In this document: piece after piece, positions 1 to 64,000 of the stretch
Layout: each line of letters begins with the position of its first letter
How positions within the stretch are numbered: the stretch's first letter is position 1
Origin: Paramoeba atlantica
Taxonomy: Eukaryota; Protista; Discosea
Length of the DNA: 64,000 bases
Assembly: GCA_977017575.1 (NCBI GenBank)
Contig: CDRNVI010000019.1
Coordinates: forward strand, 434,001 to 498,000
Direction: 5' to 3'
The notes under the pieces: generated by a model
What the model saw: only the letters and a program-made list of their open reading frames with translations
Database searches by the model: none
Told to the model about the DNA's origin: nothing
Program-made: the position numbers and the translations under genes

Positions 1-283
1 GCGGCACCAACATGCTGTTACCAACACCCTGCGTCGACGAATTGTACGTCAACACGGCTTACCCAAGAGGTGTAAGCCGGGTAAGGGAGCTGGTTCCCTG
101 AGGGGAGGGTCCGGGACGGTCCTCCGAGTACTGGGCCTAGTCGGTTCTCAGCCCAGCCTCTTAGAGTGAGGCCGCCAGGAATAATGCGATGAGTGGGTTT
201 GAACTCGCTATCTGAGCATCATGCGCTTCAAACTTTGAATTCTTGCCATCCAAAGATCCTCGTTCCACACGTTTTTGACCCTG

Positions 284-3074
284 CATAGTCTAACTAGTAT
301 ACTAGTATATACTAAAACACTAGTATTCGGCTAGTATACTATAGTATATACTATAGTATACTATAGTATATACTATGAGATACCACTTTTTTGTAGACTG
401 GGTATTTACTAATCGTAATCAACGGACGCATGGAAAACCTCAAGCAATTCAACGTTCAAGGCAAAGGAAGCAGGAGAATATGCTGAATGCTTCATTCTCC
501 AACAGTTACTTAACAAATCAACCAATAAACTTCCTTAAAAATCAGGAATTGATTTGGTTTACCACAGCGCAGATGCGCACAGAGAGGTGAAAGGATGCTT
601 ATCCTGAGCGAAAGTTGAGTCGAGTGCGTGAAAAAGTGAGTTGAGGGGTGAAAGGAGTTCAGATCTCGCATTCCGCGCATAAACGCTTCCTCACATATTT
701 TTCATTGGTATATGATGTAAGAAAAGAAACAGATCAAGAGCGTGTAGCACGAATATACGAATAAAATTAATATATTGTAGTGTAATAAAAAATACTAAAC
801 GTGGCTATTTTCATCAATGCATAAATATTTATTTATATGTTATTCTGAATTGATAAAGATACCTGAAGGAATACTTCAAGGACTTACACGACACTGAGTT
901 AAACCACAGAACCCAGTTCCGACGTCAATACATAGTGCATAATAGTACAATAAACCGTTGCTGTGGACGAAACAAGTATTTCGCTTGTTGAACGCTGAGA
1001 AAAAAACCAGAGAAAAATATCTCAGATACGGAGAAGAAATACCACAAAACGGAGCTCTGGACGTACGAATATTATCGCAATATTACCACATATTCTATTT
1101 ACCGCAATTCAATTGATATTTACCGCAATGTATACCCTGTATGCTACGATACTCTATATGTATGATACTCTGTGCGCCATGTAGTTCGATATTATTTTAT
1201 ATGGAGTGTTCCGTGCCAGATCCAGTAGACAATTAGCCATCGCGTGACCCCGCCAAGTTTGGGAGAAGTGACGGCTCGAATTTCATGAGAATGTGCAATG
1301 GATTTCACCACCCTAGCACCTTTCGCAATTAGAATCTCACATTGGTCTTCTATTTCCAGAGTTTGATTCAGTTCGGCAAACACATCGCGTGCCTTTAAAG
1401 ATACTTTCGAGAGAGTTTGCAATGCTTCCTTGAGATGAGCTATGGTGTCCCTGCGACCCTCCTGTCAAGTTTTTCACTGTTCACAGAACGACAAAAAGAT
1501 TTAAAGTACGATTCAGCTTTTTGAGTCTCTTCGTCAAAGGCGCTTAATATATCTTCAAGAGCTTTTCCGAAATACTTCCCCTTCTTTGCCCCCACACGGT
1601 CCCCTGCATAGAAAATCCTGGAGAAGTATGTTCTTACTTTCATAATTTGCAGATTTGCGTAGTGCTGCATTGCATCTTTGGCCATATTATGAAACAAGTG
1701 TCCGAAGCATGGTAATAGCGCGACACGTGGACAGTGCTTCGTCACGCCAATTACAATGTTCTCCCGGTCCGTGCTTCCGATAGAGCTGAGGCGCGAGTAA
1801 AATTCTTCCTCTGCGGAAACAAGAGAGTCACGAATGCCTAACATAGTGGATTCTATTTCCTGCCTAGCCACATTATTTACTGGGGCTCCGTCTGCCATTA
1901 TGAATCGCAACTTTAGGAGTCGGCTCTCGGAGAGGCATGACCGAAGTACTTCTATCAGGGATTGTGCCATCTCGCTACCGTTAAATGATTTGTGTTTAGG
2001 GTGGTAGATAGGTGGGAGAATAAAGTGGCGATCCACAACATACAAAATGGCGATAAGTACATGTTCGCTAAGAACCCTGTCAACTCCACCGTCGATGGCG
2101 AGGACAAAGAATTTAGCTCCATCTATGGTTCGTCGAATGTCTTCCCAGATCATGTCGGCAATTCGACGTTCACTGATATGAAATTCGCGAGGAGAAGGAA
2201 GGATCGATGCAGCTTCTGAAGGATGTATGTCGGGGGGAAATTCTTGAAATAAGTTCTTTACGCACTCGAGGAATCCTTCGGTAGAAAGATTGCTCTGAGC
2301 TGCGAAACATGGGAGAGCTTCGGAGATGTACTCCTCTAGCGACTTGGGATTTGCAACTTCACTGAAGTCTTCCATCCCCTGCTGCGCCTTCGAGCAGCAC
2401 TCTTTCAAATGTTTATAACAAAAATTCTCCCCCTTGCTATGGGTCACCCACCCACACTTTACATCGAACATGCTGTGAGTGGCCCATAGCATCATTCTGG
2501 ATGCCTGAGACGTTTTTCCGAGCCCACTCGAGGCACAATTTTCCAGAGGACTCAACGCCGAGATCGCATCGCTCGTACGTTAATTGCTGCTGTCGACGGA
2601 GGCTTCCACAAGCGAGTGGATCGTTCCCGCAGTTGCTTTTTCTCTTTCTCTGGAGAGCATTCTCCTCTTCAAGCGGAGAGAGGGACGCACTTAACGCTAC
2701 TTGGGAAGGTGTCTCCTCTAACTGTGACGTAATTGCGGCTACTCTCTCGCGATGCTCCCGTGCTGACGGTCGCTTTCTTGTGTTTTCAGGGGTGGGGGTT
2801 GAAGGTGCGCTTTCCGAGTTCTTTGAACGTTGCGTCATTTAAAACAGTGAGTGACAAGGTGATTAAAGGAAGTGATAAGGTGTAAACAAAAAGGCTGAGC
2901 AATACTTGTGTACCAGTCCTAAATGTCGCAATAAAGACAAATCTTTTCATTCATATACAGGGAAAAACTACATTTCTATAGACACTTAATAAGATTATAG
3001 ACACCTTCGAAAAGTAGTATCTCATAGTATACACTGTATACTATAGTATATACTAAAATACTAGTTAGACTATG
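284..3074 (-). mobile_element. Cut-and-paste DNA transposon, hAT-like, about 2.8 kb, 17-bp TIRs, 6-bp TSD
   Basis: Left end CATAGTCTAACTAGTAT (284) and right end ATACTAGTTAGACTATG (ending 3074) are exact reverse complements. ACCCTG flanks both sides (278-283, 3075-3080). An uninterrupted paralogous site is at 18166-18240. Confidence 0.9.
1192..2838 (-). pseudogene. Frameshifted hAT-clan DDE transposase in three frames (2437-2838, 1440-2555, 1192-~1450)
   Basis: Motifs VLAIDGGVD (D1), IMADGAPVN (D2), PCFGHLFHN (CxxH) and GVTRW (hAT TRW motif) in consecutive overlapping frames inside the TIRs. No clear C-terminal E or dimerisation domain. Confidence 0.7.
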
Positions 3075-3387
3075 ACCCTGAGTGCTTCGCATCCACTCCT
3101 CAAAATTTAGGTCATGACTCTTTTTTCAAGTGCGTGAGGGCCGAGGAGTAGGAGACTCGAAAAAAAAGGGTTTCTTCGCGCCTGCTTCGCAGACTTGTCA
3201 TTTGAAATTATGCATCACGAAGTTTAACAAAGTGTGAAGCAACAAACTCCGCCTGGCTTTCGTCGTTCCGTCGCATATTTGGCATTTCTGAGAAATAAAA
3301 AAAATAAAGTTTTATATACATGTATAGTATTTAAAATTTTATAGTACTATAAAAGTACTATAGTTTTTAAAGTTTTAGGGACCCCTG
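3075..3387. mobile_element. Right arm of a hAT-type MITE ending ACCCCTG; host of the 284-3074 insertion
   Basis: 247-283 plus 3081-3387 align with 18166-18434, including terminal TAAAGTTTTAG(G/A)GACCCCTG. No left TIR is seen in the window. Confidence 0.8.
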
Positions 3388-3505
3388 AAATAAATGACAA
3401 AAAATTACGAGTTTTTAAATGTTAGGGTGCATTTTTGACGAAATACTGCCCGAATGTTTTCGTACACCACTCTCGCAACAACTTGCAGATTACAATTCAG
3501 AACGG

Positions 3506-4246
3506 TTAACCGTTTTGCGGGTAGAACCTTACATTCGCAGGGATTGCTTTACTAACATTTGAAAACGAATTCGATGTTAGATCAAGGATTTGCATTCCTC
3601 TAGGAAGTGCCCATAAATCGATTGGGCCGTGCAATGCGTTGTTATTTAAATAAACGTATTGTAGTTCTGATGTGAATGTAGTCGTGTTTACCTGACCGAA
3701 AAATCGGTTGCGGCTTACATTAAGTACACGTAACTTAATAGCCCCTTGTGTGGGCTTAGGAAACGTAATTGGCCCAGAAAACTTATTGTAGCTTATGTCG
3801 CAGTGCAGCAGAGTTGAAGGTAAATCGGCAAGGGGAAAACATCCATGGAATTCGTTGTTTTTCAGATCAAGAAAGCGCAGATCAGCGGGCATTGCACACA
3901 CAGATACTTCACCTTGAAATCTATTTTCGCTAAGATCAAGAAAAAGAAGAGTGTGTGGAAGGAATGACCAACTAAGGTTACCTGTTAGCATTCTTTTTGA
4001 CCAGTTCACATCAGTCACGCGGAACGAAGCGTCACATTGTACGCCTTTCCATGAGCAAGCAGAAATAGCAGAGCTCCAAGTAGAGTTGATCTTATTCAGA
4101 CCCTTAATAAAGCGCTCCAAGTTGTGTTCCGGCGGAAACACGCCGGAATGCACTTTACCCAAACGAAGCCTCGTATTGTGTTCCTGCTGGTCTGATGACG
4201 TCAATCCCAAACAAATGAAGGCTTTAGCCAGCTGTACACACACCAT
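3506..4246 (-). CDS. Leucine-rich repeat protein with plant-like LRR N-cap
   Basis: 246 aa; CSWKGVQC cap followed by repeated LP..L..LDL..N.F.G units. Confidence 0.85.
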   Translation of the reverse strand: MVCVQLAKAFICLGLTSSDQQEHNTRLRLGKVHSGVFPPEHNLERFIKGLNKINSTWSSAISACSWKGVQCDASFRVTDVNWSKRMLTGNLSWSFLPHTLLFLDLSENRFQGEVSVCAMPADLRFLDLKNNEFHGCFPLADLPSTLLHCDISYNKFSGPITFPKPTQGAIKLRVLNVSRNRFFGQVNTTTFTSELQYVYLNNNALHGPIDLWALPRGMQILDLTSNSFSNVSKAIPANVRFYPQNG

Positions 4247-4815
4247 AAATTTATTAACTGGTTAGGAAAAAATTCAATGAATCATAAATAAGGCTTCGAA
4301 AACTGAAGAGACTTTCGTGTTCGTGCATAAAAGTAAACGGCGCGAAAATGTTTTTTTAATCAGCAAAGAAATTTACCGTATATCCCCCCGCCCGCCTAGT
4401 ACTGGAAGCGTGCGATAGTAATCCTGTGTCTGTATAGTCTATAGATACTGTAGGAATCCTTTTCTGGATTTTCCTTTTGCCTTTTTCTTGACCGGGGGAT
4501 ATCGCTTTACAATAAAGTGAAAATATGAATTTTTCGACTTCTCTATGGTGGGCGAAGGAAAATCGAATTTTTGTACACCATTTAAGGTCTCAGAACAAAT
4601 CAAGGCAGCTCGAGTGAAAAGGACAGCGGATTCGGGACGATTGGGTCGAAAAAGGCGGTACGCGAAATTTTCCTAAATCGAACAAAGTATGCCTGCAGAG
4701 GGGTATAAAAAGCTGCCGAGGGGTGTGTACTGTATAATCCTCCCCTTAAAGGGTGACCGTAAATTTCATCTAAAAACTCAAATATGTGTACTAACAAGCC
4801 CGACGAATAATTTCT

Positions 4816-5721
4816 TTATTGCAAGCGGTTCCTCGTTCCTCTTTTATCTTTAGCTTGAAGGTCAGAAGTATTAAATGCAGTTTTGTTTTTTTCGGGGGAT
4901 ACCGAAAAAGGAGCGAATGAACGATGCATTGCTGTGGTAACACGATTCTGTATAGTCTGGCCGCGCTGACTTGAATTCTCAACCGAGGATGCGTCTGGCT
5001 TCGAAAGAATTACGCTATTCCGAGAATTCAAAGTACGTCGTTTGCCCCAAACTATGATGGAAAACCTTTCCGTAATCATTGCATTGTCCATTGGAACGCC
5101 ATGAAGAAACGCGTCGTTCACTTTGCTTGAAAACGCGAAGCAGTCACCATTGCGCTGCGGAAACGAAAATTTCGAATTGGTATCTTCATGGAGAAAACTT
5201 AGCTTTCTAGTTGCGCCTAATGATATGCCTATCGTAAAGTCTTCTTTGACTTCCTTGGTCGCGCTACTGTAAGCATGACTGTCACGATGAAATGTTTTCC
5301 AATGTGTGCCATCCGGGTAATAATTCAATCGCGATGCAAATCCATCTACATCAAAGTATTTCTTCATAATTGCCACAATGCTTTGAAATGTAGGAGAAAA
5401 TGTGGGATCCTCATGCCTCATGTGACGGCTCCAATTAATCATGCCTGTGGACGTCTTTTCGGTATCAAGTGACTGTATTTGACTCGCATGCTCCAATAGC
5501 TCTTCCTTTAATGTACGAAAGATAGTGGTATCCCGTTCTAAGCAAATGAAATCTCGAAGGTAGACGCAGTTTCCCCCAAGCGTGTTAGAGACTGCGTCCT
5601 GTAAATCAGCATGAGCTTGCGAAAATTCGGATTTCTGAAGTTTTGCGATGTATTGTGATGCGAGATTTACCCTTTCTTTATGGAAATCAAAGGAAATAGG
5701 CATGAGGGCATGTACCATCAT
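4816..5721 (-). CDS. AlkB-like 2OG-Fe(II) dioxygenase
   Basis: 301 aa; RLNYY..HRD, ISLGATR.LSF, FLHGVP and ERFSIIVW give the HxD...H...R signature. Confidence 0.8.
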   Translation of the reverse strand: MMVHALMPISFDFHKERVNLASQYIAKLQKSEFSQAHADLQDAVSNTLGGNCVYLRDFICLERDTTIFRTLKEELLEHASQIQSLDTEKTSTGMINWSRHMRHEDPTFSPTFQSIVAIMKKYFDVDGFASRLNYYPDGTHWKTFHRDSHAYSSATKEVKEDFTIGISLGATRKLSFLHEDTNSKFSFPQRNGDCFAFSSKVNDAFLHGVPMDNAMITERFSIIVWGKRRTLNSRNSVILSKPDASSVENSSQRGQTIQNRVTTAMHRSFAPFSVSPEKNKTAFNTSDLQAKDKRGTRNRLQ

Positions 5722-6605
5722 TAATAGAAAATAGGAATGAAAAAGTCAAACTTGCGGTAAAAGCTCTACTATTGTATAGCAATCTTTCTTATACTTATCA
5801 ACATCTGACTACGTCAATAGAGCCCGCCCTGCAAGTGAGCGAACATTCGAGGTGGGAGCCCGCGGCTCGCTACCTACCTCCTGTCGGACCCTTAATGTCC
5901 TCTTTGACGAGGACACAAATCTTGCAGAAAAATGTCGACAAAGTCTATTGCAGACCGGCCTTTGAGGCAGTTTCATTATCTGGCAGAGTCGAGAATCTGC
6001 CGTTTGGACAGAAGCGCGTGCTTAGCGTCTGTGAAAGGCAGACCTGGGGAGCGTCATATGCGCCCCCCAGACTTATCTACATATTCTCTGTCTTTTGAAG
6101 GCATGATAAACTAAAATTCCTCTACAAAGACTAATATGAATAAATAGAGGAAGTTTCCGTCCTCTGTTTCGACATCAGTTCTTTCTGTTTCATCAGATCA
6201 TGGCTGATATGTAAGGATTAAGACTATAGATGCATCATAGCAATTAGTGAGAAGGATGAATTTTAAAAGCGGTAACACTCCAAAACTTCGTAGAGAATAA
6301 TGTCTTTTTTTCACACGGAATGATTGCCGTAGACACCCCAGTATGAGACCTCAAATTACGACAGATTTAGCTCGGGAAGCTGGGTGGCTGGGGAGGCTGA
6401 GGGGGCGCGGTGGCTGGATGCGTGAAGGTGGCTGGGCGGGGGCATGGCTGAGCGCACACAACATTTGGCAAATACCGGTCAGCGCGCTAATACCAAAAGC
6501 AGCAAATAACAGTCAGCGCGCTAAAGCCTATTATGTCATGCAACTCACTTTGGTTTTCTTCTTTTATCAACAAAATTTTATATTCCCCCTAGGACCACCG
6601 GATTC

Positions 6606-6797
6606 CTACCCCCTAACACCACGGCGGTACCAATCTTGTACCGCGGCCTGAATGATCTGGGCATTGCCTTTCTGGATGGCCACCCCTATGGCCATCAACA
6701 GGTGAGAGAGGCACCCGTTTCTGTCAGAAGAGTGGGCCTTCGCCACCTTCCAGGGTCTGGGGGCCCGGAATCCCTTTAGGCATATCCCTTCGGGCAT
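6606..6797 (-). pseudogene. Probable C-terminal fragment of a CRE/SLACS-type (restriction-like endonuclease) non-LTR retrotransposon ORF
   Basis: HLLMAIGVAIQKGNAQII resembles the QRLS.AIQRGNA motif that ends REL-type retroelement ORFs; locally GC-richer. Single short motif only. Confidence 0.45.
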
Positions 6798-6871
6798 ATC
6801 CCTTTAGGCAGGGAAGCGGCGAATGGTGCAGGTATCCTGTTTCAAGAAGTTATGGATGCTTTTGAGACTCA

Positions 6872-7300
6872 TTGGCGCAACACTCTTGGAGTCTCAATCT
6901 GTACGCTTCAGGTGGATTGCGTAATCCGTGCAGTGCGAAGGTAAACTTGTTCTTGACTTTCATCAACACAAAGACATCTCTACAACCAGGCCAGCTATTG
7001 TTACTTTTTGGGGACATCGCCAGTAGTCGTTGTGCTGGTCAAATTGACCGAGGCAGAGGACTACACGACAAAATCGTGTCCAAGTTCATACATGATTAGG
7101 AATAAATTTGGTTTGATGCAGGTTGATGAAATCTTCATCGAGAAAAGGAAATATCACCATGGAAAGCGATAGCGGCATATTGTAGTTCGTCGGCATGACT
7201 GAGATAATCGGACGGGAAATCGGCCGCACCCGTTGGAAGTTGTTTTCCTGCAAAGATCCAGAAACACTTCACGCATTCATCGGTCCACATCTGTATAGTG
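6872..7300 (+). pseudogene. Decayed Merlin (IS1595/ISXO2-like) transposase fragment A
   Basis: 7116-7172 reads MQVDEIFIEKRKYHHGKR*, matching the Merlin VDE...KRKY.RGR motif. Confidence 0.65.
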
Positions 7301-8793
7301 CGCGTTAGACTCATGAAGGGTTGCCAGACGTGTTAGTTTCGGCTTCCGTGTCTTTCTTGTCCGCCTTCTTCTTCAAACGGCCTGCCTTGAGCAACCTCCT
7401 CGACATGAAGAATCCATAAATATCCTCGACGTAAAGAAAATCGGCTTGGGGGTACGTTGGTTGAATTCTCAACGAACGGGATTCCGATTTCTGAAGTCAT
7501 AAGAACTGCGGGGTGCGCTCAGAGAGAACTATGTCTGCCACTTCCGCAGGATTGTGTATTCGTTTTCCTGTACTGCGACACGTAGTTTACGTGGAGGCAA
7601 GGCCCAACTGTGAGCGAAGCCCACTTCTGGAAGCAAAAACCCCCTTTGCGAGCAAGGCCCTACTGTGAGCGTAGCCCTGGGACAGAATTATATTTTTGTG
7701 GCGATCCGCGTGCTCCAGTGTGTGGGTTGCGCACTGAGAACCTGTGTCTGCCACTACCGCCGGATTATATTTTTTGACTATAGAATATCACCACTTTTCC
7801 TTACTATAAAATTACATTTCTTTTTGTATCCCTCTGCTTTTCTTCGTTTACCATGGAACTTCGTCTGCTATGAAAGAAGACTATAATGAACAAGACCGAC
7901 ACTCTCCTGAAATTAATGAGGCCGAGCGACTCATGATGGTGTTCCTTGAGGCGATTGATCGTGTCGTAGAACGTGTTCTACATGAGACAGCATCGCACGA
8001 AAATAATCCAGAACCTCATATTCAACCCGTTCTTCAAAACGGAGTTTGGCGAAATTTGCATGCCAGACGACTTTGCTCGCGGTGTGCCGGATTGTTTGCG
8101 TTCGGGGGTGGCGAATCATTGGCTGTGCTCCGCAAGGGGAGAATGCGGTAACCTGGATGAGATCACATAGCCTGTTTGAAGATGCCGTCTGTTACTTTCA
8201 TGGGGCGGACTATCTCCGATAGTCTCGCGATAAAGCCCGATATGATGGTTTGCGACCACCGTCTTCCGCATGAAAGAAACCTGAGTCGGGCCCGAGTTAG
8301 CAAATTCTCTCCATTCCTCTCCATACGAACATTATTGACACCTTCCATGCTCTTTCTTCTTTGGGCAGACGCCGCGAACCATTTATGTACTCGGCAGATT
8401 TTCCAGAACCGTGGAGTGCAACGAATGGTAGCGCAGAAAATTAGCCCATCGCTTGGCAACTCAGCCTTGCATGAGGAGGAGACTTCGAACTACTAATTTG
8501 CCAGGATGCAGGTTGACAAGACGTTTATTGGGAAACGGAAGTACGATCGTGAGACGCGTCAGCGCGAAACAGGCTACTGGTTCGCAACAGATACTGAGCA
8601 AGAAGGAAGAATGATGGGTCTTACCCACTGTAAATTGGTAAAGACTCGGGATCGTGCGACATTGCAAGCTTGGATTCTGTCTCATTTGGCGAGCGCACGC
8701 ACCGTAGTAGTGAGTGATGCTGGAAGGCTTATACTAACCCCGGTGAATTCTGCCGACTTGGTTCATCATACGCTCATTGGCGCAGAGAGATCC

Positions 8794-9612
8794 CGGTGAA
8801 ACTGAACCAAATTCCGCACTTTTTCTCATTTTTGCAAACTAATTTTTTTTTCCAAAGATCTGTCTTTCTTTGATATTGTTTTCACACAAACATAAACTAT
8901 TGAAGCGAATGTCGTGCGAATTTAGTTATTTCTAAATTACTTATCGCTTATTTTAACAAGATGATGCCCTATTTATTGCCTATTTAATACCGTGCTCTGG
9001 AGATGTGGGTTCTTTTGTGGGTGCACCCTAACGATTACATTAATGTCTTCGTGAAGTGAATCACAGTGCTCAAAGTGGCTTAAAGATCATCACTTAACCC
9101 CTCTAGAGGGGATACATGATCCCTCTAGAGGGGTACAGGGGTGACTCTGGGTGGGCAGTACGTGGTCTGAGATCCTGTGGAACCCGTGGAAAATCGTTCG
9201 GTCGATACTCCCATCCTCAACATCATGGAATTGGAAATCGTACCAAGATGCGGACTAATGGAGCACGGCACAACTTTTCGCCCCAAGGCAAGTACAAGTG
9301 GGAGAGTGTTAGCCACAAACGGCAGTGGTCTACAACTCAAGAAACTCACACCACCACTGGAATCCGCTAATTCCATGGTTAAGCAGAGGTCCAACAGTGA
9401 ACAGAATCCAAATCCTCGCAGAGAAATGAACAGGAATTTTGAATCGAATTTTGAAGAGAATGAGGACAATGTATTGCTCTAATTATTGCTAAATTTGAAG
9501 GAGTAGTGTGCTTGCGTCCATCTAAGCAAGAAAAAGGCTCAGAGTTGATGAAGGATGAAATTTTTCGTGAAAACGTTTTGGAGAAAGTGTGGAATTTGGT
9601 TCAGTTTAACCG
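8794..9612. mobile_element. Non-autonomous TIR element of about 820 bp, no clear TSD
   Basis: CGGTGAAACTGAACCAAATTCCGCACTTT at 8794 matches the reverse complement of 9584-9612 with 2 mismatches in 29 bp. Confidence 0.75.
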
Positions 9613-9794
9613 ATATTCCCCTTAATACAATGGACGGTATCATCGGTACGTGATCCGCCCATAACGGATGTCGCCAAACGAGGTTCGACACGGACTCTGT
9701 CGGTAGAGAGGTCCAGGCAACTCGCCTCTCTTTACGCGGCCGGAGGGGCGCACTTCAACCAACCACTGCCTCGCGATAACGCAAGGCAGTCACG

Positions 9795-10065
9795 CCCAGT
9801 GGTTCTCAAGGGAGGCCACCATGGCGCATAGCTCCCAGGAGAAAAAAACGCGAGAAGGAGAAAGCCAGGGAGGGAAGTAACCTTCCTCGAGGAGTGAGTC
9901 GGGGAGCGGTGAAGAGTTGGAAGTACATCCCCTACTTCCACGACAAGAGGTACAGTCCCTGCTAGCCGTCAGCCGGGCATTTAAAAAGAAAATGTATGCC
10001 CGTTTCCGGGAAAAGAAAGGAAGGGCTAGCAAAATGTACCAACAAGGTACAGAAATTGTATCTTT
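9795..10065 (-). repeat. Dispersed repeat homologous to 59525-59810 (SL-headed family)
   Basis: Shared blocks CTCAAGGGAGGCCACC, GGAGTGAGTCGGGGAG, CGACAAGAGG, GTATGCCCGTT and GTACCAACAAGGTACAGAAA.TGTATCTTT in the same order. Confidence 0.9.
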
Positions 10066-10077
10066 ATCGTTAACGTT
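10036..10077 (-). ncRNA. Spliced-leader exon-like sequence plus GT donor (SL RNA gene or pseudogene head), copy 1
   Basis: Minus strand reads AACGTTAACGATAAAGATACAATTTCTGTACCTTGTTG|GTAC: 38 nt, AAC start, and a core one mismatch from GATACAGTTTCTGTAC of kinetoplastid SL exons. Confidence 0.7.
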
Positions 10078-10509
10078 TATGCTGTGGATCACAGCAAGGA
10101 ATTTGTCACCTATCAAGGGTACCACACCAATCATGCGGAGGGTGTGCACGGTACCTTAAAGGGGTGGGTGAAACGGCAACACTACAACTTCGGTTCGAAA
10201 CCTATGGACTTACAGCGAAATGTCACCCTTCAGTGTGTAAAGTTTGGAAACATACATCACGCTCGTGAACAGGCATGGCACCTCCGCATGCAAAACATTC
10301 TTCTGTGCGTCAAAAAGCCACTACGGTGCATTTAATCGCGATTGGAATGGGGAAGATTTGAGTGAGAGTAGCGGGACCGATTCGGAATGAGAAATTTTTA
10401 ATGGTTTCGGTTTAGTACTCAACGAACTCCCGGATTTTCGTTGAGAACTCAAAGAACGTATCCCCAACCCAAATCGGCTATCAACCTCAACATAAAGAAA
10501 ATCAACATA

Positions 10510-11941
10510 CTGTGCCCCCCCCACTTATAGTGCCGCGGTTTTCGACCAAACGGCACCACAAGTGGGGGGGTAGTATGTTTCAGGTCGAGTATCAAAATTT
10601 TCCCCCTCAAAAAACTTGAATGAGATAAGTACAACCCCCAGGAATCCTGTGGAAGTCACAATTAGTGGGGATTCTATGAACCCGATGGGCTGTGTACTCA
10701 TCCACTACAAGAGCTGTCGCAGGTTGCGAACCTCCAAGTAAGGAAGCTTGATCGTGCATGATCTCTTCAAATACATGACGGTTCATCCAACCAGTCGAAG
10801 TTACGTACACCTTCAAAGCGTTGTCGAGCGTCCGAGCAACATGACGTCGAGCGTCTCGCAGTATGCGGGACTTTTCATCTTCTGCATTGGACTTGAACAG
10901 TACCGTAGGAACAAGAGGAAGAGCTTTTCTGTTGTGAACATCGCAAACACCGGAAAGAAAAACAGTTATACTTTCCTTGTCGTTTGTGGTTACGACTTGC
11001 ACGTTACGAAGCCCTATGGGAGCCAATGTTACTCCCGTATTTTCACCATCAACGGGAAGAGACGTTTCATCCCCAAATATCACATACGCGTAGGAACGGA
11101 CTTGATTTTGTATGTAGAGCTGCCGTGCCCAAGCTCGTATTCGCGAGCCCACGTCGGAAGGACCCACGTAGTGGACACGTCCAAATCTTCGGTTTGTCCA
11201 CCGGAAAAGACGCTTGAAGCGCTTGTATATGCGTTCCTTCGTCTCATGGGCAAAGCCTTGAAGCTGTATTCCGTATGTTTCCATAACGGAAAAGACGAAT
11301 GCCTTCGTTGCAACATGTTTACCATTGACTCCTTGGAGCAATTTAAGGTGCACTTTCCTTAAAATTGCCTTCCGCTCTTTGTTAAGTCTCTCTGGCGCTT
11401 TCTTCACTTGAGACCACGATTAATACGTGATTGATAAAAAGAGGCACCGTTGCTTTTAATACTTCGGACAGTTCTTAAACTGATCCGATACTTTTCGCTC
11501 AGCTTTTTTGTGTCCAATTCGCTCAGACACACATTCAACTTCTCTTGCATAGTCAAACACACTCTAGAGGTCCTAGGTGTGCTCATCGGAAGAGAATCAA
11601 GTGTGTTGGGGGAAAGACGGCTGGCCACCGGGGGACCAATTCTCGGCGCTGGCGGAATCACCGTAAACCAGCGTCCCAAAGGACCTGAAATCGCCGATCC
11701 ACGAGCGTGCGCTTTGTCTAGCGTCTCGTTCTCGTTCGAATCGACAGTCATTGAAAGGATAAAGGGAACTATTAATAAAGTTTCAATGATTTCCATAAAA
11801 GAAAATATTAAAATTTTACGCTACATTTACTCTACCTTTTTGGTAAAAAAAATTGGTCAATTTTTTTCGGACAATTTGTTTTCTTCTAAACGGCACTATA
11901 AGTGGGGGGTACCCCGCGGCACTATAAGTGGGGGGGCACAG
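10510..11941 (-). mobile_element. pogo-like (IS630/Tc1/mariner superfamily) element, TA TSD, internally deleted
   Basis: TA|CTGTGCCCCCCCCACTTATAGTGCCGCGG at the left end and its reverse complement ending GGGCACAG|TA at the right; contains HTH and DDE coding segments. Confidence 0.88.
10607..11796 (-). pseudogene. pogo-type transposase: HTH part (11404-11796) and DDE part (10607-11407), frameshifted and truncated before the third Asp
   Basis: LTMQEKLNVC..LSEKYRIS.RTVRSI (HTH); VIFGDETSL; LVVDEYTAH; IPGGCTYLIQV then stop. Confidence 0.8.
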
Positions 11942-12358
11942 TAAACACAATCAACATGAAGAAAATCAACATAAAGAAAATTTACCGCTTTGGACATGTT
12001 TCGGTTTCCAGACGTTTCTTGTCCTTTTTCCCTTTTTCCTCGCTCTTTTTCTTGTCTTTGATGTCTTGTTAGGGACTTGATAGACTCTGACGGGTTGCCA
12101 GACGTGTATTAGTTGGGTCTACGCTAAACGTCCCTGCATCAAAAGCCCCCCCCCCAGATTTGCGCTGGACAAATTTTGATCTGGAAACTGGAAACAAGTC
12201 CCGTCTACTATAAACCCAAAGGGGGCGGGCATACCTAAAACTTTAATAAAGCAAAATGTAGTTTTTTCGCGAGTTAAAATGACGAGGATTCGCCAGATCA
12301 TGCGAGATCATGTGAGATCTCTCCGGAGCGGATTTGGCTCGCGAGAGTGGTTGGACGC

Positions 12359-12735
12359 GGGGAAAGTCAAGGAATATTGCATAAGTCAAGGAATATTGCA
12401 TAAGCCGTAAATTGCTTATTTTTGTTTCCTCATGCGCGAGCGTCGGGTGAATTGGTTTATTGAAGCTTGTGACGACTTTCATTGCATTGAATATTTCTCT
12501 TTGAACAATTTTGGAGAAATCAGTGCTGTCCTAGGGCTTCCCTGGCTCATCGGCCCGGCCGGCCCCTCGGTGCGTTCGGCCTCAAAACAACTTGTATTCC
12601 CCAAAACAACTACCACCTTCCCCCCTCAACTCCGAGAACTCACCGGGAGCAGGACAGAAGTGCAAGGGCTTTAATTTCATTGGTCCTGACTTATGCAATA
12701 TTCCTTGACTAATGCAATATTACTTTACTTTGGCC
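12359..12735. mobile_element. MITE with GG...CC termini and 9-bp TSD (Merlin- or Mutator-type)
   Basis: GTTGGACGC at 12350-12358 and 12736-12744. Inverted arms are built from tandem AAGGAATATTGCATAAGTC units. Confidence 0.8.
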
Positions 12736-12946
12736 GTTGGACGCTGTCGAAACGAGATCACGTGAGACCACGCGAGATCATATCCGCAGCCCCTCATGTG
12801 TAAACAAGCGAACAAACTTCTGCTAAGCAACATACGGTAACACGAAGAAATATTGTACAAATCTTGTATTAAGTGGGAAACTTAAAGTTCAAGGAGGAAA
12901 TCATTCTAAGAATTTCCGAGAAGAATAGTGAAATTCTTTAAAAGGG

Positions 12947-13501
12947 TTAAGCAAAATCCGACAGCTTTAATTCTGTATGATCCATGTCTGAACTTTCAGT
13001 TGACGTTTCGGAAGATTCTTCCTCTTCCGTGGCACAAACACTCTTTGTCTCGCGATCTTTATCGTAGTCCTCAAGCTCCGAATCATGTTTCAGTAATTCA
13101 ATCTCAATATCCTCATAGCCTTTGCCTGCTATGGTCTGCAAGGGAGTAGCGTTCATTGCATTACGTGAACATACAGACCAACCAGCGTCAAGAAGAAGCC
13201 GGACGGCTTCTGCCTGGTTGTTCAAAGCAGCCCAGTGAAGTGCTGTATTGCCCCCCAATGTTTTGGCTTCGCGTTGCAAAACTTTACCATACGGTTCACT
13301 CATTAGAAATCGCATAACATCGGCGTTACCATTTGCAGCTGCACAGTGCATCATGGTCAATCCTGAGTCATTTGAACAGTTGGGATCATTAGCAGTGCTC
13401 TCCAAAACACGTTGGATTTCTTGTATATCTCCACTTGATCCGACACGAGCGCAGGCTAAAAGATCCTGTATTTGACCTTCACAACTTGGTGTATGCGACA
13501 T
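12947..13501 (-). CDS. Ankyrin-repeat protein with acidic tail, Yar1-like
   Basis: 184 aa; SGLTMMHCAAANG and GNTALHWAALNN repeats; E/S-rich C-terminus. Confidence 0.75.
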   Translation of the reverse strand: MSHTPSCEGQIQDLLACARVGSSGDIQEIQRVLESTANDPNCSNDSGLTMMHCAAANGNADVMRFLMSEPYGKVLQREAKTLGGNTALHWAALNNQAEAVRLLLDAGWSVCSRNAMNATPLQTIAGKGYEDIEIELLKHDSELEDYDKDRETKSVCATEEEESSETSTESSDMDHTELKLSDFA

Positions 13502-13897
13502 TTTAAAAAATAAGATGAAAAAGAGCGTTAGAATTAGGCAGTGGATTCTATACTTCGATAATTTAAGCTAAGATTTAGAATTATTTTTACTTCGTCAGGC
13601 ATGTACATGGATATAGGCATGTACGTGTATGCATAAACATGGTACGTGTATGCATAAACGCATACGTTTATAAATACTCGGGACAGATAACAAGGGGGGA
13701 CACTAAAAAGAAAATGTATCTGCAAGTAAAGCATGCTTATATACAGGGGAATCATGGACGCTTCTCCCTCAGGAAATGAATTGAGGTGTGTTGATGCTAA
13801 ATGATATATTGAAATACAGTACATGGGAATTATTTGTTGCAATAAACTCAAGCCGTATCATGCCGTCAAATTGGACACCCTTTTCTTTCAAAATTTC

Positions 13898-15061
13898 TTA
13901 GTGAAATGAAAATAATGTCCCGGTCTCTTTTCTAAGTGTAATAAACATTGAGTGCTCTGCGTCACCTCTAAGCTCAAATATATTTGGGTATCTTTGAAGG
14001 AAACGAATGAGTATATTCGTAGAAGGCCACACAAAGAGATCAAAGTCATCAGTATCAAGCATCATTTTGACCATTTCACGGTGAGTGATATCCCCCCAGC
14101 GTTCGATATGTGTTCGCAGACGGTGGTGAAAACGCTCCTCAGCTCTCATCAAAGACGTTCGTCGAAGGTCATCTGCAGCATCGCAACTATGCAGCATGTG
14201 AGGACGAGCAATACGCAACTCATTCTTCCCTGCAAGCTCGACGAATAGGTGACGGTGTCTGTGAATGAAATCTCGAAAGCAACCCGTTGTGCGAAGCAAA
14301 GTATCAGCCACGCAAGGTGGTATCATTCCGGAGTCACGCAGCTTATTCTGAATCAGATTGCAGTTCATGCTGCCACGGTATGGATTGTACACCTCGTCAT
14401 CGAGAAGTTCCACAACTTCCTTCGCAATGCGCACCTCACGAGGGTGAATCCCAACCTCATGGTAGTGATTATTGAAGGGAGCCCCGCAGCAGACCTCTAA
14501 GCAAAACACGGACGGTTGGATCGTCAGTAAATGAGAGCAACACACACAATTGGAATCCGGGCTCAAGGTACCAAGGTACAAACGCTCGGTACGATTTACA
14601 GTAAGATGACAAATCAATTGCAGCCCATCCGGCCACGTGCTTCGTGACGGGTACACTAGTGAGAGACAACTGCTTAAATCGAGCAAATTGCGCAAGGGAA
14701 GTACTTGTAAGTCATCCATAGCAGGTGCCGTCGCCGTTACCTGAGAGCCTGGTTGAAGCACGGGGCACATAAGAACTTGCAACCCATTCAACAAAACGCA
14801 AACCGTGGCTTTATTGTGAGAAAACACACCTGGTGGTTCGACGGAGTGTGTATAAAAAGTGGACGGTTCTCGTGTAGAGGAGCGAGAAATCTGTTCCGAA
14901 AGTTCGACAAATTTATTTGTGGTCTCCATCCCTTCAACGGAAGTGAAATGTGTTCTCACGGGAGGATGATTTATTAGAGCATGCTGCAAATACCGATAAA
15001 ATCGAAAGATTCCAACAGAAAAATCTAAAGTAATATTATCAGCATGGAGATGAATAAGCAT
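13898..15061 (-). CDS. Hypothetical protein; true start probably 14929 (METTNK), which directly follows an AG
   Basis: 387-aa ORF on the gene strand; two similar C-terminal segments (FRDFIHRHRHLF, LIRFLQRYPNIF). Confidence 0.65.
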   Translation of the reverse strand: MLIHLHADNITLDFSVGIFRFYRYLQHALINHPPVRTHFTSVEGMETTNKFVELSEQISRSSTREPSTFYTHSVEPPGVFSHNKATVCVLLNGLQVLMCPVLQPGSQVTATAPAMDDLQVLPLRNLLDLSSCLSLVYPSRSTWPDGLQLICHLTVNRTERLYLGTLSPDSNCVCCSHLLTIQPSVFCLEVCCGAPFNNHYHEVGIHPREVRIAKEVVELLDDEVYNPYRGSMNCNLIQNKLRDSGMIPPCVADTLLRTTGCFRDFIHRHRHLFVELAGKNELRIARPHMLHSCDAADDLRRTSLMRAEERFHHRLRTHIERWGDITHREMVKMMLDTDDFDLFVWPSTNILIRFLQRYPNIFELRGDAEHSMFITLRKETGTLFSFH

Positions 15062-15305
15062 ACTACAGATGAATGGTTAATTACAATGTAATTTGTTTTT
15101 TATGCTCTCTGGCAAACATGGTGGTTCCTTTCAGCTTACAGAAGAAGGTACCACTGCTGCACACTTCGCATTGAAAAGTACCTCCGCATTTACCGAAGAG
15201 TCTAAAAAAGATGGCAAATATCAAGAATAATTCATTTTTTGGGTGAAAATACTAGATTTTTTTGCAGTCGGCGAAAATACATGTATGAAACTCGTCTACC
15301 TAAGC

Positions 15306-16289
15306 TCACAATGCCAGCGCTACGTTATCCATCACGAAAAGAGATAAAAATGCTTCAGCGAAGTTTAACAGGCGCCGTAGCGCATGCACATATTCACGGA
15401 TTGATGGATTGTTCATCCAATGCTTTAAATTGACAAATGCAATTTTTTCGCGACTTACCTGGGAATGTGCGAGAGATAGAGAGGCTCCGAGTGGCCAAGG
15501 GTGATTTCCGATGGAAAGCTGAAAATACCTTTGGTGAGCCTCCACGAAATCTTGGTTTGGATAGATGGAATATAAAATGGAATAAAAATGTCGAACGAGT
15601 TCTTCGTTCGTCCTGCCCGTTTTAAGATTCACAAGAAGGGGAAGTAATGATTTCTGCGTTTCTAAAAGTTTTGCGCCACCTTTGAATGGAGAAGTGTATT
15701 TCGTGTGATGCCCTTTACAACCTTCAGAAGCGCCGAAAAAGTCAAGAATGTGTGACTGAATCCAGGCGGACAGAATAAAGCATATAGAATGTAAAACATA
15801 TTTTTCTTTTTCTTCGGTGAGTTGGATTCCTTTTTCATCAATCGAATCTTTTGTGTTGAGGAATGACCTTTTGTCGTCCCGAGGTACAGACCTTACGAAT
15901 CCATCAAGCTTTCTTTTGGAAGTCGTTAATACTTTCTCTGCAAATTGAGACGACACAGTATCGCTTTTCACTTCGTAGAGGTCACAAAGAAAGGCTTGTA
16001 ACTCTTTATCAAATACGGGAGCTTTGGGCGTCCTTTCAATGTCATGATTATCTTCAGTGGCATTTCTAAATCCTACTTCCCCTGTATGCAAGTCAGACGG
16101 TGATAGACACGAGCGCACTTCCTTAATAGATCCGTCACAGATTTCATCACACAGATCAATGTTCAACGTGTTCGAGCTGGAAAGATCTTCAATTTTAGAC
16201 AAAGTCGAAACTACTTTTAGATCCGGTTGATTCGGAGACGGTTTCCGCCTCCTCAACGCGCGCGACTGTGATGATAGCTCGGACCACAT
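15306..16289 (-). CDS. PRP18: Pre-mRNA splicing factor Prp18
   Basis: YFQLSIGNHPWPLG...SREKI...HWMNNPSIREYVHALRRLL matches the Prp18 C-terminal signature. Confidence 0.85.
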   Translation of the reverse strand: MWSELSSQSRALRRRKPSPNQPDLKVVSTLSKIEDLSSSNTLNIDLCDEICDGSIKEVRSCLSPSDLHTGEVGFRNATEDNHDIERTPKAPVFDKELQAFLCDLYEVKSDTVSSQFAEKVLTTSKRKLDGFVRSVPRDDKRSFLNTKDSIDEKGIQLTEEKEKYVLHSICFILSAWIQSHILDFFGASEGCKGHHTKYTSPFKGGAKLLETQKSLLPLLVNLKTGRTNEELVRHFYSILYSIYPNQDFVEAHQRYFQLSIGNHPWPLGASLSLAHSQVSREKIAFVNLKHWMNNPSIREYVHALRRLLNFAEAFLSLFVMDNVALAL

Positions 16290-16427
16290 ATACCATATTT
16301 CTTATTTATTTGAAAATAGCTTTTGAATAATGAAAAAGAGTACAAAAAGTGGCAAAATTATCTTTAGTATTCTTCATGGTACAGGTGGAGATGTATTTAC
16401 GGCAGTCTTTATTTACGGATAATATTA

Positions 16428-16673
16428 CTGTACTCCCCCCTACTTATCTGTCACTACTTTTCGCGAAAAGGTGACAGATAACTAGGGGGGTAGGGGTGTG
16501 ACAGATAACTAGGGGGGTAGGGGTGTGACAGATAACTAGGGAGGGGGTCTCTAAAAAAGGCGGTAAATCTCTTCGCTAGGAAGACGAGGTCTCTCCAATG
16601 CTGCAAAGATGAGCAAAAACGGATCAAAAAAATCAAAATTCCGAGGGGGGGGCAAGATCAACTGAAACCACTG
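16428..16673. mobile_element. TA-flanked MITE remnant with mismatched ends and a 27-bp tandem repeat (16471-16545)
   Basis: TA|CTGTACTCCCCCC left end; GTGACAGATAACTAGGGGGGTAGGGGT about 2.7 times; right end CCACTG|TA homologous to the TIR of 17042-18555. Confidence 0.6.
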
Positions 16674-17041
16674 TATAGACGTTTATGGCCCCTGGCATTC
16701 AAGAACAAGTAGCTGCGGCGGCCGCAGAATCGGATACGAACTAAGGTTCCAAAAGAAATTCATTTTCTTCCGAGGAAATGGAAAGTGTTGCAGGCCGCGC
16801 GTAGTTTTCTCCGTCGCAACAACATTGGTGTATTCTCCCGTACAATCCCGAAAATAATATCTTCAAATTTGGGCTTCCTGCAAAACTTAACGAATCAGAT
16901 AAAGCTACATATAACCAAGATGAGAAAAACTTACCTACAAGTGGATTCATGTACGGATAAACTATTTAAGGATAAAATCGCCAATTTCTTATCCTTTATC
17001 CGTAAATAAATATTTCCGTAAATATATCTCGGACGTAAATA

Positions 17042-18555
17042 CAGTCCGCGTCATATTGATCCCCCCCTCAGGAAAGTTTAGTTTTTTTATCCGATTTTGC
17101 TCATCTTTGCAGCATTCGAGAGATCTCGTTCCCGTAGGAAAGTATTTTGCCGTAATAAAACGTAAGGAGGGGGGGCGCCCCCTGGAGAGAATCCCAAACT
17201 TAGGAAACAACAGAAAAAGTTAGGAAAATGACAAAATTGATGTGCGATCGCCGCGTAGCTACAAAGCTTTTTTTCTAGGAATACGCATTTTTCATGTAAC
17301 TAAAGGTATTTTTAAGGGATTCAGACGGGGATACGTGCCGTTTCGGCCTCTTCGGGGTGCTGGAAGAAGAAGTCATGAAAAAATAAGCAATTTTTAATCT
17401 ATTCAAAATTTTAGTAAAAACAACGTGTTTTTACTATGTATGGAAATTATTTTCCATAATTTCGAAGCGTCTGGCTAAAGGGTAAAAACCAGGGGTCCTT
17501 AAAACTTTAGATATATAGTTTATAGTATTTCAAAAAAATTATGGTACTATAAATGGCATTTATAGTACTATAAATACTATAAATACTTTGAAAAACTTTA
17601 TTTCCAAGGGAAGCTCAAGCCAGGGGTCCCTAAAAATTTATAGATATAGTTTATAGTATTTCAAAAAAAATTATAGTACTATAAATGCCATTTATAGCAC
17701 TATAAATACTTTAAAGTGTTTGAGAAACTTTATTTTTAAGGGAGGTTAAAAGGGGTTCAAGAAGCCCAAAATTGTATTGGATGTTGTAAGGGGTGCTCAT
17801 CTCGGGGGCCTGGCGTTCGGCTCGCAGTTCCGGGGTTGAAAACCCTTTTCTGAGATGGCAGTCTCAGGGAGACTCCATGTTGAGGGTGTCAAAAGCTTGA
17901 CGAGAACTAGTTGGTCGGCGTCTGTACCATCAGTGAGATGGCAGTGTCAGGGAAGACCACGAGAAGGTCCCGACCTTGCTCCCCATGTTCAGGGTGTCAA
18001 AAGCTTAGTAAGTTGTGATCGTACTTTCCCCAGGGACAGAGCGCAGTCCCTTCGTAAGAAGCCACTTAAGGTTTGGGTCCTGCAAAGCAGCATTGCTAAC
18101 CCCATGATTGATTTTCCATAGGAGGTGTCGCTCAAATTCCTGTAATTGTGGTTTCACGGTGAAGGCATCCAAAGATCCTCGTTCCACACGTTTTTGACGC
18201 TGAGTGCTTCGCATCCACTCCTCAAAATTTAGGTCATGACTTTTAGTTCAAGTGCGTGAGGACCGAGGAGTAGGAGACTCGAATCCCCTTTTAGCAAAAA
18301 AAGGGTTTCGTCGTTCCGTCGCATATTTGGCATTTCTGAGAAACAAAAAAAATAAAGTTTTATATATAGTATTTAAAAGTTTATAGTACTATAAAAGTAC
18401 TATAATAAAAGTTTTAAAGTTTTAGAGACCCCTGGTAAAAACAGTGGCAAAGTACTTTCCTATGGGAACGAGATCTCTCGAATGCTGCATAGATGAGCAA
18501 AATCGGATAAAAAAACTAAAATTTCCTGAGTGGGGGATCAATATGACGAGGACTG
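17042..18555. mobile_element. Tc1/mariner-type MITE, ~110-bp TIRs, TA TSD, containing a nested hAT MITE
   Basis: TA|CAGTCC...GGACTG|TA; 17042-17150 is the near reverse complement of 18445-18555. Confidence 0.85.
17490..18434. mobile_element. hAT-type non-autonomous element, 8-bp TSD, duplicated left end
   Basis: GTAAAAAC at 17482-17489 and 18435-18442; termini CAGGGGTC...GACCCCTG; second left-end copy at 17621. Confidence 0.9.
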
Positions 18556-18630
18556 TATATCTCGGACGCACACATAACTGTATTGCCAAAGGTTCGAAAA
18601 CATAACTGCCATTTCAAAACAGTACAACTA

Positions 18631-19371
18631 TCACTTCGCGGGTAGGTCACTAAGGTTCATAAGTATGTTGACCGCTTCCTGAAAAACTTCGTGGCTAATG
18701 CTCTCGAGCAAGCCGTTACTCAAAAGAATGTTTTGAGAATTTTCTGCTTTCGGGGGGGTTACGTGCACTTTGTCTAACTCTATCTCAATCTCATAGATAA
18801 AAGAAGCTGAACCATCTTGTTTTATAGCTGTAGTTTCTGTAAGATCTAAGATCCACTTTTCTTTTTTGTATGAGTGGCGCACTTTTTTCCGTCTCATCAT
18901 GTTCCCACAATTTTCTGAAACAAAGTTTGAAACTTCTTTCTCCTCGCAAATACTAAACCGAACATCAAACTTTGAAGTGGATGATTGTGCATCAATAATC
19001 GCTAATTTCCTTTTGTTGGTGTATCCTTTTGAACACTGAGATACGTGGTCATATGAACTTCTAATTCCATTTTCGTATACGGTGTCAGTTTGCAACGAAG
19101 TGCCAACGTGAAGCCAACAAGAAGCTATACGCTCCTTAAAATTCGTGAAAACACTTTTTGAAACCCCTGGAACAAAACGCCAACGATTCATGTCCCCATG
19201 ACCTTGATACGAAATTTGCTTGCCAATCCGCAGTTCGATCTCGAGAGAAGCTTTAGAATCTATGGGGGTTTCAAAGTACTTTTTAATTGCATGGAAGATA
19301 TGATTCGTTATCTTAGCATTATCTCGCATTGGCAGCGGTCCGATTCGAGTGGGTGCTGAGTGCTCAGACAT
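18631..19371 (-). CDS. CET1: mRNA 5'-triphosphatase, Cet1/CYTH type
   Basis: EIELRIG motif A, R.KKVRHSY, LDLTET and YEIEIE motif C. Confidence 0.8.
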   Translation of the reverse strand: MSEHSAPTRIGPLPMRDNAKITNHIFHAIKKYFETPIDSKASLEIELRIGKQISYQGHGDMNRWRFVPGVSKSVFTNFKERIASCWLHVGTSLQTDTVYENGIRSSYDHVSQCSKGYTNKRKLAIIDAQSSTSKFDVRFSICEEKEVSNFVSENCGNMMRRKKVRHSYKKEKWILDLTETTAIKQDGSASFIYEIEIELDKVHVTPPKAENSQNILLSNGLLESISHEVFQEAVNILMNLSDLPAK

Positions 19372-19509
19372 TGTACAATAAGATTAGTAAATAAAAAAGT
19401 TTCACAGAACATAAACATCTTTGATCTTTTAATTTCACCCAGACGTAATAACATGACTATCCCGAATTTTGTCTCATGTGTAAGGTAAGAAATTAGCGTG
19501 AATTATTTA

Positions 19510-20301
19510 CTATATGTATTTATAATTGGGGTCAACCTTTATTCCCGTATGTATTGCGACTATTCCACCAGAAAGATTCGTGTACTTCACGTTAGAAAAA
19601 CCGGATGAAGCTATTCTTGCACTAAAAGCTTCCTGGCTCGGAAACATACGAATAGATTCGACCAAATATTGATAGCTATCCCAGTCGTCGGCAACTAATT
19701 TGCCCAATACGGGTATAGCTTGAAAGCTGTAGGCATCATATAGCGTGGATAACCCAGGGCACGTCACTTGGCTAAACTCCAAACAATGGAATGTTCCCCC
19801 ATTCTTCAGTACACGATGTGCCTGAGCCAACGCTTTGTTGAGATCGGGTACATTTCTCATGCCAAAAGCGCATATGAAAGAGTCAAAAGAAGATTCATGA
19901 AATTGGTCCTCCAATCTTTCGGCGTTTGCTTCCCGAAACTTAAAATCAATATTGGAGCAAGGATGATACCCGCACTCCGTTGCTCTTCTCTCCGCCTCTT
20001 GAAGCATTGCCTTGTTTATGTCAGTAATGACCAACGTGCAATTTTTGGATCGCGCTCTGTGCCAACTTTTAAGAACTCGAAAAGACACATCTCCGGTACC
20101 CCCGGCTACCTCTATAATAGAGCTATTCGCGGTAGGACGAATGCACTTTTCCACAAAGTAGTTCTTCCACCATCGATGAAGAAATCCACTCATTAGATCA
20201 TTCATAATATCATAGCGGGGCGCTACACCTTTAAACACCTTGTCGACTAGGGTTTGCTTAGTATCGACCGGTATTTTTCGGAATCCAAAATTCGTTGTCA
20301 T
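19510..20301 (-). CDS. COQ5: Ubiquinone C-methyltransferase COQ5/UbiE
   Basis: TNFGFRKI, VAPRYDIMNDLMSG.LHRWWK, EVAGGTGD, CLEFS and LVESIRMFPSQE. Confidence 0.95.
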   Translation of the reverse strand: MTTNFGFRKIPVDTKQTLVDKVFKGVAPRYDIMNDLMSGFLHRWWKNYFVEKCIRPTANSSIIEVAGGTGDVSFRVLKSWHRARSKNCTLVITDINKAMLQEAERRATECGYHPCSNIDFKFREANAERLEDQFHESSFDSFICAFGMRNVPDLNKALAQAHRVLKNGGTFHCLEFSQVTCPGLSTLYDAYSFQAIPVLGKLVADDWDSYQYLVESIRMFPSQEAFSARIASSGFSNVKYTNLSGGIVAIHTGIKVDPNYKYI

Positions 20302-20519
20302 GTCCGAGGTGGTAGACTTTAGGTATCGTAGGGTTGCTAAATGCTAAATGCACGGATTCCGTAAAAAAGAATAGACGGGATATACGAGTGCAAGTAAAAA
20401 AAAGCTTTTTGGCAATCGCATAGAAAGCAAAGTAGAATTAGAATATATTTTATAAACACATAGTTTTCTTTAGGCAAGGATCTCCCATACAAATATCATG
20501 TTTAGTATTTTTCTATGAG

Positions 20520-21443
20520 CTACGTTCCGTTCAAGTGGCTTTCTATTACTTCGTTCGTAGGCCACACACGCACCATGCCGTCTTCCGAGCCTGACGCGTA
20601 GGTATCACCTACCGGGGAGTACCGTATGTGAAACACAGGACCATGATGTCCTCTGTGAGAGCGCAGTTCTGTCCCATCCAATCGGCATTCTTTTACCTTC
20701 AACCCGGTACCCATCACCACATGCTTTCCCCCGGACGAGAGACTCGCGCACTCCACATCCTCACCACTAGTAATTCGATGTGTCTCAGACAACGTTCGTG
20801 GGTCAAGCAACGTCACCCCCTGCTTATGCGCCCCCAACACCACCGGCTGGTACATCTCCACATACTCCACCCCGTTTAGGTCCCCGATTTTTGTCTCATG
20901 AACAGATGTTTTCGGACTCCGTAGATCCCACACCCGCAGCGTCTCCTCACACGCGGTCAACACCCATTGACTCTCCACCACATACACCGCCTTAATCACG
21001 GAGCCATGTGCCCTAAACACACACCCCGGGTCCCCTCCCCCATGCTCCGGGTCATACACCCGCACATTCCCATCAAAACACCCGGTGACTACCTTATCAC
21101 GCCTCCAGTCACAGCATTTTACATAATGCGGGTGGGTCCACGTCGTCAGACACGCCCCACTCAGCGCGTTCCACACTTTTGCGGTGTAATCCCCCGAGGC
21201 GGTGACCACCCGCCTGGCCTCGGCATCGATCGCGCTGCCGTAGACCGCCCCGCGGTGACCCACGAAGGTTCCGACCCAGTTGCCCGTCTCCCCGTTCCGT
21301 AGCATCGGCTTGCCGTCGTGGGAGGAGGTGACGAACCAGTAGGAGTCGTCGCGGCGCTCACTGTAGGCGATGTGACACACGGGGCGTGTGTGGCCGGGAC
21401 AGACTTTGACAGGGGGGAGGGGGGATTTGTCCGGGGGGGTCAT
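20520..21443 (-). CDS. STRAP: WD40 protein STRAP/UNRIP
   Basis: CPGHTRPV, DGKPMLRNGETGNWVGTFVGHRGAV and GHHGPVFHIRYSP.GDTYASGSEDG. Confidence 0.9.
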   Translation of the reverse strand: MTPPDKSPLPPVKVCPGHTRPVCHIAYSERRDDSYWFVTSSHDGKPMLRNGETGNWVGTFVGHRGAVYGSAIDAEARRVVTASGDYTAKVWNALSGACLTTWTHPHYVKCCDWRRDKVVTGCFDGNVRVYDPEHGGGDPGCVFRAHGSVIKAVYVVESQWVLTACEETLRVWDLRSPKTSVHETKIGDLNGVEYVEMYQPVVLGAHKQGVTLLDPRTLSETHRITSGEDVECASLSSGGKHVVMGTGLKVKECRLDGTELRSHRGHHGPVFHIRYSPVGDTYASGSEDGMVRVWPTNEVIESHLNGT

Positions 21444-21764
21444 GGGGGGGGAGGGAGGAGGTTGTGGTGATAGGAGAAAGTGGGATAAAGTGGTTTTAGG
21501 GAAGGGTGGGATTTCTCCACGATTTATACAGTGTTGGAGTGTACGGAAGGAGTTATACGCTGGAGTAGTACTGTAGTATTGTAATTGATTGATTTAGCAT
21601 TTACGTGCATCTACTTATTTATTACATTCTTATCTTATTACAAGATTTGTATTTTTCATTTATCTGTGATGGATGTATGATCATGATAAAAAAGGCATAT
21701 AAAATAGGGGAATCATTGAGCCCAATAATAATACATGTATAATTTACTGGATTAAATTCCTCGT

Positions 21765-24700
21765 CTAAGACATATCCTCCATGATGACTTCGAGTGCACT
21801 CCTTGGGAAGTGTGCGCCTGACTTTTCTGTCCACATTTTCTCCTCTGATGTTCGTTGAATATCTTTCATATCGTTGGGTTCATTGCGCACACGCAAGCTG
21901 CTTATGGCACTAGAAATACACTCGTGCAGTACATCGGATCTCGTGGTTCGCTTAACGTACGACGTCACTGCTTTTCGAAGTGTTTGCCGTTCTGATTCCT
22001 TATCGTGCTGTTTGAGCCTCAGAACTTTTCCAGCAACTCGGATGGCCAACGCCTCATCAAGAGGAGCACTACACGTAGAATTCAGGACATCCAGACTGTG
22101 CCGAAGCGCACGATCATAGAGGTTGACCTCTGTGCTTTCTGTTATTGATAAATAGCCGTCTAACACAGCCAATTGTAGGCAAACAGGATGTGAATCATAT
22201 TGTAGCTCAATCAAATTCAAAGTGTCGTTATTTTTTTCCATATATGCCATAAGAATTCCGCGCAAAATAGCTATTGAGCAATCATCAGCAAAGGAATTTT
22301 GCGAGAAATGGAGTGCGGATGTATTTTCCACAATCTGACTTAAGACGTTGGCACTCACTTTGGAGCAATCGGTTCGCAGCATCATGGATATCGCGCGCAC
22401 TGTAGTTAGGGAACAAGTACCATCTAATTGTCCGCCTTGCAATATCAAACGAATGTAAGAGCTGATGTCACTACCTTTGAACTGGTAATTACAAAGCGCG
22501 TATACATATTCCAGGTACGCCATGCGAAGCGGTTTGTCTCTATTTCGCAGCACTTTGCTAGAAAAAGCTCCCAGAACGGAAAGAATAGTAGGTCGAAACG
22601 TATTGAAATGAACTCGCGTCGCTAAAAAGGTAAAAATCTTGATAAACGATTTTATTGACAAAAAATCCGAGGACTGTAAACCGAAACGGAGAATGCGACC
22701 GGCGATATGTGCATTGTACTTGTCAAGTACTCCATCTTTTAGGAGTTCGAGAAGACTACACAGATTATCAGTCGCGACGTTAACGTTCTCAGAGATGGTC
22801 GGCTGTATAATCGCACTTAAGTAAAATGTCAATATTGGATACAGTCCTTCTTCCAGTTCAAGTCCAGGTATGGAATTACTGTGTAACAAGGCAGCTTGTC
22901 TCATGGATTGTATGCAGCCATCTAATGCAGGAAAAAAATCGGCAATAGCCCTGGCACCATTGCCTACTGCTTTACTATCGTCAGCGTCCGCACATCGTTG
23001 TATGACCCGAAGTATGGTCCATAAGAATTTTTTTGTAGACTTGAGAACGCCGTTATTCTCACTATCATAGTGCGGGACAACGCGATGAATATTCGAAGTT
23101 ATAAAACTCTTCCAAGGCCAATCACTTTTCAGTGCGCAAGTAAAGGCAGTTATCAAATTAATCTGGGCTGCAATCTCTTTTTGACGTGAATGACTTCTTG
23201 TTATAATTGGGCTTACAACGTCGAGACTCTCAGGGCCAATGTCCACACATATCTTCTCCAGTAGATCCGTAAATGGGAGAACACCGCTTTTCTCAGACAA
23301 CAGAACTCGAAATGTGAGATCGACAAACTCATTCAAAATTTCTTCACTATCTTCCATCGTCCTGGCTAAGTACGCGGCGTGTAACACTTTAACATCGCAT
23401 TTCGCCAAATTCTCTTCAGATTCTACAATATAAGCAAAAGCTCGTATTAAGGCGCCCCATACCATTCTTGGTCTATCTTCGGCTAGAAAATTAATCAGAA
23501 GTACGCAGGTATCTATGTGAGTTGAAGTGAAACACAAAACTTGTTTTGCTGATTTCGCCAAAAATAAGGCTCCGTTCGAGGAGCAGGCTGCTTCCCACAA
23601 TAGTTTCATTGGTGACCTCAGCTCTGGTTTGTCAATATACTTCAGTGAAATGTGAACGAGGGATTCTGGTATCCCATTTTGCGACTGCCAATTCGAGTAA
23701 CGCAAAATGCAAGCCATTCCAATGATTATGTTCCCAATGGAATCTATTTTCGGATTTGTTAATGAACTTTTTTCAAACAGAAAATACACTTTGTCAAGTA
23801 ATTTGCTCTCGAGATCCTTGAGATGCGAAACTGCTCGCTCCATTGTCGCGTGATTGATATCTTCTCCTGAGATTGACAACATTAGTAGATACTCTCCTAC
23901 TGTCTCCCCAAATTCCAAGTAATCACTTAATCCGTCCGAGAACAATTTCCACAATACATTAGATCGCGTCCTTGTACCTAAGCACTCGCTGGAGCGCAGT
24001 ACAAAAAGCGCCGCAAGCAATGATTTGTACGATTCACCGAATGCCGATGCGCTCATTTCCTGAAGTTCTTTGATCTCGCATGCTGCAGTCGGAAATTTGT
24101 CAACTTTATCGGATGAATCAGATGCCAACAAGGGTGCAGCTACACCTTTTGTTGAGAAGCTCATTAAAATCGTGTAAATCAGTTGAACACATACGCTTCT
24201 GACTTCTTCCAGTGGAGACCATAATCCTGCACTAAGTATACCCAAAGTTTGCGAACTTTTCTCGTAACTCAATGATTTCACTATCGTTGTTGCGGCCTCC
24301 ACAGCAGCCAGGCGTACCTGGCGATCTTCATCGGTAACACATTGAAGGATTCTGGGAACGAAATGGGGACTGATCTTACTTGACTTTTCTTCCAAGCTCG
24401 CAAAACTTTGTCCCAAAAACAGTACAAAACCTTCACGAATGGCAGGATGAACACTTTTTAGTCCAGAGTCAATGCGGGAAAGAAAGGAGTTGTCTGTTAA
24501 AGCAGCTTCGCTGATACCGCACGCCAGGGTACGAGCACAGGCTGCGCGAGTTTGAAAATCAACAGCTGAGTCAGAAAGTTTCTGCAAATACGACGATAGA
24601 ATCTGATCCAATTCACCGGTGCTCATAGCAAGGGCGATTAAAGCGCGAGAACCCGTAATTCGTGTTTCGAAATCAGGATCGCAAGCCACTTTCCATAATG

Positions 24701-27700
24701 CATCATGGAGTGCGGATTTATATGGCTCTATTGAATGAACACCCTGAACTAAGTGCAGTAGGACAGAACTAATACGAGCAGACTTCATCTTCGTAGTCGA
24801 GTTCGAAGCCCGTAGTCCCTTAAGTAGCACAGGAACTAGAAGAGCCAACGACGCCGATCCAAGAACTTTCTGAAAATTTATAGAAAAAATGATATCCAGA
24901 GCGTCATCCAGGCCTTTTGAAGGGGTTTTTAAAGGAGCTAAAAGTACGTCAATTTGTGAGCGAATTTCTTCGTTTGCTAAACTGCCGACTCGACGAAGAG
25001 CTGATAAAGCTCCCTGTGATACTTTCTCATGAGTTTCACATAGGAGTTCAATTAGAAATGGTGCTAACGAAGAGATTGCTTTTTCGACATTTGTCGACCG
25101 CTGCACAAGTAGATATTCAATCATATCTATCAAATGTAGTCGAACGCGCCAGTCGGCTGCGGAAAGGCATTTTCCAATAATCGGAGTCATTTGTGACACC
25201 CCAATACTACTCATATGTGCTGCCAAAGTGCGAAACGTACTGTTTGAATGATGAAAATTAACATCTGAGCTGCTGCGAATAAGTAACTCAAACGTTGAAA
25301 GCACAAAAGGTTCGACCAAGCGTCCAAAGGTCAGAACAAGGGCTGTAAGTAGCTCGTGGACTGCAATCTTGGCACTGACAGACTCGGACCGCAAATTTTC
25401 TTCCATATCGGAGAAAACGATTTTGAGTAATGGGTGTTGTAATCCGACACCCTTAATTACTGAGGCAACTATGAATGAATGTGCTTGTCTCTTGTTATGA
25501 TGCTCACTTTTTTTAATATTGAACAGCGCCTTATAGCTCTTCTGAAAAATTGTTTCGTAAAAATTTTTCTGAGTCGCATACTTTTTGCATAGCATCGAGA
25601 TAATTTGCGAAGCAGAATTATGGAAATCAATGCAGGAGAACTGCTCGACAAAGTTCGTTAATTTTTCAACGGATTGCATTACAATGGACGTGTCATCTAG
25701 GGCACGAAGCCCCGTACCATAATGATGCATGATGGCCAAACCCTTGTGTTTGACAAGATCATCCCCAAGAAAATCTTTTTTGATTTTCATGCGCCATATC
25801 GGATGTTCGTTCAATATTCCTACTAATTTCATGGCAGATTCTTCCTGCATAGAACCAAATAATTTAGTCCCACATAGTAAACTCTTTTGAAAGTAGTCCA
25901 ACGATGTGAGAATTGAATCAATGAGAAGAATGTCTATCAATTTGGTGATATTGCCGCAGTTCAAGCCGATGCTCACTTCAAATTGCATCGCTGACAAGGC
26001 AACGAGAGCTCCATCTACAAGACAGGTGGATTCAACATCGGATCGAAGCACTTGAATCATCAAAGATAAAACATTAGATGAAGCGATGTCCCGAGCTTGC
26101 AAATCTCCCAGCGTACGGCCTGCTGCCGTACATAACCCAGGATTTTTAAGTTGATCACACAAGAAAGGAACATCACTGGCATTCAACAAGAAGTGCATCT
26201 TCTGACCAATGCTCCTGGCAGTAGAGGAAACTGAGTCACACTCGTCATGAGCAAGAACGTGTATTATTCGTTGCACATCACCGTTAAAAATTTCTGGGTT
26301 GAGAGTTGACATGGATGCGCACGCAAGTTCTCGAATTTTTGAGTTTGAGTGAGAAAGGTAAGGAACAACAATATTCTCGTTTCTTTGGGCATTGATCTTA
26401 AACCCTTCAACAAGGGTTTTGGCAGCTGCTTCCTTCAGAAGATCCCTTGTATCAATAATATAGCATAACAAGGATATCAGGTCACAAACATTTGCAGAAT
26501 CCCACAATGAATCAGTCATATTGATTATTGAGAGCGCAGCATGTTCAGTTGGGAAGCTAAATTTCTTCGAACTTGAGTTCCTATTTACATGATTGTAAAA
26601 CCAACGCACGATAGAAATATAGTCATCCTCATTAGAGTTCAAGGCACCTTGTGCATCACGTAGAAGAAAGCTTGCTTCACTGGGCAAACATCTAAACACG
26701 AATCTCACAATCAGGATAAAAACTTTTAGTTCAACTTGATTGAGTCGTGAGTTCGCTAAGCGTCGGAGAACATAATCGGTAAACAGCATATCATTATCGT
26801 ACGTGACGCGAGAGGGCTCGAAACACCCAACAAAAATTCGAACGAATAATCGTGCAACCTCACGGGCTGACGATGATGCATGTTTTCCAAAACGAAGCAA
26901 AAGAATTTCCACAGTTTTGTTAAGTTGGTGAATTATTGAAGAAATGAAAATAGAAGGATATTTCAGCAAGCTCAGTGTTGAATCAATAAATCGGTTACCT
27001 ATCTGACGATCCCTGTCCATCTGCCTGTCGCAGAAGTGGGTAGCGAATGCTATAAGTTGCAAAAATATACGTACCGGATGATAAATTGCCGAAGAATTGA
27101 TTGACCTACCTTTCTCCAAAATGAGGGACCGTAAATCTTTTTCACGATTTTCTGTTTGATCTCCTGATTTTTCTGTATTATTCGGAGTGTCTTTCGTATC
27201 ATGGCAAAAAAGTTCTTTCGGCAGCAGTCTCATATTCTTAGACAAATATGACACGAATTCGCTTCGGAGTAGCGCGTCCTCAGATGCAACTGAAAATATG
27301 AGATCTAATGGAGACATGTGTTTGGAAATTCCTCGCAGATATCCGTCTAACGCTAAACTGGCATCTTCAATCTGTGCGTAAACCTCTTCAACGGGAAGGA
27401 AGCAAAGAAAAATTCCGAATGATGAGCTCATTACTTTAAGGGATAGAGGTCCGAAATTATGCGAGGACAATAGAAATTCGTGCATGAACTTCGATATCGA
27501 TGTTCGATGAAGTGAAAAAGTTGGAATAGTCTTCGCAAGAGGTGGAACTTCTTTTCTGATACATGATACCAGATTTTTGACTTCGCTGGCGCTCTGCTCT
27601 GTATAATCGGAAGTGGAATTCCTCATCGCACTTAACACAGTGAGTATTATCAACTCTAGTAGGATGTAGTCGATTCCGTTAGACTGGGAAGTTTTGGCAA

Positions 27701-29801
27701 AAAAGCGGATCAGGATTTCCCACGCTGTTTTTCGGAGCGAATATGCGAATTTTGTTCTTGGCTTATCATCTCGTCGTTGCGTCATTGAATCCCAAAAGTC
27801 GGAAGATTCCCACAAAGGCAAACGAGCGGTCGTTTTGCCTTGTTTTCCTTCTGTTTTATAATTTTCCTTTTCAGACACAGTGCATACTTTCTGCTCTGTA
27901 AGTGTCTTCGCTAAAACATCCCAAAGTAATATCACGTTGGGAACGCTTTCGATATACTGCCACGCGTGCACAAGAACACTGCAGGCCTTCTTTTGGACCT
28001 CAATTTCACTACGAACTGTGCACTGGCAGATGAATTCAAGAAGGATAACCAACTCAGCCCGTGTAATACTTTTGTTGAACAACTGAAAGATATGTTCAAT
28101 AACACCAAGAAGAGCTACTGATGCTAGTGAGGATGTCATTACCCGAGAGAGCACTTGTTGTCCTAGTAATTTCGTGAAAGGAATCTCACCCCAGGAGGAG
28201 TCTCTCCATATGATTTCAATCGGAATACTGGTACTCTTCTTTTCGGTTGGAATATTAACGTCAGCCCACTTTATTAATTCAAGACTTAAAGCCGCTATTA
28301 CTAAGCATTGTGGTTTCAATGCGCACTTCTTCCACAATGCTTTGCAGCACTCATGAACGTCCTTCGTATTTAACTCCATTCTCGCAGCGGCGCATATGAT
28401 CACTGTCATAAACTCCACGTACTCCGAACCAATGTCGGCAGGCAGATTCTGGACCTCCTTTTTGAATACATGCATAATGAATGCAGCATCGGAATAAAGA
28501 GTGGAAACAATTCGCATACCAAGGATTCGAATGCTCAGAGGCCCAGTAGTGCTTATCCTCCTCAATGATTCAGGCAGGGGAATAGGTAATGGTTGAAGCT
28601 TGGAAGACTTCAGACGTTCACAGTCATACATAGCGGAGACAATCATTTGTAGTGTGCCTTTCTGTCTGTTACTAACTGCACTATCTATAATATCGAACAT
28701 TGGCGTTAAAATTAGCTCGAATCCAGGAAAGTGAACAGCTTTGTGTACTAAAATTTGCATCAAACCTCTTGCAAATAAATTGGGGACCTCCCGCATCACG
28801 CATGCCAATAAATTTTTCAATAATCCGTTTAAAATGTGCAAAGGCAGCCATTCCAATATTTTGAACGGGATAGCCAGAAGAACGTCGTTGCCGGGCAATG
28901 TGGTCAACTGCTCAGTTTTTCGAAGCAAAGGCAAAAAACATTTGTTCACTATGTTGGTCAAGTCCGGGTCGTTTACGCTCGTAGCAATATCGACCTTAGC
29001 TCCGGAGGACCATTTTTGAATTCCCAAAACATGTAACGTAATGTTCGCGTGTTCTGAAACAGGTCTTACAGCCCACAGAAATGACACTGTCGAATCCAAA
29101 AGCATGTTCTCTATCATCTCGACATTGGACCACTGCGAACAAAATACGTGACTCTGCAGTTTTGTACGACCCTTTGCAGCACTTACAATTCTATAGAAAA
29201 CCTGTGTATCCACGCGTGCAAGATAGGCCACATGCTCTTCTATGCTACTGCTGAGATCACTCGTTACGGATTGCTCCAACTTCGCAAAGCAGAGCCAATC
29301 GAACAACATTCTGTAAAATTGGAGCAATGCTCTTCTATGCGATTGGTGCCGAAGATCAAAAGTCGTGTTCTTGTACCACTCATGAGCCATTGTCACGTCT
29401 ATAAGTAAGTCATCGGAAATTTCCAGATAATTGGAAAATATGCTGACCTGGCGCAGCAAATCGCTTAATAGGCAGTAGTTGCGCGGAGATTTTAGTTCTT
29501 CACCAGAAGTTAGCGTACAAAGGGCCAAATCACTGTCCATACATGCCAAAGTAGTTTCCGTTGCAAAGTGTATGGGGCTGTGTAGACACAGACGCACAAT
29601 AGATTTTGTCACACATTTGGCGCATTCTGCAAACTCTCCTGTGCATGTAGGTTTGTGCACCCCCCGACAGGTTTTATTGTAGCGCTTCAGCAAGCCGATA
29701 ATTTCGATACAATTTTGTTCAAGATGACCTTCATTATGTGAATTAATCAGGTCATTCCACTTTGCTTCGAGGTCCCACTTTTCAGACTCCTTAAAATCCA
29801 T
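21765..29801 (-). CDS. GCN1: GCN1, HEAT-repeat activator of GCN2
   Basis: 2678-aa intronless helical ORF of GCN1 size; EIRSQIDVLL, SLALLVPVLLKGL and DPDFETR resemble GCN1 segments. Confidence 0.75.
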   Translation of the reverse strand: MDFKESEKWDLEAKWNDLINSHNEGHLEQNCIEIIGLLKRYNKTCRGVHKPTCTGEFAECAKCVTKSIVRLCLHSPIHFATETTLACMDSDLALCTLTSGEELKSPRNYCLLSDLLRQVSIFSNYLEISDDLLIDVTMAHEWYKNTTFDLRHQSHRRALLQFYRMLFDWLCFAKLEQSVTSDLSSSIEEHVAYLARVDTQVFYRIVSAAKGRTKLQSHVFCSQWSNVEMIENMLLDSTVSFLWAVRPVSEHANITLHVLGIQKWSSGAKVDIATSVNDPDLTNIVNKCFLPLLRKTEQLTTLPGNDVLLAIPFKILEWLPLHILNGLLKNLLACVMREVPNLFARGLMQILVHKAVHFPGFELILTPMFDIIDSAVSNRQKGTLQMIVSAMYDCERLKSSKLQPLPIPLPESLRRISTTGPLSIRILGMRIVSTLYSDAAFIMHVFKKEVQNLPADIGSEYVEFMTVIICAAARMELNTKDVHECCKALWKKCALKPQCLVIAALSLELIKWADVNIPTEKKSTSIPIEIIWRDSSWGEIPFTKLLGQQVLSRVMTSSLASVALLGVIEHIFQLFNKSITRAELVILLEFICQCTVRSEIEVQKKACSVLVHAWQYIESVPNVILLWDVLAKTLTEQKVCTVSEKENYKTEGKQGKTTARLPLWESSDFWDSMTQRRDDKPRTKFAYSLRKTAWEILIRFFAKTSQSNGIDYILLELIILTVLSAMRNSTSDYTEQSASEVKNLVSCIRKEVPPLAKTIPTFSLHRTSISKFMHEFLLSSHNFGPLSLKVMSSSFGIFLCFLPVEEVYAQIEDASLALDGYLRGISKHMSPLDLIFSVASEDALLRSEFVSYLSKNMRLLPKELFCHDTKDTPNNTEKSGDQTENREKDLRSLILEKGRSINSSAIYHPVRIFLQLIAFATHFCDRQMDRDRQIGNRFIDSTLSLLKYPSIFISSIIHQLNKTVEILLLRFGKHASSSAREVARLFVRIFVGCFEPSRVTYDNDMLFTDYVLRRLANSRLNQVELKVFILIVRFVFRCLPSEASFLLRDAQGALNSNEDDYISIVRWFYNHVNRNSSSKKFSFPTEHAALSIINMTDSLWDSANVCDLISLLCYIIDTRDLLKEAAAKTLVEGFKINAQRNENIVVPYLSHSNSKIRELACASMSTLNPEIFNGDVQRIIHVLAHDECDSVSSTARSIGQKMHFLLNASDVPFLCDQLKNPGLCTAAGRTLGDLQARDIASSNVLSLMIQVLRSDVESTCLVDGALVALSAMQFEVSIGLNCGNITKLIDILLIDSILTSLDYFQKSLLCGTKLFGSMQEESAMKLVGILNEHPIWRMKIKKDFLGDDLVKHKGLAIMHHYGTGLRALDDTSIVMQSVEKLTNFVEQFSCIDFHNSASQIISMLCKKYATQKNFYETIFQKSYKALFNIKKSEHHNKRQAHSFIVASVIKGVGLQHPLLKIVFSDMEENLRSESVSAKIAVHELLTALVLTFGRLVEPFVLSTFELLIRSSSDVNFHHSNSTFRTLAAHMSSIGVSQMTPIIGKCLSAADWRVRLHLIDMIEYLLVQRSTNVEKAISSLAPFLIELLCETHEKVSQGALSALRRVGSLANEEIRSQIDVLLAPLKTPSKGLDDALDIIFSINFQKVLGSASLALLVPVLLKGLRASNSTTKMKSARISSVLLHLVQGVHSIEPYKSALHDALWKVACDPDFETRITGSRALIALAMSTGELDQILSSYLQKLSDSAVDFQTRAACARTLACGISEAALTDNSFLSRIDSGLKSVHPAIREGFVLFLGQSFASLEEKSSKISPHFVPRILQCVTDEDRQVRLAAVEAATTIVKSLSYEKSSQTLGILSAGLWSPLEEVRSVCVQLIYTILMSFSTKGVAAPLLASDSSDKVDKFPTAACEIKELQEMSASAFGESYKSLLAALFVLRSSECLGTRTRSNVLWKLFSDGLSDYLEFGETVGEYLLMLSISGEDINHATMERAVSHLKDLESKLLDKVYFLFEKSSLTNPKIDSIGNIIIGMACILRYSNWQSQNGIPESLVHISLKYIDKPELRSPMKLLWEAACSSNGALFLAKSAKQVLCFTSTHIDTCVLLINFLAEDRPRMVWGALIRAFAYIVESEENLAKCDVKVLHAAYLARTMEDSEEILNEFVDLTFRVLLSEKSGVLPFTDLLEKICVDIGPESLDVVSPIITRSHSRQKEIAAQINLITAFTCALKSDWPWKSFITSNIHRVVPHYDSENNGVLKSTKKFLWTILRVIQRCADADDSKAVGNGARAIADFFPALDGCIQSMRQAALLHSNSIPGLELEEGLYPILTFYLSAIIQPTISENVNVATDNLCSLLELLKDGVLDKYNAHIAGRILRFGLQSSDFLSIKSFIKIFTFLATRVHFNTFRPTILSVLGAFSSKVLRNRDKPLRMAYLEYVYALCNYQFKGSDISSYIRLILQGGQLDGTCSLTTVRAISMMLRTDCSKVSANVLSQIVENTSALHFSQNSFADDCSIAILRGILMAYMEKNNDTLNLIELQYDSHPVCLQLAVLDGYLSITESTEVNLYDRALRHSLDVLNSTCSAPLDEALAIRVAGKVLRLKQHDKESERQTLRKAVTSYVKRTTRSDVLHECISSAISSLRVRNEPNDMKDIQRTSEEKMWTEKSGAHFPRSALEVIMEDMS

Positions 29802-29960
29802 TGGAAATTAAAGTTGACAAAACCAATCGAGTGAAATAATCGAGAGAAAAGTGAAGTAAGTTTACATTAAAGACATTTTTAAGGACGTGTAGTAAAAAAT
29901 CCAACTTTTTCACCCAAAAAAATAGATTATTCATGGTCCTTCGGCCATTTTTCTTTTTTA

Positions 29961-30055
29961 GGCTCTTCGTTAAACGCGGCAGTAGTTTTCAACGCGAAGC
30001 GCGCAGCATGAGTGACTTCTAAGTTGAAAACAACCACCGCGTTTAACGAAGAGCC
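29961..30055. repeat. 95-bp hairpin repeat (mini-MITE), copy 1
   Basis: GGCTCTTCGTTAAACGCGG...CCGCGTTTAACGAAGAGCC; the same element occurs inverted at 58824-58918. Confidence 0.85.
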
Positions 30056-30250
30056 TGATATCATAATTAATAAAAGTTGCTCTCCAACAAGCCCAGAGAC
30101 ATGTGAACTCCTATCGCCCACAGACCTTCCTTAAGTGTATTCCAAAAAATTTACTTTCAGCTAGCGATACGAAGAGGGTGGGAAATAGAGTAGATCAAAT
30201 GCATAGTATCTTAGAAAAAAATCGGACTACATTCCATAGAATCACTTTAT

Positions 30251-32245
30251 TCACTGTTCATAAAATTTACTTCTAACGGTTTCCCACTGGGTACCACATC
30301 GGCATAGTGAATGTACCACAGCTGCGACCTCACCCATATCGATACGTATCTGTTCGGTGCTATCACGTTCTCGTAGCGTCACCTTTCCATCACCCACGAG
30401 GTCGACAGTAACCGTGAATGGTGTCCCAATTTCATCAAGGCGGGCGTACTTTTTCCCAACGCTAACGGCACTCTCGTCCGTCTTCGCTCGTAGTCCACAC
30501 TGTGTCATGTTGCGTAGAACACTACGGACATTTTCCATCATTGTGTCCTTTACCATGAGAGGGATAACCGCTACCTCAAAGGGTGCGAGACCAGGGGATA
30601 AACTGAATACGGCCCGTTGCTCGTTCTTTCCACTCTCGTCACGACGTACCCAGTACGATTGTTCGAGCAGAGCGAAAAGCAAGCGACCAATACCAAAAGA
30701 AGGCTCAATGACGCTCGGAATGTAGCTTCGTCCGGTAATTTTTTCAATTCGGTGTTCGAAAGTTACTGCATTCCTGCATATTGTTACGCTGTCATCTGGA
30801 GCAATAGATATCGAAAACGAAGCGTCGTCCGGCATGGCCTCTACTTCTTTCATTTTCTCAAGTGAGAGATTCGAAAGGGCGAGTAGTACCTGATGCGATT
30901 TTTTACCAAACACTTTTCCGATGAGAGGTTTACAAGGTTTACACATATGCCTTAGCTCTTCTCTCGCTTCTGGAAGGGTCTCCCAAAATGTAAGATCTTT
31001 TCCCGTTTTGTTGGCATGAGCTGTAAGATCATACGCTGAGCGATCTGCTATTCCAATCACCTCAACCCAACCGTAGGATGTTAGCAGTTCACAATCCCAA
31101 CAGTCCTGAGCATAATGAGCCATCTCTTTATTGAGATGCTGTCGATATCTCGTGAATTTAACTCCTAAACGTCGTAAAAAGAGTTCTATTCGTCCGAGAT
31201 AATACCCGACGGTTTCATTGTCAATCATCCGGGAAGAAACAGCTTCGCCTATAGTTAGGCACCTGGGAATGCCTGACGCCTCCTGCTCTTCTCGAGTCAA
31301 AAGCCAAATCTTTATTTCTGCGACGGTGGCAAACTTCTCATGCGACTTGTCTGAAGGATTAACAAAATGCTCGATTTCTGCTAGGGTAAACTCGCGCACT
31401 CTAAGCAACGATGCGCGGGGGGATATCTCATTCCGAAAGGCAGGTCCGATGGCACAAGCCGCGAACGGTAATCGTGAAACGGAATTTGTTTCCAGCAGTC
31501 GTTTGAAGTTTAGACAAATGCCTTGTGCGAGTTCGGGTCTCAGATAAGCTTTCCGGGTCTTCTCAGGTCCAACATGCGTTTCAAACATTAAGTTAAATTC
31601 GAAAGGTTCAGATAACTTGTTACCTTCGCTCGACTTCATGTCGTATTTTGCCACCAATTCGCCCAATTCAGTTTTATTTAGGTTGGGAATGATATCTGCT
31701 GACACTAAAGGTTCGTCTGATGAAATTCTTCCGCAGTCGCCATCTAGCTTTGAATTCCGCATTAACCATTCTTGAACAAACTTATCAAGTCTTACACATT
31801 CGCCAGTGACTGTGTCGCGTGCCATAATGTCATTAAAACGTTGCAGGTGACCGGACGTACTGAATACAACTTCAGGCGTGATACACGAAGGATCAATTTC
31901 ACACATATTTTCTTCCCGTAAGAAATGATCTCGCCATTTTTCAAGTACTTGGTATTTTATTGCACACAAGGGAGGGCCAAGGTCATATTGTCCCGAAACA
32001 CCACCGTAGATATCAAAAGAAGGACCAAAAAAGAACCGACGTCGACACGTACCCTCAAAGTCTTCTCTTCTAAACGAAGGTAAACAGTTCGGAAGGGTGG
32101 ATTGTGAAGTGAGCTTCAAATTGCTCACCGCATTACATGCATTGTTCATCATCCCAAAACCAAACAGACACAAACAAAGGGCAACAGTGAAATAGAAACG
32201 GGATTTAGTGATAAAATATATCGTGCATGTAAATATTTCTGTCAT
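30251..32245 (-). CDS. GARS: Glycyl-tRNA synthetase (eukaryotic class II); true start may be a downstream Met
   Basis: RRRFFFGPSFDIYGGV.G.YDLGP, YLRPELAQG, FRNEISPR, VREFTLAEIE, VIEPSFGIGR and YARLDEIGTPF. Confidence 0.97.
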   Translation of the reverse strand: MTEIFTCTIYFITKSRFYFTVALCLCLFGFGMMNNACNAVSNLKLTSQSTLPNCLPSFRREDFEGTCRRRFFFGPSFDIYGGVSGQYDLGPPLCAIKYQVLEKWRDHFLREENMCEIDPSCITPEVVFSTSGHLQRFNDIMARDTVTGECVRLDKFVQEWLMRNSKLDGDCGRISSDEPLVSADIIPNLNKTELGELVAKYDMKSSEGNKLSEPFEFNLMFETHVGPEKTRKAYLRPELAQGICLNFKRLLETNSVSRLPFAACAIGPAFRNEISPRASLLRVREFTLAEIEHFVNPSDKSHEKFATVAEIKIWLLTREEQEASGIPRCLTIGEAVSSRMIDNETVGYYLGRIELFLRRLGVKFTRYRQHLNKEMAHYAQDCWDCELLTSYGWVEVIGIADRSAYDLTAHANKTGKDLTFWETLPEAREELRHMCKPCKPLIGKVFGKKSHQVLLALSNLSLEKMKEVEAMPDDASFSISIAPDDSVTICRNAVTFEHRIEKITGRSYIPSVIEPSFGIGRLLFALLEQSYWVRRDESGKNEQRAVFSLSPGLAPFEVAVIPLMVKDTMMENVRSVLRNMTQCGLRAKTDESAVSVGKKYARLDEIGTPFTVTVDLVGDGKVTLRERDSTEQIRIDMGEVAAVVHSLCRCGTQWETVRSKFYEQ

Positions 32246-32305
32246 GCATACATTATACAGTATAGTTTTGTGGAACAGAATCTGTAATACAATCTGTATG
32301 TATTA

Positions 32306-34273
32306 TTATGGCGTAAACACAACGTGTTCTCCAGGAGAAATCATTCTCCAGGATAATAATAATTGAAAAACTCTACTAACTACAGAGTTGAACATCTTGG
32401 AAAGCAGCTTTTCCCAAAGAAAAGATTTTGAGATTGATTTCGTCATGTACGTACCTTCTAACTTGTACCCTAGTTTTCGGTAATAGTTTCTTACTCCAAT
32501 CCCCGAAATAACAGCTGTTTTGTTGCAACCATGCGTCCTTGAGTACGATTCTGCGGTGTCCATAAGTCTCCTGCCAGCCCCTAAATGCTGAGTTTCTTTA
32601 CCTGAATTGGTTGAACACACTGGCACAAGTTGTCCATACGTGTGAAGTTCACGAATTAAAGCAGCATATCTTAGCTCTGGAAACGGATTGTTTGAAATAT
32701 CGTGATTAATTCGGAGGCGCAAATGCGCAAACAACTCTGTGCGCTTCTGATTTTCCAAGCTGAAGTAATACTCTGTTCCACCACTGGCTTTAAACTTGTC
32801 AACATACAAGATCGCTTCTCCATCATATGTAGTGCGAGTCTTACATTCACGCTCACGAACATCACGGCATTCAATTCCTCTCTGTTTCATTAACCGGTCT
32901 ATTTCTTGCCTAAGATTGGTTCGTTTTTCCCCAGCGAGTATATAGTCACCTGGAATGTCTCTTACAATACGATTTAAACGTATCCTATAGGGTACATGTT
33001 CCATGATATAGCAAATCAATTCCACTATAAGCTCTCCATTGTTTTTCTCCGCGTATGGAGTGTAGAGGCCGTTGTCGTACCACTCTTTAATTTTTGTGTA
33101 GGGTACGGTCGCCGTGGGGTAAACCTTCCATTGGTCCACCTGAAGTTCCGTATTTTTATGACTAAAAAGGTATTTAAACATCTCTAAGTCCTTCTCAAAA
33201 GTCGATCCTGGGAGATCTGGCATCCAATGAGCGTCAACTTTGAATCCCGTTTCTAAAAGTAGTCGGATACCCTTCTTAGATTGCTCAATTGAGCATTCTC
33301 GATTCACAAGTTCCAGTATTTCATTCTCAATGTGTTGAATCCCAAGCTGGACGCGGGTCACACCAAGTTTTCGGAACCTAGTAATTTCGGATAGCGTAAC
33401 ATAGTCAGGTCGGGTCTCCACAGTCAGGCCAATAATCCTACACTGGGCATCTTCATTTCGCGTCATTTCTTCTTCCAAACTTAATGACTTTCGTGAAGCG
33501 GGAGCGAAAAATGTATTCGCTGCGAAATATAGCCCAGTCATAAACTCCTCGGCGTACTCTTTGGGGTAAAAGCTAAATGTGCCACCCAAAACAATAATCT
33601 CAATCTTGTCCACAGTATGACCATTGTTCTCCAGTGCACGGGCTCGATCATTGAATTGTCGAATTGGGTCCCACCCGTTACGGTGGCCACGCAGAACGCT
33701 GGGCTCGCGGAGGAGATATGATCTTGCGACTCCGGGCTGGTTCGGGCAGTAATGGCAATCTTTTGGACACGAGAAGCGTCCGGGGCCCATCAGTACGCTA
33801 ACGACCAGTACTCCTGAGTGGGATTTCGCTCGTTTCTTCAGTAAGTAGCTAATGAGCTCCTGATTGGGTTTCGTTTCGGGCCCACAATGGTCGATATACT
33901 CATGATATGCACGTATTACTTGTGATTTTCTGGCGAATCCCCCTCCAGGATGCCCAACTCTTCTGCATAATGTGTTGTACTTTTTCTCGAATTCTGCTCG
34001 AGAGGGAATAGTGGGTTCGCTTTTCTTTGCGGCTTTTTCCCCATATTGTGACATGAAGTCATGAAGACCCTGTGCAACGGATATGAAATGATTTCTCTCG
34101 TTTTCGGATAGATCGTTCCAGTCTTCGTAAGTTTGCATGCACGTGGCATCTTCGATTTCATTCGCCTCGTCTGGATCTTGATAATCGCCTAAAAGCTCAA
34201 AATGCTCATCGCCCATGCAGTCCGTGTAATCACCATTCGTTCGCTCAGACTTCGCCATTACCTGTACTTTCAT
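32306..34273 (-). CDS. ELP3: ELP3 radical-SAM/GNAT tRNA acetyltransferase; possible start 34258
   Basis: CPKDCHYC, ETRPDY, RVQLGIQH, RLNRIVRDIP, IRELHTYG and QHLGAGRRLM. Confidence 0.95.
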   Translation of the reverse strand: MKVQVMAKSERTNGDYTDCMGDEHFELLGDYQDPDEANEIEDATCMQTYEDWNDLSENERNHFISVAQGLHDFMSQYGEKAAKKSEPTIPSRAEFEKKYNTLCRRVGHPGGGFARKSQVIRAYHEYIDHCGPETKPNQELISYLLKKRAKSHSGVLVVSVLMGPGRFSCPKDCHYCPNQPGVARSYLLREPSVLRGHRNGWDPIRQFNDRARALENNGHTVDKIEIIVLGGTFSFYPKEYAEEFMTGLYFAANTFFAPASRKSLSLEEEMTRNEDAQCRIIGLTVETRPDYVTLSEITRFRKLGVTRVQLGIQHIENEILELVNRECSIEQSKKGIRLLLETGFKVDAHWMPDLPGSTFEKDLEMFKYLFSHKNTELQVDQWKVYPTATVPYTKIKEWYDNGLYTPYAEKNNGELIVELICYIMEHVPYRIRLNRIVRDIPGDYILAGEKRTNLRQEIDRLMKQRGIECRDVRERECKTRTTYDGEAILYVDKFKASGGTEYYFSLENQKRTELFAHLRLRINHDISNNPFPELRYAALIRELHTYGQLVPVCSTNSGKETQHLGAGRRLMDTAESYSRTHGCNKTAVISGIGVRNYYRKLGYKLEGTYMTKSISKSFLWEKLLSKMFNSVVSRVFQLLLSWRMISPGEHVVFTP

Positions 34274-34653
34274 ACGAGATTAAAATGACACCGAAATACG
34301 CCTTGTATAATACGATAGAATATGCAATTATTGGTCGTACAAGCAAACAGGTGTTTTGATCGCTGGTTCTCGTACTTCGCTGAAGCTGTATGAAAACGCC
34401 CATCTAAATTTGTATACTCTATTGTACTCTAGTATGTACTCTATTACCAGCAGAAGGGCTGGGTATATTGACAGCATCATAGAAATGAAATGAGTTGACC
34501 TCTACCCGAAAGGTCCACAATTCATCTTATAGAAAGGTCTATGATGGTACTATGGTAGTAAACGACATGCACCGTCACGGCGTGTAGATAGAGAAAAGTA
34601 CGAAAATAAAGAGGTGTACTTTTACTTTCATGAAATCCGGTGCTGGAAATCGT

Positions 34654-35826
34654 TCAGAAATCAGGTTCAAAACGAACGAAGCACTGGTCTACGGGGAAAA
34701 GGCTTTGTGTGTAGATCATGTCTTCTACCTTTTCGGCTACATCACGGCAGGTTGAAACGGGGAGCTTCTCTGAAACATTAATGGTTAGATCTACAGTATA
34801 TCCTCCACCCGTCGCATACGCTTGCACACATCTGAGACCAGAAATCCGTTGGTCGCAAATCAGTACAATAAAAATGATTTGATTCAGCACTCGATTTGGT
34901 GCGGTTCTACCGCTTAGTTTCCTGCTTTGTTCCCATCCCATCTGTGTCCAGGTAGCAACAATGTAGATAGTGATTAAGATGCCCGTGATATCATCCCACA
35001 TCGGGTGCAAGTAAATGACAAGAGCAACACCTATCATTCCGGCTCCGTTACTGATCACATCATTTCGGTGATCCTTCCGCAGCGCATCACATGACTCGTT
35101 TCCTTTTACCAGAGTAACGCAGTAAATGTACATCAGAAATTTAACCACCACTACGGTTGCTAGAACAAAAAGAACAAGTGTGAGATGGGGCACAGATCGT
35201 ACTTGGTCGCTCGTCAAGGTTGCTACAAGCTGTTTCAGACCATGGTTGAGTACATTCATGGCGGCGACTGCCATGATGCAACTGAATACAAGAACTCCCA
35301 AAGGCTCTATGCTCTTTTTTCCGTGTGGATAATATGTAAGATCTTCCTTGCGCAATATTCTATTGAGCACGACAAGAAGAGCTCCACTAATCAAATCTAA
35401 AACAGAGTCCAAGAGACTCGCTAATGCTGTCAACGATCCGCTTAGTGTCACGGCAACACATTTCAAAGCAAGAAGAAGACAGTTGATCACCAAGGAACCA
35501 ATGATGGCAAAACGAACCCTTCGCGAAGATGCTGATAAATTTCTTTCGGAATGAAATTTTTTCACTTTATCAGGACACATCTCCTGTGCGAGGGGTGCGA
35601 CGGGCACTGCTGAAGAATTTTCATTCTTTGAGGGTTGCGACAATCCTTTTTTGTCAATATTGCCGCACTCGTTGTAAAGCTGACAAAAAGTTTTTAAAAG
35701 TCCTTCTTGCTGTGCGTAATACGATTTTACAGATTTTTTAAGCGACGTCTGAGATTTACCGCCGTCCGGTGGATTTAATCTAGGCACTTGATTGTCTGCG
35801 ATGTACTCCTCTAAAAAGGTCTGCAT
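34654..35826 (-). CDS. Cation diffusion facilitator, MTP/Mn-CDF-like
   Basis: ASLLDSVLD, YPHGKKSIEPLG and DHRNDV with six predicted TM segments and a C-terminal dimerisation domain. Confidence 0.9.
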   Translation of the reverse strand: MQTFLEEYIADNQVPRLNPPDGGKSQTSLKKSVKSYYAQQEGLLKTFCQLYNECGNIDKKGLSQPSKNENSSAVPVAPLAQEMCPDKVKKFHSERNLSASSRRVRFAIIGSLVINCLLLALKCVAVTLSGSLTALASLLDSVLDLISGALLVVLNRILRKEDLTYYPHGKKSIEPLGVLVFSCIMAVAAMNVLNHGLKQLVATLTSDQVRSVPHLTLVLFVLATVVVVKFLMYIYCVTLVKGNESCDALRKDHRNDVISNGAGMIGVALVIYLHPMWDDITGILITIYIVATWTQMGWEQSRKLSGRTAPNRVLNQIIFIVLICDQRISGLRCVQAYATGGGYTVDLTINVSEKLPVSTCRDVAEKVEDMIYTQSLFPVDQCFVRFEPDF

Positions 35827-36092
35827 TTCAAGCTAGTCCCACACTTACGTGCTTCATTTACGTCGGAAAAAATTAGATACGGAGAGAGTAAGATCATACA
35901 TGTAGATGTTTGAGCATTGAAACCCTGCCTTCACTTACAGTACTTAGGAGTATTTTCTTTCAATGCTTTTTATTTTCTATATTTCATGATTCTTCAATAG
36001 GCGAGACGAATCAAAAATTCACAAGTAGAAGTATCACTAGAAGCATAGAAGCGTAGAACAGAATAAAATTGGGTAGCAATTTGATACTGACA

Positions 36093-36758
36093 CTAACAAA
36101 ACAAGGACCAGTTAATAATCTTTAACTCTTTAGCACAATTCTCGAGTATCAAAGCTATTTCTTCATGTTTAAGAGTTCGTCGAACTGTCCCGAACTCGGA
36201 ACTTCTTGTACTGATCTCTGTTGGAGCTGTCACAGTAAGCAAAATATCTGTGTCGATGGGAGAGAGCAGTCGGCCTAGTACAGCCTCGACCCAGACAATA
36301 TTTTCCGCCCCTTCTTCCTTAAACTTATGAACTCTCTGTGATCCATTGAATCGAACCACAAATCCCATAGGAGGGGAGACAATATAGGGAAAATACGTAA
36401 AAGCTCGTTGATTGTCTGTCACTTCTTTTGCAAACATAAGAGTCTCCGCGTTTTCAGAATCAGAATGCGATTCATAGCAGAGTTGGCAGAAACCAGCCTC
36501 ACGTACGGAACACAATTTATGTTCGTACGAACTACTACTTTTGGCGTGCTCATCGAAATGAATGCGCGCAGAATCCGCGTCCGCAATATCTTCATTTCGT
36601 GCTAACAATTCAATAATTATACAGCAACCCGTATCAACGTCTGTAAATACTTCCTGATGATCTGGTACTCCTGAAATACCCGAAACATCAGAGAACTCCT
36701 TGGGTTTCTTAAAGACTAAAGCCCCACCGAACAATTTTTTTGTCTCCATAGCATTCAA
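36093..36758 (-). CDS. MOG1: Mog1 Ran guanine-nucleotide release factor
   Basis: LFGGA..., DVS...VPDHQEVF, IIIELL and DILLTV; pyrimidine tract plus AG 10 nt before the ATG. Confidence 0.85.
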   Translation of the reverse strand: MNAMETKKLFGGALVFKKPKEFSDVSGISGVPDHQEVFTDVDTGCCIIIELLARNEDIADADSARIHFDEHAKSSSSYEHKLCSVREAGFCQLCYESHSDSENAETLMFAKEVTDNQRAFTYFPYIVSPPMGFVVRFNGSQRVHKFKEEGAENIVWVEAVLGRLLSPIDTDILLTVTAPTEISTRSSEFGTVRRTLKHEEIALILENCAKELKIINWSLFC

Positions 36759-36948
36759 AGAGTCCTACAAGGTAAAGATTCCATGATTTGGACAGGAAAA
36801 GTATAAAAAGATCGAACCCCTAGTTTCACAGGGCAAATCAAGAAAACTTATGTGAAAGACAAAACTGTTTCTACTTTTTTAACAAATACGTACAAATAAT
36901 GTGTGTTTGTAGTTCGTACAAGGTGTGCCAATAAAATACAATAGAAAG

Positions 36949-37560
36949 TTAGCTTCCTTTCTTCCCTTTATGTATCGTAATGTTCGTGTCAGTTTCTTGT
37001 TTCATGCTATGAAGAAAGGCCGTATAATCAAATATATGGGGATTTTTATTAAAAGCGTGAACCCATTGTTCGTATTTATTGGGTTCTATGTAGTATTTCA
37101 TCAGCATTCCGCAAATAAAGGCACTATCTTCCTTCGTAAATACCTCATCCTTCAACTCAGCGCGGATAAGGACAATGCCTTTTGTGGATGCCAACTCCGT
37201 AAAGAATTGTATCAGCAAATGCGGAGTACAACTGTCTTCTTTATCCTGCCATTCACGTAAAGGAGCCACACCGACTACATCCCGATCAAAACATGTAACT
37301 GCGTTGAACAGGCATGTTTTTCGAAACACTGGTACACAGAAATATGGACACTGACGTAACCTCTGTTGCATTTGGATATAGGCATCGTTTGAGATGACCC
37401 TACCCCAGTACTGGAGCAATTGAGAATGATGCTGAACCCAAAGATTTATTATTTGAGGCGCGGGAAGCGGGAGAAGTAAATCCATTTTCATTACCGTGTC
37501 TAAAGATTTTCGTCCCGGTAGCTTAAAAAGATTTCTTAAGTTGGCACTGCGCACAAGCAT
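36949..37560 (-). CDS. ATP11: ATP11 mitochondrial F1-ATPase assembly factor
   Basis: KSLDTVMKMDLL, IINLWVQHH, CPYFCVPVFR and FNKNPHIFDY. Confidence 0.8.
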   Translation of the reverse strand: MLVRSANLRNLFKLPGRKSLDTVMKMDLLLPLPAPQIINLWVQHHSQLLQYWGRVISNDAYIQMQQRLRQCPYFCVPVFRKTCLFNAVTCFDRDVVGVAPLREWQDKEDSCTPHLLIQFFTELASTKGIVLIRAELKDEVFTKEDSAFICGMLMKYYIEPNKYEQWVHAFNKNPHIFDYTAFLHSMKQETDTNITIHKGKKGS

Positions 37561-38006
37561 GAAAAGCAGGAGCTCGTGAAACTAAACTAAAATTCGGTTT
37601 GAGTTCAGAAGTTAAATAAAAAATCTCACTATTCAAGAGCACAGATTAAGCTAAAAGAAATCTGCTGCACCTTTTTAAAAGTAATACTGTAAGTTGCATT
37701 AATAATTATAAATTTACACAAATCCTAAATTTATAATTATTAAGGGTTTATAATTCTTTCATAGTGTTTTTATAATTATAAATTGGTTTTAAGCTTTTTG
37801 TTTTACTCGCATGTCCCAGATTCAATGACTCTGGTGCGTACTTCGCGGGGTATTGATTTCATAGGAAACACGAAGTACTAAGGGATAAGTCTAAAATTAA
37901 GTTTTAAGTGAAAGTATATTGTGTTCTCCGTCAAAAATATTTTTTTTCAAAATTGCAAAAAAACTGTTCACATGTTTTTTTTGAGTTGCATACAATCATA
38001 CTTTTA

Positions 38007-38930
38007 AACCCCCCACAGCGAAAAGTCACCCCCCTCTAACTTATCAGCCAAGTGTCCGTTTGAGCTCATTTTTGTTGCATTTTGCTGTTCCCAACACAAA
38101 GACTTTGCGCGTTATGACATGGAACCAAGGCTCTCAAATGCGTGCATCCAATAGATGGATTATCACTTTCTTCATATTTTTCAAGAGACCAATTTCTCAC
38201 ACTTTAACAAAATAAATCTTCTCCTCCCATGAGAAATTCAATTATTTTTGTCCTTTTTTGCTGATTTTTTTTCCGAACGAGAGATCTCGTTCTCCTAGCA
38301 AAGATCTTTGCCGCTATTTTATAATATTGACCCACTTGTGCCCCCTGGCCGCGGAGTGTTTGTTTTCTTAAATTAGTGTGGTATGACGATGCAAAAAAAT
38401 AGAACCTAAAAACAATTTTCTTTTTCAGTTTCTAAGATGATCTAAAAATGGTGGGAACGTGTAGATCTCAGAATTTTGAGCGAGAAAATGATATCTTAAT
38501 CCCCCTAGGCCCCTTCAAGCAAAAAGTAAAGGGGACAGCTTAAAAAAGTTGATTTATCACCGTTTCAAGAAAGAACCAACCAAAGACAAATATTCCACCA
38601 CGTGACAAATTGAATGTTTGTTATCTGTTTTTGATCATTTTTGTTGCAATCGAGAGATCTCGTCCCCCTAGCGAAGATCTGTGGCACCATTTTCATGTTG
38701 ACCCCCTTCTCCCCCCCTGGTCGAGGAACATGAGATTTTTCGGGTAATATTGGCATGACTATGTAAAAACGTCATTAAAAAAATGAGTTTTAATTTGTTA
38801 TCTGTGAAGAGGTCTAAAAACAGCGGGAACGTGCAGATCTCAAAATTTTGAATGAAAAAGTGGTGCCGCAGCCCCCCTAAGCCTCGTTGTACAAAAAAAG
38901 AGGGGGGTGACTTATTCGCTGTGGGGGGTT
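38007..38930. mobile_element. TA-flanked MITE with two internal units related to the 17042 TIR family
   Basis: TA|AACCCCCCACAGCGAA..GTCACCCCCCTC...GAGGGGGGTGACTTATTCGCTGTGGGGGGTT|TA; GAGATCTCG.C.C.TAGC.AAGATC units near 38281 and 38653. Confidence 0.8.
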
Positions 38931-39049
38931 TATTAGAAAGCCTATACAGTCGGAAGCTCTGTGGCAACATATACGTAGTACCCACGCGTACACTACTCTG
39001 ATATACTACTTCAATGCACACGACACCTGGCCACAGGGAAACACCGGCA

Positions 39050-39265
39050 ACAAAAAAGTATCAAACATGTGAACAGTTTTTTTGCATACTGTATATACAC
39101 TTAAGGTTATAAGTACACTTACCGTAAGTACATAACCGTAAGTACACCTACGGTTATATACACTTACACTTATATATACACATAAACACTTATAAATATA
39201 CACATATTTGCTACTTTCGCTTATACACTTACACTTATATATACAGATAATTATGTGTATATATA
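39050..39265. repeat. Low-complexity TACAC(T)TATA-type repeat
   Basis: Repeated TACACTTA, TATACAC and CCGTAAGTAC units. Confidence 0.6.
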
Positions 39266-39459
39266 ACCAGGGGGGGTTAGTACATGTAGTAGTACATGTA
39301 GTATCATTCGTAAAATAGCAAGAGGCCCAGTTGCATAATTATTTATAATTATAATTATAAATACAAAAGTTTTATTTTTTATATTTATAATTATTAATGC
39401 AACTCCCAGTACAGTACTTGCAAAGAATACAGTGCGATCAGGATATTAAACTGCCATCC

Positions 39460-41790
39460 TTACCGCGTAAAATCAAGAACCTCCTTCCAAACCGGACAGC
39501 ACGTGCGTAATGTTCGCTCGCTGCCAACTATATAAATTAATTCTCGGGCTCGTGTCAGCGCTACATTCGCACGTTGGCGGTCATCAAGAAATGTCAAGAG
39601 TTCTCCGTACTGAGGTCTACTATTGAGAGTACTATCACTTGATACGCGATCCCTTCGGTTGATCAAAGGGCAATCTGCTTCTTTAATACATCGAACGCAT
39701 GAGATAATGATGACATCTTTTTCCCGTCCTTGATACCCATCTACGGTGTTCACCTCAACAGATGCTATCCCGGATTCGTTGTGCGAAACCACGACGCTAC
39801 TCTCGCGTGTGGCGTTTACAAATTCTCCCTGATTATTCGCAAACGTTGTCGGAAGGGCCTCGAGAAGCTTTAACTTAATTTTCATCTGCTGCGCAAGGTA
39901 AGGTGTGATCACGCCTACCGTTGCATCGCGACAGCCCTTATTGGGGTTCCCCTTCAATGTTTTGATCAGATTTTCAATAATTCGAAGAACAGCATCGACT
40001 TCCTCATCATTGTAATACGAAGTGCCGTGTAGTTTTTCACTTCCTGTGACGTTTTCGAGATGGATCCGTCGCCTCGAGCTGTATTCTCTGTCGCCCGAAA
40101 TATTCACTCGTTGACCTGTTTTTAGACGTCCACCATAAAATAATTCACTGGGTAAAGCGCATAGATCTGGGTGCATCCGATACTGCTCGGAAAGAAAAAA
40201 GAACGGATAGCCATTTTCAAGCATCCGCTCCATTAAACTACGGTCGTATTTGTTGCGTATACTTTTCCTTCCAAAGACTGTAGGTGGTAATTGCATAGGA
40301 TCACCTATAAGCGCAGCGCGACGACAGGCATGAGATAGTGCAAAAATGGTTTGAGGTTCGGTTATTTGTCCGGCCTCGTCAATTATTACCGTATCGAATT
40401 TTATTCCTTCAGTGCGAAGCGATCCTATTGTTGAGAAAACAATTTGGAATTGACTTAAGATGTGTTCACGAGGAGCAATCTCTATTTTCTTACCTGTCGT
40501 AACTGATCCATATTTATGGTCGCCAAATTGTTTACGCAGAATGTCTTCAAATAGATAACCTTGCTGAGCTACAACAGGATTCACTCTTTCTCTTGCACCG
40601 AGTCGAACCATGGATGGAATGGGGACGTTCAGGTCTTTAGCCTCCTTTATTGTGCGAAGCAAGATCTCATCCACAGCAGTATTGCTTGCCGCGCATACCA
40701 AAAGTTTCCCCATGATAGTTTCTTTTACGTATGCATGAGTGGATTGCACAAGTAAATTGTATAATATTCCAACAATAGTATGAGTTTTACCTGTACCAGG
40801 AGGTCCCTGCACTACAACAAGCTCTGCAGAGTGCGACATCGTGTCTAAAGAAATCCAATTTCCTAAAGAAGAAAGCGTGCTGCCTGGAGCGGATGCAGCA
40901 CTTGTGTCGATTTTTTTCATAGTTATTCGTGAGAACTCGGTTCTAGACATGTGCGATATCACTGCACGCTGCGTAGCATTGTATTTCTGGGATGAAGATC
41001 TTTCATTTAAAGAGTCATAACGCGATTGCAGCGCATTACATTTTCCCTGCAACTTCGCTTCTGCAGGCTTCAAAATTTGATTCGCATATGGAATCATTTG
41101 TTCTAGGAAAAAACACGCCTCCATTGAACCAAATACGGATGCAAGACCCATGTGGCGCCTAATTGTGCACTTCATTGGTAACTTAGGTTCTATTTTGACC
41201 GGTGTAATAAATGTATAAGCTTCAGCCGTAGTGGAAGACTGGCGGTGATAAGAATCTACTGTGCGGACAACACCAACCACTTCGAGTCCAGGCAGATAAA
41301 TTGATATCACGTCATGTGGGGAGAGTCGTGCACACGTTTCATTTCGGTTTTGCGGAGTAAATACCAGTCGAGTGCGTGACGGTTCAAATTTGTTGGAAGA
41401 GGGCTTAGGCAATGTGAAAACAGAGCGAAGTCGGGCTTCAAATGCTGTTTGTGGTTGTCGCCTGGCTTCAATGACTTCTGCTTGCGCGGCGCACAAGATG
41501 TTTCCGAGCCAGACCTCGCCATATTCATCTGCAGAGATAAATTCTTTCGGGATGCGAGCACATTGTATTGGAGGACGAAAACACTGATGCGTATTTTTCT
41601 CATTCCGGTTTTCATCTCTTTTCCTTTTGGTGTGGTCAGCTAGTGCCTCGGGATGTAATATTTCAAGAAAATCACTTTTCAGACGAAAGTACTCTAGACG
41701 TTGACGCAACACTCTTTCGGCCTCGAATGCGTCGTCCGACGATTTTTGCAAAGTACAAATGCGAGATACATGTGCATTTGTCGGTTTCAT
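39460..41790 (-). CDS. SF1 Upf1/Sen1-like helicase
   Basis: QGPPGTGKT, IIDEAGQ, GDPMQLPPTV, QYRMHP, TVDGYQGREKD and NVALTRAR. Confidence 0.92.
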   Translation of the reverse strand: MKPTNAHVSRICTLQKSSDDAFEAERVLRQRLEYFRLKSDFLEILHPEALADHTKRKRDENRNEKNTHQCFRPPIQCARIPKEFISADEYGEVWLGNILCAAQAEVIEARRQPQTAFEARLRSVFTLPKPSSNKFEPSRTRLVFTPQNRNETCARLSPHDVISIYLPGLEVVGVVRTVDSYHRQSSTTAEAYTFITPVKIEPKLPMKCTIRRHMGLASVFGSMEACFFLEQMIPYANQILKPAEAKLQGKCNALQSRYDSLNERSSSQKYNATQRAVISHMSRTEFSRITMKKIDTSAASAPGSTLSSLGNWISLDTMSHSAELVVVQGPPGTGKTHTIVGILYNLLVQSTHAYVKETIMGKLLVCAASNTAVDEILLRTIKEAKDLNVPIPSMVRLGARERVNPVVAQQGYLFEDILRKQFGDHKYGSVTTGKKIEIAPREHILSQFQIVFSTIGSLRTEGIKFDTVIIDEAGQITEPQTIFALSHACRRAALIGDPMQLPPTVFGRKSIRNKYDRSLMERMLENGYPFFFLSEQYRMHPDLCALPSELFYGGRLKTGQRVNISGDREYSSRRRIHLENVTGSEKLHGTSYYNDEEVDAVLRIIENLIKTLKGNPNKGCRDATVGVITPYLAQQMKIKLKLLEALPTTFANNQGEFVNATRESSVVVSHNESGIASVEVNTVDGYQGREKDVIIISCVRCIKEADCPLINRRDRVSSDSTLNSRPQYGELLTFLDDRQRANVALTRARELIYIVGSERTLRTCCPVWKEVLDFTR

Positions 41791-42420
41791 TTTTGTGGCC
41801 TACGTTCAGCATTCAGAGGAAATTCCAGTGTTCCGAATGCATGTTTCTGAATACTATCGCACCCTAGGTCGCACAGCTCACGTGAGGAAGTATTTAAGAA
41901 ACTCATGGAACACGATATTTATAGGTAGTTATAGTATTTTGGAGCTCAATGAGTTCTCATAGTTTAGAATTATTAGTCAAATGTATATTATGGTAAAAAA
42001 AAGAACAAGAAGCTTTTTTAGAAGACCTAAAAATCTATGAGATTCAAATTGCGCTTTGAAGTACATACAACATTATAGCACATGTACGATACAGGGAAAA
42101 CAAGTGGTTCATACAAACTCACTCGAATTACCCCTGGTTAACAAGTTTAATTCGGGGCCTTTCATAGCGTACTTGTTTCAAGTAGGTGCAATTTCTGGAA
42201 TTCTAATTTTTCTATTCTAATCTATCTATGAAACATTATTCACATTGTTTATTAAACAGGCAGGAAGTTACTAGGAGTTACTAGTCCATGCCACATTTAA
42301 AGTGCATTGAATCTATGAGAAAGGTGAAATGCAAAGAGTCTGCGTGAAAAAGGTGAAAATTTCACTTTTCAGAAAAGTGATACATTTTTATGTTTGAGTA
42401 CGTGTAAATATCTAAATCTT

Positions 42421-42783
42421 TCACGTTCCCCTCCCTGTAAGTCTAGCCCAATTACTTACCGGAGTAACGTGATAAGTAGAATTCAGACGGCGGTTCATTG
42501 CGAATGACATGTAAGCGCACGCAGATCCCAGGATTGCCAGCCAGCCTCCTGCAACTGTGATTAGAGTCAAGAGTATGGCACTCGTACTAGGATAAAATTG
42601 AATATATTTCATGATTTCTGTATGACTTGGAAACGTAGATTCTCGTCTCGAATTCGTTAAGCCCCGCGTCGGGAATGTGTATTCGGCACCTAAGCTGATA
42701 TAATAGAATGTTGCGCTGCTGTATCCGCCCATAAAAGCAAAGCAGTACTCTCGTGCACGACGCAATGTTACAGCACAAAGCAT
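42421..42783 (-). CDS. Small hypothetical protein with a hydrophobic segment
   Basis: 120 aa on the gene strand; ATG preceded by TAG-G; ILLTLITVAGGWLAILG. No family recognised. Confidence 0.4.
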   Translation of the reverse strand: MLCAVTLRRAREYCFAFMGGYSSATFYYISLGAEYTFPTRGLTNSRRESTFPSHTEIMKYIQFYPSTSAILLTLITVAGGWLAILGSACAYMSFAMNRRLNSTYHVTPVSNWARLTGRGT

Positions 42784-43371
42784 CCTACGGTACCTTAGTT
42801 TCTACCTATTCTATATCGACTCATGCGGAGTACCACCTCTAATATTCGGAAAACATGCAAAAAAATATTCAAGATCCTCTTTTTATACTAAAACGTGTTC
42901 GTAGGCTTAAACGGTGGCTAATGTAAAGAGATGTGAATTCTCTCATATGAATAATCTTACATGAAGTCATTTATACTTCAGAACTCCATATGAGAGAGCG
43001 TCGTCAAAAGACAATAAATACATCAATGCATGCTGATTAAACGAGTGAAATGCAGATACATTAAGTGAAAACGCATGTACTTCGCCTGAATGTTCCGGAA
43101 GCGTAAAATGAATCGAACTTTGACCACTTTCTGATTTCAACGTACAGCTACTGTACGAAACGCAATATGACGTATCTCGTTCAAAAGAATGCAGTTCTTA
43201 ATTACCGGGTGAGTATTTTTCCTTTTCTTAGTTTCCAACTATGCAGAACTTAATAGGGGAAAATAACAGAACCGCAAGAATAAAATACTAGTATATTTAT
43301 AACACACTTGAACATAACTGTGCATAGTAGGAATCAACAAACGGTGGAAGCCGCGCATCAATGGGTTTTCT

Positions 43372-46300
43372 TCAGGCATCCAAATTTCCCCGATCGCGTG
43401 AGGTGCTGCGGCTTTTTTGTCGGCCTTCGGATTGGCTAGAACCAATGACAGTAAGATTTTCAGCAGAACGCTTGGAAGTCAAACTTTTCTCATCCGTGGA
43501 TACTTGTCGGTACGAATCATGCGTCTTGCGCAAAACAGGCCTTTGAGATCTGCCCCGTAGATCAACTCTAAAGTTGGATCCTAAGTGACTCCACATGGTC
43601 CGGAGTGCTGCATGACATTTGTGAATTTCATCTCGACACCACAAATGGTCACTCCTTTCCTGCTGCAAGTCGAGTGTTATGCCTTTACGAAAGTTCACTG
43701 CATCAGTTTTCATATTTGTAGCTTTCGTTCGTAAAAGCTCATACTTCTTTTCCCATTTTTCGCAATTTGACGTGTGCACCTTAAGTATATCTTCAAAGTT
43801 TTTCTTCGAACATTCGAATGCATCTCGCTCAGCACGATATTTGGAAAGGATTGCTTCTTTGTCATCAAGCAGTTGCTTGAAGTCATTCTTCAGTCTCTCA
43901 TACTTCTCTTGTGTGGCATGTTTTTCCTGTGTTCCGGGAGAAGGTGTTTCAGACTGTTCGTTTTGTTTCTTAATATCGTGTAACTTCTCGCGCAGAGCTT
44001 TGTTCTCTTCCTCCGTATCATGAAGATTTATTTTTAGTGATTCGATTCTCGCTTCCAACTTCGAACTTGCGGATTGTGCGCCATGTAGGGCTTTCTGGTT
44101 AATAAGATGGTTTTCATGCTCTTCTTGTACCTCCCTATGGATATTTTTCATATCGATTCTCAGACGTTCGCATTCCTCATGGAAGTACAGCTTTTGAGAC
44201 TCAAGTTCCTTTCGTTCCGCTTCTTGTTGTTGGCACTTTTCGTCCATCACACTCAGTTCCTCTTGTAACGATGTAAGTTTTGTTAAGGTTATATTTTCGA
44301 CAGATCGGTAGCTTAACTCACGCTTCTCTACTTCTTCCTCTAAATTCTTCAATTGCGACAAAAGCGCATTTCGGGATAGACGCTCCGATTCGTACTGGCT
44401 ATTTACGTCACTAAGAGTATTCTGTAGGCTATGAACAAGTCTTTTTTGCGCTTCCGAAGACGAGAAATACTCCGAGGCCTGATTGTTGAGGGCGGAAGTG
44501 CCCTCGTTTTTGGTTGCCTCAATTTGTTCTAAAAGTAGACGCACTTCCCCTCTCAATTCTTGTATTCTGCTTTCAAGATCATGATTTTCCGAGACATGTT
44601 CTTGTAAATGATCCTCTAAGAGAGCGCGTTCTGATTTTATCGCCTCAATCATCGTTCGTGCTTCATGCAATGCCACGTTGTGCTCATCGTTCGTCTTTTC
44701 AAGACTGTCGTTCTTCTGCACTAGACGCTCTACTTCGCTCCGATACTCAAAAGTCGTGTTTTCAGCTCTCTCTTGCAGATGAAGATTCTCTTCTTCCACA
44801 GAAATGAGTTTTCGCTTTAGATCTTCTGAAATCGACGTCACGTTGCGAATTTCATTGCGCGATGCATTCACCTGTTCTTCTAGCTCCCCTATTCGTGATT
44901 CGTATTGATCTTTGGAAGAAGCTTGCAGTTCCTGAGTGTGAATCTGTTCTCTTGTGAATCGCTCCAAGTCGTTTTCTTTCCTCAAAAGGTCTTGGCGCAA
45001 GTTATCGTTAATTCTTTGTTCTTCAGAGTATCTGTCTTTCAATGCATCAAGTTGTGAAATATGTGTCTCATGCGCCGTGCCTAGTTTCCCGCTGTGTAAG
45101 CGTTCATTGTGCAACTCAGTTGTCATTGTTTGAATGCGGGCCAAATGCTCTTGTACAGTGTCTCTGAGATCAGCGATTGTTTCTTGTGCATCGCGTTTTT
45201 CCTTGCCGAGCTCCAAACTTAGATGGCTCAAATCAATTTTTGACTGATTCAGAGAGGCCAAAGCATCTAGTAGTTGTCCATGCAAGTCTTCTTTTGCAGA
45301 AAGGTTTTCTTCGTTCGATTGCAGCAATGATTGTTCACATTGTTCCAATTTCACCTCGATAAGGGATTTGTCTTTCATGGTGGCTTCAAGTCTTACTCTC
45401 AGATCATCATTTTCCGTGGCAAGAGTTTGCAATTGCGTCTTCAAGGATGAATTGGACTTTTCTGATTCTGTCAATTGTTTTCCGCGAATTTCCGAACTTG
45501 ACAGTAAAGACTCGTGCACGACTTGCAATTTTGTCAACGCTTCATTCTTTGCGTGTAGTTCCTCTCGGCCCTTCCCAAGTTCATCTTGAATTGTTTGAAA
45601 GGCAAGCGTTTCCTGCTGGAGATCCCTGCGCGTTGCTTCTAAATCAGCAGTTAGCCCATTTTTTTCTTCTCTCCACGCTCTGCTGAATTGAACATGTTCA
45701 TCGCGCTCCCCTTGCAGAACAACTTGCGTCTCTGATAATTCAGTTATCGTTCGCTCCAGTTGCTCTTGCGAATTTTCTAAATAATTTCGTGTATTCGTGT
45801 GTTCCTTCTGTTCTCTCTGAAGCATTCTCTGAGTTTCGCGCATGTCAACTTCCAATTTGGAGAGTGTTTCAGAGAGATCCTCAATCCGTAGAGTAAAATC
45901 GTTAATTTCTTGTTTAGCAAGACTCGCTTCCTGCTCTCTCCGTCCCTCAAGAAGGTGTAGCTGATGTTCCAGGTCTTCTATCTGCGACTTCAGAGAGTTG
46001 TTTTCACTGTTTTGCTCACATAACTTGTCGTATTGAGATTGATTACTAAGTTTGTATTTGGCCGTCTGTTCCTCCACGCTCCACCTTAATCTAATTTGTT
46101 TGTCAAGATCACTGCGCAATTTTCCAAGTTTCACTTCCATATCATTTATAGTTTGCGTGCGCTCCGTGACGAGAGTCTCAGAGTCAGTTAAACTCATCTT
46201 CAGTTTATCGTGTTCGTGCTGTAGATTGTGTAGTGATTCAGAAAGGCGTTGTGCTTCTTCAGCAGATTCTTGAATGTGTCGTTTATCTTTTTGAAGCTCG

Positions 46301-47364
46301 GTTTCACGTTCTTTCAGCTGTTTTCTGGCTGAATCAAGCGTCGACTGTGTTTTAATTCGTTCATCCTTCTCGTTGATCACATTTTCATGCGAGGATTCTA
46401 ATAGAAGTGTTAGTCTGGATATTTCTTCACTGAGCTCTTTCATTCGTGACTCGTTCTCACGTGAATTCTTTTCAAGTCGATCATGCTCCTCCTCTAGATG
46501 CTGATGAAGTGCGGCATTCACATGTTTGAGCTCAGCGAGCCTCTGTCTTTCTTGTTCTAGTGTCTCCTTCCATTTTCCAATAGCCTGATTCGCTTTGTCT
46601 TTGTCAATATGATGACGTTCCGCGATTTCTGATCTTTCCCGCTGGGCGGAGTCTCGCTCGGAGGTAAGTTTTTCAACAATTCTTTCAAGTTGTCTTTCCC
46701 GCACTCGCGCGCGCTTCTCTTCATCTTGATGATTTCGATTTTCTTCCGCCCTCAAAGACCTTAGATCTTGCACATGTTGAACATTAATTTCACGAAGTTC
46801 TTGATTCTTTGACGTAAGCCGCTCCACTTCGCGCTCAAGTCTATTCTTCTCCTTTTCCAATCTTTGGACATTCCGGGATGAGGGAGCTGTGTTTAGAGAA
46901 TGCTCTCCTATTCCACCACTCGACGTGTCACCGAGCGTACGTACACTACGTATCCGTTCGTTAAGCATCGTGTCCGCTAAAGTCGGACGGCCTTGAAGTG
47001 AAACCGAAAAATGGTGCTGTACAACTTGATCAGAATCTGTTTCTTGCAGATGATTGGCCTTAGGCTGTGCATTGCTCGCCAGATTATCTGACGCTTTACT
47101 AGGTGATGCCATTACTTTTTTATCAGACAGAAATTCTGAGTCACTCCGTTGTATTTTTGCCCGCTTCAATGAAACTTGTGCTGATGGACTCGGCAAATGA
47201 GAACGCAATGGCTCCGATCTCAATAAAGTGTCGCTCTCTTGGCCGTTCTTCCCCAAAGCAGTCTTTGGTGGAGATGTCAGCTCCTTTCCTAGTTCGGGAG
47301 TGTGTAAAAAATCAGAGCCACGAAAGGGTGTGGCGGTAAGCTCGTGGTTTACGTTTAAATCCAT
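43372..47364 (-). CDS. Long coiled-coil protein
   Basis: 1330 aa, E/Q/K/L-rich heptad pattern after a low-complexity N-terminus. Confidence 0.85.
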   Translation of the reverse strand: MDLNVNHELTATPFRGSDFLHTPELGKELTSPPKTALGKNGQESDTLLRSEPLRSHLPSPSAQVSLKRAKIQRSDSEFLSDKKVMASPSKASDNLASNAQPKANHLQETDSDQVVQHHFSVSLQGRPTLADTMLNERIRSVRTLGDTSSGGIGEHSLNTAPSSRNVQRLEKEKNRLEREVERLTSKNQELREINVQHVQDLRSLRAEENRNHQDEEKRARVRERQLERIVEKLTSERDSAQRERSEIAERHHIDKDKANQAIGKWKETLEQERQRLAELKHVNAALHQHLEEEHDRLEKNSRENESRMKELSEEISRLTLLLESSHENVINEKDERIKTQSTLDSARKQLKERETELQKDKRHIQESAEEAQRLSESLHNLQHEHDKLKMSLTDSETLVTERTQTINDMEVKLGKLRSDLDKQIRLRWSVEEQTAKYKLSNQSQYDKLCEQNSENNSLKSQIEDLEHQLHLLEGRREQEASLAKQEINDFTLRIEDLSETLSKLEVDMRETQRMLQREQKEHTNTRNYLENSQEQLERTITELSETQVVLQGERDEHVQFSRAWREEKNGLTADLEATRRDLQQETLAFQTIQDELGKGREELHAKNEALTKLQVVHESLLSSSEIRGKQLTESEKSNSSLKTQLQTLATENDDLRVRLEATMKDKSLIEVKLEQCEQSLLQSNEENLSAKEDLHGQLLDALASLNQSKIDLSHLSLELGKEKRDAQETIADLRDTVQEHLARIQTMTTELHNERLHSGKLGTAHETHISQLDALKDRYSEEQRINDNLRQDLLRKENDLERFTREQIHTQELQASSKDQYESRIGELEEQVNASRNEIRNVTSISEDLKRKLISVEEENLHLQERAENTTFEYRSEVERLVQKNDSLEKTNDEHNVALHEARTMIEAIKSERALLEDHLQEHVSENHDLESRIQELRGEVRLLLEQIEATKNEGTSALNNQASEYFSSSEAQKRLVHSLQNTLSDVNSQYESERLSRNALLSQLKNLEEEVEKRELSYRSVENITLTKLTSLQEELSVMDEKCQQQEAERKELESQKLYFHEECERLRIDMKNIHREVQEEHENHLINQKALHGAQSASSKLEARIESLKINLHDTEEENKALREKLHDIKKQNEQSETPSPGTQEKHATQEKYERLKNDFKQLLDDKEAILSKYRAERDAFECSKKNFEDILKVHTSNCEKWEKKYELLRTKATNMKTDAVNFRKGITLDLQQERSDHLWCRDEIHKCHAALRTMWSHLGSNFRVDLRGRSQRPVLRKTHDSYRQVSTDEKSLTSKRSAENLTVIGSSQSEGRQKSRSTSRDRGNLDA

Positions 47365-47580
47365 GAGGTAGAGTTAAAAAAGAATATAGTGTTATAGGTA
47401 ATAGTAAATCAGTCTTCTGTTGCAGATTAGGACTAAAACTACGCTACCCTTTCTTCTCGTTTCCCTCCTCATGTTACGAAAGGAGTCAAACAATAGGGTG
47501 AAACAAAGGCTGAAAGTCTCATCTCCGTTCGGTACCGAGAAATTAACTTTCTCCATAAAAACTGTTATCCATAAAAACTG

Positions 47581-48186
47581 TTATATAGAATGCGCTCGCC
47601 AAAGTCCATCCCCCATAGTGTGAACAGTTTGAATCGCAATCCCCTTGCTGGATGACGTAATCTCATCTGTATCCATGCAAAGGACACCGATCGCCGCGGA
47701 GTGTTGCATGCCCTCAATATCGACCCGCACAAGCGAGCCTTTGATAACCCCGGGGGAAACGACTCCCCCTGGAGAGGTGAGGCCAGGGCACATCACATCA
47801 GCCCCGCCCAGGACGTGGACGCACCCGCCGGCGTCGCACTGCATGCGAGGCAGCAGTGTGGGGAAGCGATGGAGAAGCCGGAGATGCGGCCAGTACTTTC
47901 CATCAGAGTGCTGAAAGAACAGCACCTCGGATCGAGCCACCACAAGTGTTAAACGGTTCTGGCACTTTACGAGTCGAAACCCGCCGTTCTCTTTTGGGAG
48001 AATACGGAGTAGGTCCTCCTCGGAGAAACGAGGGTATTGTGTGAGAATCGCAGCCCGAACTCGTTTTTGTGTGGAGCTCTGCGTTCGGCCGGAATCCAGT
48101 ATGCAATTTGTGGTGAACTTACGGATAGCAATGGTTAAGGATTCGATAATGTGGTCCTCTTTCGTGGCTACAGCCTCCTCGTGCAT
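47581..48186 (-). CDS. MCTS1: MCT-1/Tma20 PUA-domain translation factor
   Basis: PHLRLLHRFP, DAGGCVHVLGGADVMCPGLTSPGG, KGIAIQTVH and GDGLW. Confidence 0.92.
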   Translation of the reverse strand: MHEEAVATKEDHIIESLTIAIRKFTTNCILDSGRTQSSTQKRVRAAILTQYPRFSEEDLLRILPKENGGFRLVKCQNRLTLVVARSEVLFFQHSDGKYWPHLRLLHRFPTLLPRMQCDAGGCVHVLGGADVMCPGLTSPGGVVSPGVIKGSLVRVDIEGMQHSAAIGVLCMDTDEITSSSKGIAIQTVHTMGDGLWRAHSI

Positions 48187-48764
48187 GTTTCCTATCTTTG
48201 TATACTAAAAAATCTCTGATATTTCTTTTAAAAGCACTATCCTAGAAACACTTGCGTATTTCATGCATATTCTTGATTTATTTTTATGGTTGATTCTTAT
48301 GATTCGCTCAGAATGCATGTGGTCCTAATATTTACTGTACCTGAAGTCTATTTGTGTATAGTCTTTGTAATATGCAGTAGAAATGTAGCTTAGAAAGCTT
48401 ATGAAGAATGTATCCAAACCAGATGGCTGGAATACAAAAACCGTGTTAGAAACGTGAAAATAAATCGAACTTCTATTAGCAAGATGGCAAGGATTATGTA
48501 AAAAAGGGAAATAACAAGACAAAACAGCAAACTGAAGTAAATTATTGAAATATACAGTATATCTTTACAGTAGAATTGTCTGTACAGTATAATTAATACA
48601 TATCTTTACGTTTTAATAGTATATCTTTACAGTAGAACTACTTTGTGAACTACTACAGTAGATCTACTTTGTGATGTGATGAATTTATGACTCTTCGATG
48701 CATGAATTTAAGTTTTAAGAACTTACAATCGAAAAACAGTTTGAATACAAACACATCCTACCAC

Positions 48765-49931
48765 CTACGGCAAGATTTGGAATGGGGGGAGATGTGCTGT
48801 CATGTGCTCTTCGGAACCAACATAGACATCACGAATAGATTTATTAAGGTTAACAAGCTCAGTGTCCCAACCAATCAAAGTTTCGTTATATGATAGCGCT
48901 ACGTCTTTTGATCGTGCCTTGGAGTTTTCATCCGTCGTTTTCTCACATTCACTTCTGACCACCAGCAGCATGTGCTCCCCGTGCCCCGTGGCCCGAAGGT
49001 CGTCAAACACACAATATTTTTGATCTTCCGACATTCTTTTGACCGTAGTACCGCGCAAGGAGCTGGAAATGGGTCGGGCAAGAAAAATACGAACCCAAGA
49101 TTCCTTTCCCCGCACAGGCGCACCAAACACATCTTCCACCCATATGCGAATGTGAGAAATATGCCGAGGTTCTGGAGCAGAGGTACACGTCAGCCACTCC
49201 GCCCGCAGGCGACAGGGAAGAACGCCGCATCCGAAAGAGTTTCCAACTTTGGTCCGTTTAGACATAACCTCCTGAGGAAAGTAATCCCAGGGTTCGTAAG
49301 TGACCATTGTGCCTGTGGCGTTCAACCCTAATCCGATGAGCCCCCAGGAAGTTTTTGTCTCCTGTTCATTTAAATTGTGGAAAACAGTACCAGCGGATGA
49401 GAGTGTAGGTTTCCAATTTGAGTTCAGTGATAAATTCAGTAGTTGAAAAAGGTAGCTTTTGAAGTCGACGAAACGAACGCCTTCTCTCACTTTTCGGGCA
49501 TTGTGTGCAAAAATCGAAGAGAGAAACTTTGGGTTCAGCTCCGCCGGTGATGCGACGTCCTTACGAGAGGATACCTTTGCAATATCTTGACGCCGTATTA
49601 CAAGAAATATAAATGTGCTACATCCTTCAGCCACGAACAAATTCGGCACATCATTCGCGCCATTTGAATATTCTGCCGATAGTTCCTCCAACTTCCTTGA
49701 AGAGTTTGTCACACTCATATCTAAAAACTCGTTGATGGCATTCTGAATACCGTAAATAGTTGGTCCCTTTCCAGCGCTTTTCCCTCGTAGTGATAGCGAA
49801 AAACTTTTCCTAGATTTGCAGCTATGCTCCATCTTGTATGTGTGTACCTCAACAGACAGAGGCGAGCTGAGTTCGCACGATGCTGCTTCCGGGCTGGAAC
49901 AAGAATCTGATGCCTGCGAGACCGAGACCAT
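48765..49931 (-). CDS. Hypothetical protein
   Basis: 388-aa ORF on the gene strand; no family recognised. Confidence 0.65.
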   Translation of the reverse strand: MVSVSQASDSCSSPEAASCELSSPLSVEVHTYKMEHSCKSRKSFSLSLRGKSAGKGPTIYGIQNAINEFLDMSVTNSSRKLEELSAEYSNGANDVPNLFVAEGCSTFIFLVIRRQDIAKVSSRKDVASPAELNPKFLSSIFAHNARKVREGVRFVDFKSYLFQLLNLSLNSNWKPTLSSAGTVFHNLNEQETKTSWGLIGLGLNATGTMVTYEPWDYFPQEVMSKRTKVGNSFGCGVLPCRLRAEWLTCTSAPEPRHISHIRIWVEDVFGAPVRGKESWVRIFLARPISSSLRGTTVKRMSEDQKYCVFDDLRATGHGEHMLLVVRSECEKTTDENSKARSKDVALSYNETLIGWDTELVNLNKSIRDVYVGSEEHMTAHLPPFQILP

Positions 49932-50128
49932 GGAATAGTAGACGAGTAAAAGTGATTAAAACACCTACCCTTGGAATAGAAATTTCATTCTTTCCTTGAA
50001 AATACGAAAAAGAAAAAACGCATGGCTTTGTTATTGAGCACGATGCATGTACATTGTATAAAGCAAGCATAAAAACTACCGAGCTGTTTTAGTTTCGTCA
50101 CAACTAAAATGATCAAACGGGGGGAAAT

Positions 50129-50677
50129 CTATCCAGGTCGATGAAGTAGCTTCCTGGATATCAATTTAGTAGTATTCTCGCGATAACGTTTCTTTGCCTC
50201 TTTTGTTGGAAGGGGGGAGTTTCGTCTAATTTCGTTCTCTTCAGAAAGTAGTATTGCTCCGTCATTCTCCGAATAAATCGAATCTTCTGAATGGGAAGAA
50301 TCACGGTCCTTTTTTTTGTTTGAATCACTCAAAGAACTGTTTTCTGCACTTGTGCTAGCAGATGAAGTCGTGCTCCAAGTAGTATGCTCTGTCCGGCATT
50401 CACGCACCTCGTTGCTTAACACACTTTCTAGATATCCTGTCTCCTCCTGCGACTCATCATCGTCCGCTAGTAATCGATGAGATACGTGCAGACTTGCCAT
50501 TGGGATATCGGTCACGTCCCGCCCTTCGTTGTAGCTTATCGTAGGATACTTTCCACAATCTCCGAGAAACACACGACATTGCGAGCAAAGACCTTGTCTG
50601 TCACACAGCACATCGTTAATATCAGCACAGAGTAGACAACACATATTAGGGTCCGCAGGAATCAAATTCGGGGCCAT
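50129..50677 (-). CDS. Hypothetical protein with an N-terminal Cys cluster (possibly A20-like zinc finger)
   Basis: CCLLC...LCDRQGLCSQC followed by an S/E-rich tail. Confidence 0.5.
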   Translation of the reverse strand: MAPNLIPADPNMCCLLCADINDVLCDRQGLCSQCRVFLGDCGKYPTISYNEGRDVTDIPMASLHVSHRLLADDDESQEETGYLESVLSNEVRECRTEHTTWSTTSSASTSAENSSLSDSNKKKDRDSSHSEDSIYSENDGAILLSEENEIRRNSPLPTKEAKKRYRENTTKLISRKLLHRPG

Positions 50678-51049
50678 GTCGGAGAATAGTTCGGAATTGA
50701 TAGACGGAAAGCAAGTGGTTTGGGTCGGTCGTCAGCATTGCAAAACAAATCTGTTAAATTAATGTGTGCATCCTATAAAAGAAATAGTGAAGGAAAGAAA
50801 CGTTATGGGCTTAATAAAGAAACTGTGCTTTAAATTGAAAAACTTGTATCACGAATGATAATTTCCGACCTACGAATCACGTACAAAAACGTAGAAAATC
50901 GGGCGCACGCACTTGTTCCAACCTGAGATGTCCTAGAGATATCCTACCTGAGATGTCCTATTACTCAACCTACATTACATCCTACATGAGGAAATACAAG
51001 TGCAAGTCCACTATCACGCCAAACGCTGTGAGGACCGTGCTCCCTTCCT

Positions 51050-51445
51050 CTAGGATTCCACCATAGGAATCACTTCACCCCTGGACGCACATTCGAGTAT
51101 AAGACGTGAGGGTCGTGGCGGGGAGATCGTCGCACTGGTGACGAAGGCGTCCAGGGGAGGGTCAGGGGGTGCGTTGTGTTCACCGTCGAACCCTCCCTCG
51201 AGGTCTACCTCATCACAGGTCGGTCCGCCTACCATGGTGGTCAGCAGGGACCACGGCGAGTCGTGCTGGTCTCCCCAGCGAGAGCGACGTCGTACGCGGG
51301 CCTCCAAGTCCTCCGCATAGCCGGGGAGGCCCTCATCCTCGGAGGCAGAGTCCTCAGAGAATTGGGCAAGATCGACTCGATGATTTCGCGTTTGTGGGTT
51401 GAGGTCCTTATGGTGTGAAGCAGAAATATCTCCAGGAAAGGACAT
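51050..51445 (-). CDS. Small acidic hypothetical protein
   Basis: 131 aa, GC-rich; pyrimidine tract plus AG about 30 nt upstream of the ATG. Confidence 0.4.
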   Translation of the reverse strand: MSFPGDISASHHKDLNPQTRNHRVDLAQFSEDSASEDEGLPGYAEDLEARVRRRSRWGDQHDSPWSLLTTMVGGPTCDEVDLEGGFDGEHNAPPDPPLDAFVTSATISPPRPSRLILECASRGEVIPMVES

Positions 51446-51668
51446 GGAGAAGAATCAATGTGACAAAGGAAAATCTCTAGGAAAGATTGATAATGAGAAG
51501 GAAGGGAACTCACTATTTATCTTAAAATGAACGCTTTTTTAACATTTGGTCCTTTGTAGTGTATTCGTGATCTTATTGTACACGTAAAAGCAATAATAAA
51601 CACATGGGCATCGATCCGGTAGCTCTCCTCAGCTCCATGCCTCTTTTCCGAACCGTCCTAGCTCTCTG

Positions 51669-52730
51669 TTACCCAGCTGTCACATCTCCCGCCTCCGTCT
51701 GGGCATGGGGCTCGCTCATCCCGTGATACACCAGTGAGATCACCTCCGTGCTTGCCGTAGACTCACTCACCGGAGTTGCCTCCGATTCCATAAATGAAGA
51801 GCTGCGGTGCATTTTACCACTTGTCTTGGGCGACGAAGCCGAGGACGACGAAGACGACGAGGAGGACAAACTTTGCGACCCTGCTTGACTCGGGGACAGC
51901 GCCAACGTATTCGCGGTGTCCTCCCCGAGCCCAAACACCACCCCGGAGGTGTCTAGCGGAATGCGCCGCTCCCCGTCGCCCCCACACAGGTGAAAGAAAC
52001 ATTGCGCAGTAAGAAGACTGTCACTGCCGGCCTGGTGGGCTGGACCAATCCGACGAACCCCAATCTCCTCCGCGACATGGTCCAACCCCTTTGAGTACGG
52101 TACTTGGGCACTTTTCTTTAACACGTACTTAATATCATACAAAAACGGAAAGTACGCGTGGAGGAGCTCCAGGAACTCAATCTCCCTTTCCGGGAGATCC
52201 ACCCCGGAGAGGAGTTTGATCAAGTACCCAAAGTCGTACCCGCTGTGGAAACTCACCCAACTCACCTCCGGGCACAGCACAAGCCCGGAGGTGGTGAGGA
52301 GCTGTGCAAAGTGCGTGACGTCGACCCCTTCCCGCTCCAGACGATCGAAATTAATCCCACTGTTATGCAGCAAGTCTATCGAGTCCTGCGCGTAGACATC
52401 CGTGGATAAACAAAACCGAAAGTTGAACTGCCATGTACAGGGCCCGGAGGCCGGTGGGTCGCCGTTCTCATCGACGAGCGTAAGCCCGAGTTGGATCAGT
52501 TTTAGAAGATTTACGTTACACCGCAGGGTTTGGTAGTAGAACTCGTGAGTGGAAGCGAAATTACCAACAGGTCGGCCGACGATCCCGGGGAATTCCGTAT
52601 CCATGGCAACATAAGGACATGTTTCCACCGCACGCCGGATATTGGAGAACTCGGATTCGAGATTCGTGGCCCAGACATCCTTGATGACGCTGCTGCTGCT
52701 ACTGTAGGAGCTCCACTTACCGCCACTCAT
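51669..52730 (-). CDS. CAF1: CAF1/POP2 deadenylase
   Basis: VAMDTEFPG, YQTLRCNV.LL.LIQLG, WVSFHSGYDFGYL, YDIKY and HQAGSDSLLT. Confidence 0.97.
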   Translation of the reverse strand: MSGGKWSSYSSSSSVIKDVWATNLESEFSNIRRAVETCPYVAMDTEFPGIVGRPVGNFASTHEFYYQTLRCNVNLLKLIQLGLTLVDENGDPPASGPCTWQFNFRFCLSTDVYAQDSIDLLHNSGINFDRLEREGVDVTHFAQLLTTSGLVLCPEVSWVSFHSGYDFGYLIKLLSGVDLPEREIEFLELLHAYFPFLYDIKYVLKKSAQVPYSKGLDHVAEEIGVRRIGPAHQAGSDSLLTAQCFFHLCGGDGERRIPLDTSGVVFGLGEDTANTLALSPSQAGSQSLSSSSSSSSSASSPKTSGKMHRSSSFMESEATPVSESTASTEVISLVYHGMSEPHAQTEAGDVTAG

Positions 52731-53039
52731 AAAAGGAATGTTGATGTCAGTGCAAGCTTGATATGAAGTCTAAATTTCTGAAAAACAAATCATTAAGAAC
52801 GGGTACACGAAACAGAGTGCACTCGTTGGCAGTGTACAGGGGGGGTATTGTAAATTTGTAAATTATAAGGTAAATTATTGTAGGAGATGAAATTCATTTC
52901 AGAAAAACGGTTTTTTTGTGGAGACGCACCAAGCTACGAATCTGTGCGCACTACGAGTTACATGAACACATTTTGAACCGGAAATCAAGTCCTGCACTCA
53001 TATAGCCAAAAAGATTTTATGAAAAAGAAATCCTTGTTC

Positions 53040-53582
53040 TCACGTGTCAATTCTCCAATTTTGCAAACAACTTGTACATTGAAGCAAGAGTGAAAACCCT
53101 TCATCCGCACTTCGCATTTGGACGGCCCTGTACCAGCATATGCGTTGAGAGGCACAATTATCGCAGAATGCCTCCTGCGTGGGGAGCGAGGTTTCACTCT
53201 CCTCTGCAGAGACCCATTTAAGTCTTCGGGCTTCTGCGTAACGTGAAAATTGGCGAGCATTTGATGCAACGTCATTCGCTTTATTATCGTGATGTTCCGC
53301 TGTGGCCCTCAAAAACTGAGATCGCGTTTTCTCCTCACGATGCTGAAGCACCGCTTCATATTCCGCTACCCTTTCCTCTATGCTTAGCCATTTCCACTCA
53401 AGTTCACCCATTTCAAGTGACATGTCTTGTGCGGCGTCCTGTTGTGGTAGAACACAGTGCGGACAGGAAGCACCTTTCCTGTTTTCGTCGAACAGAGGCA
53501 ACAGACTCCGACATGTGGGACAGAATTTCATATTTTGTATTAATAACATTGAAAAGGAATCTCTATTTGCAGTATTGGTCAT
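53040..53582 (-). CDS. RPA12: RNA polymerase I subunit RPA12 (RPA12/RPC11 family); likely start 53531
   Basis: MKFCPTC...CPHC ribbon and CDNC...QMRSADEG...CTSC...W C-ribbon; SADEG favours RPA12 over RPC11. Confidence 0.75.
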   Translation of the reverse strand: MTNTANRDSFSMLLIQNMKFCPTCRSLLPLFDENRKGASCPHCVLPQQDAAQDMSLEMGELEWKWLSIEERVAEYEAVLQHREEKTRSQFLRATAEHHDNKANDVASNARQFSRYAEARRLKWVSAEESETSLPTQEAFCDNCASQRICWYRAVQMRSADEGFSLLLQCTSCLQNWRIDT

Positions 53583-53822
53583 GTAGCAAACTTGAACGCT
53601 ACTTCTCTACGTTCACGTTGGGAAACTTTTCAAAAGAATGTTCTATTTATATGCGGTAACTATTCTTTTTTTGCACGCTTGTGGTGGAAGTTTAGGTTTA
53701 AACAATATTTCGTAGTTTAGCGAAACGAAGGAGGTCGAGTTTTGAACTTATCCAAAAAAGCCTTTGGAGCTCAGTTTGAAATTTATGTGTGTTCGTTCGA
53801 ACTCGTATTCTCTTTGGTTCAA

Positions 53823-56240
53823 CTACAGCTGTAAAATGGCTTGAGAAACCTGAAAAGAAACGTCATCCTCAGCTCCGGCATCATCAGAAGATGTACCACG
53901 GTGTAGTAAATTTTCCTGTTCTAATTTTATCAATGACTCTCGAATAAGTTGATACAACTCCGTGGAATTGACGCCACCCGCGATTTCTGGCGCACTGATG
54001 GCGAGGTAGTCCGCTATATCGGAAACACGAAATCCTTCTTGAGGCAATTCTGCAATCTTACTTTTTACAAGATCGTATATCTCCGACCCACGCGAGGACG
54101 ATGATTGATTTGACGCGTTGCTTTCATCAATATTAGGAATGCCTTGGTTCTCTTGTGCAAAGTCGGAACTGATGTCTGTGTGTGTCATTGAAGCCTTCAT
54201 AAGTGTCAATGCCATTCGAACGTGATCCGTTCGGACTTCGTCGTCGAGGTGCAGTCGTGCAACGGCTTCGGATAACCGAATCATCGACTCAAGTTGCCTC
54301 GTGGTGTATCGAAACATTCGATGCGTCACCGTGCGCGTCTTCTCCATCCGAAGGTCTCGAAAAGCAATGGAGAGAAGGTCGCACGCACTCTCCGAAAGCC
54401 GAGGTTGTACACTCGTCGCATAACTCAGGTAGAGCATAAAGTCCTCATGGCTTAGTGTTTCGTTTGTGGTGTCTTCCGGTTGCTCGGAATTATGACGATG
54501 AAGGTCGGTGATTTTCTTTGCAAGCATTCTGTCCGATTTATTCGATGTATCAGCGAGAATAAATATCAAGTCAAAGCGTGAAATGATAGGTTGCGTCATG
54601 GTTACATTTTGGTGCAACGGTTTGCTGATGTTATAAATTCCACCAATAGGACTGGCAGCCGCAAGAATTGACGCTCGAGCTCTCAATGTGGCCTTAATTC
54701 CGGCCTTAGCAATAGAAATGGTTTGCTGTTCCATCGCCTCGTGAATGGCCACCATATCCGCCGGGTCCATCTTGTCGAAGTCATCAATGCAACACAACCC
54801 ATTGTCGGCTAACATCAACGCTCCTGCCTCGATCGTAAACTCCCCCGTGTCTGGGTCCTTGGCGACACTTGCCGTTAGTCCTGCGGCGGTGGAGGTCTTT
54901 CCGCTGGTGTATATCCCACGCGGGGCAATCTTGGAGGCCCATTTCAGAAAGTGGGATTTCCCGACAGCAGGGTCTCCAATTAAGCACAAGTTAATGTCCC
55001 CTCGCAAGGAAGACCCGTCCCGGGTCTTTTTGTGCACACCCCCGACCTGCTGCAGGAGTACACCCAGCTTGACCAGAGCGTACCCGAACAAATTCGGGCA
55101 CACACTATGCACCAGGGTGTTAAAAAACCCATCCCGGGAGACAACACGTGACGCGACGCTCTCCTGTTTGCTTCGAAGCTCTTTGGAAAGACTAAACGAC
55201 TTTGTTTTCTCGTCTGCAAAAGGACGGTTGGGTGCGTACCCGGCTCGATTCGTTACTGTCATTGCAATGAAACAAAGTTTATAGGCGAGTGTGCGGGCAC
55301 CAAGTTTTTTAAGCCCCTCCACACCCTCGGTTCCCATATCCGCCCTCCTTCCCTCGTTTGCATTGGGTGCCGCATCATCCACTCGGTGGGTAAGTTCCCG
55401 TCTCTCCTGCTGCGAGAACAGTTTCCCCACCTCCGGAATCATCGAAATAAACCCAATAAACCGCAACTTGTCCCCGGGAAGGGCCCGTTCCACGGACTCC
55501 CCCCTTAGAATCGCATCAATACTCCGTGGGGTGGATCCCGGAAGCAGGGCCTCGGAGTCTTCCTGTACTTTTAGCTTCTGCCAGTCATTTAAAATGGTGT
55601 TGCGGTTGTAGACGACTGCCCACTGGTCGCGGTTCCCGCACCCATCCTGTTTACACACGATCGGGGTGGTGTAGGTGTAATTCTGTAGCACCGGGTCACT
55701 CACGCAGCCACAGTTCTGACACGAGAAACAGGTCTGTAGCAACTCCGGGCGGACTTGGGTCATCCGGGTCACGGTGGCATGGAGGTTGCAGAGCAGACCG
55801 CACTGGGACGCGCGCAGCTCACGTACGGTGTATTGTGTCGGGATGTCGTGGAAGGCGACGCTGTAGCCGAGCTCATGAGACTCCGTGGCGTCGAGACCTA
55901 AATCCTCGGTGAGGACACGGTAGAGAGCGTGGATGAGGGGGAGACGGAAACGAGGGTAGTTGAGACGGACCAGTTCCGCCTCGGCGTAGAAGAATTTTTG
56001 GAAATGAAGCCAGCTGACGGAGAGGGTGTAGCGAAGTTCGTCGAGATCGCCGTTGGGGTCTTTTTCTGTGGATGTCAGACGACTCAAGGCACGGCTGCAG
56101 GCCAGGTCATCATCATCTATAGATATGGGGCTATCGTCATTTGACGCTTGGTGTTCAAGAATTTGAGCAATTCTGGAAAGAAAGCGGTAAAACCCCTCTT
56201 GTACGAAGACGGTTTCGGCTTCTTGTCCGGCGTTGTTCAT
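53823..56240 (-). CDS. MCM6: DNA replication licensing factor MCM6
   Basis: VTRMTQVRPEL, DWQKLKVQE...GSTPRSIDAILRGESVERA.PGD, EAGALMLADNG and SRFD; pyrimidine tract plus AG upstream. Confidence 0.9.
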   Translation of the reverse strand: MNNAGQEAETVFVQEGFYRFLSRIAQILEHQASNDDSPISIDDDDLACSRALSRLTSTEKDPNGDLDELRYTLSVSWLHFQKFFYAEAELVRLNYPRFRLPLIHALYRVLTEDLGLDATESHELGYSVAFHDIPTQYTVRELRASQCGLLCNLHATVTRMTQVRPELLQTCFSCQNCGCVSDPVLQNYTYTTPIVCKQDGCGNRDQWAVVYNRNTILNDWQKLKVQEDSEALLPGSTPRSIDAILRGESVERALPGDKLRFIGFISMIPEVGKLFSQQERRELTHRVDDAAPNANEGRRADMGTEGVEGLKKLGARTLAYKLCFIAMTVTNRAGYAPNRPFADEKTKSFSLSKELRSKQESVASRVVSRDGFFNTLVHSVCPNLFGYALVKLGVLLQQVGGVHKKTRDGSSLRGDINLCLIGDPAVGKSHFLKWASKIAPRGIYTSGKTSTAAGLTASVAKDPDTGEFTIEAGALMLADNGLCCIDDFDKMDPADMVAIHEAMEQQTISIAKAGIKATLRARASILAAASPIGGIYNISKPLHQNVTMTQPIISRFDLIFILADTSNKSDRMLAKKITDLHRHNSEQPEDTTNETLSHEDFMLYLSYATSVQPRLSESACDLLSIAFRDLRMEKTRTVTHRMFRYTTRQLESMIRLSEAVARLHLDDEVRTDHVRMALTLMKASMTHTDISSDFAQENQGIPNIDESNASNQSSSSRGSEIYDLVKSKIAELPQEGFRVSDIADYLAISAPEIAGGVNSTELYQLIRESLIKLEQENLLHRGTSSDDAGAEDDVSFQVSQAILQL

Positions 56241-56495
56241 AGTGTAGAGTACATTTTCCTAAATAGAGTGATGAAAGAAAATGGAAAGAATTCGAAAGAT
56301 TTCGTCTGACAAATATTTTTGTTATGCGGGATCAGTGCTCGAAGTTTCCCACAGTTAAGGGACAAGCAAAATTGCGTACTCTTTCTTATGAGAACTTGCG
56401 CTCAAGGTTTCATCAACTTTTTTCTTCAATGGCCTATCTTTCACCATACATTTTATGTGGTACGTCAATATCTTCTGTGGTAAAGAAATATTTTT

Positions 56496-57689
56496 TCACC
56501 TATTTATATCGTACGTGTACAGCATTCCATTCGATGACCCTAAAGTTAATTCTTTCGACAAAGGCGAAAATGCGACACTATGGATACGCCCCACACTTTC
56601 CGCTCCGCGTGAGGGGAAGTTTGAAATTGTGCATTTACTATTCATCGAATACAATCGAACCGCATTCTTCTGGGTGTTTGACGCGTACAGTAAGTATTCT
56701 GAATGGGGATCGAAGCACAGAACATTTACGGGAGAGCGCAGATTCAAAATCTCACCAAAGGGAATAGTCGCAGAACTGTTTGCATGAGTCGCCGACTGAT
56801 TACCGACGAGTACAGCGGTTGTACGGCTTCCTTCACGATCATACAGTGAAACGGCTCCAGAATCCGAGCCCACGGCGTAGTATTTCGCACATAACGCAAA
56901 GCTTTCAATCCTCACTCCTCCAGTGTCGGTGTGTCGCAGTAGACATGACCCACCTGCCTGTCCATCTACCCCCATTCGACGCATATCCCAGAGAAATACT
57001 TCTGCGTCGCTGCACGACCATAACATTTTGTCGGTTGCGTCAAAATCAACTGTTCGAGACATCCCCGCATTAAAAATCCGTCCCACGGACTGGTTACTTC
57101 TCAAATCCACCAGCGTTATGATTCCGGAGGCTTCGCCAGAAAATGCTGCTAAACTCGAGGAGCTGTGAATATCAAACGACCGCACTTTAGGATCATCCAA
57201 CCTTTTCCATTCAGTCACCATACTTGAGGTTTCCATATCAATCTGGCAGAAACGACCATTTCTTGTATTCAAGCATGCAAGTTTTAACGCGTCTTGTGGT
57301 ACAAATTTGACTCTATCCGCGGCTACTCTCACACTCGAATCCAATGTATATTTCCCCAGGTTCTCTACGGCGTAGAGCTGGACCAGTGGATTAGCACTGC
57401 CACAGCAAACCACAACGTAGCGACTACTGGGGTGAAAAGTATGAAAACTGACACTGTTGTTATCTGGAGCTTCTACTCGTAGGGATCCAATTCGTTTGTA
57501 TCTAAGCACACCTTTGCGTAGCCCCGAACGTAGGGGAATGTCGTCGTGACAGGATGGAAATGTCGGGTGCGGAGATTTGGAGGATTCGTGGGCTTCAATG
57601 GATGATTTTGCCCAGGATGGGAGGGTGTGGGGTGTGTGTGGTTTAATTACCTCGGACATGGGAGTAAGGAGGGAAAGTGTAATGTGCAA
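56496..57689 (-). CDS. UTP18: UTP18-like WD40 SSU processome protein; likely start 57659
   Basis: WD40 repeats ending NLRSPV..LCFDP.SEYL.YAS..KNAVRL...TISNFP. Confidence 0.7.
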   Translation of the reverse strand: MHITLSLLTPMSEVIKPHTPHTLPSWAKSSIEAHESSKSPHPTFPSCHDDIPLRSGLRKGVLRYKRIGSLRVEAPDNNSVSFHTFHPSSRYVVVCCGSANPLVQLYAVENLGKYTLDSSVRVAADRVKFVPQDALKLACLNTRNGRFCQIDMETSSMVTEWKRLDDPKVRSFDIHSSSSLAAFSGEASGIITLVDLRSNQSVGRIFNAGMSRTVDFDATDKMLWSCSDAEVFLWDMRRMGVDGQAGGSCLLRHTDTGGVRIESFALCAKYYAVGSDSGAVSLYDREGSRTTAVLVGNQSATHANSSATIPFGEILNLRSPVNVLCFDPHSEYLLYASNTQKNAVRLYSMNSKCTISNFPSRGAESVGRIHSVAFSPLSKELTLGSSNGMLYTYDINR

Positions 57690-57984
57690 GGATTTATAAT
57701 GTGATCTTTTTTGTAATACAGGGTTGTAAATTTGGATGTTGAGGGGTATCTAAAATTCGTAAAGCTTGACCAATTTTGCAAAATAATAGCGCATTCGAGA
57801 GCTCCCGGCCAGGACGCAGCAACGTGAATATACGGAGTCTGCGTCAATGGCTTTTCGGATGCACATAAAATAATTAGTTTTTTGGAGGGCGAACTCTTAC
57901 ATTTTTCATAGTTCTTCTGTATTACCTCTGATTCGTACCACAAAAGCAAGCTGGTACACGGTTCTTGTTGCCATTACGAAGCAA

Positions 57985-58250
57985 CATAATCATTTTCCCT
58001 TACTGCGCGCAATTTTCAGGTTCACGAAGGTACTGTGAAGCGCTGAGTGGAGCTATATCGTGATACTGGGGAAGTACACTCCAAGAACAAGAACCACGCC
58101 CCAACGAACATTACTGTGACACCTGAGTTGCGGGAGGCTGTTTTGAAGGCAATAGAAGAGAGGGTGCGAGATCAGCCCTATGGCATCAGGAGCTGGAGTG
58201 AGTTCCATCCGCTAATGGAAAATCTTGGGCTTTCTTGCTCTCGTCTTTGA
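57985..58250 (+). pseudogene. Tc1/IS630-type N-terminal HTH remnant
   Basis: ARNFQVHEGTVKR*VELYRDTGEV...PT.ITVT with an in-frame stop. Confidence 0.5.
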
Positions 58251-58823
58251 CGACCCAAATCATATGACAATGTTTTAGGCACAGTTCGCAAATCCCCTGC
58301 ACTCATAGCTGCAATAATAATTTTTGTAATAATCATTATTAATAATTATTATTATTCAAAAAATCAAATTATTAATATTATTAATAATTCAATATGCATT
58401 TACACGAGGGGCTGCGAGTGACACATGAGGATCCCCTCGCATGTAGACATGTGGTCGGCATTTGCAGCAGTATGATGGCAGCACCAGGGAATACCGCGAG
58501 GAGATCCAGAAAGCTCATTTTCGTTGCGACACATCATACAAAAATACGGAGTTTGACATTTCCCGGCCCTCGATATCAGCACTCCACAAGGAGTTGTTTT
58601 TGGTACAGCACATTTACCTGCGTCAGGCGTAGGCTCCTACTTCCCGCGTAGGTTGAGGTGCACATAATGATGCTCGAAGCATTAGCATCGACTTCATAAG
58701 GAGATCCCTATCAATGCTCCTTTTCGGCATGAAAATATTGTTTGATACAAAATTAAGGGCGAGAAATCTGAGTGTAAAAAGCCCAATAATAATTTATTAA
58801 TAATTTATTAATTTTCTGTTTTA

Positions 58824-58918
58824 GGCTCTTCGTTAAACGGGGTGGTTGTTTTCAACTTAGAAGTCACTCATGCTGCGCACTTCGCGGTGAAAACTACCGC
58901 CGCGTTTAACGAAGAGCC
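58824..58918. repeat. 95-bp hairpin repeat, copy 2 (inverted arms extend to about 58811-58931)
   Basis: Reverse-orientation homologue of 29961-30055; TA on both flanks. Confidence 0.85.
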
Positions 58919-59333
58919 TAAAACAGAAAATTTAGCCTGGAAAACGGAAAGATTATAGCCAAAAATAGCCGAATTTCGGGTAAAAATGGGGTGATTTTCG
59001 CGTATTTTTGCTCTCAGAGCACTAAATCCGACATTTGCGCGTGGGAAATCACTCGTAGGCATGAATGGAAGCCTACCGAACGTATTGGGTAGAGAATGCG
59101 ACTCCAACCATACCATTCTTTCGACACAAAAATGCCCCTTTAGGTCCGAAAAATACTTTTTCTCCTTTTTTAGTCAAAAATGGGTCATATTGAGGGGCGC
59201 ACCACGGTTCGAAGAAGTGATACCTTGCGAGTGTTTTATCATGCACTTATAGTGCAGAGATTTGCTCACCATGTCCTTATCCCGCATACGACGGGTGGAT
59301 CATGTGAGGTTTCGTCCTCGCCGGAGGTGTGCG

Positions 59334-59499
59334 GGTGCGGAGAGCTGGCGTCCCAGGTGCAGAGAGCTCGGTTGTCATGTGCAGGTGCAGAGAGCCGGAT
59401 GCGTAATCCCCATATTACAGTTTCGGGGGCAATCCGGGTGCAGAGAGCTGCGACAGAGCCGAGGTGCGGAGAGCTGGGCGACCGCCAGGTGCAGAGAGC
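59334..59499. repeat. Six GGTGC(A/G)GAGAGC 12-mers with 10-41 bp spacers
   Basis: Copies at 59334, 59356, 59384, 59437, 59463 and 59488. Confidence 0.9.
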
Positions 59500-59780
59500 C
59501 GAGTCTCGTCGGCGGAGGACACGTCTAGTGGTCCTCAAGGGAGGCCACCGTGACGCATGGCCCTCTCGGAGAGGAAAAAGACAAGTCGAAAAAAAGCCGA
59601 GAGGGGGAAGCACACTCACTCCAGGGGAGTGAGTCGGGGAGGGGTGAAGTGGTGAAAGCGCGTCCCCTGCTTCAGCGACAAGAGGGACAGTTCCGACCTT
59701 AGTGCCGGCCGGCAACGGGCATGAAAATACAGTAAGAGTATGCCCGTTGCCGGGGAAAGAAAGGATGAACTAAGGAAAAA

Positions 59781-59810
59781 GTACCAACAAGGTACAGAAA
59801 CTGTATCTTT
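59781..59810 (-). ncRNA. Spliced-leader exon-like sequence (5'-truncated) plus GT donor, copy 2
   Basis: Minus strand AAAGATACAGTTTCTGTACCTTGTTG|GTAC contains the exact 16-mer GATACAGTTTCTGTAC; 14-bp perfect stem at 59709-59722 / 59740-59753. Confidence 0.7.
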
Positions 59811-60299
59811 GGGACAACTGCGGAGAAAGCTAGTGTAGGTCCCAATCTATCAAAATACAATAGGGGAAAAGATTTTGGAAAAATATTTTTTTTGTCATTT
59901 TTTTCGCCAAGTTAAAAATTTTTTCAATTTTTTTTTTCCGAAAACATCCGAACTTGGCGGACCCGTCCTGCGGATACGCGGGGGGGTCACCCCCGGGTAG
60001 GGGGGTGGAAAATGCGCGCCATGACCCCGGCTACCCTTTCTGCGTCTTTTTTCGAAAACTAATTTTTTCGAAAAAATTTGCTCGACCAGGAAGGTTATTT
60101 TTTTAACATTTTTTTACATGTTTTCGTAAAACAAATTGGAGATGCATAGAGATATTGCTAGATAGAAAATTATTTGCGATATTTTTTAACATGTCATTAC
60201 TCAATCATCTTTAATTAACAGTGGGTTAAGCTTCGTCCCCCTCTTCCTCGCGTTGGACTCCCCAACGAACTAACAGTTTCGACCCCCGAGCCGGCGACT

Positions 60300-62146
60300 T
60301 TGTCAGTGTCTGTAGGTTCACCTCAGGGAAGAAAGAACCTCACGATGCAGGAGAAGTTGAATGTGTGTCACTCCAGTAATAGTGCACAACAACTTAGTGA
60401 CAAATACGGCATTTCGTCGCGAAGCATCCGATCCATCCGAAAAAATGGTGCCGGATTTTACCAGAAAAAGGTAAATCTAGTAAAATCTAGTAAAAGCTCA
60501 ATGTATTTCCCCCAAAGACATCGATAATCGAATCAAGGAGTGGGCACAAAATTTTTACGTGCAGTACACGGTTCGAAAATATAATTATGTGTTGTTCGGG
60601 GACGAAACTTCGCTCTCTATTGACGGACCAACCACAGGTATGAGCCTTGCTTCCATTGGTGCTCTGAACGTGCGAGTGAAGAGCACCAATGAGAAAGAGA
60701 ATGTAAATGTTTTTCTGGCTGGGATATATGATGTGTCTGCGAAAAAGGCGCTCCCGTTACCTCCAACAGTCATTTTTCAATCTTCGACGAAGGAAGAAAA
60801 TTCCCGCATATTAAAGGACCTCAAGAGCGTTGAAAATAAATTTGGGAAAATTTACTTTCGCGTAACCGAGTCCGGTTGGACGCAAGAGGAAATATATCCA
60901 CCTACATATCGCTCACCGGAGATTCAAAACTTCCATCTGCAATTGTAGTTGATGATTTCACGGCGCATCGCACCAATAAATTGCCCGCGAACTGCGACGC
61001 ACACAGGATTCCTGGTGGATGTACTCCTTTCTTGCAGGTACATGATTTGATTATTATCAATTTATTCAAACGTATCTCTGAAACAGGCCTACGGGAGTGG
61101 AAAGTAAAGTTTCCTACTCAGAAAATAAAGCGAAAAGAAGTTTTGGAGCTAGTCAAAGATGCGCACGAAAAAACATGGTCCGTTCACTTCGAACAAATTA
61201 ACCGTAAATGTCAACGGTACATTTTGGAACCGATGACCAACTGCCCTTGGGAATGGAAGGATCCAGGAAAAAGCTCGACTACAACCAAGCGAGAGTCGAA
61301 AAAAAGAAAAAAAGAGTCTAAGCGGAAAAACTTGCTTGGTACCCCAAATGTGACCACTCCACTTTCTTCCACACCAGTTCTCTCTTTCCCCATCAATGAA
61401 TCTCCTACCCCAGCTCCAGAGCATGATTCTACTTCGACCGCAAGTGATGTAATCCCTGCTGATTCACTTCCTCCTGCATCCACTCCTCACCCTCACAGAC
61501 GCCTCCCAATTAAAATCCCATTGAGCCCCAGTAAAGCGCGTGTAATGATGCAAGCAGCTCTCCCGACACCTTTACCCCTACTTCTTGATGAAGATTCTGA
61601 AGAAGACAGTACACCAGACGATTGGAAGCGCTTTCGCCGTGGTAACGTAATGATTTCTTCTCTCGTTTTGGACACCTTCTGCACAAGGGTTTTGGAATTG
61701 TATTTGTCCGAAACCAAAGAGTCTAACATTGTCTACTGGAACATCTGGGTGACACAGAATATGTTAGCTAGAGGGATACTTCCGAAAAATGTAAATCATG
61801 CTACTCGCATTTATGCTTTCTCCACTATGAGTATCACTATGTACTCATAGAAGTCCGGGGCCACATTATCGCCGTACATGGCAGTCAGCGCTTACACTTC
61901 TACAAAGGCGAATCTAGATCGTTTCAAAAACTGTCTCATGAAGGTTCTGCTGGTAGATCGTCCCAATACGTACTCACTAGTATACACTAGTATGTTGATT
62001 GTCTACAACAGGAACCCGGCAACAAAGATTGTGCCCTGCATGTCATCAACAATCTAAATAATGCGTTGCGTGAGACGAAAAGCATTGTGATCACTCGCAA
62101 GCAAATTTCTAAAGAATGGTTTCCTCGAAAACAATACTTTTGTTAA
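60300..62146 (+). pseudogene. pogo-type DD30D transposase fused to a Ulp1-like (C48) protease domain, multiply frameshifted
   Basis: HTH (LTMQEKLNVC), VLFGDETSL, VVDDFTAH and QVHD; P/S-rich linker; then LHYEYHYVLIEV (from 61823) and VDCLQQEPGNKDCALHV (from 61994). Confidence 0.7.
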
Positions 62147-62619
62147 AAACTTTAACAAAATATTTTAAAAGGATATTGCTCATGCAGTATGGTTTTATGC
62201 TTACCGCCCACGTGTTTTTCTTGATTGTGCTAACATCTTTTTAATTCTCGAATATTCAGTTTATATTCTATACTCGTTGCTCTTCAACAAAAAATTTGTG
62301 CTCTCATAACTTCTCTACCATCTTATTTCTGCAATTAAGCTGTGCTCTTTATGTAGTGAACAAAATGCATTGTGCTGTTTTTGAAGTACGTTGCGCGACA
62401 CTTAGTTCCCGCGCATCATGTGAGGATTGGATATATTAAAGCGAAAAGATCCAAGGTACTTTGTGCAAGTAAATAAAGATACCGTTTCTGTAAATGCGAG
62501 AGTCCTTCCACTGCGAACATCTCAGCCCTCCAACTTTTTTGAGATTAGAAGATTGGGTTTGCGAGCGCCGCGAAGCGGCGAAATTTTTTTTTTCGTCCAT
62601 TTTTCAAAAAACAAAAATT

Positions 62620-62712
62620 CAGCCCCCCCCTTTATACTTCCGAAAGTCAGGTTCCCCCCTTTATACTTCCAAAAGTACTGAAACCGGCGGAAGTATAAAG
62701 GGGGGGGGGGTG
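62620..62712. repeat. Mini inverted repeat resembling pogo-family termini
   Basis: TCAGCCCCCCCCTTTATACTTCCG at the left and CGGAAGTATAAAG(G-run)TGA at the right, with an internal direct copy. Confidence 0.65.
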
Positions 62713-62921
62713 AGAGCAATAACAATTATTACTACCGAACTGAATTATTAATAATCCTGCAGCTACCGTCACCCCCCCCTCACTTGTCCGGGCGAAAAGG
62801 CCAAAAAAGCGGAAAAGGCGGATAATTCGCGTGGTAGGACAAGTCACGTAGCATCAAGAGGAACTGTATGACACATTTTTGTATACATCCGTATACATGA
62901 AAAAAATCTTTTTCGAACTTA

Positions 62922-63370
62922 AAGGGGGGGATCGTTTATTGTTAACATTCGACTATTTTTAACAATGAATTAATTTCGGTTTTTTCGTGTGACTTTTGAT
63001 TTTTTTTGTTACCTATGGTCATGTTGTATAGCGTCCATGATAAGGAAAATGGTGCGCTTAACGATATGCGAAACAATGTTATTGAAACAACCTCCAGAGA
63101 CACAGTTTTGGGTGAAACTGGATGGCAATTGAAAACTACATAGTTCCCTAAAGAGGTGTCATTGGAGAGTCGTTAGTAGCTCCGGCGATTGCAGTGATCT
63201 TCAGTGACCTCCAGAGAGTGCCCAAATACCCCCCATTGTTAACAATATTCGAACTTTCATTGCAACTCGTATAATGTTAACATTGGGGGGTAAATGTTCG
63301 ATTATTGTTAATATTCGATTTTTTTTGGCAAAAAATGCTCGAAATGTTAACAATAAACGAGCTCCCCCTT
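62922..63370. mobile_element. TA-flanked MITE
   Basis: TA|AAGGGGGGGATCGTTTATTGTTAACATT...AATGTTAACAATAAACGAGCTCCCCCTT|TA. Confidence 0.78.
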
Positions 63371-63486
63371 TATTAGGTCGGCGTCAGCACCATCATCGAG
63401 TTCAGCTGGTTTAGCGAGTTCAGCGAGAGCAGCTGGTTCATAAAAGTGTTCATTGAACCATAGAACCACTGAACACACACAAGTGT

Positions 63487-63825
63487 TCATAGAACACATA
63501 GGTATGCTTTGTATAACCCTACGCACGATATAGAAATGACGTGGCCAAAACGTTCTAAAAATCGCTCATGTACGAGAGCGTTTTTGCACTCGCCTCGCGT
63601 ATTCTCGAAAAGCCACTCGCGCTCTTCACGATTTAAGTTTTTCGCAGTCGACTGCATGTTTCTACCAAGTTCGATGTCGTTGGCAGTGATGAAGTGATTT
63701 TGGATATCCATAACAGAGGGTTCAAATAATGACAAAAAAAAAAAGATTTTACTCCGGAAAACCGAAATAACGACCATTTTTAATAAAAAAAACATTAATT
63801 TTTGTCCCACGAATATTAGCGACAT
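63487..63825 (-). pseudogene. Possible transposase HTH remnant
   Basis: LNREEREWL...HERFLERFGHVISIS in a transposon nest; weak similarity only. Confidence 0.3.
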
Positions 63826-64000
63826 TAAATTTTGGCTTCACTGTAAGTTTATTCTGATTTATAATACAGCTATCATTTTTAATAAAACAGTTTCTGATCT
63901 TTCTGACATTTCCAGACGTGTCTCCCACATGGGGCATTACCGCTGTGTTTTCAGTTTTCAAAGTGATGAATACTAGTACTTGACTAGCGTTGAATGGTTC

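Follow-up and report, generated by a model that had tools for sequence, protein, structure and literature searches.

A spliced-leader-headed, SINE-like retroposon family and its probable R2-like LINE partner, seen from a copy nested in a decayed Merlin transposon

Introduction

How does a spliced-leader (SL) exon come to head a sequence that interrupts a transposase gene? The question is posed by a 64,000-nucleotide stretch of DNA, analysed here at its full length and called the window, in which the minus strand at 10077-10040 reads as a 38-nt SL-like exon followed by GTAC. An earlier reading of the letters alone (the original prediction) had recognised both the exon and the GTAC, and had seen no SL promoter upstream of them; the adjoining DNA is indeed Merlin coding sequence. 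The insert was explained as an RNA-mediated copy of an SL read-through transcript, either a member of a SINE-like family or the 5′ terminus of a CRE element that targets the SL.

The retroelements so far described from trypanosomatids fall into only four clades, whose short partners rely on the Pr77 promoter/ribozyme. If true, an SL-derived 5′ end on a LINE/SINE-like pair would be another answer to the 5′-end problem in polycistronic genomes, and an SL-headed family would form a natural DNA record of trans-splicing. What the window copy adds is an older subfamily whose leader is complete, together with a datable three-layer nest of Merlin, retroposon and MITE; apart from this, the locus is an inactive insertion in an equally inactive transposon.

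Results

The whole insertion spans 8760-10077 on the minus strand and combines an SL-headed, non-autonomous retroposon with a nested TIR element that occupies 825 bp including its TSD; without the nested element, the retroposon measures ~493 bp. From its 5′ end, it comprises a full 38-nt copy of the SL exon (10040-10077), a short piece made of GTAC, pyrimidines and TAG (10026-10039), a 5′ body common to the subfamilies (9791-10025), a subfamily-specific middle part (9612-9790) that is shared with the sister copy L008:10745-10165, and an intact 3′ end (8760-8787), all on the minus strand. The 3′ end consists of TCTC, a hairpin of five pairs (TGCGC/GCGTA), TGA and a short A/C tail, an architecture also found in sister copies and at the 3′ ends of R2-like LINEs. 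The poly(A) tail was originally reported missing, which holds for a long poly(A) and overlooks the short A/C tail.

The original prediction let the insert start at 8779. The 19 bases before this point belong to the element and not to Merlin, as shown by three observations: the sister copy shares its terminal sequence with 8760-8778, contigs of the family keep aligning as far as 8761, and a cut at 8759/10078 leaves 18 residues between the WxxY and VxH motifs of the transposase, as in 11 of 12 Merlin homologues, where the earlier cut leaves 24. (The two Merlin pieces were searched separately, and were joined only for this residue count.) The bases 8760-8778 had been taken for Merlin because the stretch happens to be open. 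With its terminal hairpin and tail intact, the copy is not 3′-truncated, as had been supposed, and insertion during repair is not supported either. The junctions with Merlin are blunt or overlap by 0-2 bp; no TSD is present beyond this, as originally stated.

The same insertion is found in an independent assembly (L002), with one indel in 1.3 kb, and single-copy-depth contigs from run X1 cross both of its junctions. The insertion is therefore real and not an assembly artefact. Over window positions 7500-10500, L002 departs from the window once within the 1.3-kb insert and 10 times between 7790 and 8747, in the left part of Merlin, which may reflect a haplotype or polishing effect.

A separate element within the insert had been missed. 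This nested, non-coding, MITE-like element of 817 bp lies at 8795-9611 (strand unassigned), has 31-bp TIRs starting with GG, and is flanked by a degenerate 8-bp TSD (8787-8794 and 9612-9619, 6/8 matching). Contigs of the family skip 8787-9611 in all four runs, which is 825 bp, the element plus its 8-bp TSD; this joint between 8786 and 9612 shows that the MITE is a secondary insertion into the retroposon. It gave no protein match. Judged by its ends, to which we applied the Merlin rules of GG-starting TIRs and an 8-bp TSD (PMC8101967), it appears to be a low-copy Merlin-type MITE; a CGG start with a 6-bp TSD is just conceivable.

The host Merlin (7443-10470) is decayed; its identity to the intact transposase with an IS1595 domain that L009 encodes is 40-62%. 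Its left part, of the IS1595 family, occupies 7443-8759 (+) and begins with a degenerate TIR (7443-7486), which a direct repeat, AAATCGGCT, overlaps at 7438-7446, such that the TSD is 5 or 9 bp long depending on where the TIR starts. The right part (10078-10470, +) holds the transposase C-terminus, 62% identical to the intact Merlin in L009, and a TIR at 10423-10470, followed by the direct repeat at 10471-10479. The IS1595-type DDE transposase was recognised through L009 and P0015/P0022; the TIRs of the element are degenerate. The spacing in the homologues gives an in-frame empty site for the window copy, and no such joint is among those listed for the four runs, whose contigs show presence only. 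In the order of events that we propose, Merlin would have inserted first, the retroposon would then have landed antisense in the DDE domain, and the MITE would have followed, 26 bp from the retroposon 3′ end. Several Merlin copies have in common a short repeated motif 5′ of the transposase (window 7600-7750; L005:2612-3031; L009:5660-5763). The L009 contig repeats a 6.7-kb unit that includes the intact Merlin transposase.

The window head matches 36 of the 38 nucleotides of the SL gene exon of a related organism, and differs from it by T4G and G22A; its first two A's could be target-derived. The reference gene lies on a JGI contig (L003), the single match of an SL pattern scan, which is a 1785-bp circular unit representing a tandem SL RNA gene unit. 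It has the exon, an intron starting with GTATGAGAAGCT, a stem II, a Sm-like AUUGG and a strong stem III (z −6.9). Upstream of this gene (L003:100-320) are tRNA-like segments that received no ARAGORN call. In the second assembly of the window's organism (ENA ERZ24900291, 99.2-99.5% identical), an unrelated element in L009 opens with the L003 exon unchanged, and the L003 SL is thus very likely that of the host too. That the host is of kinetoplastid type is suggested by the SL sequence and by co-oriented, uninterrupted ORFs.

The window holds exactly two occurrences of the SL core, one in the element head and one at 59792-59807, and the SL pattern was absent from the viral contigs and GTDB genomes searched. 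In run X1, the summed contig depth of the SL bin, which is not a copy number, was 83,000, compared to ~75 for unique DNA and 1,000-7,000 for the element body. This excess over the body shows that SL heads are far commoner than this retroposon family. At window position 10076, a contig in all four runs leaves the SL at nt 2 and enters one fixed upstream sequence, which could belong to an SL gene or to a further element.

The G at SL nt 4 might be thought a modified cap-4 uridine that was misread. There is one case only, two other long heads have T4, and the ~10% divergence of the window copy from its sister copy also counts against the idea, which we rejected. G22A occurs across subfamilies in three of the most diverged, older copies (window 10056; L007:3186; L013:10549), and abolishes the AG inside the SL head. 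CWG hypermutability as its cause was rejected (2/80, both being G22 itself). The loss of the SL-internal AG is only a lead, because so few copies are concerned.

The original prediction had also noticed that the next ~270 bp of the insert recur at a second site, and alignment of 9791-10065 with 59520-59810 bears this out (75% identity over 292 columns, E 1e-43). This second copy (59231-59810, minus strand, 580 bp) belongs to a young subfamily and has SL nt 13-38, the GTAC piece, the shared body, CTCTCTGCAC-type internal repeats, the terminal hairpin and a short tail. It is a blunt insertion into a host repeat, and the empty form of that site is present in L008.

Overall, we found 15 copies of the family in the window and nine loci (L005-L010, L012 and L013, plus L011), sampled through one ORF that overlaps the second copy (eleven other products) and so biased to the young subfamily. 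Their flanks, made up of Merlin, LRR, LINE or repeat DNA, are all different, tandem or allelic duplicates aside. There are at least three subfamilies, 62-90% alike. The elements are 493-580 bp long and have no Pfam ORF; complete copies all end at the same hairpin, and several copies are 5′-truncated. None of the 15 lies in an SL array or keeps SL promoter DNA. An ORF search for more copies of the window copy's subfamily found none, and an LRR homologue search for more loci returned the self match only. A dispersed, SINE-like family free of promoter DNA, as originally proposed, is thus what the sampled copies form; its derivation from SL read-through is not supported, the body being unlike the intron of the relative's SL gene.

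Two trains of two to three copies of different subfamilies, arranged head to tail, were seen at L012:11273-9897 (−) and L008:10745-9677 (−); L012 also has a head of the window-copy type joined to another middle part, with AGCATGA-type repeats. Another element, ~1 kb long and distinct from the family, lies at L009:4277-3300 (−) and 11005-10026 (−); its SL is complete and has no GT after it, and a 5′-truncated copy of the family follows directly.

Short, non-coding and multi-copy, with a fixed 3′ end and variable 5′ truncation, the family fits a non-autonomous non-LTR retroposon. It is SINE-like rather than a SINE in the strict sense, as its head is an SL exon and not a tRNA, 7SL or 5S head carrying an internal Pol III promoter; no tRNA was found in L001 or L002. 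Complete elements have a short A/C tail, no real TSD and no ORF. We hold with considerable confidence that the window copy is a full-length, older-subfamily, non-autonomous SINE-like retroposon of a kinetoplastid-type protist, with a 3′ hairpin through which a LINE protein would copy it.

What moves the family? A search for the terminal-hairpin pattern gave matches only at element ends, including that of an R2-like LINE (shuffle mean 0.11). This LINE (L011:6896-11750, 4.9 kb) ends in the pattern, and opens with SL nt 11-38 followed by AATT, with no GT. The best PDB matches of the RT encoded by the LINEs in L008 and L011 are R2 proteins, and in the L011 and L013-type LINEs a CCHC knuckle and a PD-(D/E)XK restriction-like endonuclease (RLE) motif lie C-terminal to the RT. 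The FADD-type motif of this RT differs from the YLDD of the CRE-like fragments. The L013 LINE has 69-75% protein identity to the L008/L011 LINE, and 26 of the 28 bases of its tail (L013:2880-2907) are identical to the 3′ end of the young SINE-like subfamily.

L013 also holds a chimera (1138-2930, +), in which a re-spliced head of the family (SL nt 11-38 plus ~90 nt) continues into the last 1.6 kb of an R2-like LINE, and which ends in a SINE-type hairpin and an AAAT-repeat tail. It looks like the product of an RT template switch. Together, chimera and shared tail read as the standard signature of a LINE with a non-autonomous passenger. LINE-driven retroposition of the family is very probable, and is well supported because the 3′ hairpin is shared, one LINE is SL-headed, and the chimera joins a SINE-like head to a LINE tail. 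The hairpin of the window subfamily has the shape of the LINE hairpins seen and another stem sequence, so we infer, rather than read, its exact LINE partner. Insertion without a TSD, or with a deletion, is usual for elements of the R2/NeSL type (PMC3636483), and the missing TSDs therefore fit this group.

The 5′ body (9791-10025) folds into a long hairpin, a segment complementary to SL nt ~19-26, and further hairpins with some compensatory changes. Its folding is better than that of shuffled sequences (z −2.5 and −6.1), and the SL-complementary segment is conserved. The covariation is suggestive only, because the sample is small and its members are related. An Rfam search of the element, at gathering and E-value level, returned nothing meaningful, and descriptors of the HDV core and the hammerhead had no conserved match in the body. 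The GTAC after the SL is present in all nine SL-headed copies that are not re-spliced; it pairs with the SL's own GTAC, which restores the top of SL stem-loop I. The AG that closes this piece is the SL joining point in two sister copies.

Discussion

In the model that we favour, the element would be transcribed as part of a host read-through, and its RNA would carry a full SL at its 5′ end. The LINE protein would bind the 3′ hairpin and copy the RNA by target-primed reverse transcription, and integration would usually drop SL nt 1-9 to 1-13. The window copy would have kept all or nearly all of the leader.

The distribution of head starts bears on this. Among the 11 SL heads, the first base is SL nt 1 in one (the window copy, in which two A's may be target), nt 3 in another, nt ~6 in a third and nt 10-14 in the other eight; clustering at SL +1, which had been put forward as a test, fails for the family, with one head in 11. 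In two copies on different backgrounds (L005 and L013), the SL is attached precisely behind the final AG of the GTAC-pyrimidine piece, 15 nt downstream. These joints are best read as trans-splicing of the element RNA followed by reverse transcription, and cis-removal of 15 nt is formally possible. The re-spliced copies start at SL nt 11 and 14. Since templates of these copies and of the LINE would be expected to carry the whole SL, a start at nt 11-14 is probably the usual integration cut point in a full leader. In L005 (10771-10785, −), the re-spliced copy comes immediately after 11 nt that match the SL core and belong to a CRE-like ORF; the match may be chance, an SL mimic or a relic.

Where, then, does the leader come from? 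On balance we lean towards ordinary trans-splicing, which seems likelier than a one-time capture. Plain trans-splicing does not predict that GTAC should be kept in the nine heads that are not re-spliced, or that it should restore the top of stem-loop I. The alternative, which we consider possible and rather unlikely, is that an RT template switch captured the head once from SL RNA, taking the exon together with 3-4 bases from the start of the intron, and that the head was inherited as DNA thereafter. In its favour, subfamilies with 70-75% identity to one another have kept GTAC, which pairs with the SL; the SL-complementary segment of the body is likewise conserved, and G22A is common to three older copies. 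The SINE/LINE chimera demonstrates that template switching occurs. GTA is also the start of the canonical intron, a match expected at ~1.7% by composition and judged post hoc as one event, but nothing beyond GTA matches the intron. Inheritance with erosion fits poorly with heads that reach nt 1, 3 and ~6 beside a majority at nt 10-14, and LINEs and other elements have SL heads without GT.

A more speculative reading, and a doubtful one, would make the SL-GTAC-pyrimidine-AG head a working module, in which the DNA-encoded SL lets the element RNA swap in a fresh, capped SL at the old junction. The swap might use an acceptor other than AG or be driven by homology, such that a promoterless element would parasitise trans-splicing to renew its 5′ end in each round. 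As its signatures one would count the conserved pairing of body and SL and, in the three older copies, the G22A change that repeatedly removed the AG inside the SL.

The remaining explanations fare far worse than trans-splicing of the element RNA. If the insert were a retrocopy of a transcript that ran from the SL exon through the intron into the spacer, or else an SL RNA gene (or pseudogene) that had become dispersed, this would account for the SL +1 start of the window copy, its GT donor in place and the ATTTTG soon after. This Sm-like ATTTTG, however, is not conserved in other subfamilies, and the body aligns with the L003 intron (a relative's gene, not the host's own) with scores of 20 and 16 against a shuffle mean of 19-20. 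The element resembles neither the intron nor the stem II, Sm-like site and stem III of the relative, has no Rfam match, and ends in a LINE-type 3′ end, which makes such an origin very improbable.

We give just as little weight to the second of the original suggestions, in which the insert would be the 5′ part of a CRE/SLACS/CZAR element that targets the SL and takes its target sequence along. CZAR and SLACS insert at SL nt 11/12, near most of the head starts (PMC5814959), and CRE-like RT fragments exist in the genome. But heads that start at nt 1 and 3 extend across the CRE site, no sampled copy is located in an SL array or has a TSD, and the element, which lacks an ORF, forms a complete unit with a 3′ terminus of its own. 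Its 3′ hairpin is found on R2-like LINEs, and the CRE-like ORFs in L005 and L007 are mere insertion targets. Finally, DNA-level duplication or a repair patch of an SL-containing fragment would agree with the lack of TSD and long poly(A), but TSD-less insertion is usual for R2/NeSL-type elements (PMC3636483), and the discrete common 3′ end, the 5′-truncated and re-spliced copies and the unrelated flanks leave it scarcely credible.

In being short, non-coding, dispersed and LINE-moved, with a structured 5′ part, the family resembles NARTc, RIME and SIDER of trypanosomatids (PMC5814959, PMC12278014). These are derivatives of ingi/L1Tc with a Pr77 promoter/HDV-like ribozyme, and their RNA is unspliced and lacks the SL (PMC5814959, PMC12278014). 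In contrast, the window family is SL-headed and has only the 3′ hairpin in common with its R2-like RLE LINE; a search for an HDV-like ribozyme of the Pr77 kind gave no Rfam match and no conserved HDV core by descriptor. This LINE type is not among the four retroelement clades listed for trypanosomatids (PMC5814959, PMC12278014).

SINEU of crocodilians (Kojima 2015, PMC4494074) is likewise a short, LINE-mobilised retroposon that has the head of a Pol II small nuclear RNA and no known internal Pol III promoter, and lies inside DNA transposons. Its U1/U2 heads are proposed to have arisen by reverse-transcriptase template switching (PMC4494074), whereas the window element is headed by the SL exon with no more than 3-4 bases of intron, a head that trans-splicing could add, and its probable partner is an RLE LINE and not Tx1. 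The CRE clade (CRE1, CRE2, SLACS, CZAR) and nematode NeSL are SL-associated non-LTR elements of the RLE type, and most window-family heads begin near SL nt 11/12. Unlike these autonomous elements, which insert into SL genes, the window family is dispersed and non-coding, and has the SL as its own head. In dinoflagellates, SL relicts on retrogenes (PMC5585692) are similar in that genomic SL copies mark reverse-transcribed, trans-spliced RNA, with re-splicing at AGs. Those relicts sit on host retrogenes, whereas the window element belongs to an amplifying mobile family with a dedicated, predicted 3′ recognition hairpin and an SL-pairing body. Our search found no published description of an SL-headed SINE-like family; it covered few subscription journals.

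The host element and the nested MITE resemble the Merlin/IS1595 elements of kinetoplastids (PMC8101967) in their DDE_Tnp_IS1595 relatives, GG-starting TIRs and, for the MITE, an 8-bp TSD. The published kinetoplastid Merlins (Perkinsela, Bodo) have no recognisable TIRs or TSDs (PMC8101967), whereas both are visible in the window, with degenerate TIRs and a TSD of 5 or 9 bp in the host element. Further TIR elements, MITEs and palindromic repeats lie at 284-3074, 12358-12736, 16388-17030, 17039-18558, 37685-39411, 62920-63372, 29894-30074 and 58804-58932, and two transposase-like remnants, at 10607-11419 and 60484-61850, are alike at the DNA level.
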